A DNA stretch of 64,000 bases from a virus, in the IMG/VR virus record IMGVR_UViG_3300045988_117450, positions 28,684 through 92,683 of that record. One strand, 5' to 3'. The notes under the pieces were generated by a model. That model worked only from the letters and a program-made list of their open reading frames with translations. It was not told the origin of the DNA and did no database searches. This document shows positions 1 through 64,000 of this stretch, in pieces; the stretch's first letter is position 1; every line of letters starts with the position of its first letter. The position numbers were made by a program, and so were the translations under genes.

Positions 1-182
1 ATAACATTCACCAGAAGTGTCCTCAGTATTTCTTTGTAAAATACGTGAAGGAAGCTGTTCAGGAGCGTCTTGATCAGATGAGGGATCCGTACATGAGAGG
101 GATGGATATTACGCCCAACAATAACGATAAGTTTAGTAAGTTGAACGATTTTTTGCAAAAGCTTTATGGCAACAGACAGTAA
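1..182 (+). CDS. 3' end of an upstream gene (partial; stop TAA at 180-182)
   Basis: Open frame from the window edge (codons start at nt 3) ending ...LNDFLQKLYGNRQ*; overlaps the ATG of the next gene. Confidence 0.5.
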   Translation, partial: NIHQKCPQYFFVKYVKEAVQERLDQMRDPYMRGMDITPNNNDKFSKLNDFLQKLYGNRQ

Positions 183-3100
183 TGTAAATAGATATAATCC
201 TGCTGCTAAAACCACTTACGAAGATGTGGCAAGGCAAAGGAAATTAGCCGAAGAAGAAAATTACACTCCGGCTACATTACCAGAGACGACAACGCCTCTG
301 GTTCCTAATTATATGCCGGGAGAGGGCGTGTATGCTCAACCTGAATTTCCAGATTATGCATCAAGGATAGCTGCTGCCGAATACGAAGAACCGTATATAG
401 CCAAGGAGATAAGCAACAGCTATTCGGAGGCACTGGCTCGTAACAGCTACAGGGGGGCTACACCTGCCCCGCCGCCTCTTAATCCCTATGGACCGAAGGT
501 AAGTATCCGTGAAAGTCATCAGATGGGTAATGATGGGGTATGGCGCACAAAATATCCCAATTATATCCCAGGTATAAATAATGAGGATTATTATGCCAGA
601 AGGCAAAGTGGTTGGAGTAAGTTTTGGAATGGTGTAGGTAAATTTGCCTTAAAGTCTGCATTGTATGGGGCCCAGGGAACTATATCATTACCCGACAAGC
701 TTATTAATATGGCATCTGAGGGAAGTTATAAGGCAGCTTTGAATACGAACATGGATAAGTTTGTTGGTGATCTTGATCAGCGAATAGACATGCTTCTTCC
801 ACATTATTACAAGAAAGAAGTAGAAGATTACAATTTTGGTCAGAAGCTTTTTAAGGATACTGGTAATTTTTTATGGAATGACGTCCTTGGCAACGGAATG
901 TCTTTTACCGTAGGAGCCATGATATCAGCATACATGACCGGAGGACTGGGAGTTGGTTCATTAGGTAACATAGGCGCAAAATTAGGTGGAAGAGTCGGAG
1001 CTAAGCTGGCAGCAAGACAAGCTGCCAATAGAGGTATAGGAAGTCTCAAAAGTGTGTTTAACGACTATGTAAGGAAAGGAGTTGCTACCGGGAGGAATGT
1101 AGGAGAGGCTGCTAAGACCATGACGTTGTTGGCTACCAGTGCCGGCTTTGAGTCATCGGTTGAAGCAAATTCTTTTATGAAACAATCCGAATCCGACTTC
1201 AAGGATTATTATCGTAAAATTTATGGTCGTGATCCTAATGCTGAGGAAATGGCTGTTTTTCGTAATTCTAATGCTGATGTAGGTAGTGCGATATTTGCAG
1301 CTAATATGGGTATAGTAGGATTGTCCAACTGGCTCTTGTTTGGTAAATACATAGGATTAGGAGGAAAGGCTATACCAGGACTGGAAAAGAAACTTAATAA
1401 GCATCTATTTGGATTAGGGACGGAAGTTACAAAGCCAGGAGAGATGGCTATTAAGATAACCAACCCTAACATAGGACAGAAGATAGCTGGTAATGTTTTC
1501 AATATCATGAAAAGACCGGTGTCTGAAGGCTTATGGGAAGAAGGGTCTCAAGGTGCTGTCCAGAACACGGCTGAAGAATATGTTAAGTCAAGATATGACA
1601 ATGTGGCTATGAATGGAGCCGTCGATGTTCTTGATGCTATTTCTGACGGATTTAAAAAACAATATACGTCTAAAGAAGGATGGACTGAAATAGGAATCGG
1701 TGCTATTATCGGTTCTTTATTCGGCATGAGAGAAGGCTTCTTTGGGGTAAAAGAGTATAGTAATAGTCAGATATTACTGGAGAGGCAGGTGGATGAATAC
1801 AACAAAGCATCTTCTAATCTTAATACGGCGGCTTTGAATACGTTGAAGAAGTCAATGAGTTTAGGTCCGCAAGTTCGTTCTGATGTTCAGTCTATGACCG
1901 GTAAGGAACTTGATGATGCTATGTTTGAAAAGATGTCTATTGATAATCAAATGGGGACCTTAGAGGATTCGGCTGAGAATTTCAGGCAGATGGTTGATAT
2001 GATGCCTATTTCAGAAATAGCTGAAGCTAATGGGATGTCTTTAGAAGAGGCAAAGAAGTACAAGGACTCTATTATTGATAATTATAATAATCGTCTTTCT
2101 GATTTCAGATCTGCTCAGAGTTTTGCTGAAGATCTTATAGGTGATGACTCTAAGATTGAATTTAGGAAATACGTGGCTCGTAATGCCTTCCTTGGTCTTC
2201 AATCAGAATCAAGGATGAAAGACATAGCTTCTGTCATAGAAACGCTTTCGGGACAGCCTCGCGTGGCAGATGCGCTAAGTACGTTCTCCCGGCTGTCGGA
2301 CAGAGCGAGGGAGCGGGCGATGGCTATCCGTGGCATACGATCAAGGATAGAAGAACTTGAATCCGAAATAGAAGATCTTGCCACCCGTCCTCGTAACGTA
2401 GATGGAAAAGACCCACAAGCTGAATCTATACAACGAAAAACCAAAGAATTGGAAGATCTTAGAACCAATTACAATAATTCGTTGTCTGAGTTATCAACGT
2501 TAATAGGAAAAGAGTTTTCGATAGAAGAGTTGGTAAGTAAAACCGAATCTGTTTTATCATCACCTCTTTCTCCTATAAGCTCACAAGATGTAATAGAGGC
2601 TTATGATACGCTCGTGGCTTTTGATGATTATTTCAATGTAAAATCAAGACAAGAAAAGGAGTTTACAGCTAAAGATAAAGCCATGAGATCCTTGGTAAAT
2701 GAATACCGTAGGAGTTTGATAGACTATAGGAATATGAATAACTTCTTGTCTAAGATGCTTGATAAAAGATTCTTAGCCGAGGAAAACAGAGGATTTTTAA
2801 AAGCGTTGTCTTCTTTATGGTCTACTCCTTATAAGGAGGATGACAAGGTTCCTGATTTTGCAGAGCCTAATAAAGTTGGTGAATATGATACTGACGAGGT
2901 GGTAGATCAGGCTATGTCAGAAGGTAAGATTTCGGAAGACGAAGCTTGGACTATCAAGGCATTTATGCACGCACTTGATAAAGTAAGAGAAGATAGGGTG
3001 AAGGAAGCGGAAGATAATATAAAAGAGTCGCCGCTTACGGAATCTGTATCGGATGAAGATTATGAAGCTGCTATGGATAACCCTATTATGGTTCCAGTCG

Positions 3101-6100
3101 TGAGGCAGTCTATAATTGATAAATTATATACAGGAAATGCTGATCTTCTTACTGCAAGGGAAAAAGATGTGTATGATAAACACAAACAAGATTTTGATGA
3201 TTATGTGTCGTCTTTAGGTGACAGTCCTATTAATCTCATAAAATCATTATCCGAAAGGGCTGATAGGCTTACAAGTCCAAGATCTGTGTATGAGGAAAAC
3301 AAGACCGTTATTGATATGGCTAAATCAAATTTGGAACCAGATCAAAGACAGGAACTTGATGATGCTATTTCTTCGTATGTGGATATAATGAACAGACGGG
3401 ACAAAGGGGAGAAAGTTGACGAAGATAAGCTTGCCGATTCGGTATTTACCATAGAAGATCTTGGCCAGGTTGGAAACATCACGGATCTTCTTCCTTATAT
3501 CGAACAAAACAGGATTATTGATAAAGGTCGTATCTCTGAATCTACGTTGAGTAATTTTGGGGAAGATGATGTTAATATAGATTCTCTTGTAAATGAATTA
3601 GACGAATCCGATAATACGCCGGGAGCCAACATAGATAGTGCCCAGAATCCAGAGACGTTGATGGTAAGAATAATATCCAATGATGGCAATGAAAGGTATG
3701 AAATTGCAGGTCTTAGAGCTGACAAATTTGTATCTTCGATAAAATCATTGGTTCCTATTCAAATAAGTTCTGAAACGAACGCTAATGGCACTAAAAGGTA
3801 TTCCCTTAACATAGGTGGAGAAACAGCTAATATAATGGAATTGCCTTATCATGCAAGATGGTCTATAGACAAAGAATCGGCTCGTGTTCTTAACCGTTAC
3901 ACAGATGTGTCTATTCAGGACGTGGGTAATTCATATTCTTTGGTTTATAAGCGTCTTGATTCAGACGAATTGGTTCCGTACAGAACAGGTGTTGGATTCG
4001 GAGAGAATGAAGTAGATAAAATAGATCAGGAAGCATTATCTTCTTTGAAGAAAGGAGATAAGGTTAATCTTGAGATAGATGTCAATGATACTTATAATCA
4101 GTCTCTTTTTACCGAATATGATAACGCTGTTCAGTCCGGAGATAGAAATAAAATAGAATCTGCCGAAAATAAGTTGGTATCCAATATGGTTATCAAGGTC
4201 ATGAGTGGAAACAGATTCGTTTCTGTTGTAAAAGCTGACACGGGTGGCATAGATGGTATAAGTAAAATAAGGAGAACGGCCTTTAATAAGTGGAAGAAGG
4301 ATGCTGGTCGGTCGGCCACCATCAACGTCGGCACACATGTTGTTGCCCAGACCCTTCCCGGAAGACCGGTGTTTAACATGAGAGTAAATGGACAAGGATA
4401 TGGACAAGTAGAGAATCTTCCTATTACCGAAAAAGGAGCTGAAAAAGTATCTGATGTGGGGTATGTCTTAAATGGCAAAGTCGTGCTTAAGAACGGTTCT
4501 AAATACACAGGATTCCCATTTGCTTATTCTATATTAAACGATAAGAAAAACAATTACAAAAATGTAAGAGTTCCGGTAGTTGTCATCAAAGGCAAAAACG
4601 GTCTTAATTATCTTTTCCCGGTTAGTCTACGTTCTGTGGAATCAGAGGAAGGAAAGAAATGGATTTCTTTTATAGATATGCTGCTTGAATCCGGTGACTC
4701 TGAATTGTTACAGATGGGTCAAGATGACATACAAGATCTTAATGCGTATCTAACCAAGTTAGGTCTTGATCCAGCTTCGTATCAAGTATCGTATTTGAAT
4801 CCTATTTCAGGGCTTAGAAAAGCTCGTGAGGCTATAGAAAAATTATCTATGGTTCCTGATGTTGTTAAGTGGGTAGAAGATGAAAGTAGGAGTGTGAAAG
4901 ACATTGTGACGTCTGAGGTAGAATCTGGAATAGATTTCGAAGGTGAGATGTTTGTTGCTCCTAAGATCAGGATTCAGTTTGGTAAATCATCTTCCGGACC
5001 TAAATCACTTATAGAAGATGATCTCCCTTTCTCCGATGAGGGTAAGACCGTTACTTCCAAGGAAGATGTGGATATTTACGAAGAGGAAATGCCAGAGGAA
5101 GACCCTGTCCGGGGGACTCGGCCGGCGCCACCAGCTCAGCCGGCTCCTGCGGCACAAGCTGCGCAGTCTTTACCTGGCAAGAAGCGTACCTCCAGGAAAA
5201 ACTTCTCTCTTATGTTAAACGAAATAGAATCTCATATAGAAAAAGAAGGATTGCCGCCTTATGCTAATATTTTTGATTTTATAGCAAGGAAGATTGTAGG
5301 AGGCGATTTGAGGTTTCTTCGTGAGAGAGGTAATCCAAAAAGTCTTAAGGAGGAAATGGGATTAGAACCTAAAGGAACAGTAGGTGATAAAATATCCACT
5401 CCTTCTAAAAAGGGAGGTAAGACCTTAGAAGAATATGTTTCTTGGCTTCGTTCTCAAACGGATCAGGTAGTAGCGGATTATGTTGGTCCAAGATCTGACG
5501 AACAAATTATATCAGAGTTGAAAAACTTTTTGAAATATATTAATTTTGTTCCAAGCAAGGCTTTGAATTATTCTCTTAGAGTCAATGGCATGGATACCCT
5601 AAAAGAATATGGCACAAAAGAGGAAGTAGAAAAAATGGAATCTGACATCAATAGTTTGGTTTCTGAAGTTTTGTCTACGGTGGATAACCAAACTGTAGAA
5701 GATGTTTCTACTGCAATAGAATCAAACAACTTGCCTGCCATATGGGGGCCCGTGGAAAGTCTTGATATGACAAACGAGGAAAAAATAGAGTTTTTGAATA
5801 ACGTAGCAGATTTCCTTAGTGGCATTCCAGAGTATGATGCTGTTGTGGAGTCTATAGAGTCAGAATCAGATAATATTTTAAATGATGGGAAAGAAGGAAG
5901 TGCAGAAGGCGGTGCAGTACGCACTGAGGAAGATGGCGATAAAAAGGGAGATGGAAAAAGCGAAGGACAACCCAGAGATGATGGCAAAGCTGAGGGAGAT
6001 GTCTATTTACCTGGATCTGAAGAAGGAAGAGTAGATAACTATAGGAAGAACGGAGATAAGTTCTCTGATATTGCCGAAGTTACTTTATGGTTACTTAGAA

Positions 6101-6810
6101 GGGCTGCCGGCATAACCTCTATTCAAGAAGGAGATGAGATTTATGTAGAAGGAGATGAGGTTAATAATATCATGACTGATATGGAATCCAGATATGGGAT
6201 AGATACTATTGCCCATAATCATACAGTTAAAGCTATAAGGAGCCTCAATAACGTGTCGGGATATAAGGTGGAATACGGTTTAACCTTTATGACTTACAAT
6301 CCTTTTATTAGAATATCCAATCCAAAGCAAGAGTCTAAGGCTGTAAAAGATAAACCTTATATAGCCGAAGAAGTGTTTCCTCCGATATCAAGGGTAACAT
6401 CTCCTTATTTCTTGTATGGCGGTAACGAAGCATATACATCTGTTCCGGCTAAGGTAGAATCTATACCAGAGAAGATAATAGCTCGTAATGGCATTAAATT
6501 TGGCATGAGTGTAACTGAGCTAACCAAATTAGGATACAAAAAAGCTGGTGGAAACTGGATATACAAATTCTACATGAACTCAGGTTTGTATGATTTGTAC
6601 AACATCAACACCGGTGAGGCGTTCAGGGCTAAACCCGATCTTGGAGTTAAAATAAGTTCCAGTGAATTTATACGTTCCTTATTACAATCTGGAAGAGAAA
6701 TACAGAACATGATAAGAAACATGAGTCAGGAAGAGATAGACAGGAATAAGAATCTTGTAAAAAATTCTGATAATTCAGATTCTATAAATGAGTTAAATAA
6801 GGAGTGTTGA
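166..6810 (+). CDS. giant hypothetical protein (2214 aa); probable virion, tail or ejected protein, function unknown
   Basis: 6.6-kb ATG-initiated ORF. Gly-zipper/TM-like segment around residues 235-300, long coiled-coil stretches, acidic low-complexity region (EEDGDKKGDGKSEG). Carries in-frame GC-rich islands (2251-2335, 4300-4372, 5101-5200). No recognisable catalytic motif (no DxDGD). Confidence 0.6.
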   Translation: MATDSNVNRYNPAAKTTYEDVARQRKLAEEENYTPATLPETTTPLVPNYMPGEGVYAQPEFPDYASRIAAAEYEEPYIAKEISNSYSEALARNSYRGATPAPPPLNPYGPKVSIRESHQMGNDGVWRTKYPNYIPGINNEDYYARRQSGWSKFWNGVGKFALKSALYGAQGTISLPDKLINMASEGSYKAALNTNMDKFVGDLDQRIDMLLPHYYKKEVEDYNFGQKLFKDTGNFLWNDVLGNGMSFTVGAMISAYMTGGLGVGSLGNIGAKLGGRVGAKLAARQAANRGIGSLKSVFNDYVRKGVATGRNVGEAAKTMTLLATSAGFESSVEANSFMKQSESDFKDYYRKIYGRDPNAEEMAVFRNSNADVGSAIFAANMGIVGLSNWLLFGKYIGLGGKAIPGLEKKLNKHLFGLGTEVTKPGEMAIKITNPNIGQKIAGNVFNIMKRPVSEGLWEEGSQGAVQNTAEEYVKSRYDNVAMNGAVDVLDAISDGFKKQYTSKEGWTEIGIGAIIGSLFGMREGFFGVKEYSNSQILLERQVDEYNKASSNLNTAALNTLKKSMSLGPQVRSDVQSMTGKELDDAMFEKMSIDNQMGTLEDSAENFRQMVDMMPISEIAEANGMSLEEAKKYKDSIIDNYNNRLSDFRSAQSFAEDLIGDDSKIEFRKYVARNAFLGLQSESRMKDIASVIETLSGQPRVADALSTFSRLSDRARERAMAIRGIRSRIEELESEIEDLATRPRNVDGKDPQAESIQRKTKELEDLRTNYNNSLSELSTLIGKEFSIEELVSKTESVLSSPLSPISSQDVIEAYDTLVAFDDYFNVKSRQEKEFTAKDKAMRSLVNEYRRSLIDYRNMNNFLSKMLDKRFLAEENRGFLKALSSLWSTPYKEDDKVPDFAEPNKVGEYDTDEVVDQAMSEGKISEDEAWTIKAFMHALDKVREDRVKEAEDNIKESPLTESVSDEDYEAAMDNPIMVPVVRQSIIDKLYTGNADLLTAREKDVYDKHKQDFDDYVSSLGDSPINLIKSLSERADRLTSPRSVYEENKTVIDMAKSNLEPDQRQELDDAISSYVDIMNRRDKGEKVDEDKLADSVFTIEDLGQVGNITDLLPYIEQNRIIDKGRISESTLSNFGEDDVNIDSLVNELDESDNTPGANIDSAQNPETLMVRIISNDGNERYEIAGLRADKFVSSIKSLVPIQISSETNANGTKRYSLNIGGETANIMELPYHARWSIDKESARVLNRYTDVSIQDVGNSYSLVYKRLDSDELVPYRTGVGFGENEVDKIDQEALSSLKKGDKVNLEIDVNDTYNQSLFTEYDNAVQSGDRNKIESAENKLVSNMVIKVMSGNRFVSVVKADTGGIDGISKIRRTAFNKWKKDAGRSATINVGTHVVAQTLPGRPVFNMRVNGQGYGQVENLPITEKGAEKVSDVGYVLNGKVVLKNGSKYTGFPFAYSILNDKKNNYKNVRVPVVVIKGKNGLNYLFPVSLRSVESEEGKKWISFIDMLLESGDSELLQMGQDDIQDLNAYLTKLGLDPASYQVSYLNPISGLRKAREAIEKLSMVPDVVKWVEDESRSVKDIVTSEVESGIDFEGEMFVAPKIRIQFGKSSSGPKSLIEDDLPFSDEGKTVTSKEDVDIYEEEMPEEDPVRGTRPAPPAQPAPAAQAAQSLPGKKRTSRKNFSLMLNEIESHIEKEGLPPYANIFDFIARKIVGGDLRFLRERGNPKSLKEEMGLEPKGTVGDKISTPSKKGGKTLEEYVSWLRSQTDQVVADYVGPRSDEQIISELKNFLKYINFVPSKALNYSLRVNGMDTLKEYGTKEEVEKMESDINSLVSEVLSTVDNQTVEDVSTAIESNNLPAIWGPVESLDMTNEEKIEFLNNVADFLSGIPEYDAVVESIESESDNILNDGKEGSAEGGAVRTEEDGDKKGDGKSEGQPRDDGKAEGDVYLPGSEEGRVDNYRKNGDKFSDIAEVTLWLLRRAAGITSIQEGDEIYVEGDEVNNIMTDMESRYGIDTIAHNHTVKAIRSLNNVSGYKVEYGLTFMTYNPFIRISNPKQESKAVKDKPYIAEEVFPPISRVTSPYFLYGGNEAYTSVPAKVESIPEKIIARNGIKFGMSVTELTKLGYKKAGGNWIYKFYMNSGLYDLYNINTGEAFRAKPDLGVKISSSEFIRSLLQSGREIQNMIRNMSQEEIDRNKNLVKNSDNSDSINELNKEC

Positions 6811-6812
6811 GT

Positions 6813-7322
6813 ATGAGAAGGAGATACGAAGATACTTCAAGTCTTGTTTCTTACCAGTTGAAGACCAATCAGCAGGGGGATATAGAGGTTTATGTTGATG
6901 ACAGATTTGTTGGAAACGTAAGTGAAGGAGTTTGCAACTGGAGGGATATTGAATACAAGAGCAAGGTTACTATATCTTTGAAGGGAGTAGAGAATAAGGC
7001 TAAAACTTCAAATAAAAGAGTTGGTCCTTATTGTCATATTAATAGCATATTTGGAGGAAATGAATCTTATCATGAAGGTCCAGATAGTAATATTAAAAAG
7101 AGTCCGGTTACTACCTTTATAATGTATTGCTATGACATACTCCCATCGCTAAAGCAAACGGGATTCTTGGATACAAACGCAAGAAACCCCGATATTACTA
7201 TCGTTGGAATTACTCTTACTTTCCAATTCGGAAATGCCCTTCCGAAGTATATTACGGGCTGCAAGAATATCACGGTCGTTGATGGCGCCGCACGACGGGC
7301 ACACCCACGTGCGGTCGCGTAA
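6813..7322 (+). CDS. hypothetical protein whose 3' end is disrupted or replaced by an IS insertion (native portion about 6813-7132)
   Basis: ORF track gives a GTG start at 6804; ATG at 6813 with AAGGAG 9 nt upstream is the likely start. From 7133 the frame runs into antisense of the tnpB 3' end / IS right end. Confidence 0.45.
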   Translation: MRRRYEDTSSLVSYQLKTNQQGDIEVYVDDRFVGNVSEGVCNWRDIEYKSKVTISLKGVENKAKTSNKRVGPYCHINSIFGGNESYHEGPDSNIKKSPVTTFIMYCYDILPSLKQTGFLDTNARNPDITIVGITLTFQFGNALPKYITGCKNITVVDGAARRAHPRAVA

Positions 7323-8370
7323 CGACAGACCTTTATTAATGCAGCCGCATTCACAAGTTTTGGAAGAAGGATACCATTTATCAATCTTATGTACTATCAC
7401 TCCATACTTTGAAGCAACATACGTAAGTTTGTCAATAAAAGAAGAGTGACTAAGATCGGAAACTTTCTTTCCCCACAAACGTTTCATTCCTTCAATGTTT
7501 AGATCTTCAATGAAAATATAATCATATTGTTTGCATAACTGATGTGCTAACTTCCATTGAAAATCTGATCGAAGATCGTTTATTTTACGATACGTTTGTT
7601 GTAGTTCAAACAGTCTCCTTCTTCTATTGTTGGAGTCCTTCTTTGCATTAGAAAGCCGTTTGTTTAGTTTTCTAATCTTGTTTTGATATTGTTTGAAGAA
7701 TAATGGAGACCCAATTTTGCTACCATCACTTTTAGTTAGATAAGTTTTCAGTCCAAAATCCAATCCGATAGATGCACCATCATGTGTCTTTCTATAAGAG
7801 TTTGTAGGATTATGATCTGTAACTATAATCAAACTAAAACGGGAACAGGTTTCTCTAACTATTCTAATTTGTTTAACATTACCTTCGTAGACTCTACTAT
7901 ATGAGAATCTAAATCGTTTCTTTCCTTTGTTAATTGTTAAACAATTCCCATTCAGGGTAAACCCTCCTTGTTTAAAAACAAAAGAGTTAAAACAAGAAGC
8001 TCCCTTAAACTTAGGTGGTCTCTTTGATTTTCTTTTAAAGAAACGGTTATAAGATTCATCAAGACGTTCAAGTATTTCTTGTGTTGTTTGAGAATGAAGA
8101 AGATTTCTTTTAATTCTTTTGGTAAAATGTTTCTTCATTTTACCAACTGAGATATATTTTCCAAACAGTTTGTAATACCTACGTTGTAGGGCTAAAGCAT
8201 GATTCCACACAAAACAACATTCGCGAAGTATCTTGTCAAGATACTTCGTTTTCTTTGAATGATAAATGTTGTATTTGTATGAAATCATTTTTTTTATCTG
8301 TAATTTTGATTCAAAATTAATCAAACCAATTCATCCACTTACTAAAGCATGGTGGTTTTGTTGGTTAAAT
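7133..8370 (-). mobile_element. IS200/IS605-family tnpB-only element, copy 1 (full length, about 1238 bp)
   Basis: Ends defined by comparison with the second copy at 33611-34176: identity starts at ATTTAACCAACAAAACCACCAT (left end, revcomp of 8349-8370) and stops at GGGAGTATGTCA (right end, 7133-7144). Both copies have TTATGAT adjacent to the left end. No tnpA. Confidence 0.75.
7149..8324 (-). CDS. tnpB: TnpB / IS605 OrfB-family RuvC-like RNA-guided endonuclease (likely true start ATG 8288, 379 aa)
   Basis: RuvC-I GLDFGLKTYLTKSDG, RuvC-II IFIEDLNIEGMKR, zinc finger CECGCIN...CPSCGAIN, RuvC-III DRDILAARNI. TAatTTTG -7 box inside the left end at 8312-8319 (minus strand). Confidence 0.85.
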   Translation of the reverse strand: MINFESKLQIKKMISYKYNIYHSKKTKYLDKILRECCFVWNHALALQRRYYKLFGKYISVGKMKKHFTKRIKRNLLHSQTTQEILERLDESYNRFFKRKSKRPPKFKGASCFNSFVFKQGGFTLNGNCLTINKGKKRFRFSYSRVYEGNVKQIRIVRETCSRFSLIIVTDHNPTNSYRKTHDGASIGLDFGLKTYLTKSDGSKIGSPLFFKQYQNKIRKLNKRLSNAKKDSNNRRRRLFELQQTYRKINDLRSDFQWKLAHQLCKQYDYIFIEDLNIEGMKRLWGKKVSDLSHSSFIDKLTYVASKYGVIVHKIDKWYPSSKTCECGCINKGLSLRDRTWVCPSCGAINDRDILAARNILRKGISELESKSNSNDSNIGVSCVCIQESRLL

Positions 8371-8398
8371 TATCATAATTTCTATTTTTATAATATCT

Positions 8399-10678
8399 TT
8401 GTCTAAAATATTTATCACTATGGGTGTCAAATGTCAGATAGAAAAGAAGGGAAATAAAATAGAACGGGTTGAGGCTCCTAACGGGGAGCCTTCCGTTCTA
8501 TATGAAAGTGCATTAAAAGTATTGGGAGATAGCGAGCGGGCTCTTCAGGTATGGGCGAAGGCTTACACTCCTGATTTTTTATCGTATTACGGTCATTGGA
8601 ATAACCCTGCCCCTGGGGATATGTTTAATACAGACTCCAATGGCGAACCTCTTTTGGATGACGTACTGTCGTATATGAAGCGTCAAACTTATTTTGCCGA
8701 TCCTCTAACGGATCAGGATGTTAAGGATGTAAGAGATTTTCTTTTATCTACCTATGGTGTTTATACGGCACCATCATTATCCAACATCATTCTTCATTAT
8801 TTTTATGTAGATGGTAGTTTGATACTGAATGAGCAGAATTTAAGAAGATCAGGCTTGTATAATGAAACAGAGATAAGTAGAATCTTATCTGACCCTTCTG
8901 TTCTTAATGAAGTTTCGACATCCATGAGGAAGTTATTGGATTATTCCAATAACGAACATGATAGGGAAAAAGATAATTATTTTATGTCTATTGACTATCA
9001 GTATGGTCCTATTGTTTACAAGGAGGGAGTGTTTAACCAATTTGGTAAAAAAGTACCATATAATCCTTCTGAGCTTTATTGGGCTATGTGCAAAGCAGTA
9101 GGCGGCATAAAAAACTTTTCTGAATCTTCATCCGCTTTTGAATCGTTGAGGAACCTGTATCCTGAGCTGGTCGAGAAATTTGTTTCTGATAAAAAATTTG
9201 CTGAATCTATGTTTGATGAGTTTTCATCTATGGAAAAGATGCCGGTAATAAACATAGAAGGCGATGATGTGGTAGAAGGAAAGAAAAGGTCTTTATCTAA
9301 GCTACAAGACCTGTCTTATTATAATCCCGGTAAAATAGAATTTTTAAGAGCTCGTATATCAGCTTATTTAAATAGGGCTAACGCTGACACCGAATCTGAT
9401 TTAAGAAGCATGATATGGGATATAGAAGAGGCTTGTATGTGGTTTGGCATAGATATAATAGGGGCGTCAGAGACTTATGATGGTACAGAAGAATCTTTGG
9501 CTAAGATAGATAATTTGATGCTGGATCTTGATATTTATGTGGCCAGGCACAATGATGTGAATTATGCTCCTACGCTGGCATCTTCTATAGACGATGTTCT
9601 TGGTGATAGTACAGATTATTATTTTGGATCGTTACCAGAGAATATGGATAATTTGAATATCGTTTATTCTGAATCCGATATAGATCCAGTAGAAGCATTT
9701 GAGAAGCACTCATTGCTTAAGGTGGAAGATAATCTATATCAAAGAATCTATAAAGATGATCTTAATAAGATGTATCAAATATCAACGGTGCTGGCTAAAC
9801 ACTATCTAACTTACTTCCCTGCTAAAATATATCCTGAATCTTGTTTTAATAATGGGGTTTTGGACAAGGAGAAAGTATGGAATGTAGATGATAATACGCT
9901 CATGGATTCTATTAAAAAATATGTCAGATCGTTCATGGATTCCCAGAACACGGAGGCCATGATAATGACCAGGCTGGCGTTTGGGCACCCGGCGGTACTC
10001 GACGTTTCTTACGTGGATGTGGATCGGGAGTATAGTCGATATATGAGCAAAAAACAAGATAGCGAAAACCCATTATCCTTATTCGATTTATACCAATCTT
10101 ACCTTGACAACAAACTCCATAAAACAAAATTATATGATAATGCCTATAAGTATCTTGACTTCAAACCTGGTCCATCTTTGGGTCTTATTTCTGGTGATCT
10201 TGATATTTTGAAATCAATAGAATTATCTTTATCTGGAAAAGATCGGTCAATGTTGTTTGATTATAGCATGACCAGCACCGACCCTTCTTTATCAAAATTG
10301 TTTTATTTAGAGAGGTATGACTCTTCGTATGCCGGGAATGATTTTGAACACTATTTTTACACCAGGCACCCGTATTTGTTAAAAGAAAAATCGGGTCCTA
10401 ATATCGTAGAGCAAGATGGTGTTATAACAGCCGAAGGTATTTATGATAATTTTATAAGAGTAGGTAACAAGATCTGGACTAAAGTAAGCGAGAGCAGTTC
10501 CGGATCTATCTACCAAAATCTGACAGGGACCGAATCGGAGGTGAAATACGATTCTACTCAGAAGGCTAAGACAGTAGAAACCGATTACGCTCCATACCAA
10601 AACAGATCCGGTCTGACGCAAGACATGACTGTAAGCAAGTCTGAATTAGGTGATCTTAATAAATTAGAATGTAGGTAA
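8399..10678 (+). CDS. large hypothetical protein (likely ATG start at 8420, ~752 aa)
   Basis: Long ORF; TAtcTTTG -7 box at 8387-8394; terminator hairpin after the stop. In-frame GC-rich island 9966-10030. Confidence 0.6.
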   Translation: MSKIFITMGVKCQIEKKGNKIERVEAPNGEPSVLYESALKVLGDSERALQVWAKAYTPDFLSYYGHWNNPAPGDMFNTDSNGEPLLDDVLSYMKRQTYFADPLTDQDVKDVRDFLLSTYGVYTAPSLSNIILHYFYVDGSLILNEQNLRRSGLYNETEISRILSDPSVLNEVSTSMRKLLDYSNNEHDREKDNYFMSIDYQYGPIVYKEGVFNQFGKKVPYNPSELYWAMCKAVGGIKNFSESSSAFESLRNLYPELVEKFVSDKKFAESMFDEFSSMEKMPVINIEGDDVVEGKKRSLSKLQDLSYYNPGKIEFLRARISAYLNRANADTESDLRSMIWDIEEACMWFGIDIIGASETYDGTEESLAKIDNLMLDLDIYVARHNDVNYAPTLASSIDDVLGDSTDYYFGSLPENMDNLNIVYSESDIDPVEAFEKHSLLKVEDNLYQRIYKDDLNKMYQISTVLAKHYLTYFPAKIYPESCFNNGVLDKEKVWNVDDNTLMDSIKKYVRSFMDSQNTEAMIMTRLAFGHPAVLDVSYVDVDREYSRYMSKKQDSENPLSLFDLYQSYLDNKLHKTKLYDNAYKYLDFKPGPSLGLISGDLDILKSIELSLSGKDRSMLFDYSMTSTDPSLSKLFYLERYDSSYAGNDFEHYFYTRHPYLLKEKSGPNIVEQDGVITAEGIYDNFIRVGNKIWTKVSESSSGSIYQNLTGTESEVKYDSTQKAKTVETDYAPYQNRSGLTQDMTVSKSELGDLNKLECR

Positions 10679-10721
10679 TTTTCATGTAATATAATTAGTT
10701 TTTTACATTTACACTTCTGGG

Positions 10722-10752
10722 AGTGAGGCTTGTGAAAGTCTCACTTTTCTTA
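10722..10752 (+). terminator. rho-independent terminator (10-bp stem with one G.U, GTGA loop, T-run)
   Basis: AGTGAGGCTT-GTGA-AAGTCTCACT followed by TTTTCTT immediately after the stop of 8399..10678. Confidence 0.55.
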
Positions 10753-11372
10753 TATATGCACGTATATCAGCAACATACAAGAAAAGTCAGACTTTCGTTG
10801 TTTTTGGATTATTTTCATTAAGTTTGCAATATTAGTTTCAGGAAGGGATTATGGAAAAAGGGAAAAAGTAAGAACGGAACGTAACTAATAACGGTAGGAA
10901 ATGAGAATCAGTACCATCAAACGTAACAACAGCATTCATCTTATGTATAAAGACATTATGAATGATTTAGGTCAATTAAGAACTGTAGTTTCAAAATCCT
11001 ATATTTATAATCTGATACGAAATCAAACCGGATTAAGTATCAGAACTATATCCCATGTCTTGAATCACACAAAAGAACAGGATACAGATTCTTTGTGAAA
11101 AGCGTACATTTTCATACATTTGTGTATTCTTTAGTTTTTAGATTTAAGTTTTTTCATGGTATTAGTTTAGAGATCAGGGCTCGCAGTGATGCGGGCCCTG
11201 GTTTGATTTACAGCGCTTTACCCAAAATGGGAAAAGCGTAAGTTTCTGATTATCAGGTTTTCACCTTAAATGGGGAAAATTAATTATTGTGTATTATACT
11301 TCCGTTTTTGCTGAAAATACTTCTCTTCTATAGGAAATAAACACACCTGTATTCCACTCTACAATCATGATC

Positions 11373-11402
11373 TTTGTTACGTGCTTCATGCACGTATGTT
11401 TA
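11373..11402 (+). promoter_or_regulatory. Bacteroidetes-type promoter (-33 TTTG, -7 TAtgTTTa) with a perfect 7-bp-arm palindrome TACGTGC-ttcat-GCACGTA (11378-11396) between the two elements; candidate operator
   Basis: Motif spacing matches the TTTG / TAnnTTTG architecture; ATG at 11423 about 20 nt downstream. Confidence 0.4.
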
Positions 11403-11422
11403 ACAATTAAATACTATAAATT

Positions 11423-12430
11423 ATGGGTGGTGATAAAATCGTCCTTTTAGATGGAGCTGGGGCTAACGGTGGTGGTGCAGCCGCTAACGGTCTTCTTTCA
11501 ATGATTCCCGGCATGTTTGCTAATTTAATAGGTGGTAATAAAATGGATCCGAATCTGGTAGCGGCTTTGATGAACGGTCGTAACAACCAGGACGGTTTCG
11601 GTGGGGCTAACGGTTGGTGGCTCTGGATAATTGTTTTGTTCTGGCTGTGGGGTGGACGCGGCTTCGGTAACGGTTTTGGAAATGGCGGTGATTGTTGCGC
11701 CAATGGTTTACCCGCTCAGTTGAATAACGATTATGGTCGCGAGCTTCTGATGCAGGCAATTCAAGGTAATCGCAGTGCCATAGATCAGATCGCTTCTGCT
11801 TTGAACTGTTCTACTACTCAACTTCAGAACGCTATCTGCAACGTACAGGGTGCTATTGATAAAGTAGCTGGTCAGGTAGGTATGACTTCTCAGGCTGTTA
11901 TCAACGCAGTTCAACAACAAGGTTGTGAAATCGGAAATCAAATCAGCTCTTGCTGCTGCAATCTGAGTTCGTTGATCAATCAAAGCACTTGCCAGACTCA
12001 GGGAATGATTACTCAGCAAGGTTTTGATAACCAGCTTCGCACGTTGGAACAAACCAATATCTTGCAGAACGGTCTCAACCAAGGTCTGGCTAACAATCGT
12101 GAGCAAGCTACAAGCCAATTCAATATCTTGTCTGCGAAACTTGACGCTCAAACCGTTATGATCAACGACAAATTCTGTCAGTTGGAAATGAGGGAGATGC
12201 AGAACACTATTGCTCAACTTCGTGAAGAAAAAGCGGCTTTGACAGCTTCGGCATTATCTCAGCAACAAACCCAGAATATCGTTGGTCAATTACGCCCGAC
12301 GGCCGTCCCAGCCTACCCCTCTTGTTCTCCTTACCAGGCTTATTCTTGGGGACAGGTATTCGGAGGAGGTTGCTGCAATAACGGATGTGGATGTAACAAC
12401 GGATGTTGCAATAACAACGCTGCTGTCTGA
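11423..12430 (+). CDS. Gly/Asn/Gln/Cys-rich membrane-anchored hypothetical protein (335 aa)
   Basis: ATG start; N-terminal Gly/Ala/Asn-rich region; Trp-rich TM helix WWLWIIVLFWLWGG; Q/N-rich coiled segment with scattered Cys; C-terminal GGGCCNNGCGCNNGCCNNN tail. Confidence 0.6.
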   Translation: MGGDKIVLLDGAGANGGGAAANGLLSMIPGMFANLIGGNKMDPNLVAALMNGRNNQDGFGGANGWWLWIIVLFWLWGGRGFGNGFGNGGDCCANGLPAQLNNDYGRELLMQAIQGNRSAIDQIASALNCSTTQLQNAICNVQGAIDKVAGQVGMTSQAVINAVQQQGCEIGNQISSCCCNLSSLINQSTCQTQGMITQQGFDNQLRTLEQTNILQNGLNQGLANNREQATSQFNILSAKLDAQTVMINDKFCQLEMREMQNTIAQLREEKAALTASALSQQQTQNIVGQLRPTAVPAYPSCSPYQAYSWGQVFGGGCCNNGCGCNNGCCNNNAAV

Positions 12431-12453
12431 TTTTATTAAGAGAGGAGGCTAAT

Positions 12454-12867
12454 ATGGCTTGTGTTTCTAAAATAGGATCGTTGTATGAGATGGTTACGAA
12501 GAATGTTATTGTCAGTACGACAAATACAATCTTCGGTATTAACCCACGGGCTTGGATCGCCCTTCCGTGTGAGGGTCTTATCCTTCTTAAGATAAGGCAA
12601 GTAGTCCCCACAGCCGGAAGTGCTCTACCGGTACAGATTGCGGTCCCGGCAAACAGCACAGTTTCAACAGTAGGAGCCGACACCTGTTGCCCGGTTACGG
12701 GAGTGAATGTCGTGAACCCTATTAACGTAGCTGTCACGGGTGATGCTATGGTAAATGGCACAGAACGCCTTCTGTACTTCAATAAAGTTCGTGGCGTGTT
12801 AAGATTAATGGATTGCTGTGTTCCAGTAGCGGCAGCCCAGGCGTCTGAAACTAAGGTAAGCAAATGA
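12454..12867 (+). CDS. hypothetical protein (137 aa), locally GC-richer gene
   Basis: Strong AGGAGG RBS 8 nt upstream of the ATG; co-directional with neighbours. Preferred over the overlapping antisense ORF 12207..12863. Confidence 0.55.
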   Translation: MACVSKIGSLYEMVTKNVIVSTTNTIFGINPRAWIALPCEGLILLKIRQVVPTAGSALPVQIAVPANSTVSTVGADTCCPVTGVNVVNPINVAVTGDAMVNGTERLLYFNKVRGVLRLMDCCVPVAAAQASETKVSK

Positions 12868-12938
12868 TTTTTAGTAGGGTGATAAACCTGGTCATAGGGA
12901 CTATCACCCTATTTTTCTAACAGATAAATATTTCGGTC

Positions 12939-13427
12939 ATGTTTTCAGATTTAAAGAAAGGGTTTCAGGTACATACCCTTGATACTAATACAGTACCTAA
13001 ATACGAATTGGGAAGAGTGGTAGCCGTATCGGAACCAAGATACCTTCCTCCGCAGCCTGGACAATACCAGACCATGCAGACGCGCGTGGTGGATCTTACA
13101 GTGGAGCTTACAGGAGAAACCAAGACCTATACAGTTCCCGAATCCCAGAATGTGGCTAAAGCAATGGGAATAACATTGTCTACAAGCATAGATCCTATTA
13201 TGAATGAATTGAATGCTATAAAAAACACCAGTCAGGAAATAATAGATAGCGTAGATACTCATCGTGCAAAGATCGAAGCTTGTGAATCCATATTGGAAGA
13301 AGTTAACCCAGCATTTAAACAGACAAGAGAGCAAGATCGTAAAATAGCTGGTATAGAAAATAAGGTTAATGATCTTACTGATTCATTTGAAGATTTAAAG
13401 AAGTTGATTGTAGAACGTTTGAAATAA
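12939..13427 (+). CDS. hypothetical protein (162 aa)
   Basis: ATG ORF in the co-directional block; C-terminal coiled-coil-like region. Confidence 0.5.
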   Translation: MFSDLKKGFQVHTLDTNTVPKYELGRVVAVSEPRYLPPQPGQYQTMQTRVVDLTVELTGETKTYTVPESQNVAKAMGITLSTSIDPIMNELNAIKNTSQEIIDSVDTHRAKIEACESILEEVNPAFKQTREQDRKIAGIENKVNDLTDSFEDLKKLIVERLK

Positions 13428-13434
13428 GTATAAT

Positions 13435-13806
13435 ATGATAGTATATGATTTAAATTCAGGGCAAAGAGAATATCCTGGATATGACGAGATAGAAGATAGA
13501 CGAGGCAGAGGTCGTAGTCGTCGTTCTGATGGGACGTACATGGGTTACGGACATGGATTCCTTCCTCCTTATGACCATTATGGTATGCATGAAAAAATGA
13601 AAGAGATGGAAGAACGCGAAAACGAGTTGGAAGAAAGAGAAAGAAGACTCGAAGAACGCGAACGCCGTCATGAAATGGAGGACCGGGAATACCGGAGGAT
13701 GGGTTACGAATCTTACCCGACCGATTATTATGGAGACGACAGATACTACGGTGATGGTCCCCAGATGCGTAGAGGTAGGGGAAGAGGTCGTGGTCGTTCT
13801 TATTGA
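13435..13806 (+). CDS. Arg/Gly- and Glu/Arg-rich low-complexity protein (123 aa); possible nucleic-acid-binding or internal virion protein
   Basis: RGRGRSRRS near the N-terminus, RRGRGRGRGRSY at the C-terminus, central EMEERENELEERERRLEERERRHE. Confidence 0.5.
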   Translation: MIVYDLNSGQREYPGYDEIEDRRGRGRSRRSDGTYMGYGHGFLPPYDHYGMHEKMKEMEERENELEERERRLEERERRHEMEDREYRRMGYESYPTDYYGDDRYYGDGPQMRRGRGRGRGRSY

Positions 13807-13899
13807 GGAGCAGACGCAGAGGATCCAGCTTATCAGAAATATGTAGACACTTACGGCTATCATTTCTCTAATGAACTTGCTGACGAAGCGGTTAAGAAA

Positions 13900-14193
13900 A
13901 TGGTTAACGTCGATGGATCTAAAAGGATCTGGAAGCAGTCGGAGATAAAAGATATTTTTGAAAAGTGCGGAGCGAAGAAGCCGGATAAAGCGACATGGGG
14001 CGATGTCCAATATGTCTTTGCAATGTACTATTCGGATGGCTTCCCGAAGATCTTCAAATGTGAGAACGAGCTGGTGAAAGCTACGTTAATGTATTTGAAT
14101 GATCCGGATGCCCCCGAAGGAGTAGCCTTTATAAGATGGCTTGCCGTGCAAGATTACCTCGGCGAAAAAATAAGCTGGAAGGATCTAACCTGA
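13900..14193 (+). CDS. hypothetical protein (97 aa)
   Basis: ORF in the co-directional block. Confidence 0.4.
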   Translation: MVNVDGSKRIWKQSEIKDIFEKCGAKKPDKATWGDVQYVFAMYYSDGFPKIFKCENELVKATLMYLNDPDAPEGVAFIRWLAVQDYLGEKISWKDLT

Positions 14194-14360
14194 GATCCAG
14201 ACCCAAGTCCTTCCGGCGGTGCGGGAGCCATAGTAAAAAATATGATTCCCGCATTCCCGTTTTTCCCGAAAGGGAATAAAAAGAATAAAAAATATGATAC
14301 CGGTCGGCGGGCAATAGAATACCCGTGGCCGGTTTGTTTTTATAGCATTTTTTTTCGGAC

Positions 14361-14537
14361 ATGAATACAGCGCATGAATCTAAGTCGAATAAGACTCTTT
14401 TGCATATAATAGGAGAACTAATAGGTGTGCCAAATACGGTTATAGATACGGCATTGCACGATCTGAAAGACAAAATAGATAAAGATCCTCAATATAAAGA
14501 CATTAAAAAATGGCTTGAGTCTTTGCCTAAGATCTGA
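14361..14537 (+). CDS. small hypothetical protein (58 aa; below the ORF-track cutoff)
   Basis: ATG ORF MNTAHESKSNKTLLHIIGELIGVPNTVIDTALHDLKDKIDKDPQYKDIKKWLESLPKI followed directly by terminator 14559-14595. Confidence 0.35.
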   Translation: MNTAHESKSNKTLLHIIGELIGVPNTVIDTALHDLKDKIDKDPQYKDIKKWLESLPKI

Positions 14538-14558
14538 CTATGTTTTATGCTTGATACC

Positions 14559-14595
14559 AAACCCGATATACTTTAACGTATCGGGTTTTTATTTT
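14559..14595 (+). terminator. rho-independent terminator (perfect 10-bp stem AAACCCGATA / TATCGGGTTT, 10-nt loop, T-run)
   Basis: Perfect inverted repeat 14559-14568 / 14579-14588 followed by TTTTTATTTT. Confidence 0.65.
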
Positions 14596-14662
14596 AATTT
14601 ATATTGTTTTATTTTAAATCTAATTAACTCATGAATGTCGTGTATAATCATAGAATTGTAAC

Positions 14663-14670
14663 TATATTTG
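14663..14670 (+). promoter_or_regulatory. -7 box TAtaTTTG (Bacteroidetes-type promoter) for the downstream tnpB
   Basis: Exact TAnnTTTG match 18 nt upstream of ATG 14689. Confidence 0.4.
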
Positions 14671-14688
14671 CCTTTAAATAATTAAACG

Positions 14689-15831
14689 ATGCATAAAGCT
14701 TTCAAATACAGAATATATCCTAATAAGTCTCAGAAGGTGTTGCTTTCTAAGACTTTTGGATGTATCCGTGTAATTTGGAATGCTAATGTCGAATCTTTCA
14801 ATTCTTATGATAAGGATAGTAATCCTAAACCTAAAATCATTATTAAATCTGATTTAATAATCGACAAGCCGTGGTTGAATGAAATCTCTGCCGCTGCTAT
14901 ACAACAAAAGATAAGGGATTTTCAAGAAATTACCAATCAGTTTTTCTCTAAAACAAGAAAGAAGAAAATAGGCAGACCTTCTTTTAAAAAGAAATCTGGA
15001 AACCAATCTTATAGATTACCTAATCAAAAATTCTCATTAAAAGACAATAAGATAAGATTAGAGAAAATAGGATGGGTTAAGATATCTATTGATAGGAATA
15101 TACCTGATAATTCAAAGATGTTGTCATATACGATATCAATGAATTGCTGTGGTCAATATTTCGTTTCTATTCTTGTTGATGTTGTTATACCGAATAAGGG
15201 AAAGACTGGTAAATCAGTCGGAATAGATTTAGGATTGAAATCTTTTGCTACATTGTCTGATGGAGTTGTGATTGATAATATCAAGTTTTTCAGAGAGAAA
15301 CAATCTGAAATAGCTAAAATACAAAGACATTTAAGTAGAAAGAATAAAGGAAGTAACAGACATAGAAAGAATAAAATAAAAATAGCAAGATTGTATAACA
15401 AGATTGCTAATAAGAGAAACAACTTTCTTCATAATGTTACCACTTCGCTTGTAAATAATTATGATGTTATTTGTATAGAAGATTTAAATGTTTCTGGAAT
15501 GTTATCGAATCACAAATTAGCTAAAGCTATATCCGATACAAGTTTCTCAATGTTTAGAAGCATGTTGGAATACAAATGTAATTGGTATGGAAAAGAACTT
15601 GTCGTAATAGACAGGTTTTATCCATCATCAAAAACATGTTCCAAATGCGGATGGAAGAAAGAAGACTTAACTTTATCAGATAGGGTTTTCAAGTGTGAAA
15701 ATTGCGGCATTGAAATAGATAGGGATTTGAATGCTGCAATAAATATACAGAGGGTAGGAGTTGATATCCTCTATAATCGGATGCAGAGGGATGAGGTTAC
15801 GAATCTCAATGAAGCGTCTATAATGGAGTAG
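14689..15831 (+). CDS. tnpB: TnpB / IS605 OrfB-family RuvC-like endonuclease, second distinct family (380 aa)
   Basis: RuvC-I GIDLGLKSFATLSDG, RuvC-II ICIEDLNVSGM, zinc finger CSKCGWKKE...CENCGIEI, RuvC-III DRDLNAAINI. No tnpA nearby; element ends not delimitable from a single copy. Confidence 0.85.
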   Translation: MHKAFKYRIYPNKSQKVLLSKTFGCIRVIWNANVESFNSYDKDSNPKPKIIIKSDLIIDKPWLNEISAAAIQQKIRDFQEITNQFFSKTRKKKIGRPSFKKKSGNQSYRLPNQKFSLKDNKIRLEKIGWVKISIDRNIPDNSKMLSYTISMNCCGQYFVSILVDVVIPNKGKTGKSVGIDLGLKSFATLSDGVVIDNIKFFREKQSEIAKIQRHLSRKNKGSNRHRKNKIKIARLYNKIANKRNNFLHNVTTSLVNNYDVICIEDLNVSGMLSNHKLAKAISDTSFSMFRSMLEYKCNWYGKELVVIDRFYPSSKTCSKCGWKKEDLTLSDRVFKCENCGIEIDRDLNAAINIQRVGVDILYNRMQRDEVTNLNEASIME

Positions 15832-15864
15832 TAATTATTATGTTTTACTATAAAATTTCCAACT

Positions 15865-16092
15865 ATGGAAAATAAAGAAGATTACATTGGGTACGAAGAT
15901 CAAGAGCTGTGTAACCAATATTACAAAGAGGCGGAGGCCATAAGACAAAAGCAGGACTGGCCTCGGCTTAGGGCTGTCGCTGCTCCGGCAAAGGGAACGC
16001 CATCGCCCGGCTGGGGACAGCTTGGACGTGGAAATGATGTCCGTGTTAAGTACGTTAGCATCAATTCAGGATTAGGAGGGGATAGGTTATGA
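15865..16092 (+). CDS. hypothetical protein (75 aa)
   Basis: ORF starting 33 nt after the tnpB stop; contains a GC-rich island at about 15945-16040. Confidence 0.4.
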   Translation: MENKEDYIGYEDQELCNQYYKEAEAIRQKQDWPRLRAVAAPAKGTPSPGWGQLGRGNDVRVKYVSINSGLGGDRL

Positions 16093-16307
16093 CTGTAGAA
16101 GAATTGGCTAATAAAAGATATGGTGGCGAATTTGTTTTCATGCTTGGTCATTTGGAAGGTGTAACAAGATTTGTTTTTGAATGTTTCGATCCCAGACCTG
16201 ATCACGAAGGTAAAAATACTTATATGGTTTCCTATTTTGATAAGCGCATCCGTAGAAGAGATGTGGTGGATGTACCGTATTATATGAATGTTTCAGCGAA
16301 ATCATGA
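16089..16307 (+). CDS. hypothetical protein (72 aa)
   Basis: Start overlaps the upstream stop (ATGA-type coupling). Confidence 0.45.
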   Translation: MTVEELANKRYGGEFVFMLGHLEGVTRFVFECFDPRPDHEGKNTYMVSYFDKRIRRRDVVDVPYYMNVSAKS

Positions 16308-16507
16308 AAATGCTACTTTTAAACGTACCTTCCTTCTCTGGTAAGATAGTTTCTACTACCTGGATTAAAGCTGTAAGGGATTTCCAATCCAGATCGAAGG
16401 CAGAAAGAGACTTGTATTGTTCGGTTTGTGGATGTACAGGAGGGTGTAACTTGTGCGATGATGTAAGTAAATATAGGATTTCAGAACAACTAAAATATTA
16501 TAGATAA
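16304..16507 (+). CDS. hypothetical Cys-rich small protein (67 aa)
   Basis: Start overlaps the upstream stop; CSVCGCTGGCNLC motif. Confidence 0.45.
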   Translation: MKMLLLNVPSFSGKIVSTTWIKAVRDFQSRSKAERDLYCSVCGCTGGCNLCDDVSKYRISEQLKYYR

Positions 16508-16508
16508 T

Positions 16509-17138
16509 ATGGTTAGAATCGCATATTTCGGAACCGATGGCTGCCCTGGTCATCACGTTATTCCAATACGAGGTAAATTCACGGAAGAGGATGTTAAGGT
16601 AATAGAATCTATAGATTGTGATGATTTCTATAAGGTGTTTGACGTTATGCGTTTTAAGATAGCTGAGTTTAAGGGATGGACGATATTGGGAATCCCTGCA
16701 AGCTTAGACGATCATAGACCTGGAAGCAAAACTGTTATCTTCATAGAAGGCAAAGCCAACGAATCTAATTTTGTGGAAGTCATACAAGAGTTTCCTTTTC
16801 TTGAAAAGAAAGTAAAGAAGCTTATTAAGCTATATTATGATAAAGAGTGGTTTGTAACGGGCAAAATAAATCAAGATCTGTCTAATAAGGAGCAGTTTCA
16901 ATTTACGTTAGATAAGGATGATGTTATTAACATGATTAGGGGAGTCGATTTAGATCCTTATTCTGATGTGGCGAATGAAATGGAGAAAATCGGATTGGGA
17001 AAATCATTTGATTCTTCATATGATGGCCCCACATGGTCTTGGTTTGTTAACAAAGTAGATATTTGGCAGAATGATGCATGGGATGGTTTTTCTGCTGAGT
17101 TCTTATGGGATTTGTATTGTAGGATAAAGAAAGTATAG
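16509..17138 (+). CDS. hypothetical protein (209 aa)
   Basis: ORF in a tightly packed co-directional cluster. Confidence 0.5.
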   Translation: MVRIAYFGTDGCPGHHVIPIRGKFTEEDVKVIESIDCDDFYKVFDVMRFKIAEFKGWTILGIPASLDDHRPGSKTVIFIEGKANESNFVEVIQEFPFLEKKVKKLIKLYYDKEWFVTGKINQDLSNKEQFQFTLDKDDVINMIRGVDLDPYSDVANEMEKIGLGKSFDSSYDGPTWSWFVNKVDIWQNDAWDGFSAEFLWDLYCRIKKV

Positions 17139-17161
17139 TAACAATTAATTTGAAATAAATC

Positions 17162-17917
17162 ATGGGATTAGACGATTTTAAAAAAGATGTAATTAGAGTG
17201 ATGACAAAAGAAGAGTTCGAATCAACGATCAATGAAGATATTAGATTCGTTGAAGGATTAAAGCATTTTTTTAAAAATGATGATGCTACGAGGGTAGTGA
17301 AACATATCGAGTCCGTATTAGAAGCATCAGTGGACTACTATTACTCGAATCATCCTGAACCTGAAGCAGAATCAGGAGACATGGGAGAAGTTTCTGATGG
17401 ATACCATACTTTCAATGAATTGTATCGGTACCGCATGTTGTATAACGCCGCCTTCTTTAATCTATTAGCCAGAAACGGACAGGTTGAAGTTTGCAAATCA
17501 AGGAGACACAGCGACGGAGAAAAATGCTTTGGTTCTGATGACTGGTTTATTGTGATGGCGATCCTACCTACCGGTCAGGTATCTAATCACTATGAAAGCA
17601 AATACTGGGATTTGTTTAATGTTCCTGAAAGAGAAACCGCTTTCGAATACGATGGCCATACACCAAATGAAGCTGCTGATAGGATAGAAAAGTACCTTAA
17701 GTTGCCTTGTTACGGTATGACGTTTGAAAAGGCTTTGGAATCACTCAAATTGGGTCACAAGATAAAGAGAACTGATTGGGGTGAAAAGTATATCCAGATG
17801 TTTGTTTTGGATTCTAACATAACTTTATTAATGGTAGATACAGATCAAAAGTCGGCAACAGAATGGAACCCTTCTAATAACGATATAGTGTCTAACGACT
17901 GGATAGTATTACAATGA
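17162..17917 (+). CDS. hypothetical protein with a C-terminal DUF2829 (Tad2-like) domain (251 aa)
   Basis: C-terminal ~65 aa MTFEKALESLKLGHKIKRTDWGEKYIQ...WNPSNNDIVSNDWIVLQ matches the DUF2829 signature (F.EAL.ALK.GKK..R..W, C-terminal DW.I.) from memory. The N-terminal ~185 aa is a separate unknown domain. Confidence 0.5.
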   Translation: MGLDDFKKDVIRVMTKEEFESTINEDIRFVEGLKHFFKNDDATRVVKHIESVLEASVDYYYSNHPEPEAESGDMGEVSDGYHTFNELYRYRMLYNAAFFNLLARNGQVEVCKSRRHSDGEKCFGSDDWFIVMAILPTGQVSNHYESKYWDLFNVPERETAFEYDGHTPNEAADRIEKYLKLPCYGMTFEKALESLKLGHKIKRTDWGEKYIQMFVLDSNITLLMVDTDQKSATEWNPSNNDIVSNDWIVLQ

Positions 17918-18189
17918 GTTTATTTGTATGTTCAAAATGTGGCTGTATAGATAATACAGCCACGTCCTGTTACTGGGCTCTTATAAGACCTTGTATAAAT
18001 CGTATCTACGATGAATCGCTAAAGGGATATGAAGGTAAGCCTCTTTGTTCTGAATGTGCTGCTATTGAATATGATAAGGAAGACCAACTGGTGGTGGTTC
18101 CTGGAACGTGGCACGGTAAGTTCAAGAAAGAATGGCCTACTGAAGAAGAAAAGAAGCATATTGGTAAAAATGGTATTTTAAATTATTGA
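17914..18189 (+). CDS. hypothetical zinc-ribbon-like protein (91 aa)
   Basis: CSKCGC...CSEC cysteine pairs; start overlaps the upstream stop. Confidence 0.45.
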   Translation: MSLFVCSKCGCIDNTATSCYWALIRPCINRIYDESLKGYEGKPLCSECAAIEYDKEDQLVVVPGTWHGKFKKEWPTEEEKKHIGKNGILNY

Positions 18190-18192
18190 TTT

Positions 18193-18498
18193 ATGTGTGA
18201 TAAGGAAATTGTTATATGCGCAGCTATCTGGGTTAAAGATTACAAGAATAAGCCTCACGGTCCAATAAATATACCATCCGGAACCGTATTTTGTGGATTG
18301 AGACACTGTTCTATAATATCGCAACTTGCTGCATACGGCATAGCCCATAAAAACCGTAGTATTCAAGGATTTTTGACAAGCAAGAACCGGTTTCTAACAA
18401 GAGAGGAAGCATCTGAACTTGTTAGAAACAATAATCAAGAAATGGTAGTAGATAGGAATGCCATTAGAGAACAATTGTATTCGGAAGATTTATATTAA
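18193..18498 (+). CDS. hypothetical protein (101 aa)
   Basis: ORF in the cluster. Confidence 0.45.
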   Translation: MCDKEIVICAAIWVKDYKNKPHGPINIPSGTVFCGLRHCSIISQLAAYGIAHKNRSIQGFLTSKNRFLTREEASELVRNNNQEMVVDRNAIREQLYSEDLY

Positions 18499-18514
18499 CT
18501 AAAAACAAAATAAT

Positions 18515-18871
18515 ATGGGATTTAGAATCAGAAAGTCAATCTTTTATGATATGATGGACGGCAATCAGTTAGAGTACGAATCTGACAACAAGAATTTAGA
18601 TCATATCACATTTAAAGGTGATGGCAAAGAATCTTTTTCATTTAACAGAGTTCTTGTTGAAAATTTAATTGAGACATTTGAGACCATGCAGGATATATAC
18701 TCCGATAATTATAGGCTTAAGGTTTATACTGGTAATTGCATAATTCAATTGAACGCAAATCCAAAGGACCCCAGTAAATCCTTTTTTGACGTATATGATA
18801 GAGATGAGATGAAATTGATATACGGAATAAAGATCAGTATTCTGAAAGAAATGTTTGGCATATGCATATGA
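18515..18871 (+). CDS. hypothetical protein (118 aa)
   Basis: ORF in the cluster. Confidence 0.45.
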   Translation: MGFRIRKSIFYDMMDGNQLEYESDNKNLDHITFKGDGKESFSFNRVLVENLIETFETMQDIYSDNYRLKVYTGNCIIQLNANPKDPSKSFFDVYDRDEMKLIYGIKISILKEMFGICI

Positions 18872-19191
18872 TTACTAAACAAGATATACAAGCAGCAGCA
18901 TCGTATATTTTCCGAAGCAGTTTTGTCTCAGAAAACCAGGCAAGGAAAGTAACGATAAGAGCCGGTAATAAAGCTACCAAGAACCTTGTCAAGACCTTCA
19001 GAGGAAAGTTGTTTAAGAAGGCTTTTGGAAGAGCTCGTAGAGGAAAGGATATCAGTTCTTTTGAAAGACAAGAAAAAGAAAGTGGTTTTAATTTCCTTTA
19101 CAATCTTAATAATAGTCGTATGCGAAGCGGTCATATTATAATAGACGGAATTGGTCTGTTTAAACAAATAATCTATGAAGTTCAACATTAA
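18862..19191 (+). CDS. hypothetical basic protein (109 aa)
   Basis: Start overlaps the upstream gene. Confidence 0.4.
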   Translation: MHMITKQDIQAAASYIFRSSFVSENQARKVTIRAGNKATKNLVKTFRGKLFKKAFGRARRGKDISSFERQEKESGFNFLYNLNNSRMRSGHIIIDGIGLFKQIIYEVQH

Positions 19192-19357
19192 AGGTAAAAA
19201 AGCTGATATTCGTTTAGGCAGAGGTCTGGCGAATCAGATTAAAATAAACAAAACCATCCCAACGTCTCATAAACCAAAAGAAGAACGTAGAATGATGTTT
19301 ATTTGTGGTGATGATATTGCTTCTCTTATAAAGCGGTTTGAAAACGAATCAAAGTAA
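19175..19357 (+). CDS. hypothetical basic small protein (60 aa)
   Basis: Ends just before terminator 19363-19397. Confidence 0.35.
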   Translation: MKFNIKGKKADIRLGRGLANQIKINKTIPTSHKPKEERRMMFICGDDIASLIKRFENESK

Positions 19358-19362
19358 AAAAA

Positions 19363-19397
19363 AAGTCGGACATGTATCTTGTCCGACTTTTTTTATA
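19363..19397. terminator. rho-independent terminator (AAGTCGGACA / TGTCCGACTT, 7-nt loop) flanked by an A9 run upstream and a T-run downstream
   Basis: Perfect 10-bp inverted repeat 19363-19372 / 19380-19389; the A-run/T-run symmetry would let it act in either direction. Confidence 0.6.
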
Positions 19398-19407
19398 TAT
19401 TTGTGGC

Positions 19408-19731
19408 ATGACAAAAGGTTATTATTGGATACCACAAACAGATGAAACGTTAAATGGCAGAAGCTATTACGTGGCTAAGATAGTAGGGGATATCACGTTT
19501 GATACTAAACGAAAAAGAATCGTATTTCAAGCTGATAGGTATTTCCCTGTAGGATCTGTTTTTCATTTTACGCACAATTGCTTCAATTATATCATAACTT
19601 GCCGACTTCGTAAGCCTGGGCTGTGGTATGAGGCAAGGAGGGAAGACTGCGGACCTATTGGACCGGATGATGTGGAAAGGTTCGAATCGGGAAGGTTTAT
19701 TCATAGAAATGGGTACAAATACAATGCATAA
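19408..19731 (+). CDS. hypothetical protein (likely start ATG 19408; the ORF track begins at 19372 inside the terminator stem)
   Basis: The listed ORF begins within the hairpin; the internal ATG giving MTKGYYWIPQ is more plausible. Confidence 0.4.
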   Translation: MTKGYYWIPQTDETLNGRSYYVAKIVGDITFDTKRKRIVFQADRYFPVGSVFHFTHNCFNYIITCRLRKPGLWYEARREDCGPIGPDDVERFESGRFIHRNGYKYNA

Positions 19732-19780
19732 GCGTAACTTGACGATTTGCGTCAGATTATAATTTTTTTTCATATTATTT

Positions 19781-19822
19781 TTAAGCCATCAGACTGAGAA
19801 GTTAGATGGCTTAATTTTTTAT
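19781..19822 (+). terminator. rho-independent terminator (TTAAGCCATC / GATGGCTTAA, 14-nt loop, T6)
   Basis: Perfect 10-bp inverted repeat followed by TTTTTT, downstream of 19408..19731. Confidence 0.55.
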
Positions 19823-19841
19823 GATATGCTTGATTTTTGGC

Positions 19842-19849
19842 TACCTTTG
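19842..19849 (+). promoter_or_regulatory. -7 box TAccTTTG for giant gene 2
   Basis: Exact TAnnTTTG match 23 nt upstream of ATG 19873; short leader. Confidence 0.4.
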
Positions 19850-19872
19850 TCTCATAACAAAAATGTTTTATC

Positions 19873-22800
19873 ATGGTATCAACGTGTATTATTAAAAGAG
19901 ATAATAAAAAGAAAGTTGTTTCTGTCTCTACCAGATCAGGGGACAGGTCTATGTTATTCGATAAGATAGCATCTATTCCTCTTATGGAAAATAGGGAACG
20001 GGCTACTACTGTTTTTAAAACCGTATTTTCTAATAAGTTCTTAAAGGCTTTTGGTGACTGGAGAAGGAATGTGCCTATCAACAAACAGGCTTACAATAAG
20101 GTAAAATCTAACATCGGCCTTATTCCAGAGACCTATAGAGAAAGGGTGCTGGATAAGGCTTCTAAGATGAGCAACCCTATTCTTGTGTCGAAATCAGATG
20201 CACCTTATGGGATTCAAGAATCAGGCTTTGGATTCTATAGCCAAGATCTGGGTGATAATATTATGTTGGTGGATGCTATGGTTCCGTCAAGGATCTCCGT
20301 GCCGGAAGAACCAGGAATAGACTCAGGGCAGTATCTACAAGATGCTATATCTTCGGACTTCACTCCCGTATCTATGGTACAGGATAATGATGTTAATTAT
20401 ATGGTTATAAAAGACGGTCTTAAGATATTTAGTCCAGAAGAGCTACCAGAAACAGATTCTAATCCTGTGGGTGTAACGTATCAGACTGGAGAACCTCGTT
20501 TGTTTTTTATGAATGATCGTAATCAATTATTTGAAGATTACGGAGAAGCTCTTCGCTCTGGCGGGAATGATATCAGAATAGGATTCTTATCTGGCACCGT
20601 TCAAGAATCTGCCTGGGATGGCGTGGCAGACATTACTTACAAGGCTGGAAAGTATGTCCTTAACAACCCCAAATCTTTTATACCTGTTATGACCGCCTCT
20701 GCTTCCACTTCTTTATCAACAAAAGGTGGGATAATAAACTACCTTATAAAGAAAGGTCTTTTGTCAGGATCCAAGATATTCGATCCGGAAACAAGAAGCT
20801 ATTATCTTACAGGAGAAGGACATGCAGGACAAATTAGACTTTTCAATTCAGCCTTAGCTTATACCGAACTTCGTAATCATTTCAGTTCTGATGTTTCCAT
20901 GAATGATCAAGGCATGATAACCATAAATTCATTGGATAATAGTAAGGTGACTATGAGACTCGCCACCGGAGGAACAGAAAGAGTTAGCAAGGAGCAGATA
21001 AAGAGCGATCTTAAGTCTGGAAGATACAATGAATTGGATGCTAAATACGATCACTTTGATGCGCTTGTAGTTTCATTTATATTAGAAGACAATGATCTTT
21101 ATGCTGATACTAAAGCTAAGATAGTATCGGATTATAGCCAAGAGGAACGTAATCAACGAAATTCTATTGTTGAGATACTGAAAACGCTGGGCGTTAGTGT
21201 CGTTGGCATGACCGATTATATAGAGAAGTACCAAACTAAATACGGACACGAACCTTCTGCTAAAGCATTGGCGGATATTGCCAATAACGTAATAGCAGTC
21301 GGTGAAGATGCTACTTTGTCTGACTTAGTAGAAGAAACAGCCCACTTCCTTGTAGAGGCGTACAGAGATCAGAATGCTGTTGAATCTGTTTTGCAAGACG
21401 TAGAAGGCACTGAAGAATGGAATCAGTATGCAAATCAGTATTATAATACATACGGTAAGGTATATGAAGGAACTGAACTTGACAATGTAGTTAGGAAAGA
21501 AATTCTTGGAAAGATCCTTGCCAGGGAGATGCAGGACAGAACGGCGCCCATAGAGCCCACCTCCTTCCTGGGACGCGTCCGGCAGCTTCTCTCTGGAATC
21601 GTAAACTGGCTTAAATCAGCTTTATCTACCCAAAGACAAGATTTGAATAACGTTATTAAAAACATTCGTGATCTTGCTATTACCGACATAGATAAAGGAT
21701 TTGATACTTCTCTTTTAAAGGATAATGATTTTACATTATACTCTCTTTCCTCTATGAACAAGAACAAGTTTCTTGAGTCTAAGATCCGGGCATTGAGAAA
21801 AACATTGAGAGACTTACGTCAGATAAGCTCTGATAGGGCTGTAACTACATCTATGACCCTTGCTCAACTTAAGACCATAGAAGATAAGATAAATAAGGTA
21901 GAGACCGAAATAGACAAAAATGAGATGGCGGCTGCCATGAATAGCATGATCTCCACAGCCGAAGCTCAGGTCAGATACTTAAGCAATGTAGTAAATACTA
22001 TCCTTCATGGTGATACCAAAGACGGTAAACTTCATTTCAATACCAATGATCGAAAGAACGTAGATATTATCAACAATCAGGTTCTTCCGATCATGAACGA
22101 TCTTCGAGGATATATCCGTAACAGAAGTACCGAATTTGACGAACGTGAAAAGCAAGATTATACAAATAGGATCAATACCGTCATTGCCGACATCAATGGT
22201 ATTCAGTCTGATATTAAATCAGTACAAGATCTTGATGAAAGTACGTTGCTTGACAAGTTAATGAACGAACTTCATGTGCCGGCAGATAAGGTAAAGAAAG
22301 TAAAAGAGTTCTTTGATAAAGTCCAACACGATGTGTCCTGGATAAGTAGGTGGTTTGGTATATTAGAACATTCTTCCAGCCCGTTTAATAACGCTCTTGG
22401 AGCTATGATTGCCAAAGACAATTATAATGCGATGGTGAATGCCCAGCCAGCCATATCCGACTTCCTGGCATATGCGAAAAAACATGGTTTCAATAAATCT
22501 GAATTTGAAAAACTGCTTCAGAAAGTAGACGGCAAGACTTCTAATTATCTTCGTAGTGCTCTTGATATGGCTAAATACGATCGTAATAAGAAGCTGGCGC
22601 AGATGCGAGCGTTTGCAACTGCCATGAACATAGAGATATCAGAAGAAGAAATCAATGATGTGGTTGACAATAACCGTAATTATGTGTTTAAAAGAGAAGT
22701 AGTTGACAAGGACGGAAATACGGTTACTGAGAACGCTAAATTCAAACCTTCTTCTGATAGGGTTAATACCGACATCTTTACCATCGAGCAGGAAAGGATT

Positions 22801-25800
22801 TATACAGAACAGATGGAGAAGTGGGATGCTGAAAATTCAGAACTGGAATTTAGTGAAAGTTATGCCACAAGAATGGAATCCATATACAAAAAGGCTGAAG
22901 AAGAATTGGGGTATCCGGTTTCTCAAACAACTAAAGAATATCTTAATGCTCTTTCCCGGCAAAAACGGATATTGAGGCAACCTTTTATTGATAGCAATGG
23001 TAATTTTGATGAAGTTGCTTACTTCAAGAGCAGTAATTATGAAGAAGAAGGACTGCTTCGTAAACAACGTAAGGAAGCAGCTTCAGAATACATATATGTA
23101 GGAACCAGAAGAGTCGATAAAACCGGTGATCAACTCAAGATGGCTAAAGAAATACAAGCTATAAATGAAGTATGGAGAAAAGAATCAAATAATGTTACTA
23201 ATGCCGTATCAGAATCATTTTTGGAAAGATTGAGAACGATTCAGCGTGAGTCTGGAGGGGAGGCTGCACTGAGAACGCTTATGTTAGGAGGACACCTGGC
23301 TTTTAATGATCAGTTTTGGAATGATATAGAGTCAGATCAGTCGGCACGCACCGAATCAAACAACAAGGCTTCGTATCTTAAAATGGCGCATGATATCATT
23401 AATTCTACGACAAGTGATAGAGATGCGACAGACGTAGAAGCTATTGTGAAAGATATAGAAAAAAACAGGGCTATCATCAAGGAAATAATTGGGAATAACC
23501 GCGATGTGGCTGACATCGGAGAAATCAATGAAGCGACATTTACCTCATCTGAAAGAGATGCTTTTAGGGCTGCATCTGAAGCTATTGAAACCGACTACGC
23601 TATTTTAATAGATTATGCTAAGATGGTGGGTCTTGAAGATATTGATAAATACCTTACTAAAAGCAGTAAGGCTGAAAACGAAGTCAATCAATCTTATTTA
23701 AATGCTCTTGCTGACTCCAAGGAAGTGGAATGGAAGTTTGTGCAACGTCATACTACGGCAAAGAAAGCAAAAAGGATTCAAGCCTTAAGGGATAAACTAT
23801 TTAAGGCTGCTGATAACCGATATTTGTTTACTGTATCTGAAACCAACTACTTGTCAGAAAAGCTTGGAATAAGCAAAGAATTAGACGGTAGAGATTTTAG
23901 GAATGCTGTCAATACTAAGATGGCCAGCTTGTTTTTAAATAACACAAGAGAATCAGGTATAGAAGAGGCTAATGCTATTGTTAATGAATTTGCCAGAAGT
24001 CAAGTCTTTTCATATTACAAACGCATGGCTCCTACCGGATATGCGGCTATGCTTGGTAAAATAGGTCGAGGTGAGATAGACGTGGCACAGATGGTTAAAG
24101 ACGTACAGAACGGGACATCCACACAAGATTATGGTATGAATATATCGTACCTGTCTTTCGACCCTGCAAGAGCGTGGGTGGCTGAATCTGAAGCTGAAAA
24201 TAGCGGTCGTAACCCAGATTATGTAAAAGATCATGGGTATGGTTATCGTATGCCCAAGAAGAGCCTGTATCGTGATGAATCGTATTTCAATGACTTCGGC
24301 ATTAGATATGATGCTGATGGTAATGAGATTGCTACTAAAAACGTAGAGCAATGGAATATGATTCAAAAACTTAAGGAAATAAAAAGACAATCCCTTTCCT
24401 TATACAAAGAGCAGAGCCCCAATTTGTATGCTATTCCACAGATATCCAAACAAGATATAGAACGTATGGAGGGATTGGGTATCAACTTCAAAAATACGGT
24501 TCGTAATTTTGTATCAGATCTCTGTCTGGACAGAGTAGACGATTCTCTATACGGTAAAACCAGACAAGGGGAAGTATATGATCCAGAAGATAGGATTAGG
24601 TCTATACCTAAATACTACATATATGAATTAGAGAACCAAGATGACGTATCTCATGATTTTGGTTATTCTTATTCGATGCTTATGATGCAATCATCGTTAT
24701 ACAACGAAAAGCAGAAGTCTATAGAGCTTGCCCAAGGACTGGAGCAGATGTTACTGAATAAGCAATTTGAAGGCGGTAAGAAAGCTGAGGCAACTCAAGC
24801 ATACCAGATGTTTAGAGACTTCTTTAATGACCATTATTATGGCATTAGGATGAACACCAAGAAACTTACGGTTAACATCGGTGGATACACGATAGATCTT
24901 ACAAGAATTATGATGGCCGTTGAAAGGTTTATGTCGGTCATGAACTTAGCGCTGTCCCCGTTTGTGGCAGCTACCGGCGCTCTGACAGGTCATATTAACC
25001 TCATCATGGAATCTGCCGTAGGACAATATATAAGCAAAGATTCCCTTAAATATGCATCGGCTGAGTTTTCACGTCTTGCGCCATCTTGTATAGCAGAAAC
25101 CGGAGACATAGATAGAAAAAGCAAATTATATGTCATAGGTGAGAGAATGGGGATATTCAATATCCGAAATCGTATGTATGGTGCCGGATATAATAGGGTG
25201 GCCCGGACCTTAATGCGTTCACCGATGTATGCTTTTATGGAAATCATGAACTACCCTCTTGATCCGCAGGTTATGATCGCTACTATGGATAACGTTCGTT
25301 ATTACAAAGGTCGGTTCTACACGTTCCAGGATTTCAAGATGGAAAAAGAACGCAATAAAGAACAGAGCACCATAAAAAGAGAATGGGATGCATTAAAAGA
25401 TCGTACTTTATGGAGTATGGTAGATGTCGTAGACGGCAAGGTGGTTGTGAAACCAGGATCGGGTGTTACTGTTGAGGAGGTTGAAACTCAGATGGCTATA
25501 ACCCGAAATCAGGTTCGTAGCCTGTCTCAGATATGTAACGGATCTTTGAATGAAGAAAACCGGACCGCCGCATCCCGCAACTGGATAGCCAGGTTCATGA
25601 CTGCCCACCGAGGATGGCTGGTGCTGGCGGCTCAACGTCTGTGGAAAAGAAGGGGATTCAATTTCCAGACAATGCAAGAAGAGGAAGGGCTGTCAATTAC
25701 GTTAAAGAATATGATAGCTAAAACATTTAGCTTAGCTTCCGAGCCTGGTATGAAAAATATCATAGATGCCTGGAACGAAAATAAAGATAAGATGGGTGAG

Positions 25801-26289
25801 GTGGAAAAGACTAATCTTAAACGCCTCAGTGTTTATGCCGGCACGTTCCTCATCATGCAGGCCGTGTCTATGCTTCTTGCCGGATGGCGTGATGATGATG
25901 AAAACGAGGAAAGCTGGCTTACTCAATTCGGATCCTATGTAGGATTCAGAACCATAAATGAAATAGCATCTCAGATGCCGTTTATTATGGAGCTTAATGT
26001 GGTGGATATCATTAATGACCCTTTTGTTATGGGACGGAAACTGAAGGATCTCACCGATCTCAGGAACTACTCACTTGATAAAGTAACATCTGGTACATAC
26101 AAAGGTGAGTCTAAGTTATTTAGACAACTCGCTAAACAGACGTTTATCAAACAATGGTATAACATTAAGACGCCGGAAGACGTAGCACGTGCCTATAACT
26201 GGTGGCAGCAGACGAACAACAAGTCAATGATGTTTTTCATCGGTGCCACTCCTGATTCAGAAGGAGACGATGATGTGAGCTACAAGTAG
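19873..26289 (+). CDS. giant hypothetical protein (2138 aa); probable virion, tail or ejected protein, function unknown
   Basis: 6.4-kb ATG ORF, coiled-coil-rich, contains in-frame GC-rich islands (21530-21596, 25558-25645); terminator 26427-26470 downstream. No RNAP DxDGD motif (only YDADGN). Confidence 0.6.
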   Translation: MVSTCIIKRDNKKKVVSVSTRSGDRSMLFDKIASIPLMENRERATTVFKTVFSNKFLKAFGDWRRNVPINKQAYNKVKSNIGLIPETYRERVLDKASKMSNPILVSKSDAPYGIQESGFGFYSQDLGDNIMLVDAMVPSRISVPEEPGIDSGQYLQDAISSDFTPVSMVQDNDVNYMVIKDGLKIFSPEELPETDSNPVGVTYQTGEPRLFFMNDRNQLFEDYGEALRSGGNDIRIGFLSGTVQESAWDGVADITYKAGKYVLNNPKSFIPVMTASASTSLSTKGGIINYLIKKGLLSGSKIFDPETRSYYLTGEGHAGQIRLFNSALAYTELRNHFSSDVSMNDQGMITINSLDNSKVTMRLATGGTERVSKEQIKSDLKSGRYNELDAKYDHFDALVVSFILEDNDLYADTKAKIVSDYSQEERNQRNSIVEILKTLGVSVVGMTDYIEKYQTKYGHEPSAKALADIANNVIAVGEDATLSDLVEETAHFLVEAYRDQNAVESVLQDVEGTEEWNQYANQYYNTYGKVYEGTELDNVVRKEILGKILAREMQDRTAPIEPTSFLGRVRQLLSGIVNWLKSALSTQRQDLNNVIKNIRDLAITDIDKGFDTSLLKDNDFTLYSLSSMNKNKFLESKIRALRKTLRDLRQISSDRAVTTSMTLAQLKTIEDKINKVETEIDKNEMAAAMNSMISTAEAQVRYLSNVVNTILHGDTKDGKLHFNTNDRKNVDIINNQVLPIMNDLRGYIRNRSTEFDEREKQDYTNRINTVIADINGIQSDIKSVQDLDESTLLDKLMNELHVPADKVKKVKEFFDKVQHDVSWISRWFGILEHSSSPFNNALGAMIAKDNYNAMVNAQPAISDFLAYAKKHGFNKSEFEKLLQKVDGKTSNYLRSALDMAKYDRNKKLAQMRAFATAMNIEISEEEINDVVDNNRNYVFKREVVDKDGNTVTENAKFKPSSDRVNTDIFTIEQERIYTEQMEKWDAENSELEFSESYATRMESIYKKAEEELGYPVSQTTKEYLNALSRQKRILRQPFIDSNGNFDEVAYFKSSNYEEEGLLRKQRKEAASEYIYVGTRRVDKTGDQLKMAKEIQAINEVWRKESNNVTNAVSESFLERLRTIQRESGGEAALRTLMLGGHLAFNDQFWNDIESDQSARTESNNKASYLKMAHDIINSTTSDRDATDVEAIVKDIEKNRAIIKEIIGNNRDVADIGEINEATFTSSERDAFRAASEAIETDYAILIDYAKMVGLEDIDKYLTKSSKAENEVNQSYLNALADSKEVEWKFVQRHTTAKKAKRIQALRDKLFKAADNRYLFTVSETNYLSEKLGISKELDGRDFRNAVNTKMASLFLNNTRESGIEEANAIVNEFARSQVFSYYKRMAPTGYAAMLGKIGRGEIDVAQMVKDVQNGTSTQDYGMNISYLSFDPARAWVAESEAENSGRNPDYVKDHGYGYRMPKKSLYRDESYFNDFGIRYDADGNEIATKNVEQWNMIQKLKEIKRQSLSLYKEQSPNLYAIPQISKQDIERMEGLGINFKNTVRNFVSDLCLDRVDDSLYGKTRQGEVYDPEDRIRSIPKYYIYELENQDDVSHDFGYSYSMLMMQSSLYNEKQKSIELAQGLEQMLLNKQFEGGKKAEATQAYQMFRDFFNDHYYGIRMNTKKLTVNIGGYTIDLTRIMMAVERFMSVMNLALSPFVAATGALTGHINLIMESAVGQYISKDSLKYASAEFSRLAPSCIAETGDIDRKSKLYVIGERMGIFNIRNRMYGAGYNRVARTLMRSPMYAFMEIMNYPLDPQVMIATMDNVRYYKGRFYTFQDFKMEKERNKEQSTIKREWDALKDRTLWSMVDVVDGKVVVKPGSGVTVEEVETQMAITRNQVRSLSQICNGSLNEENRTAASRNWIARFMTAHRGWLVLAAQRLWKRRGFNFQTMQEEEGLSITLKNMIAKTFSLASEPGMKNIIDAWNENKDKMGEVEKTNLKRLSVYAGTFLIMQAVSMLLAGWRDDDENEESWLTQFGSYVGFRTINEIASQMPFIMELNVVDIINDPFVMGRKLKDLTDLRNYSLDKVTSGTYKGESKLFRQLAKQTFIKQWYNIKTPEDVARAYNWWQQTNNKSMMFFIGATPDSEGDDDVSYK

Positions 26290-26426
26290 ACGAAGAATAT
26301 TGGGCTTATATTACTACAATATGGCTCTAATATGCTATCTTAGCATTGTCAAAGAGTAGACTATACGTTTTTTTGTTCTTACTTTAAAGGTTATGTAGGT
26401 TTAATTTTTTCTGAAATTGTTTTCTT

Positions 26427-26470
26427 ACCAGTTCTCAGTCAGCGATGATAGAGAACTGGTTTCTTTTGTT
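26427..26470 (+). terminator. rho-independent terminator (ACCAGTTCTC / GAGAACTGGT, 14-nt loop, T-rich tail)
   Basis: Perfect 10-bp inverted repeat 26427-26436 / 26451-26460 followed by TTCTTTTGTT. Confidence 0.55.
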
Positions 26471-26480
26471 ATGAAAAAAA

Positions 26481-26969
26481 ATGCTATCTTGCAAAAAAAA
26501 TAAAATAATGAGAAGAAGGTTTTTGTCATATGATTTATTTCAGACGATAATTCCCGTTTTCGCCGTTAGTATATCTGCACCTCTTTCCACTTGGAAAAAT
26601 GCCGTTCATATACTTACCACAAGATCGAGGGAAAGTGGTGGTATAAATGTTGGAAAATATGCGGTTGATATTGCCAGTTCCAATTACGTGTGTACTATGG
26701 GAGATACCCAGAGTATAGATTGCCATATGACTCCATCCGGTTCCGGCATCAATTGCTATTTCAATAATGGAAATGTCACAGGGGATATTTATCTTACATT
26801 TTATCTGGAGGATGTTCTGTACTATTTCTATATAACAGATAAGACAAACGATTCAGATCTTCGTCCTCAACTTTCTATGGATGTTGATAAATATTTTATA
26901 GATACTATACATATAATAAAGACAATAAGTGATTTTGTTGCACCTGATACTTACTTAAAAGGAATATGA
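26481..26969 (+). CDS. hypothetical protein with an N-terminal hydrophobic/signal-like segment (162 aa)
   Basis: ATG ORF; stop TGA overlaps the ATG of the next (frameshifted) gene as ATGA. Confidence 0.5.
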   Translation: MLSCKKNKIMRRRFLSYDLFQTIIPVFAVSISAPLSTWKNAVHILTTRSRESGGINVGKYAVDIASSNYVCTMGDTQSIDCHMTPSGSGINCYFNNGNVTGDIYLTFYLEDVLYYFYITDKTNDSDLRPQLSMDVDKYFIDTIHIIKTISDFVAPDTYLKGI

Positions 26970-27699
26970 GAAGAAGATTTGAAACATCATTAAAAATATA
27001 TGAATATCAAATAGTTAGCAACTGTATAGGGGGGGGGTAATCATTGATGATGAAATAGTCGGTACCGTTCCACAAAGTGGTGTATTTACCTTTCTTTCTA
27101 TAAAACAACGTCTGGGTTCTATAAGTATCCAAGGAGGAGTCCCATCTAATACAAAAGAGACTATCAGCGAACAAACAGAATCTACGAAAGAGCTTGTAGA
27201 GAAGGATGACATTAAACTTATTATAGGTAGAGTAGAATCTCCTTCTTTAGGTTTTTTGATACGTCTTTATTTGCCTGACCAGTTTACAGTGAGAGAACAA
27301 GAAAAGAAATATGTAACATATCGTGAAATACTATATACTGCTCCTGGTAAAAAATACAATGTAAACAATGATAATCCTATTGTAATGAATTACACCAGTG
27401 AGCAACATGAGTACCCAGATACGATAATAGGAGATCCTGTAGATAAGATCTACGAAACCGGCTCAGATACATCATGGAGTTGCGAACTTGTTGAAACTAA
27501 TATTGAACCAGAGCCTTCTCCTACATCTTTTCAAAATTTGACCCTAACATCAATAGTCAGACCTATTATAACCAGGTTGGGTCAAGGCACTTTATATGCC
27601 ACCTATTCCGCTCATATAAAACTTGAATTATATTCTAAAGCGTATGGAAGTATAGGTGAATATGTGGTAACATCGGAGACAGTTACGTTCGACAATTAA
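26966..27699 (+). pseudogene. gene split by a 1-nt frameshift in a G9 homopolymer (27029-27037). Frame 2 runs ATG 26966 to TAA 27038-27040; frame 1 is open from 27019 to 27699 with no canonical start before TTG 27256.
   Basis: Direct reading: ATG AGA AGA AGA TTT ... AAC TGT ATA GGG GGG GGG TAA. One extra G fuses the two frames into a continuous ~245-aa ORF MRRRFETSLKIYEYQIVSNCIGGGVIIDDEIVGTVPQ...VTFDN. The 79 upstream codons in frame 1 contain no stop and no ATG/GTG/TTG. Confidence 0.6.
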
Positions 27700-27701
27700 A
27701 A

Positions 27702-27746
27702 CAATTCTGCATATAGAATCTATACTATCATCTATATGCAGAATTG
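27702..27746. terminator. bidirectional terminator-like hairpin (perfect 15-bp arms CAATTCTGCATATAG / CTATATGCAGAATTG, 15-nt loop) at the convergence of the plus and minus gene blocks
   Basis: Perfect inverted repeat between the plus-strand stop at 27699 and the minus-strand stop at 27761. Confidence 0.5.
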
Positions 27747-27760
27747 TATATATAACTGCC

Positions 27761-27925
27761 TTAATCATTTGGAATAACTCCCACTACTTCTTCTGTTGCA
27801 GCTTTTTGTTTAACAAAATCTTCTGCCTCATCCCAAGAAGTAGCCCATATTTCACCAGCGTATTTTCGCCCGTTGATTTCAAATTCTGTCAAAAATTTCT
27901 TTTGTTTTTCTTCTTTTGTTTTCAT
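27761..27925 (-). CDS. small hypothetical protein (54 aa; below the ORF-track cutoff)
   Basis: ATG ORF MKTKEEKQKKFLTEFEINGRKYAGEIWATSWDEAEDFVKQKAATEEVVGVIPND, co-directional with the minus block. Confidence 0.3.
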   Translation of the reverse strand: MKTKEEKQKKFLTEFEINGRKYAGEIWATSWDEAEDFVKQKAATEEVVGVIPND

Positions 27926-27981
27926 AACTATAATTTTAAAAAGTGAATAATTAATTGAGATATATAATTATCTTAATTGAT

Positions 27982-28461
27982 TTATAAAAAATGTACCCTA
28001 TCTGTGAAAACTAAACCAATACCTTCTATAATATATCCTACTACAGGAGCTTTGTCAAATTCCTCCTTCGTAGCCCAAGTAGCATTATCAGGCATCAGTT
28101 CCTTAAATGCGTCCGAAACATCACCTTGGCACCAGCAGTTATTTGATACAACAACGCCTTTCCCTTCGATATTGACATACATTTTTCTTCCACCACATCC
28201 AAGGCCATTCCATCCTCTTGGCACGTTTTCCACCATAGGCTTAAGCACCCAGCTTTCACCGTCTATCCTAACCCATCCCGGATCGTCTTTGTGTTTGTCG
28301 TACATATTTTGCCAAAAAGAGCATTCGTAGCACCATCCCTTGTCTTCCATGATAGTTCTTATCTCACACCTTTCAAATCCATCTGCATCCATCGTGTGCG
28401 GAGAATGAGGCTGGTGAGGGGTGCCACATTTCGGACATACGAGTTTTAAATTCTTTTCCAT
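27982..28461 (-). CDS. hypothetical Cys-rich (zinc-binding-like) protein (159 aa)
   Basis: CPKCG...CYEC plus further Cys/His residues. Confidence 0.5.
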   Translation of the reverse strand: MEKNLKLVCPKCGTPHQPHSPHTMDADGFERCEIRTIMEDKGWCYECSFWQNMYDKHKDDPGWVRIDGESWVLKPMVENVPRGWNGLGCGGRKMYVNIEGKGVVVSNNCWCQGDVSDAFKELMPDNATWATKEEFDKAPVVGYIIEGIGLVFTDRVHFL

Positions 28462-28462
28462 A

Positions 28463-28696
28463 TTATTTAATTTTTACGATCTTAATGGAATCTCCTATAT
28501 TGTATTCCCCTTGGTGCCCAACGAATTTTATTAACCTATTACTGTGAGCTATTGAAACTCTTTCGTCTTCACCATAATACATTATACATCCACCACGTAA
28601 AGGTTTTAAATCGTATATAACCCATCCGTCATTAACTTGATTATCATATTTGCATGATGATAATACAAGTGTCATCAATAAAACAAAATATTTCAT
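28463..28696 (-). CDS. small lipoprotein (77 aa)
   Basis: Signal peptide with lipobox MKYFVLLMTLVLSS-C. Confidence 0.5.
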   Translation of the reverse strand: MKYFVLLMTLVLSSCKYDNQVNDGWVIYDLKPLRGGCIMYYGEDERVSIAHSNRLIKFVGHQGEYNIGDSIKIVKIK

Positions 28697-28703
28697 ATTA
28701 TTT

Positions 28704-28895
28704 TCAACATAAAAATTTATAACCTGGTTTTACCGCTTCCGCTTCTTCTTTTGTATCAAACATTAAGGTAGTAACGGCTCCCATGCCATAACAATCGTAA
28801 GACACTTTCACCCACCACCTGAAAATTCCCGATCCGTAATCATCATAATACGGCTCGGAAAGAACCTCTTCTACGTACCCATCTAAGTAATTCAT
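28704..28895 (-). CDS. hypothetical protein (63 aa)
   Basis: ORF in the minus block. Confidence 0.4.
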   Translation of the reverse strand: MNYLDGYVEEVLSEPYYDDYGSGIFRWWVKVSYDCYGMGAVTTLMFDTKEEAEAVKPGYKFLC

Positions 28896-29614
28896 GATCG
28901 TTCCTCCTTATTTTTAGATTCTGCTTCTTCGAGTATGCTAATTACTTTGTCAACAATATCTGAATCGGACATTTTCTCAATAAAAACATCCATCGCCTTA
29001 GTTATGTCATTGGCTTCTTTTTCTTCAAGAGCTATTTCTCCACCGGTAATAGCATCAGATAATGATGTAGATAAGTGTCTTATCTTATCAATGTTCATAA
29101 ACGTAAATGGATTACCACCTTGACCTCCACCCATTTCTTTCATGATCTGATATCCACCTGAGATAAGTCTGCCTGATGTCGTGGCCAAGGAGGATACGAT
29201 AAGGGCCAGGACCGCCGCTTCCGTCCGCTCCTCAGACACACCCTTCGACCACACGGCTGCCCTTATAGCGCCAGCCAGGTTGTCTATGTATGGCATGAGG
29301 CAGTCTTCCATAACTTGTGTTATATCAGCTATAACCTCACTACGCTCTTTATTTATGTAGTAGATAGAAGCATTGTACCTCTTTATCTCTTTGTCCATAT
29401 CATTTAAAAGACGCTTGATATTGTGCTTATACATAGGACTGGTTTTAATTACTTCCTTTAGCTTAAGAATGTAATTATAAGCCTGGTCGTTTACGAACAA
29501 CGTCATGGTCTCAACCGTTGAATGAAGCGTGTTAAGACTGTTAAGAATCTTATCGAAATTGTTTATCAAATAAGCTTTTCTGGCTTTTGCTGCATAGTTA
29601 ATCATCGTATTCAA
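28892..29614 (-). CDS. hypothetical protein (240 aa)
   Basis: ORF in the minus block; contains GC-rich island 29180-29282. Confidence 0.5.
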   Translation of the reverse strand: MNTMINYAAKARKAYLINNFDKILNSLNTLHSTVETMTLFVNDQAYNYILKLKEVIKTSPMYKHNIKRLLNDMDKEIKRYNASIYYINKERSEVIADITQVMEDCLMPYIDNLAGAIRAAVWSKGVSEERTEAAVLALIVSSLATTSGRLISGGYQIMKEMGGGQGGNPFTFMNIDKIRHLSTSLSDAITGGEIALEEKEANDITKAMDVFIEKMSDSDIVDKVISILEEAESKNKEERS

Positions 29615-30119
29615 ATTTTAGATTTTCAAGTTCGTGTATTTGTAACTTAAGAGACTTAATTAAGTCCGTTCTCTGTTCCTCTGCATATTTTAAAGCTTCT
29701 TCTTTACTTTTAAAAGCTTGATACCCCATCGTATAAGGAGTGAACCGGTTAGGGGTGTCGGCTAATAAAGTACCATCATAATCTTCTATTTTAGCTTTTA
29801 CTTTTCTTATCTTACCATCTTGCATACATGTGTCTGTAATCCACACAAATGTATCATACATTTCTTCATATAATTCATACCATTCCGGCTTAGGAAATCT
29901 TAATGTGAATCTAATTTCGGTATCTTTCTCTAAGACATTAATATCATACGCCTCCGGCCACAGTTCTTTTATGCTGTCTTCATCTTCAGCATACGCCACC
30001 AATACAAATGAATTACTGGATTCTGCACTACACCAATATGGATATTTTATAGGCCATTTGACTGGACAGTAATCATTGTTACAGTCATCCTTTCTAATGT
30101 AAAATCTTGCTTTAATCAT
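29598..30119 (-). CDS. hypothetical protein (173 aa)
   Basis: ORF in the minus block. Confidence 0.5.
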   Translation of the reverse strand: MIKARFYIRKDDCNNDYCPVKWPIKYPYWCSAESSNSFVLVAYAEDEDSIKELWPEAYDINVLEKDTEIRFTLRFPKPEWYELYEEMYDTFVWITDTCMQDGKIRKVKAKIEDYDGTLLADTPNRFTPYTMGYQAFKSKEEALKYAEEQRTDLIKSLKLQIHELENLKFEYDD

Positions 30120-30120
30120 G

Positions 30121-30429
30121 TTATTCTACTTTTTTGATTTCGCTTAAATCGTCTTCATGCACCAAATAAGATCCTCTTCCCGGTCTTCCTTCTTTATTAA
30201 CTTCCTGGATTGTAAATATAACTGTTCCAGGACTCATGATTTGCACGCTCTTAAAGAAACCAACAAGAGGCTCTTTCGAACGTTTGTAAAAAACGCTCAC
30301 TTTATCTCCCTTCTTTAACCCATAAACAGAATCGAAATACTCTTTTTTGATTCTATCAATATTGTCTTTATGATTTCTTATAGCACGAAGCTCTTTTTCC
30401 CATAAATAATTTAGCTGTTCTTTTGTCAT
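30121..30429 (-). CDS. hypothetical protein (102 aa)
   Basis: ORF in the minus block. Confidence 0.45.
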   Translation of the reverse strand: MTKEQLNYLWEKELRAIRNHKDNIDRIKKEYFDSVYGLKKGDKVSVFYKRSKEPLVGFFKSVQIMSPGTVIFTIQEVNKEGRPGRGSYLVHEDDLSEIKKVE

Positions 30430-31169
30430 TTCTTTTCCTCCTTGTTTAAAGGCATTAACCCTTTTCCGTGCTTATCATACCACAGCATAGCTATACAGTT
30501 CCATGCGCATTGTGCAAGATGAAAACATCCTGTATCAGAATCCACTCTTTCTCCTTTCATGTATTCTATCAGGTGTCTAAACATTGCAGCGCGGTACCGT
30601 TCAAAGCCGTTGTCAAGATTCTGCCAATTATTAGGACCATATTTCTTGGCTCCGGCATGATAGACTCTTACAATATCCTCAATTTCTTCCATCGGAAGCA
30701 AATCCCATCGTAGTTTATCATCAATGATGTCATTTTTCACCGATTTTCCTTCTTTTTTATTATTTCTTTTTTCTGAACTAACAGGTTCTAATAATTCTAA
30801 GGGCATACAAATCTTTCCCCCTTCATAATATATGACAGCCATAACATCTACATTGTAGACATCTTCCGCCAACTCAACTATAGCTCCTCCAGGAACAATG
30901 TCATCTTTAAAAGAATAATCCTTTTTAACAAAAAGCAATTCTCCTTCTTTGAAAAGGACATCATCATTCTTTAGTATATAATCAACTGGTATATCGATCT
31001 CCATACGACCTTCATACGACAGCGTGGCCTCCTTATCTCCTTTTTTGATATCTTTTTCACACACAACCTTAAGCCCTTTTTTGGCTACTAATGTTTTATA
31101 AGCATGAACATCTTTGTTAATAACCACGCTTTCCCCCTTTGGGATAATAATATCATCCATCTTTTCCAT
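30426..31169 (-). CDS. hypothetical protein with a C-terminal domain resembling the phage dATP/dGTP diphosphohydrolase-like (DUF5664-type) domain (247 aa)
   Basis: C-terminal LRWDLLPMEEIEDIVRVYHAGAKKYGPNNWQNL...RYRAAMFRHL...GCFHLAQCAWNCIAMLWY resembles that family signature as recalled; not verified. Confidence 0.4.
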   Translation of the reverse strand: MEKMDDIIIPKGESVVINKDVHAYKTLVAKKGLKVVCEKDIKKGDKEATLSYEGRMEIDIPVDYILKNDDVLFKEGELLFVKKDYSFKDDIVPGGAIVELAEDVYNVDVMAVIYYEGGKICMPLELLEPVSSEKRNNKKEGKSVKNDIIDDKLRWDLLPMEEIEDIVRVYHAGAKKYGPNNWQNLDNGFERYRAAMFRHLIEYMKGERVDSDTGCFHLAQCAWNCIAMLWYDKHGKGLMPLNKEEKK

Positions 31170-31213
31170 TGTTTTATCGTCTTTTTAATTATTTGATATA
31201 ATAATATAGTCCA

Positions 31214-31579
31214 TCATTTTTCTTTTGCAAAGCGATCAAATTCTTCTCCGCTCATAACAATGCGGTTAATGATAATTATGCCGTTATTGCTATAATCATC
31301 ACTTTTAACTCCCATATCATCAAGCTCCTTCTCTAAGTCTTCAAATGTGGGACCTTTCTTGTCTTTAAAAAATAAAGTAGCATGTACAACCTTTCCGTCG
31401 TTTAGTTTTACTCTCACGGTATAGATATACCCTTTTTCCTCTTCATCCTTTTTGTTGACACCATCAAGGATGCTATTTATCATATCTTTGTCCTCACGTG
31501 ATAGGTTGGATATAGCTATTCTGCCCTTTAATCTAAATACTTCGTTTTCGTTCATGACTTTCTGTTTTATTGTTTTCAA
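31214..31579 (-). CDS. hypothetical protein (121 aa)
   Basis: ORF in the minus block. Confidence 0.45.
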   Translation of the reverse strand: MKTIKQKVMNENEVFRLKGRIAISNLSREDKDMINSILDGVNKKDEEEKGYIYTVRVKLNDGKVVHATLFFKDKKGPTFEDLEKELDDMGVKSDDYSNNGIIIINRIVMSGEEFDRFAKEK

Positions 31580-31838
31580 AATATTGTCTTACGGCTTCTA
31601 TGGCTTTATCATCATCAAAAGCTTCTTCAAACTCCGTATAGAATCTATCTCGTTCCATGCAGAACGTGTTCTTCCCTTCCGGTATAGGACGGAATACAAC
31701 CACCCTCTCTTTGGCGTGGTTGGTTCCTATTATGTTATTATCCAATACGATGGAATATCTTTTTGAACTTTTGTTGATAACAACATCATGTTTAAGACCA
31801 TATAATTTAAGTATCTCTCTTAATTCATTTGTTTCCAT
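31533..31838 (-). CDS. hypothetical protein (101 aa)
   Basis: ORF in the minus block. Confidence 0.45.
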   Translation of the reverse strand: METNELREILKLYGLKHDVVINKSSKRYSIVLDNNIIGTNHAKERVVVFRPIPEGKNTFCMERDRFYTEFEEAFDDDKAIEAVRQYFENNKTESHERKRSI

Positions 31839-31947
31839 TTATATGATGCAAAATAATATCAAAAATAATTAATTCTATTTCATAATCCAAATGAAATATG
31901 TATCTTAGATACATGGTTTGTAAATAGCATTTAATGTATTAAAAATC

Positions 31948-33180
31948 ATGAGATTAGTATATAAGTTTAACATAGGACAAAATGAAAATATATCATCTTT
32001 GTGCAAGATTAGCAACAACTTGTACAACCAAGCATTGTATATTTTCAGAGAAACACTTTCTAAAGAAGATAAGTGGTTATCCTATTTTGAACTTGATGCT
32101 ATCATGAAGAATACCAAGAACTTAGATGGAGACATTAATTACAGATTACTAAAGGCGCAATGTTCTCAACAAGTTCTTCGTATTCTTGATAAAAACATTA
32201 AAGGTTACTACAAATCGGTCCAAGATTACAAGAAAAATTATAATAAGTATAGGGAAAAACCTGGTCTTCCAAATTACAAAAAGAGAGGTTATGAGTTCAA
32301 TTTGTATTACACGAGTCAGAGTTGCAAAATAAAAGATGGGAAAATAATCCTATCAAAAGATATTTCAATACCCATTCCTCAATATGAGAAGTATTCTGAT
32401 TTGATAAAAGATTTCAAACAGATTAGAATAAAACCATTAGCATGTGGATATAAAATAGAAATCATTTATGAGGTAAAAGATGCTGAAGTATCTAAAGGTA
32501 GAGAAGAGAAGATTGCTTCCATTGATTTAGGAATAGACAATCTTGCAACTCTTATCAGTGAAGATTTTACTGTTCTATTTAGTGGCAAATTTGTTAAATC
32601 ATACAATCAATTGTTTAACAAAGCACTTGCTAAATTAAATAGCATAAAGGATTTACAAAAGATAAAAGGAACAACAAAACGAATAAAGAAATTATATTAT
32701 GATAGAGAACAGTACATAGAAGATGTCTTTCATAAAATCAGTAGAAAGATAGTTAATTTACTTATCGATTCCAAGATAACAAAATTAATTGTAGGCTACA
32801 ACAAGGGATGGAAAACTGGAGTAAACATGGGTAAAAGGAATAACCAGAAGTTTACACAAATCCCTTTTGCGAGATTGGTGAGTTACTTAGAATATAAATG
32901 TGAATTAGCTGGTATTGAAATAGTTATTCATGAAGAGTCATATACTTCAAAATGTGATTCATTAGCATTTGAGAAGATAGGAAAACATGAAAACTATTTA
33001 GGAAAAAGGAAGAACCGAGGATTGTTTCAATCCTCGGTAGGAAAACTCATAAATGCAGACGTAAATGGAGCATTAAACATTATGAGAAAAGTAGTCGGTG
33101 ATTCCTGTGAATCAATTCGTAGGATAATCGATAGAGGGTTATTGTTTAACCCGGTAAGGATTACGAATGTATTTTGCTAA
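31948..33180 (+). CDS. tnpB: TnpB-like / IS605 OrfB-family protein, third distinct family (410 aa)
   Basis: RuvC-I SIDLGIDNLATLISED; ...HEESYTSKCDSL...C; C-terminal ADVNGALNIMRK (RuvC-III). IS891/IS1136/IS1341-like architecture. Upstream perfect palindrome ATGTATC-TTA-GATACAT (31884-31900). No tnpA. Confidence 0.7.
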   Translation: MRLVYKFNIGQNENISSLCKISNNLYNQALYIFRETLSKEDKWLSYFELDAIMKNTKNLDGDINYRLLKAQCSQQVLRILDKNIKGYYKSVQDYKKNYNKYREKPGLPNYKKRGYEFNLYYTSQSCKIKDGKIILSKDISIPIPQYEKYSDLIKDFKQIRIKPLACGYKIEIIYEVKDAEVSKGREEKIASIDLGIDNLATLISEDFTVLFSGKFVKSYNQLFNKALAKLNSIKDLQKIKGTTKRIKKLYYDREQYIEDVFHKISRKIVNLLIDSKITKLIVGYNKGWKTGVNMGKRNNQKFTQIPFARLVSYLEYKCELAGIEIVIHEESYTSKCDSLAFEKIGKHENYLGKRKNRGLFQSSVGKLINADVNGALNIMRKVVGDSCESIRRIIDRGLLFNPVRITNVFC

Positions 33181-33238
33181 TAAGTACATTTTGAAACTTA
33201 TAAAGAAATGTAATAAGTTTTATTGAATTTAATATTTT

Positions 33239-33598
33239 TCATAACATTATTCCTTCCAAATTTACTTTAATAGAACCATTTATGGTTTTAATGCTCCCAT
33301 CTATGGTTGAAATCACATCATCTAAATCATTTATAATACTTTCCATGTCATCAACCACCTCCTCCATATCAGTTACAGCCTGATCTGATTCCCAATATCT
33401 TTCTGAGTCTTGTAACGATTCCGGTATATTATCTCTCGCCTCCGTCTCTTCATCTAAAATCATATCAATATCATCTTTGGCTGAATTTATGTTGTGCTTT
33501 AACTCCGATAACTTTGATTTGATGTATTCAAAATCTGTTTTATACTTATTTGCGTTTTTGATAACATCTGATATTTTTTTTCTTCTCTTGTTGTTCAT
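33239..33598 (-). CDS. hypothetical acidic coiled-coil protein (119 aa)
   Basis: ATG at 33596-33598 lies only 12 nt from the left end of IS copy 2, so the native upstream region was displaced by the insertion. Confidence 0.45.
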   Translation of the reverse strand: MNNKRRKKISDVIKNANKYKTDFEYIKSKLSELKHNINSAKDDIDMILDEETEARDNIPESLQDSERYWESDQAVTDMEEVVDDMESIINDLDDVISTIDGSIKTINGSIKVNLEGIML

Positions 33599-33610
33599 GC
33601 TTTTATGATT

Positions 33611-34176
33611 ATTTAACCAACAAAACCACCATACTTTAGTAGGTAGATGAATTGGTTTGATTAATTTTGAATCAAAATTACAGATAAAAAGGAGACTGTT
33701 TGAACTCCAACAAGCGTATCGTAAAATAAACGATCTTCGATCGGATTTTCAATGGGGATTAGCTCATCAGTTATGCAAACAGTATGATTATATTTTTATT
33801 GAAGATCTAAACATTGAAGGAATGAAACGTTTGTGGGGAAAGAAAGTTTCTGACCTCAGTCATTCTTCTTTTATTAACAAACTTACGTATGTTGCTTCAA
33901 AGTATGGAGTAACGATACACAAGATTGACAAATGGTATCCTTCTTCCAAAACTTGCGAATGCGGCTGCATTAATAAAGGACTGTCGTTACGCGACCGCAC
34001 GTGGGTATGCCCGGCGTGCGGTGCCATTAACGACCGTGATGTTCTTGCAGCCCGTAATATACTTCGGAAGGGCATTTCCGAATTGGAGAGCAAGAGTAAT
34101 TCCAGCGATAGTAATATCGGGGTTTCTTGCGCTTGTATCCAAGAATCCCATTTGCTTTAGCTATGGGAGTATGTCA
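33611..34176 (+). mobile_element. internally deleted (566 bp) derivative of the 7133-8370 IS200/IS605-type element, inverted relative to copy 1
   Basis: Left end ATTTAACCAACAAAACCACCAT... and right end ...GGGAGTATGTCA shared with copy 1. About 672 bp deleted between the first 11 codons and the RRRLFELQQ region; a few percent SNP divergence. TTATGAT directly upstream of the left end, as in copy 1. Confidence 0.75.
33657..34160 (+). pseudogene. tnpB: tnpB remnant (lacks RuvC-I and the REC/WED region; retains RuvC-II, zinc finger, RuvC-III and the 3' omega-RNA-encoding region)
   Basis: 167-aa ORF MINFESKLQIK|RRLFELQQAYRK...IFIEDLNIEGMKR...CECGCIN...CPACGAIN...DRDVLAARNI, collinear with the C-terminal 155 aa of the protein at 7149..8324. 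Confidence 0.7.
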
Positions 34177-36538
34177 ACCTATTATAATATTCGATAATCT
34201 TTTCTTTCCTATCTCCCGGTTTTACTGCCATATTCTCAGCCAAGAACCTAAAATACGACACCGGTATGTCTTTGAATCTAATTCCTTCATATTTTCCAAA
34301 CCACATTATTATGCTGTCAAGATCGTCCTCTCTCCTACCATCTCCATTTACGGATTTAAGCGAGGCTGCCCGGCGAAGGATCTCGTCTTTGGTAATAATA
34401 TCACCCATCCTTATATTGGACAGAAGTTGATCTCCGGCAAACATACACCAGCCTTTAGAAGGGAATTGTTCGATTGTCAAGTCTTCTATCCGACCGAAAC
34501 GCCTCATGTTGTCGCAGCAATCAACTATCAGTGCCTCTTTCTTGTCAGGATGGATGCGAACTGCACGGCCTACAATCTGGTAAAATACTGAATATGAGAA
34601 TGTTGGACGCCCAAACATCACACAGTCAAGTTCAGGAAAGTCAAATCCGGTAGCAAGCGTTGAATAATTAAAAACCACCTTCAACTTTCCTTCTTTGAAA
34701 TCGGATATAATTTGCTCTCTTTTCTTTTTGGTTGTTAGCGATGTTACGACACCGGTTATGGCTCCCATCCTGGCATTCATGAACTCTGATATTCTATTAC
34801 ATGATTCGATAGAATCCATACAGACCAAAATGGCTTTACGTTCGTTCATAAGTTGAAGAAGGCGCTTGTAGATAGAGTTGTTTAAGCCATTTCGTACAAT
34901 ACTTTCTTTAATAGATTCGTTGGTGTATTCAGCCCCGGTGCTGTTTAACATCAGAGCCGATTCATCAAACGACCATCGTTCGTACTTAAGTGGACACCAA
35001 AACCCTTGAGAAGTTAGTTCTTGTATCTGAGTCACATGAACTATTTTCTTGAAGAAGTTATGTTCGTCTTTCGTCAGCATATTGAGCTTGCTATAGTTTC
35101 CTTCCAGCATGGAACTGTAGGTTCGGAGGCGGCAGGGAGTGGCGGTGAATCCCAGCACCTTCGCCTCGGGAAACTCGCTCATAAACTCCATAAACTCAGA
35201 ACCTTCTTCAGGAGAATATCCTGAATGACAATTTCCAGAAACAAATGTATATCCTTTATATCTTAGTACTATACATCCAGATGGAACCTCTACGCAATAA
35301 ACTTGTCCGGTGTATTTTTCATATCGTTTATACATAGAGTTAGTGCCTCTTAGTTTTTTGTCTTTTGTTATAAAAAGCCTATAAACATCCGAATATGTTT
35401 CTTTTCTGCCATCCTTTTCAATAGAAACATAACATCCGTGGCCAGCTATTGTGGCTACAGAATTATAAAAATCCACCTGCGTTTTATCGGTCGATGAATA
35501 ATAAAGCATCGTATTCCCTATAATACTGCCGTCCCATAAAGAACACTCTTCTATTACCGATCTTGCTTTTTCGTAAGACATTGGGAATGATATATGATTT
35601 CGAATATCCTTTGTTGTAAACTTTGGCATTCTTACCATAAACCTTCTTCTGTTTTTCGTATTTCCTTCTTTTTCTATTTTTCCTTTAACTTCCCATATCT
35701 CAACGTTTGCATTCTTACATAAATAATGAATCCTTTTTATTTTTCTTTCTTTTGAAAATGAGAAAGATATAATTGTGTCATTTTCGTTTTTGTTATGAAT
35801 ACTTCCATCTGCTTGTGTTGCTATAAACAACCTCTCCATGTCAGATAAGGAATCGCCTTCGCTATCTACACGTGATATCCCTGATACCGGAATGCATTTC
35901 CCAGATTTAAAAGAAGCTTCAGATATTTTCTGTTTATACCATTTACCGTATTTCTTATCATAAAACAAGAAATCATGATTCTTTGTCACTGGAAGATCTA
36001 TTCCATGTTTAATATGAAGTAAACAAATGTCACCATCGTGCGGCTTGTTGATATATCTGATAGGCATCACAAAATCAATAAATCCTTTATCATATTGAGC
36101 TACCCTTACATTTTGTTCTAATTTATTAAATTGAACAAACCCTTTTTCGGTTAATATCTCCACATCTCCAGTAAAACATTCATCTATCAAGATCGTATCT
36201 ATCCCTATATCCTTCAACCTCGCTACATCTTTTTTTATGCTCTTTAATGTTGCATAAGTCATAGCCGACAGTTCCTTTATACCACATGAAGCAGAATATA
36301 TGGTAGGTTTAGAATCGAATGATACGGCCTTTGCATAATTCTGCTCCAGAATCTCTTTTGAGGGCTGTAATACTAATGTTGGTCTATTTATTTCATGTGC
36401 TATCTTGGATATCAGAAGGCTCTTTCCACATCCACATGGAGCTACGATTATGCCAGGCTTTTTAGATCTTCCTGTAAGAAACTTAAGCCCGGCATCTACC
36501 GCCTCTTTTTGGTAAGGTCTAAGTTCAAAGCCCATCAC
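34157..36538 (-). CDS. superfamily-2 DExH (DECH)-box helicase interrupted by a 316-aa intein. Precursor 793 aa, GTG start; mature ~477 aa.
   Basis: Motif I APCGCGKS, Ia LVLQP, II ILIDE|C...|CHSGY (DECH after splicing), III LGFTATP, VI QIVGRAVR. The last ~6 codons and the stop lie inside the IS copy 2 right end (34160-34176). Confidence 0.8.
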   Translation of the reverse strand: MMGFELRPYQKEAVDAGLKFLTGRSKKPGIIVAPCGCGKSLLISKIAHEINRPTLVLQPSKEILEQNYAKAVSFDSKPTIYSASCGIKELSAMTYATLKSIKKDVARLKDIGIDTILIDECFTGDVEILTEKGFVQFNKLEQNVRVAQYDKGFIDFVMPIRYINKPHDGDICLLHIKHGIDLPVTKNHDFLFYDKKYGKWYKQKISEASFKSGKCIPVSGISRVDSEGDSLSDMERLFIATQADGSIHNKNENDTIISFSFSKERKIKRIHYLCKNANVEIWEVKGKIEKEGNTKNRRRFMVRMPKFTTKDIRNHISFPMSYEKARSVIEECSLWDGSIIGNTMLYYSSTDKTQVDFYNSVATIAGHGCYVSIEKDGRKETYSDVYRLFITKDKKLRGTNSMYKRYEKYTGQVYCVEVPSGCIVLRYKGYTFVSGNCHSGYSPEEGSEFMEFMSEFPEAKVLGFTATPCRLRTYSSMLEGNYSKLNMLTKDEHNFFKKIVHVTQIQELTSQGFWCPLKYERWSFDESALMLNSTGAEYTNESIKESIVRNGLNNSIYKRLLQLMNERKAILVCMDSIESCNRISEFMNARMGAITGVVTSLTTKKKREQIISDFKEGKLKVVFNYSTLATGFDFPELDCVMFGRPTFSYSVFYQIVGRAVRIHPDKKEALIVDCCDNMRRFGRIEDLTIEQFPSKGWCMFAGDQLLSNIRMGDIITKDEILRRAASLKSVNGDGRREDDLDSIIMWFGKYEGIRFKDIPVSYFRFLAENMAVKPGDRKEKIIEYYNRLTYSHS
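35231..36178 (-). other. intein with a LAGLIDADG homing-endonuclease domain, inserted at helicase motif II
   Basis: N-terminal block A CFTGDVEIL (Cys1 = residue 121), block B VTKNHDFL (T.NH), LAGLIDADG-like LFIATQADGSI, C-terminal ...TFVSGN followed by +1 Cys (CHSGY); 948 bp in frame. Confidence 0.7.
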
Positions 36539-36911
36539 AATCTATTATATTATTTTTTGAAAGTTCTATTATCGCCTCTTTCAACATCTCCCTTGCTTTA
36601 TTCTCATTATCTTCAAACAGGCATACACTGCATGTAGCACCTTTGGAGGGGTAGTCTCTGTAGGCTTCTGCTCTTTCTACAACGTACTCACAACAATAGT
36701 CGTGACTCATGTCTTTTGCTATACTTATGAAATGATCTTCTCCATCCATCAACACGCAATATTCAGCATCGTTTTCGCATGCAATAACACCTTTGTTTTT
36801 TAAAATGGATAGCACTTTATTTCCAAAAAGTCCAATATAGACCCATATACCTTTCCCTGCATTTTTGTAAAAAATATCCATCCCTTCTTTGATTGTGACT
36901 TTCTTTTCCAT
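36525..36911 (-). CDS. hypothetical protein (128 aa)
   Basis: ORF upstream of, and overlapping, the helicase start. Confidence 0.45.
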   Translation of the reverse strand: MEKKVTIKEGMDIFYKNAGKGIWVYIGLFGNKVLSILKNKGVIACENDAEYCVLMDGEDHFISIAKDMSHDYCCEYVVERAEAYRDYPSKGATCSVCLFEDNENKAREMLKEAIIELSKNNIIDCDGL

Positions 36912-36917
36912 AATCCC

Positions 36918-37232
36918 TTATTTTATATCAGTAATTAAAACATATCTTTCGACAATATCTTCAAGCTCCATAGAACATAACAAACTTGGGCTTTTTCCGT
37001 ACTCGTACAGAGCGTACCCTTCCTTTATATCTAATATCTTGATTATATGCTTGCCTCTTTCAAATGGATCCATGAAGTAGCCTTTGTATTCGTATCTTTG
37101 ACCAACTTTTATTTTGTCGGTCTTCTTCTTCATCTTATACCGATCTATTACCCTGCTTATTTTTATAAGAATCGTTACAAACAAGTATGATAATAAAAAG
37201 ACCGCTGCTCCTGCTATCAATGCTCCTTTCAT
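36918..37232 (-). CDS. small membrane protein (104 aa)
   Basis: N-terminal TM helix ALIAGAAVFLLSYLFVTILI. Confidence 0.45.
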   Translation of the reverse strand: MKGALIAGAAVFLLSYLFVTILIKISRVIDRYKMKKKTDKIKVGQRYEYKGYFMDPFERGKHIIKILDIKEGYALYEYGKSPSLLCSMELEDIVERYVLITDIK

Positions 37233-37398
37233 TGTATTTCTTTTAAGTAGTTAAACCATATATCCTCCAGTCTTTCCTGAAGCTCAAACGCTTTCTTGAA
37301 ATTCCCGCATCTTACAGCAACGTCTCTCATGTATTCTACGTTTATAACTTCCGGATCTTGCCGGTATTTTGTTCTTAACTTTTGAACGTCCTCGTATT

Positions 37399-38418
37399 TC
37401 ATCGTTTTATCTTTTTAGACGGATCCCAATCCGAAGAGAAAGGGCATTCGTTTTTGTTATGTAATCCAAAGTCGCAATAATAACACAGTGCTGACGGGCA
37501 GGGTAGCTTGTTTTGCGAAACAGGCTGGCTTAGGGTGGCACGCCGCTTGCTATACCTGGCTCCTTCTGCTCCCTGGATGTACGCTTGAAATGATTTTACA
37601 CTATTATCTTCAAAATCATACATTTTAGACAAAGTGTCATTTAGCATCTCTATAGATTTTGTTTTACGTTCCTCATCCACCTTAACCTTTTGGTACTGCC
37701 TGGTCCTGGTAAAGAAATAGATGTTCATATCTGGAAGAACTCCACCATATCTTCTATAGATGTAAAATGAATATATAGGATGCTGTAAATTCGTTTCCAA
37801 CTTCTTAGAATCAAAAACCTTATTACCTGATTTCCAATCTATGACATAATGGTGAACTACGTTCTTGCTTTTTATAGCCAGATGAAGGTCTACCGATCCT
37901 ACTATGTACACATGAGTATGAATTACTCCATTTATGTTAACAGGCTTAGGAAGACGGTACGGCAGCACAAAATCTTCTTCGACTCCAACTATGGCGCCGT
38001 GTCTGATAAGTTTCTCACAGGGATTAAGATCACTATCAGCTATCATAAACCTATTCCCGTCTTTTTTAAACAGATCCACAATCCAAGCAAGAAGTTCTCC
38101 AGATTGTTTCATGGCTATCATCATATTTTCCGGTGATTGCCAAGGTATGTCTTCTTGGTAAGCATAGTAACTTATTGCTTCTCCAAGGTCTTTACCAGAA
38201 GGCTGTCTTCCGTTCTTGAAAAAGTATTCCAGTGTCTTATGAATAACCGTACCATAAGACGTAGCTTCTTGTTTTTCTGTAGACCTTTTACCTTCCACAT
38301 AAGTCTTATACCATTTCATTGGACAAGTAAGAAACGTATCTATCTGGGAATAAGATATGGCAAGACGTTTCACACCATTAAACTCCTTATATAGCAAATG
38401 CGTTTCTGGGACCATCAT
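37399..38418 (-). CDS. Cas4-like / RecB-family PD-(D/E)xK exonuclease with an Fe-S cysteine cluster (339 aa)
   Basis: Motif I with Cys SYSQIDTFLTCPMKWY, motif II IVGSVDL, motif III VIDWKSG (DYKTG-like), QhxxY QHPIYSFY, C-terminal CPSALCYYC...C. Contains GC-rich island 37488-37590. Confidence 0.65.
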   Translation of the reverse strand: MMVPETHLLYKEFNGVKRLAISYSQIDTFLTCPMKWYKTYVEGKRSTEKQEATSYGTVIHKTLEYFFKNGRQPSGKDLGEAISYYAYQEDIPWQSPENMMIAMKQSGELLAWIVDLFKKDGNRFMIADSDLNPCEKLIRHGAIVGVEEDFVLPYRLPKPVNINGVIHTHVYIVGSVDLHLAIKSKNVVHHYVIDWKSGNKVFDSKKLETNLQHPIYSFYIYRRYGGVLPDMNIYFFTRTRQYQKVKVDEERKTKSIEMLNDTLSKMYDFEDNSVKSFQAYIQGAEGARYSKRRATLSQPVSQNKLPCPSALCYYCDFGLHNKNECPFSSDWDPSKKIKR

Positions 38419-38774
38419 AAGCTATCGTCTTTAAATCCTTCCGGGTAATATACGACATACTTCTTACCATCTTCTGGTGTCATGGCGAACTGCATGTAGT
38501 TGTTACGATTACGATGTTTGCCATCCAATCCACGTTTCCAATACAGTATCCCGTCTATATCCACATAAGATCGGCCTCGGTCGGCTCTAACTACGTCCGT
38601 GTGCAGCAGATACCCGTCGGAAGACACGATCCACACTTTATCCCCTTTGTTTAAATAGGATATTCTTTTTCTTACAACAACCTTTTTCTTATTATCTAAT
38701 GCAAATTCCTCATCAGTCATACTCTTCATCCTCCTCTTCTTCTGTTTCAAAATCAATTCCATAACACTGATCAT
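38415..38774 (-). CDS. hypothetical protein (119 aa; internal Met may be the true start)
   Basis: ORF between the flotillin and nuclease genes. Confidence 0.4.
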   Translation of the reverse strand: MISVMELILKQKKRRMKSMTDEEFALDNKKKVVVRKRISYLNKGDKVWIVSSDGYLLHTDVVRADRGRSYVDIDGILYWKRGLDGKHRNRNNYMQFAMTPEDGKKYVVYYPEGFKDDSL

Positions 38775-38927
38775 AATGCTTGGTCAGTTCTTCTGGTTCT
38801 AAATCTTGTCCAAAATCCATGTTAAAAATATTGTAATTAGTAAAGCACTGTCCCTGCCGGCAGGAAATCTATAAATGCTGCTTTTGCTTCTTCAATTAGG
38901 CCCAAGTGTAACCTTGGGCCATTGTAT

Positions 38928-40628
38928 TTATTTTTTGTCATCTCCTTTTAACTTCTTTAAAGTATCTGCAATCGGAAGCTGATCAATGACTCCCAATGCC
39001 GGAGCAACGGCCTTAACAACATTGTTAAGGAAATTACCGGTGCTGTTCTGACCGCCGTCAAATACCGTGATATTTCCGAGATTGATGTGCTCGAACGCCT
39101 TAACCTGTTCTCCAGCAATTTCTTTCCACTGATTAACCATCTTGTACTGGATGGCGATCTGAGGATTGGATTCTGCTGCTTCCACCATAGCCTTAAATCC
39201 GTCGGCTTCTGCCATTAACGACTTTTTCTTACCTTCGGCTTCTGCCTCCAGCTTCATCTGAATAGCTTTTGCCTCTGCCTCAGCTTTTGCCAAATGTGCT
39301 GATGCCTCAGCCTCAGCCCGGCGTTTGATCTTCTCGGCCTCGGCATCAGCTTGCAAGATAGCCTCTTCCTTCTGGGTTTCAGCCGGCACAATCTTTTCAG
39401 CCTTAAGCGCAGCCTGAACTTTCTTAGCCTTAGCTTCTTCCACTTCTTTGTCTGCAAGCTCTTTTGCTGTTTTTACAGCCGCTTCCGATTTAACTTTTTC
39501 TTCTCCGGCCTTCTTTTCTGATTGAGCTTTGATAATCTGCAATTCTGATACTGACACAGCAACCTCCTTCTGGGCATTGTTGTATCCTATAGACGCATTT
39601 TTCTCAGCCTCAGCCTTCTTAATCTGAGCTTCAGAGTTTTGTATTGCTATAGCTGCTTCCTTGTCAGCTTCAGCCTTGTTCTTTCCGACTTCTTCCATCC
39701 TTTCAGCCTCGGCTTTATTTACTTCAAGTTCTGCCTTAGATCTTACGATCGCCGATTCCTTGTCGGTTAAAGTTTTTGCGATAACCGCAGCCCTATCTCT
39801 ATCTGCTTGAGCTACACCAATCTGTTTTTCTTTATCGGTTAAAGCCAAAGCTATTTCTTTTTCTTTCTTCGTTTCAGCTACTATTGTTTCCTTTTCTTTT
39901 TCAGTACAAGCAATTTGAATCTCTTGTTCTTTTTTGGTATTAGCCACAGCCGTTTCTTTCTCCTTCTGCTGTACAGCAATCTTAATAGCCCCCAGCTTCT
40001 CCTGTTCTTCGATATTAGCCTGTGCTTCGTTCAGAGCCCTACTTTCAGCCTCCTTACCAAGGTTCATAATATAACCGGCTTCGTCTCTAATGTCACTGAT
40101 GTTGATGTTCAGGAGGTAAAGACCTAACTTGTTAAGCTCGTTATCAATGTTCTTTCTTGCCTTATCCAAAAACTCATCCCTGTCAGAATTAAGTTTTTCG
40201 ATTGTCATTTCAGCAATAATCAAACGCATCTGACCGTAAACGATGTCCGTAATAAGATTTTCAGTAGATTCGGTATCCATTCCCAAAAGTCTTTCTGCCG
40301 CATTTTGCATGATCTCTGGATTTGTACTGATAGCTACTGTAATAGTCGTAGGAACATCTACTCTAATATTCTGAGATGACAAAGCACCGGTAAGCTTGCA
40401 ATCTATTTGCATAGGCTCCATTGACAAAACATCATAGCTTTGAATAATAGGCAAGACAAATGCCGCTCCACCATGATATAATTTCGCCGATTTCTTTTCC
40501 CCACCTGTCTTACCATAAACGACCAAGACCTGATTAGGCTTACATCTACGATACCTTGATAAGACTCCGATGATTGTCAAAATAATCACTACAGCTAAGA
40601 TAGCTGACACGTACATGATTGTTGTCAT
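38928..40628 (-). CDS. floT: flotillin-like SPFH (band-7) domain protein, FloT/YuaG/YqiK family (566 aa)
   Basis: N-terminal TM helix; SPFH core NQVLVVYGKTGG...YHGGAAFVLPIIQSYDVLSMEP...; long EA/AEAE-repeat coiled coil; C-terminal NITVFDGG. Close resemblance to B. subtilis FloT (GGGTFVLPVFQ, KITVVDTGG). Confidence 0.8.
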   Translation of the reverse strand: MTTIMYVSAILAVVIILTIIGVLSRYRRCKPNQVLVVYGKTGGEKKSAKLYHGGAAFVLPIIQSYDVLSMEPMQIDCKLTGALSSQNIRVDVPTTITVAISTNPEIMQNAAERLLGMDTESTENLITDIVYGQMRLIIAEMTIEKLNSDRDEFLDKARKNIDNELNKLGLYLLNINISDIRDEAGYIMNLGKEAESRALNEAQANIEEQEKLGAIKIAVQQKEKETAVANTKKEQEIQIACTEKEKETIVAETKKEKEIALALTDKEKQIGVAQADRDRAAVIAKTLTDKESAIVRSKAELEVNKAEAERMEEVGKNKAEADKEAAIAIQNSEAQIKKAEAEKNASIGYNNAQKEVAVSVSELQIIKAQSEKKAGEEKVKSEAAVKTAKELADKEVEEAKAKKVQAALKAEKIVPAETQKEEAILQADAEAEKIKRRAEAEASAHLAKAEAEAKAIQMKLEAEAEGKKKSLMAEADGFKAMVEAAESNPQIAIQYKMVNQWKEIAGEQVKAFEHINLGNITVFDGGQNSTGNFLNNVVKAVAPALGVIDQLPIADTLKKLKGDDKK

Positions 40629-40660
40629 AACTTTTAAAATTTAATTGTTGATAAAAAAAA

Positions 40661-41149
40661 TTAGATACTTAGTTCTCCTTCTTCGTATTTTATATTCACC
40701 TTGTCACCGTTTTTGTAAGTTTTTCCAGACAAGCATCTTACTCTCATTTGCTCCTGTCTTCCATTTTTCGAAATATTTACCATATAATGATTCTTACCTG
40801 ATCTAAATACTATCTCCACCTCTCTGCCATTTAAATCTTCCGGACATTCGTACACCATTTCTTGCTTTAACTTAAGAAGTAACTTATATACGTAAAACAA
40901 AACGATAAAGAAAAACGACCCTATCACAACCCCTACTAAATGGGAACCCGAAAAGTAGGTAGTCCAGCTATATCCAAGAATAAAATGTGTTATGCCCTTG
41001 AATGATATGATGTCCGACAAAGACATACTTAAATCAGAAGCATTGTCAATATCCGTATCCAGATCAGATCCTAATATCGACAACAAAAACTGTATAACAA
41101 AAGCAAATGATGCTATTAAAGCCATGCATAAAATTATATCATTTCCCAT
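40661..41149 (-). CDS. NfeD-like membrane protein (YuaF/YqiJ-type flotillin partner; 162 aa)
   Basis: 2-3 TM helices followed by a C-terminal beta-rich OB-like domain GREVEIVFRSGKNHYMVNISKNGRQEQMRVRCLSGKTYKNGDKVNIKYEEGE; directly upstream of and co-oriented with the flotillin gene. Confidence 0.5.
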   Translation of the reverse strand: MGNDIILCMALIASFAFVIQFLLSILGSDLDTDIDNASDLSMSLSDIISFKGITHFILGYSWTTYFSGSHLVGVVIGSFFFIVLFYVYKLLLKLKQEMVYECPEDLNGREVEIVFRSGKNHYMVNISKNGRQEQMRVRCLSGKTYKNGDKVNIKYEEGELSI

Positions 41150-41390
41150 GTCCTTCTGTTTTTATTTTGTAAACAAGATCAGTCATATCTTTGATGGTCT
41201 CCATATCATAATCAATAATAACAATATTGAATTTTTGTTCCACCATCATTTCAAGTTCAATTTGATCAAGAGAATCTAATCCAAGTTCTTTAAACGTCAC
41301 ATCTTCTTCGTGAACTATATCCATTTCTGAATTAAGAAACTGAGTAATAATTATATCCTCTATAATCTTTCTGATTTCTACTTTTTCCAT
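41139..41390 (-). CDS. acpP: acyl carrier protein-like (83 aa)
   Basis: Canonical phosphopantetheine-attachment motif LGLDSLDQIELEM (LGxDSLxxVEL) in a four-helix-sized acidic protein; overlaps the NfeD-like gene start by 11 nt. Confidence 0.7.
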   Translation of the reverse strand: MEKVEIRKIIEDIIITQFLNSEMDIVHEEDVTFKELGLDSLDQIELEMMVEQKFNIVIIDYDMETIKDMTDLVYKIKTEGHGK

Positions 41391-42091
41391 TGCTTTCTAA
41401 TTTTGTTAAATAAATACGTTTTTATGTTTTTCAATCGCTCTTTGTCTGTTTCAGAACTTCCGGTAAACAAATAATCCGGATTGCCTTTAGCTGGCGGCGT
41501 AGGCAATTTAGATACGGCAAACAACCAATCCATTTCCTTATTCTTCTTAGACTCCAAATAAGGCTCGGTAGCGATCTTAAATTTTTCAGCTATTAAGTCA
41601 AAGAGCTTTGAATTTTTAAGGTTCATATGAACTGAAAAAGCCTGAGAAGGCGGTTTCCATATGAAGTTACATAAGCTCATTGTGTAATCTCCTGACTCTG
41701 CTATATAAGATTCTGTTACCTGAAGTATGACCTCTTTCTTAAATGAGGTGTTACCCATAAACCAACACAATCTGGATTCCGCTTCTTTTCTGCTGACACC
41801 TATGTCTTTTGAATATGATTCGTACATTCCTATCATAATCTTCAACGTTTCCAGAACCTCGTCCGTCATTTCCGGTGTCTCTATATAATTCACAAAAGAC
41901 GTTCCTTTGTTGGTTAATCTCATCACGCCTGATTTTAATTTCTCAACCAGGCCAAGCTCTATATACCTCCCAGCATCTTCTTCCGGCATGGCTTCGATCA
42001 TAACCGAATCCTTCTGTCTTATGGCAAGAAGATTAGCGAGATCATTAGGAGTCATGTCTGATGCTGCAAGTTGTCTGAAATTGATGTACAT
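41378..42091 (-). CDS. hypothetical protein (237 aa)
   Basis: ORF overlapping the ACP start, same operon. Confidence 0.5.
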   Translation of the reverse strand: MYINFRQLAASDMTPNDLANLLAIRQKDSVMIEAMPEEDAGRYIELGLVEKLKSGVMRLTNKGTSFVNYIETPEMTDEVLETLKIMIGMYESYSKDIGVSRKEAESRLCWFMGNTSFKKEVILQVTESYIAESGDYTMSLCNFIWKPPSQAFSVHMNLKNSKLFDLIAEKFKIATEPYLESKKNKEMDWLFAVSKLPTPPAKGNPDYLFTGSSETDKERLKNIKTYLFNKIRKQWKK

Positions 42092-42093
42092 GC

Positions 42094-42300
42094 CTAATCA
42101 GCTTTAATAAAAATAACATCCTTGTTATCCTCCCTCTCCGTGTGATTACACGGACCTGCAACCACACCCACTGCCCCGCATGTAAAGTAATTAAATATAC
42201 ATCCTTCACATCCTGCATCTGGTGCCGTAGGTTCCACGCATTTTAATCTCACAAGTCCGGCATCAAACACTTCTCCTATTTTAAATTCCTTCTTTTCCAT
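42094..42300 (-). CDS. small Cys-rich hypothetical protein (68 aa)
   Basis: Five Cys (CVEP...CEGC...CGAV...PC). Confidence 0.4.
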   Translation of the reverse strand: MEKKEFKIGEVFDAGLVRLKCVEPTAPDAGCEGCIFNYFTCGAVGVVAGPCNHTEREDNKDVIFIKAD

Positions 42301-42315
42301 ATTTCCTCCTTGTTT

Positions 42316-43071
42316 TTAACTGTTGTATCCTTCTTTGATAATCGAATTTCTACCGGTAGATACCGACTGTCGAAGATCGTCATGTACAGAATCTACCGTA
42401 GAATACTTGTTTCTGGTTGTAAAAATCACTTCCAGCATCTCCTTGTAATCACCTAAAGCCACTTCGTATCTTGGATCCACTTTGGCTTTTCTTTCAGCCT
42501 CGGCATTACTTTTAGCCAGCTCTCGGTCGAGAAGATCTTCTTTGATTCGGTCAGCAATCATATCAAGCTCTTTTTTGATTACTTCGCCGGCTGCCCGAAG
42601 TTGACCTTCTACGTCACCAAGCTGATCTTGGACGGTTCCTATTTCTTTCTTTAAACGATCGTATTCGTTAATCATACCCATATCACCTGCATAGCCGGAA
42701 AAGTCCTTGATTATTCTGGTTCCTTCTTTAAGGAGCTCAATAACTCGTCTTTTGCGTTCTCTGCTTATTAAAGACGGAAGACGATAATTCATATCCGCCA
42801 CCGCCTTGTCGTGTATGGAGTTGATTAAAAACATCTCTCTTTCATCCCCTGCGAACTCAGTAAGAACCAAAAGGAACTTACTTATCAGGTATTCGTTTTC
42901 TTCTATGGTAAGTCTCATACGTTTCTTTTTTTTTAATATACTGACTGTTCTTCCTTTACCTCTTGTTCTTGATCTTGATTGTTCGTAACGTCTTCCACAG
43001 TATAGAGCTTGGGCGGCGTCGGCGGCTGGTTGGGGTTCACGAACTTCGTCCCTCCCTCCCCGTACATCCAT
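42316..43071 (-). CDS. hypothetical coiled-coil protein (true start probably the internal Met giving MRLTIEENEY..., ~200 aa)
   Basis: The N-terminal 51 codons of the track ORF overlap the DnaB-like gene and cross GC-rich island 43018-43108. Confidence 0.45.
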   Translation of the reverse strand: MDVRGGRDEVREPQPAADAAQALYCGRRYEQSRSRTRGKGRTVSILKKKKRMRLTIEENEYLISKFLLVLTEFAGDEREMFLINSIHDKAVADMNYRLPSLISRERKRRVIELLKEGTRIIKDFSGYAGDMGMINEYDRLKKEIGTVQDQLGDVEGQLRAAGEVIKKELDMIADRIKEDLLDRELAKSNAEAERKAKVDPRYEVALGDYKEMLEVIFTTRNKYSTVDSVHDDLRQSVSTGRNSIIKEGYNS

Positions 43072-44066
43072 CCATGCCCCGGCAGGATCTCTGGGTGGAT
43101 TGTATTAGTAAGCTCTTCCATACTAACTTGCCTTACCTTCAGTATATGATGAAACACCAGTCCGGCTGTCCTGAATGATGTTTTGTTTTCAGTTTTAAAC
43201 CGGTCAAGAGTCTGATACCAGTCTTTCCCAAATATCATATACTTATCCAGTCCGTATCTGCGAGGATTATGCAAGCCTATCATTAACGTACATAGTTGCC
43301 CCAGCGTATCAGACTGATAAAAGTCAGAAAGACGGGGAGGCTGCTCTTGAGGGCTTTTTATCCTTCCTTCTATCTCTCTGTTGAATTGGGATATGATGAG
43401 GAAAAATATGTTTTTATACACTAATTTGGCTTCGTTCATAACCGCCACCAAATCATCTATAGCCGACTTAGGATCTAACCCCATTCTTTTTATCAAAGCA
43501 ATATGATCGACTTTAAATATTATAAGACGTTTGTCCTTGTGTCTGGTAGCTATATGATACACAGCCGCCTCAAACTCTTTTACCGTACACGGAGCGTCGA
43601 TGTATATTATATTATTTCTGATTTCACCTTGAAGGATTTCAAACATCCTCATCTCTTCTACTGTATTAGAATCTTGCCTTCTTAATATTTCAGGAGCCCG
43701 TTTTTTCATATCCTGGCTCATTCTACGAAGAAGAAGATCTTGAGGATTCATTTCGAACTCGCAATTGACAAGAAAATAATCTTCTGCCTGCGGGTTGATC
43801 ATCGGATTCATCACATTTTCCAATATCTTTTGGGCCACATACGATTTACCCACAGATGGCCGAGCTCCTATGGCAATAGCATGCTGAGGGAAAATACCTC
43901 CAAGCAAAGCCTCGTCAATATAATCGTATCCGGTTTTAGCGGGGATAAGTTCTCCCCGCCTGTATTTTAAGATATTCTCATACGCCTCTTCCATAACCTG
44001 TTTAGAGGTCTTGAATATCCTTCTTATATCTATCCTATTTGCTATCTCCTCTTGCATTTTTGTCAC
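42933..44066 (-). CDS. DnaB-like replicative helicase, RecA-fold C-terminal domain (377 aa)
   Basis: Walker A GARPSVGKSY, Walker B-like LIIFKVDH, DnaB-C-like arrangement. Confidence 0.6.
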   Translation of the reverse strand: MTKMQEEIANRIDIRRIFKTSKQVMEEAYENILKYRRGELIPAKTGYDYIDEALLGGIFPQHAIAIGARPSVGKSYVAQKILENVMNPMINPQAEDYFLVNCEFEMNPQDLLLRRMSQDMKKRAPEILRRQDSNTVEEMRMFEILQGEIRNNIIYIDAPCTVKEFEAAVYHIATRHKDKRLIIFKVDHIALIKRMGLDPKSAIDDLVAVMNEAKLVYKNIFFLIISQFNREIEGRIKSPQEQPPRLSDFYQSDTLGQLCTLMIGLHNPRRYGLDKYMIFGKDWYQTLDRFKTENKTSFRTAGLVFHHILKVRQVSMEELTNTIHPEILPGHGWMYGEGGTKFVNPNQPPTPPKLYTVEDVTNNQDQEQEVKEEQSVY

Positions 44067-44313
44067 CTTTCGTATCCGACTTGGATCCCCTATTAGCTTT
44101 TACTGATTTATACCTAAGACCGTTCTTGGTATGAGAACAATCCTTGCCTTTCCTCCAGCCCTTGCCCTTCTTCTTGTCCGTTTCGTAGTTTTTACGACCA
44201 AGTTCCCGGCGTTTGGCTTTCTGTTCCGGTCTGGCATTTATCTCCTTGTCTTTTTTAGCCTTTTTCTTCCTGGCTTCGGGATGAGTCCTGTAGTACTCTG
44301 TCGATCTACCCAT
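44035..44313 (-). CDS. highly basic low-complexity protein (92 aa)
   Basis: Lys/Arg-rich throughout. Confidence 0.4.
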   Translation of the reverse strand: MGRSTEYYRTHPEARKKKAKKDKEINARPEQKAKRRELGRKNYETDKKKGKGWRKGKDCSHTKNGLRYKSVKANRGSKSDTKGDKNARGDSK

Positions 44314-44365
44314 GTGCTTATATTTTTTTTGATTAATAATAGCACAAAGATAGGCAATTCGCGCC

Positions 44366-44932
44366 CTATTTCAACCTGCCGTAGCTCATATCAGGATCAC
44401 ACCAAACATATCCGTCTTTCTCATCATGAAGATACTCAGGACATCCCCTGCATGCACTACTCCCTGACACTATTTGATTATTCTTATTAGGACACTTATC
44501 TCCAGGTTTATGCCATTCTATCCTCGAACCTGATCGTTCTTTATTTATATGACAGAACTGAAAGACTTTCCCCATCGTCTTCTCACCGAACATGCCTATA
44601 TGCGTATATTCTTCCGGTATAGAGAGAAATTCTGATAAATCTTTATACATCCTTTCCTGTTCTTCCGGCGTAGACCACAGTCTGTCAAGTTCGGCATGGA
44701 CTCTTATTTTAAGAGACCTTAGTGATGGGCCCGCAAGCCGGCCTTTAGCTTTTCCCTTATTCGGCCCTGATTCATGAACACCGACATAAGCGTTGCATGG
44801 TTTACACATCATAACCATCCCTAAGCCTTTTCTGCTATATATTTTATCGGCATTGACCAACTCGGTTTCTCTTCCGCAATAAGGGCAAATTTCGCCTCTT
44901 AAAATCCGTTGTTGCCGCACATTGAGTTCCAT
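44366..44932 (-). CDS. zinc-ribbon-containing hypothetical protein (188 aa)
   Basis: CPYCG...CKPC and C-terminal CRGC motifs. Confidence 0.5.
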   Translation of the reverse strand: MELNVRQQRILRGEICPYCGRETELVNADKIYSRKGLGMVMMCKPCNAYVGVHESGPNKGKAKGRLAGPSLRSLKIRVHAELDRLWSTPEEQERMYKDLSEFLSIPEEYTHIGMFGEKTMGKVFQFCHINKERSGSRIEWHKPGDKCPNKNNQIVSGSSACRGCPEYLHDEKDGYVWCDPDMSYGRLK

Positions 44933-45174
44933 ACTCTATCCTTTTGTTTCTCTTTAAACTTTTCATACAAACTGCTTTCAGTTTCCATTTCCGAGATCTC
45001 CACCTCTACGTCCTCTCTTTTGAAAATTACTTTCTTGGCTGTAGGATACGCACATTTAGAGATACGAATAGCATTACGAATAGCATAAACAAAATACGTT
45101 TCTGGTGATGATTCGATCACCACTACCTCGTTTAAAGTGTTTTTATAATTTTCCATGTTATCTACTTGCTTCAA
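44899..45174 (-). CDS. hypothetical protein (91 aa)
   Basis: ORF in the minus block. Confidence 0.4.
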   Translation of the reverse strand: MKQVDNMENYKNTLNEVVVIESSPETYFVYAIRNAIRISKCAYPTAKKVIFKREDVEVEISEMETESSLYEKFKEKQKDRVWNSMCGNNGF

Positions 45175-45511
45175 TTACATACCCTGGATTATCTTCACAT
45201 GCCTCTTTGTATTCGATAAGAAACTTAAGAAATGAATCATAAGACCCCCATCCATTTTCTGGTTCGTATCTCAAAAGACTCTTTCTCTTGGATATCATAA
45301 TATATATACCTTTTGTGAGTATCTTCGCCATCTCTTTGGTATCTATTTCCCTACCCAATTCTTCCGGTCTCCAAACATAATCGTACAGCGTTTCTTTATT
45401 TTCTGATACGAATATTTTTTGTGCCATCTTGTTCATGTTGTGGGTGATGTTTGTAACCCATTTACGATCCTCTTCTTTCTTCTTGCTCTTAATATAAACG
45501 TCCAGGCTCAT
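45158..45511 (-). CDS. hypothetical protein (117 aa)
   Basis: ORF in the minus block. Confidence 0.45.
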   Translation of the reverse strand: MSLDVYIKSKKKEEDRKWVTNITHNMNKMAQKIFVSENKETLYDYVWRPEELGREIDTKEMAKILTKGIYIMISKRKSLLRYEPENGWGSYDSFLKFLIEYKEACEDNPGYVIEASR

Positions 45512-46502
45512 AATATTTTTCTTTTACTTTATTATTAATTATCAAATCTGCCACATCATCTCCGTCTCCTACATTTTCAACATTTTGAAGATAGTCCGAT
45601 ACTTTTATCCTTGACTTCATCATCATCCCATCTATCTTTTTACTCCATGTGTCAAATGCTTGTCCTTTGTCCGGAAAAGCTACAGTCTTTCTATCTTTTA
45701 AAACATCTATCACTTCCGGTCTTAAATTCTGCAACCCACCGGTAGCTACAAACAACTCATCTGGTTTATTCACGGCGCATATAATAGCCGTCTTTTCTGA
45801 CTCCACCAAATTAACTACCTTATCCGGATACTGGCTTAGAAGATGTTCTCCAAACAGGCATTGTCTAAACAAGAAGTCTCTTGCATGCAACGAGTGATAA
45901 AACATGACATGAGGTCGCTCATTGTCACCATCTTTTTCCTTCACTCTTTTTACATCAATCTCATTCCCCTGGCTGTCGGTCTTTATGTAAAAATCCATAA
46001 TCTTGCCGGTTCTACATACAAAGTCCTTATCTATCTGCCAGAATATACAACACCCTTTCCATCCCCATAAGTCCATTGTTCCAACATGATACCTTCTAAA
46101 CACGTCAGATACCCTTTCTTTTCCCCATAGAGACGATAAAAACCTAAATACAGTATTTCTATCATCTGGAACCACAGTCCTCTCAAACTCGCTAAAAGGT
46201 ATGTAATTTATAACATCAGGGTTTACAGGAGGACGATAAGCTCTTATGCATTTATTTCCTGAAATCCAAAGATCTTTATCACCTACATCCTTGCCGGTAG
46301 GTCGTTTATCGTAACCGCAAGTCCGTTCATGATCGCATCTTCCGAACTCGTTTCCAACAACCTGACCGGTCGCCACATCAATATAAGGGGTAAGGCACCG
46401 GCTTTTCCCGCAAGCCGGGCAGGTTAGCTTCATTCGGCTCCTGCCAGGCCTGCGGTCAAGTTGAAACCGAGGTACGTTTTCGTATTTTCTAAAATCAAGC
46501 AT
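45489..46502 (-). CDS. putative DNA primase-like protein (N-terminal zinc ribbon plus TOPRIM-like core; 337 aa)
   Basis: CPACGK...CDHERTC zinc-binding motif; later LVESEKTAIICAV ... VATGG ... AFPDKG resembling TOPRIM E/DxD elements; located between the helicase and nuclease genes. Confidence 0.4.
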   Translation of the reverse strand: MLDFRKYENVPRFQLDRRPGRSRMKLTCPACGKSRCLTPYIDVATGQVVGNEFGRCDHERTCGYDKRPTGKDVGDKDLWISGNKCIRAYRPPVNPDVINYIPFSEFERTVVPDDRNTVFRFLSSLWGKERVSDVFRRYHVGTMDLWGWKGCCIFWQIDKDFVCRTGKIMDFYIKTDSQGNEIDVKRVKEKDGDNERPHVMFYHSLHARDFLFRQCLFGEHLLSQYPDKVVNLVESEKTAIICAVNKPDELFVATGGLQNLRPEVIDVLKDRKTVAFPDKGQAFDTWSKKIDGMMMKSRIKVSDYLQNVENVGDGDDVADLIINNKVKEKYYEPGRLY

Positions 46503-46524
46503 CCTTAGCTCCTCTCATTGCTTT

Positions 46525-47853
46525 TTATATCATGAATCTTTTAGACATTTCCTCTGCAATATCATATACAACCGTATGATCTTCTTCATTGTACGGCTTA
46601 TTGATATTCAACACTCCTTTTCTCACTTTGAACTTCTTATCTTTTCTAAGGTGATTCAACATACCTTGTTGGAACACACAGTCCGCCTTTTCAAGTGCCA
46701 CACTGTCTTCTGTCCATTCTTTCAGCGTATATCCTTTACTGCTCGTGCTTTTTGGAGAAAAGTTCATAATACGTGCATCAATGCCATACCATGCTTTAAC
46801 CATTCTTCTTTCAGCTTCCAATTGGAATGCATATGATTCCCATATTCCTCCCGATTTAAAGTCAAGAATGACCACTTCTTCTTTTTCCACTTCTCTTACT
46901 TCCTTCTTCGGATCACCTTTTTTGAACTGTCCGGTAGCCCTTTGATATACGGCTCCAAAATAACCTTCTTCTTTGTATTTGAATGTCATTTTAACCATCG
47001 CATCAATAGGTGTTGCTACAAGGTAATCCTCTAAAGAAAGGATTCTTTCTATCATCATCGGTTTCACCTTGTAATCAGAACAGAATTTGGCAAACTTCAT
47101 GACCCTGACAATCATATCGTCAAGATCATCTATGCTATTAAAGAACCGATCAAGATTTTTCTTGGATATCTTCAGCTTGCCTTCTTGCACTGTCTTAACT
47201 ACAAAGCTTCTATTTAAGACCATATCTCTACCTGTTAGGTACAATCCGTATAAGTAGTGCATGATCGTTCCCTTATCGGCTTCATACTGCGCTACCTCTT
47301 CTGGATTGCGACCAAGCATCTTCATCTCTTGCTTCCATTCCTGAAGTGCCGTCTTATCATCTACATACCCATCTTTGATTAAAGTTGTTACCGAAGCATA
47401 TATCTTAGCCGTCCCATCATCCATCTTTCTTACATAAAAACGATTATCGTCTAATGTCAATCTTACGAATTTGGGTGTCTCAATCTTCTTCAACTCATCA
47501 CAGATATAAAACGGCTCTAACGTTTCCTGGTTTTCTGTAAACGGATTCGAGTCTTCTTCTCCAGGGTTAGGAGCGGCTTCCTCCGCCGGAGCTTCCGGTT
47601 CCTTCTTCTGGGCCTGCTCTGGCTCAGAAGCCGGCTCTTCAACTACTGGAACCTGTCCGCCTCTTTCTGCTATGTCTCTGTTCTTTATTAAAGACATAGC
47701 TTCCTTTTTTAATTGCTCCGGTGTTTGATTAGGATCTGATACTGACATCACAACATCGTTCATTCTAAACAACGTATTTCCTTCTCCTTCCACCATAGGT
47801 ACAAACCCTAAATCTATTAATATTTTAATCTTTTCTTCTATCATACCTATCAA
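46525..47853 (-). CDS. PD-(D/E)xK-superfamily nuclease (RecB/YqaJ-like exonuclease candidate) with an acidic low-complexity N-terminus (442 aa)
   Basis: VVILDFKSGG (DxK motif) and downstream QLEAE; N-terminal EEPASEPEQAQKKEPEAPAEEAAPNPGEED. Confidence 0.45.
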   Translation of the reverse strand: MIGMIEEKIKILIDLGFVPMVEGEGNTLFRMNDVVMSVSDPNQTPEQLKKEAMSLIKNRDIAERGGQVPVVEEPASEPEQAQKKEPEAPAEEAAPNPGEEDSNPFTENQETLEPFYICDELKKIETPKFVRLTLDDNRFYVRKMDDGTAKIYASVTTLIKDGYVDDKTALQEWKQEMKMLGRNPEEVAQYEADKGTIMHYLYGLYLTGRDMVLNRSFVVKTVQEGKLKISKKNLDRFFNSIDDLDDMIVRVMKFAKFCSDYKVKPMMIERILSLEDYLVATPIDAMVKMTFKYKEEGYFGAVYQRATGQFKKGDPKKEVREVEKEEVVILDFKSGGIWESYAFQLEAERRMVKAWYGIDARIMNFSPKSTSSKGYTLKEWTEDSVALEKADCVFQQGMLNHLRKDKKFKVRKGVLNINKPYNEEDHTVVYDIAEEMSKRFMI

Positions 47854-48343
47854 TTATTTCAATAATCAACCTACCTCTTTCCTTGATCATTCCTCTGCTT
47901 TCCATATCCAGTACCTTCTTTACCGCATACTTCCACACAAAAGGAAATTCTGTTTCAAGTTTATCAAATTCCATCCGGTCAAGATACATGTCGAATACCG
48001 TATGCTCCGATTCATGAAGGAAAACTATATTATCCCTGCAAGTAGCAACCGACTTATATATCCTTTTCGGAAGTATGTGACAGACGTTACATACTGTAGG
48101 AAAATGAATAGCTTTACCAGTCATAGACATTCGAATAGTACTCAACTCCTCCAACATAAGACGAAAAAACCCGGATAAATCCGGGTTCTCTAACTTTTTC
48201 TTCTTGCTGCTGTTTTTAATGGATGTAATTCTGTCTTTTTTCTTCGGATTCAACTCTTTGCTCCTGCAAGCCTGGCATAAGCCATGACTTCTTATCATCA
48301 CTTTTCGTCCACATCTTTTGCAGACGTACAATTTCTTTTCCAC
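47825..48343 (-). CDS. zinc-ribbon plus HNH-like (His-Me finger) protein (172 aa)
   Basis: CKRCGRK...CQAC; CNVCHILPKR...DNIVFLHESEH resembles the HNH core (H-ILPK ... N ... H..H). Confidence 0.4.
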   Translation of the reverse strand: MEKKLYVCKRCGRKVMIRSHGLCQACRSKELNPKKKDRITSIKNSSKKKKLENPDLSGFFRLMLEELSTIRMSMTGKAIHFPTVCNVCHILPKRIYKSVATCRDNIVFLHESEHTVFDMYLDRMEFDKLETEFPFVWKYAVKKVLDMESRGMIKERGRLIIEIIDRYDRRKD

Positions 48344-48528
48344 TTTTTATACTTCAATACAAGTGATATAATCGAAAAGGATACTGCCGTTAAAGATAAC
48401 GTATATGGTACGTTCATTAACCATCTTGGCACTTCTTCTGTCTTGATCACTATCAGCAAAGTAGCACCTGCTACTACCAATAATACAATTGCCATCGCAA
48501 GTGCTACACGGGAAACAACATCACTCAT
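48298..48528 (-). CDS. small membrane protein with two TM helices (76 aa)
   Basis: VALAMAIVLLVVAGATLLIVI and LSLTAVSFSIISLVL. Confidence 0.4.
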   Translation of the reverse strand: MSDVVSRVALAMAIVLLVVAGATLLIVIKTEEVPRWLMNVPYTLSLTAVSFSIISLVLKYKKWKRNCTSAKDVDEK

Positions 48529-48991
48529 CAGTTTTCTTTTCTCCCAATTTTTCTACACCTTTTTGCAGATCGTATTTAAATACTTCAATGATTTTCGTTT
48601 CTGCAATAGACTCGCAATTCCAGTCGCCCAACGTACCTTGCATCCCCTTAGTTAACACAGCCTCAGCATCTTTTGGATTGCCGGCCTGGACATACATATA
48701 GCATGGCGTTTTCTTTTCTTTACCTTTCTTTTCATCCAGTGTAATGTAATTAACCTTACACTTATACCAGTACTCAGCTTCTCCGTTGAAGAAGATTTCC
48801 GACACTTTAATAGGGTTAATTTTTACAACCTCGAAAGAATTGTACAAATCTTTAAAGATTTCCAACGATCTTGATTCTGCCTCTGTATAAGACAAGGCAT
48901 CTACCAAATACTTTTCAGTTACTTTCTTTTTTTTGCCGTTCTCGATATTATCAATCTCGGCTTTTACCGTAATTTCAAACCAGCGATTCAT
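48521..48991 (-). CDS. hypothetical protein (156 aa)
   Basis: ORF in the minus block. Confidence 0.5.
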   Translation of the reverse strand: MNRWFEITVKAEIDNIENGKKKKVTEKYLVDALSYTEAESRSLEIFKDLYNSFEVVKINPIKVSEIFFNGEAEYWYKCKVNYITLDEKKGKEKKTPCYMYVQAGNPKDAEAVLTKGMQGTLGDWNCESIAETKIIEVFKYDLQKGVEKLGEKKTDE

Positions 48992-49002
48992 TGTATTAAT
49001 AT

Positions 49003-49278
49003 TTAATTAGTTGATTTCTTTCCTTTCTCTATACTGTTTTTAAATCTTTCAGAACACCACTGCAAAACGTCCATCATCATCATCTCATTATTAGATAAGA
49101 TACCTTTTATAACTAACGCCAATTGATGCTGTGACATTCGTTGGCTCATATCAAATCTTCTTTCCTCTTCATTTACTATCGTAGCCACGAAATACTTACA
49201 CCCCTCCAAATGTGTCAGGGCTTCAATCATGGCTTCTTTAATCTCTTTTTCTTCCATCCTGTTTGTTTTTTTGGACAA
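49003..49278 (-). CDS. hypothetical protein (91 aa)
   Basis: ORF in the minus block. Confidence 0.45.
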   Translation of the reverse strand: MSKKTNRMEEKEIKEAMIEALTHLEGCKYFVATIVNEEERRFDMSQRMSQHQLALVIKGILSNNEMMMMDVLQWCSERFKNSIEKGKKSTN

Positions 49279-49334
49279 AGATATGTCTTTTGATAATAAA
49301 AAAGATTTTAAATAACTTAATTTAGCTTATTTTT

Positions 49335-50000
49335 TTACTCTTCTGGCTCAACTGGTATGGACATGTTGAACTTTTTCCTGATAAATACCTCTGTTTCTTC
49401 ATTAAACGGATAAGCCTCCTTAATGAAATTCATAGCCACCTCCATGTCGCCATCTGCTATATCCTTATACCTCTCAAAGATGCCAACCATGTCGTTGTTA
49501 TATGAACGCTCTTGTTTTATATTGTACACGTATTTCAATACCCTATCTTTGATTTCATTGGCTTTTTTCACGGTGTCATTGAAGGTATTTATACTTGTCA
49601 ATTCAGGGTTTTTATTTTTCTCATCTATCTTATTAAACTCTTCCTCGCTATATCCTGTTTCTCCTTTAACAGCCGGGCAAACACCCTCCTTCATGATCCA
49701 AAACTGTTCATACGATCCTGCCAGATATCTCGATTCTGTTTTAAATGCATTATACTTGACAAGCAAATTGGCCACCTCAGTTGCACCTTCTATGGTTCTA
49801 AAACCGATGCCGATATCTTTTAATACAAATAATGGAACTCCTGTTTTGGGGTACGAGATTTCTTTTTTGTTCTTTATATTCCAGTTTTTAGCTTCAATTG
49901 GAATACCTTTATTAGCAAGCTCTTTGTCTATATACAGACTTATGTCTTCGTCTGTCAATGCCGTAATCTCATCTCTGCTTAAATCAAAAACTGTTTTCAT
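49335..50000 (-). CDS. hypothetical protein (221 aa)
   Basis: ORF in the minus block. Confidence 0.5.
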   Translation of the reverse strand: MKTVFDLSRDEITALTDEDISLYIDKELANKGIPIEAKNWNIKNKKEISYPKTGVPLFVLKDIGIGFRTIEGATEVANLLVKYNAFKTESRYLAGSYEQFWIMKEGVCPAVKGETGYSEEEFNKIDEKNKNPELTSINTFNDTVKKANEIKDRVLKYVYNIKQERSYNNDMVGIFERYKDIADGDMEVAMNFIKEAYPFNEETEVFIRKKFNMSIPVEPEE

Positions 50001-50200
50001 TTTTCTTTATTTATTAGATTAAACAACTTACTTCTTTGTTCAGGCTCCGTATATTCCACCCATATATCGGCTGCCACATTCCTCAGAAATTCCATAAAGT
50101 CTTGACGATCCCTGTATTCAGCAGAATCAATTTTCTTCACAAAACTTAGGATTTCCTTTAACATCTTGTTGTTTTCTTCAAGAAGTTCTCTGTCGGTCAT
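49997..50200 (-). CDS. hypothetical protein (67 aa)
   Basis: Start overlaps the downstream gene stop. Confidence 0.4.
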   Translation of the reverse strand: MTDRELLEENNKMLKEILSFVKKIDSAEYRDRQDFMEFLRNVAADIWVEYTEPEQRSKLFNLINKEK

Positions 50201-50221
50201 GATCTTGTGAAAATATATTAT

Positions 50222-50569
50222 TTAACACAAAATAGGTAGTAAATCATCTATGTACGCCCAACTCAAAATCTTGTCATAATGGCAAGATTTTACCCATTCA
50301 TATTCAGAACGCCAATCAATACAAATGCAGACATTTCCGTCTCCATCCATGTGTTCAACCAAACAATCCTTTCCCAGTTCAGCTATGTCACATGGTTTGT
50401 GCCACACTGAGTTTATGCGCCATTCTGCACCTGTTATGAAGTCTTCACGGCAATTATCCTTGCGTAGAACATAATCGTCTGCATCCACTTCTTTGAGAAC
50501 GCTTCTCCGAAAATGTGTTTTACCTATGGAATAATCTTTTGCTGCTTTTTCAATATCTTCTCGTTCCAT
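50222..50569 (-). CDS. hypothetical protein, member of a two-gene paralog family (115 aa)
   Basis: Shares RINSVWH and WAYIDDLLP motifs with 50847..51413. Confidence 0.45.
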   Translation of the reverse strand: MEREDIEKAAKDYSIGKTHFRRSVLKEVDADDYVLRKDNCREDFITGAEWRINSVWHKPCDIAELGKDCLVEHMDGDGNVCICIDWRSEYEWVKSCHYDKILSWAYIDDLLPILC

Positions 50570-50850
50570 TATTCATCTCCTTTCTCTTTGTCTTTAATTA
50601 AGTCAATAACATATTCGGTCCCAGTGTCAAAGCCCTTACTATAACCTTCTTCATATCCACTATCCTTAATACCTTTGTAGTAAAACGACCCAACACACAA
50701 GGCAAAGCCTATAGTGATCAATACCATTCCTAATCCGAAAAATGGATAAGCAAACGATATATGAAACGGCTTAAATTGGATTGATACGCCTGATGTAAGT
50801 GCGAATATAAATAAGAGAGAACAGGCCATTTGAAGTATTATCTTAATCAT
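50569..50850 (-). CDS. small membrane protein with two TM helices (93 aa)
   Basis: Two hydrophobic helices; sits between the two paralogs. Confidence 0.45.
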   Translation of the reverse strand: MIKIILQMACSLLFIFALTSGVSIQFKPFHISFAYPFFGLGMVLITIGFALCVGSFYYKGIKDSGYEEGYSKGFDTGTEYVIDLIKDKEKGDE

Positions 50851-51413
50851 TCCTTGCCTCCTTTCGGTATCAAATCTTCAATGTATGCCCAACGGATAAT
50901 TTCGGCTTTTTTATAAAAATTATCCCAATCCATTGAATCAGAGATTACGTTAAATCTGTCATTCTTACATTGAGTAAGATATTCCCTTTTCCTTTCCGGG
51001 CATTCTTTCACATCATGCCATACTGAGTTAATATTAGTCCGTGAATTAAACTCATTCCATCGCCTTGCTATCTCATTGCAAAGGACATTGGAACTTTCCA
51101 CATCTCCCAAATGGATTTCTGCTATTTGGTAGTTCATGCCATCTTTGATACAAAGTTCTGCGTCCAATTCATCGGGACCCAACACACGCTTCCCTCTTGC
51201 CGGAATACATATCAGTTTCAATGTATCGGTGTCAAATTCGCCTTTTGCGTATGCCCAATTCAATTTTATTTTTGTCATTTCTTTACCTCCTTGATAAATG
51301 ATTTGTAATACTTGCAGTTCTTGGCAGATTTCCTTGCTGTTATTCTCCGTTGCAGAGCTTTGCAGTACATCTGACAGTTCGGGCAAGCCTCGTAGTGTAC
51401 ACATTCGCTGCAA
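50847..51413 (-). CDS. hypothetical protein, paralog of 50222..50569 (true start probably Met at about 51278)
   Basis: NINSVWH and WAYIEDLIP motifs; the N-terminal extension in the track overlaps 51275..51604. Confidence 0.45.
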   Translation of the reverse strand: MQRMCTLRGLPELSDVLQSSATENNSKEICQELQVLQIIYQGGKEMTKIKLNWAYAKGEFDTDTLKLICIPARGKRVLGPDELDAELCIKDGMNYQIAEIHLGDVESSNVLCNEIARRWNEFNSRTNINSVWHDVKECPERKREYLTQCKNDRFNVISDSMDWDNFYKKAEIIRWAYIEDLIPKGGKE

Positions 51414-51604
51414 TGCCTTTCGTCAGCATTTCCGAGGATGTAGGCAATTTCTTCATCCTTGCTCATGTTTTCCGGCTTCCCCTTTGCTTCCTCACGTAAT
51501 TCGGAAATAATTTTATCAACTTCGGGGTTCGGGGCTTCGTATATCTGTTTCAATCGAAGTGCCTCTGACTTAATCCCCTTGAGAACTTTCTTGCTTATTT
51601 TCAT
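51275..51604 (-). CDS. hypothetical Cys-containing protein (109 aa)
   Basis: HCSECVHYEACPNC motif. Confidence 0.4.
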   Translation of the reverse strand: MKISKKVLKGIKSEALRLKQIYEAPNPEVDKIISELREEAKGKPENMSKDEEIAYILGNADERHCSECVHYEACPNCQMYCKALQRRITARKSAKNCKYYKSFIKEVKK

Positions 51605-51608
51605 TGTT

Positions 51609-51893
51609 CTATCCTTTCATTCTGCCTAAAAAGGCAAGTTTTAAAACATCGAACTCTTTCCCAATTACCGCAAACTCCAACATTGCGTTATCATCTGCAA
51701 GGTCATTAACTCTTAACACGGCATAACTTTCTCCTGATTCGGTTTGATAGGTGTCCAATTCAACAGAACTGATTATACATTCATCATTGCTCTTTCGGAA
51801 GAAACTATCAAGACTTTTGAGGATATGATTTTTCAAATAATCATCACCTATTGCAGCCGCAATCTTATCCTGCTTTCTTAATGCGTACCTCAT
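51609..51893 (-). CDS. hypothetical protein (94 aa)
   Basis: ORF in the minus block. Confidence 0.4.
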   Translation of the reverse strand: MRYALRKQDKIAAAIGDDYLKNHILKSLDSFFRKSNDECIISSVELDTYQTESGESYAVLRVNDLADDNAMLEFAVIGKEFDVLKLAFLGRMKG

Positions 51894-51987
51894 AGTTTAC
51901 TTTATTTATGCAATCATTTTACGACGAATCAGATTTATATTCTTTTTCACCAGTTTTACTATCTGATCGTGATACTCGCTTACGCCG

Positions 51988-52461
51988 TTACAGAAGGATC
52001 GGGACTGGACGATATCCAGTGTATTCAAGTTTACCTCTATCGTCTCCAATCGTTTTCCAGCCGTGTCCTTTGCCGATAATATCAGGCATTCCGGCCGTCT
52101 GTAGTATCCGTTCTGATATACGCAAATACTTCATTGCCACAGACATACCACTTCTTTTAACGTGATATATTCCATTTTCTACCGGATGCAGAGGAGCACC
52201 ATAATGATTACAACAATGCAACGGTATGAATTTAGCTAATTCTGGGCAGTGTTTTATAATCACATCGTGATAGCAACCACTCAAGTATTCTTCGTATATT
52301 CCATATTTGTTTTTCCATCTAATATCGGCTATTATACTCCAGTCGCATATATTGTTATGACAATCGTCGTTCAACGATACTGTGGTTCGTATTCTATATT
52401 CGTTTCCGTTTTCTGTAAAGAATTTTGTACTTGAATAAATTAGTTTGTTTGCAGTTTCCAT
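51988..52461 (-). CDS. hypothetical protein (157 aa)
   Basis: ORF in the minus block. Confidence 0.45.
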   Translation of the reverse strand: METANKLIYSSTKFFTENGNEYRIRTTVSLNDDCHNNICDWSIIADIRWKNKYGIYEEYLSGCYHDVIIKHCPELAKFIPLHCCNHYGAPLHPVENGIYHVKRSGMSVAMKYLRISERILQTAGMPDIIGKGHGWKTIGDDRGKLEYTGYRPVPILL

Positions 52462-52472
52462 ATTATTTTAGT

Positions 52473-52709
52473 TTAATCATTATACTTGTGAAAAATAAAA
52501 TCGGCACAATTTCCCGCTATATTATTAGCGTCATTGCACCGATAAAATCCTTCTGTTTCCCAGTCTACATCTACGGGATATCCTTCTGCTTGTTTCAAGA
52601 AATTATTAATTTCCTTTTCTTCTTCATCCGATAAACCAGTATAATCACCATTTATCAGAGCACAAGCCCAATAAGCCGGAAGCCTGTATATTATTATCTC
52701 TATACTCAT
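52473..52709 (-). CDS. hypothetical protein (78 aa)
   Basis: ORF in the minus block. Confidence 0.4.
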   Translation of the reverse strand: MSIEIIIYRLPAYWACALINGDYTGLSDEEEKEINNFLKQAEGYPVDVDWETEGFYRCNDANNIAGNCADFIFHKYND

Positions 52710-53098
52710 AACTTCATTAGTTTACAATGACAATCTTCAAATACAGGGACCAAACCCTGCTCTTTGAAATATGCGGTCGCTATTTTAAAAACGTACAAGG
52801 CAGGTCTTTCCTGGATATTTTGTTGTGTTTTATAAAGAGATATTGGTTGGCAAACATAGAATTTCTCATTACCAAGACATCCAAAAACTCTATCCATTGT
52901 AATTTCATTACAATTAGTACCACCCAGCATAATTAAATCGCATCCGGTCTTTCTGGTTCCCAAAATAAATATCTTGTTCTTGTTTTCAGGAAGCATAAAT
53001 ATTTCCTTATCAATCTTAAACCAATCACTCTGGCAACTTTCTACATCCCGGAGAACAATCTCATCAATCTCACGGGCATATTCTTCTTGTGTTTTCAT
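52706..53098 (-). CDS. hypothetical protein (130 aa)
   Basis: ORF in the minus block. Confidence 0.45.
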   Translation of the reverse strand: MKTQEEYAREIDEIVLRDVESCQSDWFKIDKEIFMLPENKNKIFILGTRKTGCDLIMLGGTNCNEITMDRVFGCLGNEKFYVCQPISLYKTQQNIQERPALYVFKIATAYFKEQGLVPVFEDCHCKLMKL

Positions 53099-53109
53099 AA
53101 GGCATATTG

Positions 53110-53580
53110 TTAATAATGATAACTGAATACGTTTCCTATTTTAATGACTGTTCCAGGCTTTAAACCTTGAACCCATTCTATTAGTGTTATTGGGTATTCT
53201 ACAATATATCCCGAATATGAATCAATGTAAAAACGATATGGGTATCCACAAATCCCATATTTTACTGCATTAATAATATTATGTTTAGTCATACTTTTGT
53301 CAGCATTCATTTTATCTACCTCATTTTGTATAGCACGTATCCAGTCTACTTTTATATCCTCTACGTTACCATCGTAGACAATTTCATCATCAATCTCCCC
53401 CTTGTCAAATATTTTACCAAGACAAGGGTCATTTAGTAAATCCTTAATCTCTCTATTTCTGTCACATTCTTGTATTTCTTCCATGTAATCTATAGATGTG
53501 TCATTATAGGAGATTTCCTCATCCATGTATCTCCCTGTATATTTTGACTTTTCTTCTAATTCAAATATTATTCCATTCAT
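53110..53580 (-). CDS. hypothetical protein (156 aa)
   Basis: ORF in the minus block. Confidence 0.45.
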   Translation of the reverse strand: MNGIIFELEEKSKYTGRYMDEEISYNDTSIDYMEEIQECDRNREIKDLLNDPCLGKIFDKGEIDDEIVYDGNVEDIKVDWIRAIQNEVDKMNADKSMTKHNIINAVKYGICGYPYRFYIDSYSGYIVEYPITLIEWVQGLKPGTVIKIGNVFSYHY

Positions 53581-53592
53581 AAAGCATTTTTT

Positions 53593-53952
53593 TTAAATGT
53601 AGTTATATAATTTCTGAATAAAATCACTCATGGCATCAGCATGTTCTCTAAGGTCATACCAATCCATTTTATCAACTTCCCAAGGTCTATTTTCCTTTAT
53701 ATATGGATAAGATATATCGGTGTCTCCTATCTTCAAATTAATCAACTCATCTATTATCGACTCAGGTTTACCGATGATAAAATACCAATACATTTCTCCC
53801 TTATCGTATTCTTCCAATTCGTTATTCCAAAACTCTTCTGACGTCATAGAAGGGCATTCACTTACTAACTTTTCCCAAGCATTACTGTTCTTATTTTTAG
53901 ACCAATATACTTTTTTATTCTGTTCTGTGATAGGAATTTTTGCTATTTTCAT
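53593..53952 (-). CDS. hypothetical protein (119 aa)
   Basis: ORF in the minus block. Confidence 0.45.
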   Translation of the reverse strand: MKIAKIPITEQNKKVYWSKNKNSNAWEKLVSECPSMTSEEFWNNELEEYDKGEMYWYFIIGKPESIIDELINLKIGDTDISYPYIKENRPWEVDKMDWYDLREHADAMSDFIQKLYNYI

Positions 53953-53965
53953 ATTTGCATAAATT

Positions 53966-54379
53966 CTAAAAGAAACTCCAACAATATGTTACGATAAATT
54001 CTCCCATCCCGTATTCAGCAAGCTGCTTAAACGATTCTATTCCATTACAATAATAAAAAACATCATCATTATCATCATCGTTGATACTCAGCGATAGTTT
54101 GATTGTCGTTCTTTTATCGTCTCCTGTCCCTTTCCATACAATCTGACATTCTACGTATTCAGGCTCCCTACCTGTTCTTTCTATAAATTCATGAAACCTT
54201 AAATCAATTTCATGTTTGACTTCTTCAATGTCGGATATTATCACCTCGTTTTCACAATCCCCGCAAATAGCATGCGCGAAAGATCCATCAAAATAATCTA
54301 TTATTTTTCCGGTATTCGGATTTACTATGGCTTCACAGGCAACATTTGTTCCACCACATCTTGTACATATATATCCCAT
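53966..54379 (-). CDS. zinc-ribbon-like hypothetical protein (137 aa)
   Basis: CTRCGG...C...CGDC. Confidence 0.45.
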   Translation of the reverse strand: MGYICTRCGGTNVACEAIVNPNTGKIIDYFDGSFAHAICGDCENEVIISDIEEVKHEIDLRFHEFIERTGREPEYVECQIVWKGTGDDKRTTIKLSLSINDDDNDDVFYYCNGIESFKQLAEYGMGEFIVTYCWSFF

Positions 54380-54381
54380 AA

Positions 54382-54774
54382 TTATCTGTTTTTAAAATGT
54401 TCAATAATTTCATCTACTGTAGCCTTACGCCATGTAATACAGCCCGCGTCTCCCCTGAACCGGAACTCTTCGCATTTTACCCACCTGTCTCCTGTGGCGT
54501 CCGTCACTATCAGCCATTGACCTAAGTCAGTATTATTTGCTAATGCTGCTATAGCCAGAAACATATCATTATTGGTTCCACAATCTATCCATCCTTTATC
54601 CTTCCATGCTCTTGCTGATTTTTCTTGCAATTCCATGTATTTTAATATTTCTGGATTTGTGACTATGCAATTAGCTCCTTTTTCTTTCACCAGCCAACGA
54701 TATCTTAATGATATGAGGCTTTCTCTCAATTCTTTGGTGTTCTTTCTGATAATACACCCTCGTGATCTCCCCAT
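54382..54774 (-). CDS. hypothetical protein (130 aa)
   Basis: ORF in the minus block. Confidence 0.45.
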   Translation of the reverse strand: MGRSRGCIIRKNTKELRESLISLRYRWLVKEKGANCIVTNPEILKYMELQEKSARAWKDKGWIDCGTNNDMFLAIAALANNTDLGQWLIVTDATGDRWVKCEEFRFRGDAGCITWRKATVDEIIEHFKNR

Positions 54775-54778
54775 CTCC

Positions 54779-55621
54779 TTATTCTTTCAAGTTATGTTCT
54801 TCCATTATTTCTTCTATCAATTCGTCTGTTTCCATATAATATCCCCAACAAGAATCAATCTCTTCCCATTCTTCTTCCTCTTCATCCTCCCTGGATTCAT
54901 CTTCGTATTTCTTGACAAATTTCACTTTCTTTTCAAGCACATACCCCTTTACATCTCCCCACATCCACATACCTATGGATTTCACTTCATCATCAATCAA
55001 TTTATCAATTTGGGTTTCCCAATCGGAAGTATTATTACTAACCATTTTTGTGTACCTTTCCTTTGTACAAAAAGCTATACCTTCAATATAATCTCCTTGG
55101 CAATATCCTCTTGTGGACCATTCTTTGACAAATATATCCTTACCTAAGTTTGAAAGAATCTGAATCAATTCTTCTCGTTCCAAGTCTTCTATAAATTCAT
55201 ACGTATAATCATACGTGTAAAGATCTGATGGAGAAATGCTAAAAATTTCTTTATATCCCTTATGTTTAGTGTGTTGGTAATTGTCATACCATTCTAAATA
55301 CCGCATTTTATCATGGTTATCATATCTCATTCGATAACCGTCAATCTTGCCTTTCTTAAAATAATTCAGCAAGTCTTTCCATTCAACATATTCACTAATA
55401 AGTTTATGTAGTGCATCTATAAGTGAGTGTCGGCTATCTCCGTATTTACCAAACACTTCTCTCCAATCGCACACATCTTGCAGTCGAGATAAATCGCTAT
55501 ATTCCCATAAGAAACATGCTGCCATATCCCAACTTTCACAAGGACATGCACTGTCAGTATCATAGTATATTTTTATACGATAATTCCCTACTTCTTTTGT
55601 TGTGATAAGTCCGTCTTCCAT
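54779..55621 (-). CDS. hypothetical protein with an acidic C-terminus (280 aa)
   Basis: ORF in the minus block; EDEEEEEWEE tail. Confidence 0.5.
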   Translation of the reverse strand: MEDGLITTKEVGNYRIKIYYDTDSACPCESWDMAACFLWEYSDLSRLQDVCDWREVFGKYGDSRHSLIDALHKLISEYVEWKDLLNYFKKGKIDGYRMRYDNHDKMRYLEWYDNYQHTKHKGYKEIFSISPSDLYTYDYTYEFIEDLEREELIQILSNLGKDIFVKEWSTRGYCQGDYIEGIAFCTKERYTKMVSNNTSDWETQIDKLIDDEVKSIGMWMWGDVKGYVLEKKVKFVKKYEDESREDEEEEEWEEIDSCWGYYMETDELIEEIMEEHNLKE

Positions 55622-55632
55622 GTCTTTATATT

Positions 55633-56091
55633 TTAAATAGTTCCTAACTTTTTATCAATAAATTCATCTATTTCATCATAGTATGATCCATCAAAATCAC
55701 AATTCCCATATTTCTCTGTAAACTCTTTAGCCCACTCTCGAATGATGTTAAACGCCTGTCCCCTGCTATACCCTTTTGGTCCTGTTAGATACTCCACAGC
55801 TTCCACCGATAACTCTTGTAGATTTCGTAAGTAATTCAAACCTATGCTATATGGTAGCTTACCTACTTCTATACATACATGATGACCTTGTTTAAAGGTA
55901 TCCTGTAAATCTTCCAAACTTTCTATCAATGACTCGGACTCATCATCTACTCTCACCTTGTATAACTCAAAATCTTCATTTTCTGCCGACACCCATATCT
56001 TGTAGGCTTTTTCGTTGGACAATCTTTTCCAAACAAATCCGTCACTGAATACAATTAGGCTACCTGTTACTATCGTATTTTTCATAATCAC
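55633..56091 (-). CDS. hypothetical protein (152 aa)
   Basis: ORF in the minus block. Confidence 0.45.
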   Translation of the reverse strand: MIMKNTIVTGSLIVFSDGFVWKRLSNEKAYKIWVSAENEDFELYKVRVDDESESLIESLEDLQDTFKQGHHVCIEVGKLPYSIGLNYLRNLQELSVEAVEYLTGPKGYSRGQAFNIIREWAKEFTEKYGNCDFDGSYYDEIDEFIDKKLGTI

Positions 56092-56094
56092 TTT

Positions 56095-56409
56095 CTAATC
56101 TGTTACTCTGTAATAATAATCAAGCTCTTCTCCCTTAAAGTTGTTCATGGCATACTCGTCAGCTTCCCGCCACAACCGGTCATACAATGCAGCCAGTTCA
56201 CGATTGCTTTCATAATGCTGCCAGATTTTATGATTCAATACCAGCGTCAATTCTGTAAAGAACTTATAATCGTCTTTCCATTCATTAAACGCTCTTTTGT
56301 AGGTATCTTTGACACCTGCTATACCATACTTGTCGGCTATGCTGAAATCTCCCCAAAAGGTGGTTATTAGGTCATAGCCGTTCTCCTGCATAAATTCTTT
56401 GAATGTCAT
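56095..56409 (-). CDS. hypothetical protein (104 aa)
   Basis: ORF in the minus block. Confidence 0.45.
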   Translation of the reverse strand: MTFKEFMQENGYDLITTFWGDFSIADKYGIAGVKDTYKRAFNEWKDDYKFFTELTLVLNHKIWQHYESNRELAALYDRLWREADEYAMNNFKGEELDYYYRVTD

Positions 56410-56420
56410 AAACTATTATT

Positions 56421-56888
56421 TTAGGTATATAATTGCCTTATCTTATTAATGATCTCTTCCTTAAATTCGTAATACTCATATATACGACCTTTGTAGTCAG
56501 CTATCATTTCTTCAATCTTACTTTCGGATGCCCATAACCCATAATACACATAGCAATCCGATAATCTATCTACTGAAGAAACACCAATCAACATCATTTT
56601 GGAAAATGGATTTCCCTCTTTTTCCAATTCTTCTCTTGCTCTCTCTGTCACCGCATCCCACCATTGCCCTTCACACTTCTCTATCTCTCCGTTGTCAAGT
56701 ACGATATCGAACTTTCTACCTCCGAAAGCTTCTCTTCTCTCATTTCTCTTTGCAAGGAAATCATAGAATATACCTCCTATCCTTCCAATAATGGTATCAT
56801 CTCCGTACTTTGTACTAATTTTATCAGGCATTTCATCGAAGACGAGGTACTTATAGTCTCCTGATTCAACTACGTATAATAAATTCAT
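56421..56888 (-). CDS. hypothetical protein (155 aa)
   Basis: ORF in the minus block. Confidence 0.45.
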   Translation of the reverse strand: MNLLYVVESGDYKYLVFDEMPDKISTKYGDDTIIGRIGGIFYDFLAKRNERREAFGGRKFDIVLDNGEIEKCEGQWWDAVTERAREELEKEGNPFSKMMLIGVSSVDRLSDCYVYYGLWASESKIEEMIADYKGRIYEYYEFKEEIINKIRQLYT

Positions 56889-56899
56889 GATCTATTCCT

Positions 56900-57379
56900 T
56901 TAGATGTAAGTTATGCCGCCAACCTTAATCTGCATTATATCGTTTTCAAGCATAATGAAATTATTTTGTTTTATGGATCCAAATATCAATCCATATACAC
57001 TTACCGTATTAAACAGCCTAACAGTGTGAAAATCTTCATTTAGCTTTACTCTGTTTTTATCCCAATATCCCAAATCGTTGATAGTTATAGGGAATCCTCC
57101 TATGTTGTTATACCTGTAGTAATTGTTTTTATTGAAAACTATTTTCTTTATTAATAGGTTCCCGACGCTTTTCATGTTGAATCCGGACAACTCTATCTGT
57201 TCTGAAATATAATTAATCAAATTATTATGATACGTGTTTGGCTTATCTTCTCTCTTGTCAATGATTTTCTTCCATTTCTTCGTTAGTGGAACCATAATAT
57301 CCATATATGTATTAAATACTACTATGGTGGGACATTCTTCTTCAAACTTAGTTAAATCTTCTACTCTCATAATTATCAA
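56900..57379 (-). CDS. hypothetical protein (159 aa)
   Basis: ORF in the minus block. Confidence 0.45.
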   Translation of the reverse strand: MIIMRVEDLTKFEEECPTIVVFNTYMDIMVPLTKKWKKIIDKREDKPNTYHNNLINYISEQIELSGFNMKSVGNLLIKKIVFNKNNYYRYNNIGGFPITINDLGYWDKNRVKLNEDFHTVRLFNTVSVYGLIFGSIKQNNFIMLENDIMQIKVGGITYI

Positions 57380-57711
57380 ACTTTTGCATTATCATACAAT
57401 TCTCTTGTATATGGACTGTATATTGTTCCAGATTCTACTGCCCCTGGCTCTACGGCCATCAATCCTACACCTACCTCATAATACAATTCAAGGTCTATTG
57501 GCATCATCGCCTCCTTCTTTGCTTCTTCTTCGCTTAAGCCGGAAAGCATCAAACATTCTACTTTGTTTGCATATGCAATAGGAAACCTCTCTGGATCTAA
57601 TCTTACTGAAATTATTTCAGCATCCTCTGCACTATTAAGAACTAACTTATTTTTCATATTTATATTGTTTTCGCTGTTCACTATCTGATTAATATATGGG
57701 CCTGGCCACAA
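57376..57711 (-). CDS. hypothetical protein (111 aa)
   Basis: ORF in the minus block. Confidence 0.45.
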   Translation of the reverse strand: MWPGPYINQIVNSENNINMKNKLVLNSAEDAEIISVRLDPERFPIAYANKVECLMLSGLSEEEAKKEAMMPIDLELYYEVGVGLMAVEPGAVESGTIYSPYTRELYDNAKV

Positions 57712-57748
57712 ACAGCCAGGCTGACCTCATGCCAGGGCGGGCTCCGCC

Positions 57749-57937
57749 TTACTCTGGCTGTTCCACCCACTCCCTGTATCCCACGTTAAAACCAATAGGA
57801 TCATACCTTTTGATCATAGTGCCATAATTCTCTCTACCGCAATACCTGTTCTTTCCTCCAATGATCCATGCCTCATCGTCTCTATCTGGAGATATTGAGT
57901 TAAGATACTTCTCATAATCTTTTCTACTCTTTCCCAT
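57749..57937 (-). CDS. hypothetical protein (62 aa)
   Basis: Followed on the minus strand by the GC-rich hairpin region 57706-57748. Confidence 0.35.
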   Translation of the reverse strand: MGKSRKDYEKYLNSISPDRDDEAWIIGGKNRYCGRENYGTMIKRYDPIGFNVGYREWVEQPE

Positions 57938-58292
57938 CTTTGTCTTGATTTAAGCAATAGTTAATAAAATAAGCAACCTGTTCATTTTCCCCTGGATTGC
58001 TATAATCATAAAAAGTCATATCAGTATAATCCAGCATGACTACACGAAAATCGTTTTTTTTGACATACACTTCCGTTAAATACATAGAATTTCCATCAAT
58101 TTCTATTATCACTGGAAACTGATCATCAAAGTCAAACGCGTTATTAGCTTCTTGCCATTCTTTAAACTCTTTAAATTTTAGCTTTACGCTTCCACCGTTC
58201 TCCGTTAATGCTTCTTTGATGTACTTTAATCTTTTTGCATTCAGATTGACCTCCGCTTCTTCTATTTCTTTATACAATTTATTTAGATCCAT
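57924..58292 (-). CDS. hypothetical protein (122 aa)
   Basis: ORF in the minus block. Confidence 0.45.
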   Translation of the reverse strand: MDLNKLYKEIEEAEVNLNAKRLKYIKEALTENGGSVKLKFKEFKEWQEANNAFDFDDQFPVIIEIDGNSMYLTEVYVKKNDFRVVMLDYTDMTFYDYSNPGENEQVAYFINYCLNQDKDGKE

Positions 58293-58379
58293 ATTCCATT
58301 ATATTTATGTTGTCAAATTTTTCTTTTATAATATCCAAGACACCATACTCGTTTGTTATCATAGCATGCTTTCCCGGCT

Positions 58380-58631
58380 TCATTCCTTTATTCTACTTAT
58401 TTTTAAATTGTTGTTCTTACAGTATTCCTTTAGCCAACTATCCGTTAAATAGCGATTGACTCTATCATATTTCTTTTTCGGACCCTTGCTCCAGAATTTC
58501 CATTCGTTTGTAATATCGTTCCCATATTTATCAAACCAATAGATATAATATACTACGTTACCGTATAAATCCACTTTGTTTCTCTCCTGTATGATTACCT
58601 CGTAAGGCATTTCCTTGTCTCTTTTCTCCAT
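58380..58631 (-). CDS. hypothetical protein (83 aa)
   Basis: ORF in the minus block. Confidence 0.4.
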   Translation of the reverse strand: MEKRDKEMPYEVIIQERNKVDLYGNVVYYIYWFDKYGNDITNEWKFWSKGPKKKYDRVNRYLTDSWLKEYCKNNNLKISRIKE

Positions 58632-58705
58632 CTTTATCCTCCTTTCTTAAAAAAAACGACACCTATCTTCACAGACCAGTGCCGGTAACTAACTTACATG
58701 GAAAA

Positions 58706-59116
58706 CTACTTAACCTCAACTAATTCTACAGAGTTGTAGAATTTAGTGAAGCTACCAACAAATTCTCTTATATTATTGTATTCTTCTGGTCGTTTTCTGT
58801 TACCGTCTTTTACATAATTTACCCACAGTCTATCCTCTATGTTCTTAATCGCATTCTCTATCGTAAATTCGTCGCTGACGCTCATTAAACACGAAGACCC
58901 GGTTTTCTTATGTGGTTTATATATCCTTGAAAAAGACCACATTTTTATTCTATCATATATATATCCGTTGTTGGGATAAACGAATCCTATCCGGCTGTCA
59001 CCTTCTTTGGCGTAAAATACACCCGGCTCCTTTCCGCCCTTTCTATATACCACAAATCCTTTTTCTTTTAGGATCTTAACTACTTTATCTAATTTGTTTT
59101 CTACGTTCATTTTCAT
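58706..59116 (-). CDS. hypothetical protein (136 aa)
   Basis: ORF in the minus block. Confidence 0.45.
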   Translation of the reverse strand: MKMNVENKLDKVVKILKEKGFVVYRKGGKEPGVFYAKEGDSRIGFVYPNNGYIYDRIKMWSFSRIYKPHKKTGSSCLMSVSDEFTIENAIKNIEDRLWVNYVKDGNRKRPEEYNNIREFVGSFTKFYNSVELVEVK

Positions 59117-59567
59117 GCAAAAATTTAAAAACGACCCTCATTATATCTCCAAAGTTCTCCACCTTAACCCACTCATTAGCCACTGCTCTAAGTACAGACG
59201 TTTCGTATGTTGGAACATTGTCTTCTTCAATCATCTTACAGGAAGCCAGAACTCCTTCGGTCGGCTTTAGTCCACGGTCATGCAGCTCGCAGAGACCGTC
59301 TGGCCGGCGGAATGCGCACCACCCGTCTTTCTCTGTCGGCTGGATCATCGCTATTGGTTTTTCCTTCACTGCAAGATACCCTACCATCCACATTGTTTCT
59401 TTTAACCTATCAGCGTATCCGGCATCTATGATAGCCTCTATGTCTTTTGGCGTACCAATACAAGGAACCTTACACATGTTCTTGCATTTATCACATGTAC
59501 AAGGTTGCTCCCATCTATTATGATCTATGCCTACCAACTTCTTTATCCGTTCTACTTCCTCTTTCAT
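59085..59567 (-). CDS. Cys-rich hypothetical protein (160 aa)
   Basis: CTCDKCKNMCKVPC plus further Cys (WCAFRRPDGLCELH); possible metal-binding. Confidence 0.45.
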   Translation of the reverse strand: MKEEVERIKKLVGIDHNRWEQPCTCDKCKNMCKVPCIGTPKDIEAIIDAGYADRLKETMWMVGYLAVKEKPIAMIQPTEKDGWCAFRRPDGLCELHDRGLKPTEGVLASCKMIEEDNVPTYETSVLRAVANEWVKVENFGDIMRVVFKFLHENERRKQIR

Positions 59568-59568
59568 G

Positions 59569-59850
59569 TCACACTTCTTTCGTTAGTTTATCATAATATG
59601 CTTTCAATTCCGGTGAAGCATATTCCATAAATGCCTCAAATAAACATGGTACTTCTACTATCGCGTATATAGCGCACCCTTTCATCGTTGAAAGCTGTTC
59701 AAGATCATTACTGTACAGGCACGTAACATAAGCACCTACATTAAATACATGTAAATCTATCCTTACGTATTCCATACATAAAGATAATGACTTAAACAAA
59801 TCCTTTACATCATTCTTATCAAAGAGTTCTACAAATTCTCTCAATTTCAT
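59569..59850 (-). CDS. hypothetical protein (93 aa)
   Basis: ORF in the minus block. Confidence 0.4.
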   Translation of the reverse strand: MKLREFVELFDKNDVKDLFKSLSLCMEYVRIDLHVFNVGAYVTCLYSNDLEQLSTMKGCAIYAIVEVPCLFEAFMEYASPELKAYYDKLTKEV

Positions 59851-60230
59851 CTTACTACCCTTTCCACGTGTTTAATTAATACTACTGCCATCCCTTTGCC
59901 GGTTTTTATCGCACATTCCGATCCTTTTATCCATTCTACACATCCTACATACTTTTCTGTAGAATGAAAACCTGGATTGTATTTCCCGGATGTACTAAAC
60001 TCTACCGTATCCCCTACCTTCAGATCCTCAAAAGCAATAGCCCATGTGGTCCAAATTCTATCATGTCTTCCAGGCTGAATGGCTCCGATTACGCCTTTCT
60101 TACGACCGTTTTTTATTGCCTTTAGTATTATCTTTCTATCACCTTCAATAAGGCTGCAAAAACGCCCATAAAAGGTCAAATCAACCTGTTTTCCTCCTAT
60201 TTCTTCTCTTATTTTTGTTATTCTGTTCAT
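59847..60230 (-). CDS. hypothetical protein (127 aa)
   Basis: ORF in the minus block. Confidence 0.45.
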   Translation of the reverse strand: MNRITKIREEIGGKQVDLTFYGRFCSLIEGDRKIILKAIKNGRKKGVIGAIQPGRHDRIWTTWAIAFEDLKVGDTVEFSTSGKYNPGFHSTEKYVGCVEWIKGSECAIKTGKGMAVVLIKHVERVVR

Positions 60231-60474
60231 TTTCTGATTTTGTTTTATTTTTTTCTTTGTTTTTTCTATCTTCTATAGAAGATGATAATAACATTATCTT
60301 TTCTATGTTACTTTTTGACTGTAAAAAAGAATCGCATTTCATTACTACTACGATCTTCTTAAGTTCCCCATTATCATACAGCGATACACGCATCATGTTT
60401 TGCGCCTCGTCCACTATCAGACCTGGAGTAGTCTTAGCCATTTTGCGTAGCTTATTATACTCCGGTCTTTCCAT
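60181..60474 (-). CDS. hypothetical protein with a basic C-terminal tail (probably starts at an internal Met)
   Basis: KNKEKNKTKSENEQNNKNKRRNRRK tail. Confidence 0.35.
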   Translation of the reverse strand: MERPEYNKLRKMAKTTPGLIVDEAQNMMRVSLYDNGELKKIVVVMKCDSFLQSKSNIEKIMLLSSSIEDRKNKEKNKTKSENEQNNKNKRRNRRKTG

Positions 60475-60739
60475 TTCCTCTGTTTATTACTCTATAGTAT
60501 TTATCTTTATCTCCCTCTTCCAACTTCTCCAAATAGAAAATTCCATCATGCAAATGAGACAAACAAAACCTGTATCCGTATTTCTGTGTTCTTCTTACAT
60601 GATCCCGCAATCTTATCTCTTCACTTTTGTCTTGTACTTTGATTTTAATACTGTCTCCTTCTTTGATTGTGTATAAAATAGTTTGAATCTCTTCTTTTTT
60701 CATCTTATAAAATATTTTAACGGCAGCACCTATACTCAC
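60455..60739 (-). CDS. hypothetical protein (94 aa)
   Basis: ORF in the minus block. Confidence 0.4.
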   Translation of the reverse strand: MSIGAAVKIFYKMKKEEIQTILYTIKEGDSIKIKVQDKSEEIRLRDHVRRTQKYGYRFCLSHLHDGIFYLEKLEEGDKDKYYRVINRGNGKTGV

Positions 60740-60766
60740 GCACCACTACTGCCTTATGTTTAACAA

Positions 60767-61576
60767 TTAAATACTTAACTCTTCAATGGTCAAGCCTTTT
60801 TCTTTTGCCCATTTTAACATCGAGCATAATTCTGTTTCTGATTTATATTTCGGATCACGCCACGCCCATCCGAATTTATCCAGGACATGATGATATAATT
60901 CGTCGGCCTTCGCTGTGTAAACGTCTTTGAATAAATATTCCGAACCTTCTGGTATAAGTGTTTCTATTGTTGCAAAATCAGAATACGACAAACATTCGTA
61001 AGCATGTCCTGTTATATCATTCCACGCTTTTTCGGCTTCAAATCCAAATTCTTTTACAAAAGCCAAAATTAGATACATATTTAATAATATTGTTACATCA
61101 TATCCCGAATCCGACTTCTTTTCTATTATTTCCTTTTCAAATTCCTTTAAATCATCAGGTCCTAAAAAGATGTATCCTGATACTGACCGATTATTGGCTT
61201 CCGCATACTTCTTGCATTTATCATCATTGACAATCTTACCAATGTTAGATAACATCTTTTGCCTCCATTCATCACAAAATTCTACCTCCACATTCATCCA
61301 ATCAGTATAATAATTGTATTCTCTCGGATGTCCGACCGATGTTACCTTTATGTTATTCACGCCATATCCGTAAAGGCGTTCACTTACCTCATTCGCCCAT
61401 TCCTGTACAAAAGGAATAAACTTATTGCAATAAGAATCAAAATCAAAATCCGATTCTTCCTCATATTCCGGCATCTCTTCATAATCCTGTTCAAAGAAAT
61501 AGCGAGGATCTGCTATTGTTTCATAGAAACTTACGTTAATGAAACAAAACTCGTTGGTTGTCGTTTTTAATATCAT
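60767..61576 (-). CDS. hypothetical protein (269 aa)
   Basis: ORF in the minus block. Confidence 0.5.
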   Translation of the reverse strand: MILKTTTNEFCFINVSFYETIADPRYFFEQDYEEMPEYEEESDFDFDSYCNKFIPFVQEWANEVSERLYGYGVNNIKVTSVGHPREYNYYTDWMNVEVEFCDEWRQKMLSNIGKIVNDDKCKKYAEANNRSVSGYIFLGPDDLKEFEKEIIEKKSDSGYDVTILLNMYLILAFVKEFGFEAEKAWNDITGHAYECLSYSDFATIETLIPEGSEYLFKDVYTAKADELYHHVLDKFGWAWRDPKYKSETELCSMLKWAKEKGLTIEELSI

Positions 61577-61827
61577 AGCTTTTTGTATTTACGTACATTT
61601 TTCTTGCCATAGAATCTACACATGGCACGAATCTGACTATAAAATACTTTTGTCCTCCTGGCCTCAAAGTATTTAAACATCTCTTCATTCCCTGTTTCCC
61701 ACACGTAATCCGTTTGAGAACTCATGCGATCTTTCTCCTTGCGTGAATAATGGTAATATGATACCACAACACGTTTCATACCATTCTTTACAGGTACGAT
61801 ATTTACGTCTATACTATTCTCTGTCAT
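61573..61827 (-). CDS. hypothetical protein (84 aa)
   Basis: Start overlaps the downstream stop. Confidence 0.4.
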   Translation of the reverse strand: MTENSIDVNIVPVKNGMKRVVVSYYHYSRKEKDRMSSQTDYVWETGNEEMFKYFEARRTKVFYSQIRAMCRFYGKKNVRKYKKL

Positions 61828-61936
61828 ATTATTATTGTTTTATGCATTATACAAATACAAAGAGCGCATACCTTCACAGGCCGGCGCTCCTTTCAATAAA
61901 AATGAAAAAACTAACATTAACATAAAAATACGTTTT

Positions 61937-62164
61937 CTACTTCTTATGTTTTAATCTTTTAATAGCATCCTTTCTTGAGTATGCCATTACTTTAGTACCA
62001 TTAATATCAAATTCTTTTTCTGTTCTGACAATCTTTTCTCTTCTATATGTAGATTGCATTCCTTTTCCCCTTTTAGTATTTAGCACAAAGGCATCATCTC
62101 CGCACATTGCAGCTAATATCATAGGGAGCAACAGACCTCTGTATTTCATATTTTTCCTCCGCAA
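61937..62164 (-). CDS. small secreted or lipoprotein-like basic protein (75 aa)
   Basis: N-terminal signal-like GLLLPMILAAMCG. Confidence 0.4.
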   Translation of the reverse strand: MRRKNMKYRGLLLPMILAAMCGDDAFVLNTKRGKGMQSTYRREKIVRTEKEFDINGTKVMAYSRKDAIKRLKHKK

Positions 62165-62376
62165 TTATTATATCTACCATATTCGTTTCTTCCATCATTC
62201 CGTATTTCAAAAATCATCTTCTTATGATCTTTGCCTGGTAACTTATCCTTAACAGCCGATATTACACCAGCTATAGACGTAAAGCCTGAATCCGTTATTG
62301 AACATAGTAATAATCCCCTGTCATCGCTGGTGCTTATCGCTGACGCCTTTATAATATCATTCTTATATATTCTCAT
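62146..62376 (-). CDS. hypothetical protein (76 aa)
   Basis: ORF in the minus block. Confidence 0.4.
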   Translation of the reverse strand: MRIYKNDIIKASAISTSDDRGLLLCSITDSGFTSIAGVISAVKDKLPGKDHKKMIFEIRNDGRNEYGRYNNCGGKI

Positions 62377-62397
62377 AACTTTTTTGTTTTATTGTTT

Positions 62398-62495
62398 GTG
62401 AGATGCCCAGAATCGAACCAGGACCGGTACATACATGCCGGCACGCCGCGTCATCCCCCTATATGATACAGAAATAGGCATGCCTATCCTCACGA
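62398..62495 (-). ncRNA. tRNA-like 3' fragment A: T-arm (CCTGG-TTCGATT-CTGGG) plus acceptor-stem 3' strand CATCTCA, inside a GC-rich intergenic element; no matching 5' half located
   Basis: Plus strand reads TGAGATG-CCCAG-AATCGAA-CCAGG (62399-62422), the reverse complement of a canonical T-loop with the G53/C61 pair; the complementary 5' acceptor strand TGAGATG is absent within 130 nt. Confidence 0.4.
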
Positions 62496-62552
62496 ACCGA
62501 CATGCCAAAACCCAAAACTTAATTTGATGAATAAAATAGATTAACAAAAATA

Positions 62553-62867
62553 CTATTCTAATTCTTTTATAATATCTTTCACAATATTCAGCCTTACCTC
62601 CTTCGTTTCTGGACTAAGACAACCAAACCACCCATAAAACGTTCTTGTTTCCTCTGGTTCTGTGGCCATACTTATCTTCTCCTCCAATTCCGGGAAATAT
62701 ATTCTCACCATTTCGTCTGAACGAAACTCATAGATATTTTTATGTGTTTTGAAATACATAAACACTACATTTCTTAACGCAACACATATGTATTCCCCAT
62801 CCTCTAACCTATCAATCATCTCATATACCTTTTCCCATATGAATAATCGCTCTTCTTTTGTAAACAT
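62553..62867 (-). CDS. hypothetical protein (104 aa)
   Basis: ORF in the minus block. Confidence 0.45.
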   Translation of the reverse strand: MFTKEERLFIWEKVYEMIDRLEDGEYICVALRNVVFMYFKTHKNIYEFRSDEMVRIYFPELEEKISMATEPEETRTFYGWFGCLSPETKEVRLNIVKDIIKELE

Positions 62868-62881
62868 ATCCTTCTTTATTT

Positions 62882-63349
62882 TTATGGTATTATTTGACTG
62901 TATGCAGACTTTTCCATGTACACAACACTATGCTCCTGTCCAAGTATTTTCTTTTCTGCCTCTTTCTTTATCGCACAATATCTCCCTGTACGATACGGAT
63001 TCTTTTGATCTGATCCATCCTCGACTTCGATAATAAAACAGCCTCCGTCATCTATTATCTTTTTGCAATCGTCACATACTCCGCCCGTGCATATATGATG
63101 CGGCGCCTGACCTTTGATATTATTTCCTAATAAAGCAATCCCCATCTCTTCGCCACATATCATGCAGACTTCTATAGACGGATTCAATCCGTGCTCTGGG
63201 TGTAATGTGATACCATCTTTCATTTTCTTTCCTCCTTTGTTTTTAATGTTGTGTGAGATCGCCGGAATCGAACCGACCTGCTGCACCATGAATCCCATAA
63301 AGCAAACGCTCCGATCTTCGCAGACGGGAGCGTTCTGTCTAAAGCACAA
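62882..63349 (-). CDS. Cys-rich hypothetical protein (probable start Met at 63223 with AGGAGG upstream; ~113 aa)
   Basis: CMICGEE...C..C..C motifs; the N-terminal extension in the track runs into tRNA-like element B. Confidence 0.45.
   Translation of the reverse strand: MCFRQNAPVCEDRSVCFMGFMVQQVGSIPAISHNIKNKGGKKMKDGITLHPEHGLNPSIEVCMICGEEMGIALLGNNIKGQAPHHICTGGVCDDCKKIIDDGGCFIIEVEDGSDQKNPYRTGRYCAIKKEAEKKILGQEHSVVYMEKSAYSQIIP
63252..63340 (-). ncRNA. tRNA-like 3' fragment B: T-arm (GTCGG-TTCGATT-CCGGC) plus acceptor 3' strand GATCTCA; no matching 5' half located
   Basis: Plus strand reads TGAGATC-GCCGG-AATCGAA-CCGAC (63253-63276); shares the ...ATCTCACA-AACA-T tail with fragment A. Confidence 0.4.
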
Positions 63350-63565
63350 GAAAATTAATGAAGAAAATTTTTCTCACTTACGACATAGCATCTAAAATAG
63401 CTATCAACACTATTTCTATGACAAGCATAATAGAGAATGTCTTAAATATCTTTTTCATATCTCCTCCTTTTTTATCTGTTCTTTTCACGTTCCACAATAA
63501 ACTGTTCCGGCTCTGCTCCGACCTACGCCCTACCTACAACCGCAGGCCTTAACCCAAGGCGCCGC

Positions 63566-63835
63566 CTACTCCCCCTCTATGGCAGCCTGTTCGTACCTAC
63601 AAATCCGGTCTCCATCTACGCAACTATCGCTATGTGATAACGAACATTCATCCTTATAACAATCATAAAAAACACACTCCTCACAACTGTAATCCCTAAC
63701 TTCTATAAAGCTAACTACCTTAGCATATACTATACCATCACTGCCTTCTATTCCTCTTACCCCAAAAATGGAACCTTCTACTTCTTTACTTAAATCTAAA
63801 TCGGGTGCAAAATCATATACGTTCATATTGTCCAT
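63566..63835 (-). CDS. hypothetical Cys-containing protein (89 aa)
   Basis: ORF in the minus block. Confidence 0.4.
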   Translation of the reverse strand: MDNMNVYDFAPDLDLSKEVEGSIFGVRGIEGSDGIVYAKVVSFIEVRDYSCEECVFYDCYKDECSLSHSDSCVDGDRICRYEQAAIEGE

Positions 63836-63850
63836 ATTTTAATTGTTAAA

Positions 63851-64000
63851 CATTTCACTTACTACTAACCCATAGAATGCTGTTTTAAACTACCAATCTA
63901 TTGAATTTTGTGGGAAAACCTACAGAATACTGTTTTAAAACTCTGATCTATTGAATTTTGTGGGAAAACCTACAGAATACTGTTTTAAAACTCTGATCTA
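63851..64000. repeat. 50-bp tandem direct repeat array (two perfect units 63901-63950 and 63951-64000, plus a degenerate upstream unit 63851-63900); the array runs off the window end
   Basis: Unit TTGAATTTTGTGGGAAAACCTACAGAATACTGTTTTAAAACTCTGATCTA repeated exactly; the preceding 50 nt match it partially (CCCATAGAATGCTGTTTTAAACTACCAATCTA). Confidence 0.8.

Follow-up and report, generated by a model that had tools for sequence, protein, structure and literature searches.

A two-gene nfeD–flotillin operon of Bacteroidales has evidently, to judge by homology and gene order, been taken up by an abundant group of human-gut phages, in which it is kept as an optional accessory behind an acyl carrier protein (ACP) gene. 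The locus lies within the 64,000-nucleotide stretch of viral DNA analyzed here (the window). On balance, we consider it probable that the locus is an accessory module of host origin whose products form SPFH/NfeD assemblies in the inner membrane of the infected cell, useful under some conditions but dispensable for replication. Identification of the genes is secure; the physiological role we infer.

The window derives from the csAssE-Sib species complex, abundant human-gut phages with genomes of about 150 kb, for which the label crAss-type rests on collinearity with csAssE-Sib. Positions 34–46 kb are 95% identical to the complete csAssE-Sib genome, and positions 1–25 kb are 91% identical. That 151-kb genome has annotated terminase, portal, major capsid, ring, muzzle, and adaptor proteins. 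The same gene arrangement recurs in more than 100 independent contigs (up to 155 kb, several sources) as well as in the deposited complete genome, and a sister phage lineage shares the gene order and context. Collinearity with a genome encoding virion and packaging proteins establishes the contig as phage DNA, the alternative to which, raised in an earlier note made from the sequence alone, was a piece of host chromosome. Host contamination was considered and rejected, as no host gene exceeds 67% identity to the phage flotillin.

All three genes described in that note are present as co-oriented ORFs on the minus strand, encoding proteins of 83, 162, and 566 amino acids (Table 1). Their description as overlapping holds for the ACP and NfeD-like genes, which share 11 nt, but not for the NfeD-like gene and flotillin, which are separated by a 32-nt spacer; upstream, orf237 and the ACP gene overlap by 13 nt. 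Placement among replication genes was likewise borne out, with a DnaB-like helicase on one side and a PD-(D/E)XK nuclease and an SF2 helicase on the other; a helicase insert gave no Pfam match. The triad occupies a variable slot of the replication-gene block, with the nfeD–flotillin pair tightly packed just downstream of the ACP gene. The gene at the upstream edge of the slot, orf237, has a family of 117 representatives (exhaustive representative search) and matches phrog_32643, a PHROG of unknown function; a PDB profile search returned only weak winged-helix hints (E about 0.05). It was considered as an acyl enzyme linking the ACP to chemistry and rejected on these matches. Rather, orf237 lies outside the captured module and is a conserved replication-module gene, kept in the distant relative L252. 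The GC-rich hairpin past the flotillin gene has a perfect 8-bp stem (GGCCCAAG-loop-CTTGGGCC) and is absent together with flotillin in the clean flotillin-less allele. The coding strand carries no T-run there, and terminator-like signals in the region occur at chance level (7 versus 5.6 +/- 1.9), so that it is at most a candidate terminator. A promoter and terminator scan of the locus gave no significant signal, with Bacteroidales-type promoters being outside the coverage of the tool.

Table 1. Features of the nfeD–flotillin locus and its surroundings, in window coordinates.
Feature	Position	Strand	Basis or remark
DnaB-like helicase	42933-44066		Flank of triad
orf237, upstream edge of variable slot	41378..42091	-	Conserved replication-module gene
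Acyl carrier protein (ACP), 83 aa	41139..41390	-	Pfam, PHROGs, and solved-ACP matches
NfeD2-type flotillin partner, 162 aa	40661..41149	-	Fold, architecture, and operon position
Partner, three TM helices, aa 2-97	40859-41146	-	AlphaFold model
Partner, C-terminal OB-like beta domain, aa 110-161	40667-40822	-	AlphaFold model
Flotillin, 566 aa	38928..40628	-	Pfam Band_7 and Flot
Flotillin, TM anchor, aa 5-24	40557-40616	-	Hydrophobic, then RYRRCK
Flotillin, SPFH domain, aa 30-211	39996-40541	-	Pfam Band_7
Flotillin, A/E/K-rich coiled coil, aa 212-449	39282-39995	-	Direct sequence reading
Flotillin, phage-specific 22-residue coiled-coil insertion, aa 242-263	39840..39905	-	Alignment with host flotillins
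Flotillin, phage-specific 11-residue coiled-coil insertion, aa 308-318	39675..39707	-	Alignment with host flotillins
Flotillin, Flot C-terminal domain, aa 450-559	38952-39281	-	Pfam Flot
8-bp GC-rich hairpin	38899..38920	.	7 nt past flotillin stop codon
orf119, downstream edge of variable slot	38415..38774	-	Directly 3' of NfeD-like gene in flotillin-less genomes
PD-(D/E)XK nuclease	37399-38418		Flank of triad
SF2 helicase	34157-36538		Flank of triad

The assignment of the 566-residue protein to the SPFH/flotillin proteins, already made by the earlier note, was upheld by profile searches. Pfam Band_7 (PF01145) matched well above its gathering score (E=7.6e-26, 91.7 bits versus a cut-off of 23.6), as did Flot (PF15975; E=2.6e-9, 37.7 bits versus 27). 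The membrane anchor and the coiled coil (21% A, 17% E, and 17% K) were assigned by direct reading of the sequence. By its profile scores, the protein belongs to the flotillin family and is not a FloT equivalog: NCBIfam NF058507, the Bacillus subtilis-type model, scored 145.6 bits against a cut-off of 700, and the Phocaeicola vulgatus host flotillin likewise falls below that cut-off at 141 bits. Between the two phage lineages, no protein of the block is better conserved than flotillin, which has 82% amino acid identity and a dN of 0.12, compared with 78% and 0.155 for their DnaB; dN/dS values are unreliable because dS is saturated between the lineages. Where present, flotillin is evidently under purifying selection, as read from these alignments, and retains every part of a working flotillin. 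Coiled-coil indels occur in multiples of 11 residues, a hint that the size of the assembly may be tunable. Large coiled-coil length variants may in part be artefacts of short-read assembly.

Assignment of the 162-residue partner draws on structure and context. Proteins of the NfeD2 group (YuaF/YqiJ type) are about 140–175 residues long; three hydrophobic stretches at the N terminus are joined by a short linker to a soluble C-terminal domain made entirely of beta strands (Hinderhofer 2009; PMC2636767). An AlphaFold model built with phage and host homologues (pLDDT 81) places helices at residues 2–29, 44–67, and 70–97 and beta strands at 110–161, a size and architecture that agree with the NfeD2 definition, and NfeD structures, with their OB-like fold, were the best Foldseek matches to the model. 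One Xylanibacter orthologue is named "NfeD family protein" by NCBI. The NfeD call of the earlier note thus stands on fold, architecture, synteny, and homology to the host partner, but not on the PF01957 profile: neither Pfam nor NCBIfam gave the phage protein a match at any threshold or placed the host partners in NfeD at E<=10, and PF01957 likewise missed, at E<=10, five phage homologues and two host partners. Searching PDB sequences with family profiles built from 6 and from 29 sequences also returned no match.

Origin of the pair can be traced to the Bacteroidales. Aligned over its full length with the chromosomal flotillins of 80 genomes of Bacteroidales, including Bacteroides, Parabacteroides, and Prevotella, the phage flotillin shows 62–67% identity. 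In 64 host loci, a partner of 165–177 residues with three transmembrane helices lies directly upstream of flotillin, and the phage 162-residue protein is homologous to it (35% identity, E=2e-29). The nfeD–floT pairing recognized in the earlier note is upheld and has a host counterpart. Since both the flotillin and its upstream partner have host homologues, the pair was evidently captured as a unit; sequence and synteny indicate that the ancestor of the clade took the two-gene operon from a Bacteroidales host in one step. The capture, which had no place in the earlier reading, is recent-looking at 62–67% identity for flotillin and 35% for the partner. Within IMG/VR, this flotillin type is found only in the csAssE-Sib clade, besides one probable host fragment. 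Side by side with the operons of Bacteroides xylanisolvens XB1A (L028) and P. vulgatus (L057), the phage copy agrees in gene content, gene order, and a short spacer. The partners are 35–42% identical, have the three-helix plus beta-domain layout in common, and share the motifs IQF.LS, D.D.D, and SFKG..HF. Differences are equally clear. In the phage, the pair follows an ACP gene within a replication operon, the partner has diverged far more than the flotillin, and the flotillin is polymorphic for presence. The SPFH and C-terminal oligomerization regions are nearly identical in phage and host flotillins, whereas insertions of 22 and 11 residues lengthen the phage coiled coil by 33, and the phage protein lacks the charged C-terminal tail of the host flotillins.

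The third gene has a different history. Its product scored 27.7 bits against PP-binding (PF00550; Pfam cut-off 20.8), matched phrog_5934 "acyl carrier protein" (E=3e-11), and aligned with solved type-II ACPs (E=5e-7), pairing LGLDSLDQIEL with LGADSLDLVEL. Ser40 of the LGLDSLD motif (codon 41271-41273) falls on the modified serine of the solved ACPs, and LG.DSLD is invariant in both phage lineages, bearing out the earlier description of an ACP with an intact phosphopantetheine site. The protein is nonetheless divergent, because it lies below every NCBIfam ACP equivalog cut-off (best 36–39 bits versus 70–92), and it is not an equivalog of the housekeeping AcpP. At 41% identity between the phage lineages, it is also fast-evolving. 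The host nfeD–flotillin operon has no ACP, the phage ACP is kept in genomes that lost flotillin, and the annotation of the 151-kb reference genome, most of whose genes are "hypothetical," includes no PPTase, acyltransferase, or Fab gene. These three observations leave the ACP-dependent lipid modification proposed earlier without support; most likely, the orphan ACP gene is an accessory in its own right, its product relying on enzymes of the host.

How widely the triad is retained was surveyed in 108 deduplicated loci from related phages, anchored on a neighboring gene and examined for 7 kb on each side. The triad was intact in 77 loci (71%), 21 (19%) had only the ACP and NfeD-like genes, and 10 were partial. 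About 29% of these natural genomes thus have no intact flotillin, including contigs of about 140 kb. Several distinct deletion alleles are scattered over genetic backgrounds, and trees of both flanks require 24–26 changes to account for 28 non-intact tips. In flotillin-less genomes, the NfeD-like gene is followed by orf119 after a gap of 56–58 nt; nearly all genomes retain the NfeD-like and ACP genes. A flotillin relocated beyond the 7-kb flanks is possible in genomes scored as flotillin-less. Recurrence of the triad, a point on which the earlier note had called for a survey, is therefore common within the species complex but does not extend to L252, the one distant relative covered, which has orf237, a homologue of orf119, and the same replication genes, with all three triad genes missing and an unrelated ORF in the variable slot. 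Other IMG/VR searches mostly returned the same species complex, and a search with P0293 alone returned no match. Virome scaffolds deposited as "UNVERIFIED Bacteriophage sp." that carry flotillin-like genes were left out, their viral origin being uncertain. Flotillin is dispensable in these phages: its loss from roughly one natural genome in four makes it an optional accessory and not part of the core phage machinery.

Precedent for the working of such a pair comes mainly from Staphylococcus aureus. In MRSA, nfeD leads the operon and the flotillin gene comes second, and the OB-like domain of NfeD binds the flotillin coiled coil; NfeD stabilizes flotillin oligomers, and the NfeD–FloA complex stabilizes unfolded membrane proteins without ATP (PMC11222466). 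SPFH proteins more generally form membrane-attached cages (PMC12478178, PMC13000311). By this model, the three phage genes would be expressed together with the replication genes, and the phage flotillin would enter the host inner membrane through its N-terminal anchor and form SPFH-type assemblies, with the coiled coil and C-terminal domain mediating oligomerization. The OB-like domain of the NfeD-type protein, by analogy, would dock on the coiled coil and stabilize the oligomer. The resulting assembly may supplement or replace the flotillin system of the host and, through a holdase or microdomain function like that of bacterial FloA–NfeD, could maintain membrane-protein complexes and membrane integrity during infection. 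A benefit of this kind would be condition dependent, which would explain the presence/absence polymorphism. Two observations sit uneasily with the proposal: the host already owns a flotillin pair, leaving the need for a second copy unaccounted for, and the NfeD-like protein fails PF01957. The longer phage coiled coil and the lost host tail could also point to an altered function instead of a plain back-up role.

The same polymorphism, with many independent alleles across backgrounds, could reflect superinfection exclusion, defense, or counter-defense, in which the assembly blocks DNA entry by rival phages and is useful in some hosts or communities only. In a variant of this idea, it would modulate a host membrane protease or defense system, as HflK/C–FtsH does for lambda CII, an activity that is established for the SPFH family. 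The membrane location of the proteins and the variable nature of the slot, filled by an unrelated ORF in L252, would suit such a role. We consider it unlikely, however, as PADLOC defense models matched none of the six locus proteins tested, and the flotillin is strongly conserved, with no diversification, and close to a host housekeeping gene (62–67% identity). The genes are also packed tightly with the replication genes, with no significant promoter or terminator signal, and do not form a stand-alone moron.

Retention of an intact NfeD-like gene in the 21 genomes without phage flotillin suggests that its product has a role independent of that flotillin and probably works with something else, for example, the host flotillin, which is a core Bacteroidales gene. 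This leads to a different proposal, that the phage proteins interfere with the host system by co-assembling with or titrating host flotillin and NfeD, rewiring or disabling host microdomains; the NfeD-like protein may even be the main effector, with phage flotillin an optional enhancer. The near-identity of the SPFH and C-terminal regions to those of the host, combined with an altered coiled coil and a lost tail, would fit co-assembly, and NfeD of S. aureus binds the flotillin coiled coil (PMC11222466). At 35–42% identity to host partners, however, the NfeD-like protein might bind host flotillin more weakly, and a purely inhibitory role has no obvious need for full conservation of all flotillin domains. 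We regard interference as distinctly unlikely. Clearly improbable, too, is a phage-specific membrane compartment formed through the longer coiled coil for a viral purpose (anchoring of replication or assembly, lysis timing, or exclusion of rivals), with an ACP-supplied acyl group tuning its lipid or protein content and with flotillin-less variants following an alternative infection strategy.

The earlier note had raised, as one possibility, a scaffold for replication or ejection complexes at the membrane, possibly coupled to ACP-dependent lipid modification; assembly complexes are included in the reading weighed here. Location within, and co-orientation with, the replication-gene block would agree with this, as would the joint absence of all three genes from L252 and a predicted translational coupling of the ACP to the NfeD-like gene through their 11-nt overlap. 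A scaffold needed for replication or ejection is hard to reconcile, however, with loss of intact flotillin from about 29% of the same species complex and its absence from L252 despite the same replication genes. Nor does the acyl component fare better, given an ACP that is missing from the host operon, evolves fast, and persists without flotillin, a phage with no annotated acyl enzymes, and an orf237 with no link to acyl chemistry; we rate this scaffold as very unlikely. The chance that the locus is contaminating host DNA, a chimeric assembly, or a non-functional insert in decay is next to negligible: the frequent deletions could be read as decay and the coiled-coil length variants in part as artefacts, but the arrangement recurs in the complete genome and the independent contigs, all ORFs are unbroken, and the flotillin, the most strongly conserved protein of the block between lineages, is at most 67% identical to any host gene.

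One of the most abundant human-gut phage groups has thus copied a host nfeD–flotillin operon and apparently holds it under purifying selection. What flotillins do in bacteria is still under debate, and we know of no work on flotillins in Bacteroidales. The natural flotillin knock-outs, about one genome in four, offer a ready-made plus/minus comparison for the role of flotillin in the infected cell. We found no paper on a phage nfeD–floT module or on crAss-like phages with flotillin, in keeping with the earlier remark that the module had not been described as phage-borne; annotations do exist, however. The GenBank entry for csAssE-Sib lists a flotillin family protein, a transmembrane protein, and an acyl carrier protein, JGI names the 566-residue protein flotillin, and Vibrio phage KIT04 has an annotated flotillin.

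The system is not of a new molecular kind, and its parts are ordinary members of known families. Among the SPFH2/NfeD2 operons, yuaF–floT of B. subtilis, yqiJ–yqiK of Escherichia coli, and nfeD–floA of S. aureus have partners with no similarity to the phage protein detectable by HMMER, and the context here is viral. The top Foldseek match to the 162-residue model was full-length E. coli YbbJ from the QmcA–YbbJ cage (PDB 8z5g), with 131 aligned columns and a probability of 0.91, but with E=0.025 and 9% identity; QmcA is stomatin-type (SPFH1), unlike the phage flotillin. Among phages, the flotillin of the T5-like KIT04 is an SPFH membrane protein like that of the window but only about 30% identical to it, and its upstream partner is an 82-residue, TM-only protein with no beta domain. 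N4-like phage SPFH lipoproteins (phrog_200; phage GIB1) are SPFH membrane proteins as well (PMC13239085), and phrog_200 matches the window flotillin weakly (E=0.0011). Neither the KIT04 protein nor the N4-like proteins have a host-type NfeD partner or an adjacent ACP. Phage-encoded ACPs (phrog_5934; g153 of the Yersinia jumbo phage fHe-Yen9-04) are, like the one here, small acidic PP-binding proteins with a DSL serine; homologues number only five records and reach at best 45% identity over 49 residues, and no acyl enzyme is annotated alongside the ACP described here. Such ACPs are classed as auxiliary or host-takeover genes, and the flotillin pair adds membrane organization to the auxiliary functions that crAss-like phages are known to have acquired from their hosts.

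The sequenced DNA derives from a phage and not from a host chromosome, since identity to csAssE-Sib (OR575929.1; complete genome, 151 kb), which encodes virion and packaging genes, is 95% across positions 34-46 kb of the window and 91% across positions 1-25 kb. This human gut phage specifies terminase, portal, major capsid, ring, muzzle, and adaptor proteins, a DGR, and BACON-domain proteins, a set that we classify by gene content as crAss-type. Its replication annotations comprise a sliding clamp, primase, helicases, and a 'DNA replication factor', with no DNA polymerase catalytic subunit listed across the 151 kb; two TnpB genes accompany the DGR cassette. The ORF listing of the window contains the three minus-strand genes described in an earlier note, at the positions given there, encoding an acyl carrier protein (ACP), a membrane protein, and a flotillin. 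Described there as overlapping, the ACP and membrane protein genes do overlap (11 nt), but a 32-nt spacer separates the latter from flotillin; the ACP start overlaps the upstream replication-module gene orf237 by 13 nt. Profile matches agreed with the reported DnaB-like helicase, PD-(D/E)XK nuclease, and SF2 helicase neighbors. A 251-aa ORF shares 139 nt with the 3' end of the DnaB-like gene; because gene calls of related contigs give a 200-aa product, its translation probably begins at an internal ATG. In the SF2 helicase, motif II is split exactly (LIDE/CFTGDVEIL...VSGN/CHSG) by an in-frame insertion of 316 aa. The csAssE-Sib orthologue, 97% identical in its other parts, does not have this insertion. 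The insertion has a first Cys, a last Asn, and a +1 Cys, the hallmarks of inteins. It matches no Pfam family but does match phrog_12229 and phrog_32482, PHROGs in which inteins are typical.

Features of the locus, flotillin-variant alleles, and related phage loci (window coordinates unless a locus is named)
Feature	Position	Strand	Description
orf237	41378-42091	minus	ORF upstream of ACP
ACP	41139-41390	minus	ORF, 83 aa
Membrane protein (NfeD-like)	40661-41149	minus	ORF, 162 aa
Flotillin	38928-40628	minus	ORF, 566 aa
Coiled-coil indel region	39282-39995		within flotillin
orf119	38415-38774	minus	downstream of flotillin
SF2 helicase	34157-36538	minus	
Helicase insertion	35231-36178		aa 121-436
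DnaB-like gene	42933-44066		
251-aa ORF	42316-43071		
Clean junction allele			flotillin deleted; 56-58 nt from NfeD-like stop codon to orf119
Junction allele with insert			flotillin-less; extra insert of about 375 nt
Flotillin remnant alleles			aa 1-26, 1-50, 1-233, or 445-566
NfeD::flotillin fusion allele	L168 6001-6591		in-frame; junction at GGTGGA microhomology
HEARO RNA	L192 8496-8740		
KIT04 flotillin	L082 3929-5350		473 aa
KIT04_049	L082 3680-3928		82 aa

The flotillin assignment holds, with Band_7 (91.7 bits; cut-off, 23.6) and Flot (37.7 bits; cut-off, 27) both exceeding their curated Pfam thresholds. Over its full length, the phage protein is 62-67% identical to chromosomal flotillins from 80 Bacteroides, Parabacteroides, Phocaeicola, and Prevotella genomes, and a protein of 165-177 aa is encoded directly upstream in 64 of these loci. 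Alignment with the host flotillins shows that the phage protein has kept the anchor and SPFH domain and is nearly identical in its C-terminal region. Its coiled coil is interrupted by two insertions, of 22 and 11 residues, and it has no counterpart of the charged host tail.

For the membrane protein, previously proposed to be NfeD-like, searches of Pfam, NCBIfam, PHROG, and PDB returned no sequence match, profiles included; its database homologues are all close relatives within the same phage clade. It is 35% identical over its whole length to the B. xylanisolvens partner (E=2e-29). An AlphaFold model from a 29-sequence alignment of phage and host proteins was confident (pLDDT 81), with three TM helices followed by a C-terminal beta domain (pLDDT about 88-90), and its best Foldseek match in the PDB was full-length E. 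coli YbbJ from the QmcA-YbbJ SPFH-NfeD complex. NfeD2 proteins accompanying flotillins, such as YuaF and YqiJ, hardly resemble canonical NfeD in sequence; what they share is three hydrophobic stretches, an all-beta domain, and operon position (PMC2636767). The phage protein has the same layout, operon position, and poor sequence match to NfeD. On the basis of its predicted architecture and fold, its synteny, and its orthology to the partner of host flotillin, we assign it as an NfeD2-type protein, although it falls outside the Pfam definition.

The nfeD-flotillin pair was captured as a unit from a Bacteroidales host; our confidence in this origin and in the gene identities is high. In IMG/VR, this flotillin type is restricted to the present phage clade, bar a single contig of 25 kb, probably host DNA given its 94% identity to Bacteroides. 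Gene order is shared with a sister phage lineage (orf237-ACP-NfeD-flotillin-...-PD-(D/E)XK), and the simplest history would be one capture in the common ancestor of the two. Between these lineages, for which dS is saturated, flotillin shows the highest conservation within the block (82% identical, dN 0.12), compared with 78% (dN 0.155) for DnaB, 64% for the NfeD-like partner, and only 41% for ACP.

The reported PP-binding assignment of the ACP was upheld by Pfam (27.7 bits; cut-off, 20.8), a match to phrog_5934, and alignment of its intact LGLDSLDQIEL with LGADSLDLVEL of solved type-II ACPs. The DSL serine is invariant, which makes a carrier function plausible. ACP is absent from the host nfeD-flotillin operon in the loci compared, and the annotation of the whole 151-kb csAssE-Sib genome lists no PPTase, acyltransferase, or fatty-acid gene. 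Nothing beyond adjacency and translational coupling ties the ACP to the flotillin pair; the ACP-dependent lipid modification suggested earlier is unsupported. The adjacent orf237 belongs to a widespread phage family with no assigned function and gives only weak winged-helix hints.

Sampling was anchored on orf237, not flotillin, giving an unbiased sample of the species complex. The triad was intact in 77 of 108 deduplicated complete loci (71%), but 21 (19%) encoded ACP and a full-length NfeD-like protein with flotillin wholly absent, and 10 carried other partial alleles. The non-intact alleles are mutually distinct, and the clean junction allele also loses a perfect hairpin 3' of the flotillin stop. 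In metagenomic variants (P0017, P0025, P0028, and P0034), in-frame fusions with at least four different junctions combine the TM-bearing N-terminus of the NfeD-like protein with the final 60-110 residues of flotillin. Non-intact genomes are dispersed on neighbor-joining trees of both flanks, and Fitch parsimony requires 24-26 changes for 28 non-intact tips, implying recurrent deletion, recombination-driven spread, or both. In a more distant relative (L252), an unrelated 141-aa ORF lies between orf237 and the orf119 homologue, and ACP, NfeD-like, and flotillin genes are all absent; flotillin is thus an accessory gene in a variable slot. It is dispensable, and conserved where present.

In some flotillin-less genomes (L185, L192, and L194), an extra insert of about 375 nt is a HEARO RNA (Rfam RF02033; E=6e-20), scoring 94.1 bits where the gathering threshold is 83. 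It sits where the orf119 homologue begins, corresponding to window position ~38760. HEARO RNA accompanies IS200/IS605-type elements, and TnpB/OrfB_IS605 genes occur elsewhere in these phages. Natural flotillin variants (P0049-P0168) differ in length, from about 408 to 594 aa, owing to in-frame coiled-coil indels. Multiples of 11 residues account for 15 of the 48 distinct indels, where about 4.4 would be expected, and multiples of 7 account for 6 (expectation, about 6.9); the 22- and 11-residue insertions relative to host flotillin are likewise multiples of 11. This pattern suggests a hendecad-repeat wall of variable height. Short-read assembly may have created some of the large deletions artificially.

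Membrane-attached cages are the general form of SPFH proteins. We tentatively favor a host-derived accessory function: the pair would be expressed jointly with the replication genes and would assemble SPFH/NfeD structures in the inner membrane during infection, maintaining or remodelling the membrane of the infected cell, a function useful under some conditions only. This preference follows the closest precedent, the bacterial NfeD-flotillin role: the NfeD of MRSA binds to the coiled coil of flotillin and stabilizes flotillin oligomers, and together the two hold unfolded membrane proteins in an ATP-independent manner (PMC11222466). Superinfection exclusion or counter-defence by the pair would also fit the flotillin presence/absence polymorphism, although PADLOC gave no match. 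Interference of the phage proteins with host flotillin is likewise compatible with an NfeD-like gene retained without phage flotillin and with the altered phage coiled coil. The scaffold for replication or assembly proposed in the earlier note is weakened by natural flotillin knock-outs, the gene being missing from many related genomes.

The earlier view that this module was undescribed in phages holds for the literature searched, where we found no paper on csAssE-Sib or on flotillin in crAss-like phages, but not for databases: the csAssE-Sib GenBank record names a 'flotillin family protein', 'transmembrane protein', and 'acyl carrier protein', and the genes are also named in JGI. The triad parts are ordinary members of known families. 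What is new is the demonstration that an abundant crAss-type phage of the gut captured a whole host nfeD-flotillin operon, together with the assignment of the middle gene as NfeD-type, the recognition that ACP stands apart from the pair, and the polymorphism in flotillin presence. N4-like phages encode an SPFH lipoprotein (PMC13239085) that, like the flotillin of the cultured T5-like Vibrio phage KIT04, has been assigned no role. KIT04 resembles the present phage in encoding a flotillin but differs in its TM-only upstream partner; that protein, KIT04_049, has TM segments and an acidic loop, lacks a beta domain and any Pfam match, and may be a truncated NfeD/YqiJ-like partner.
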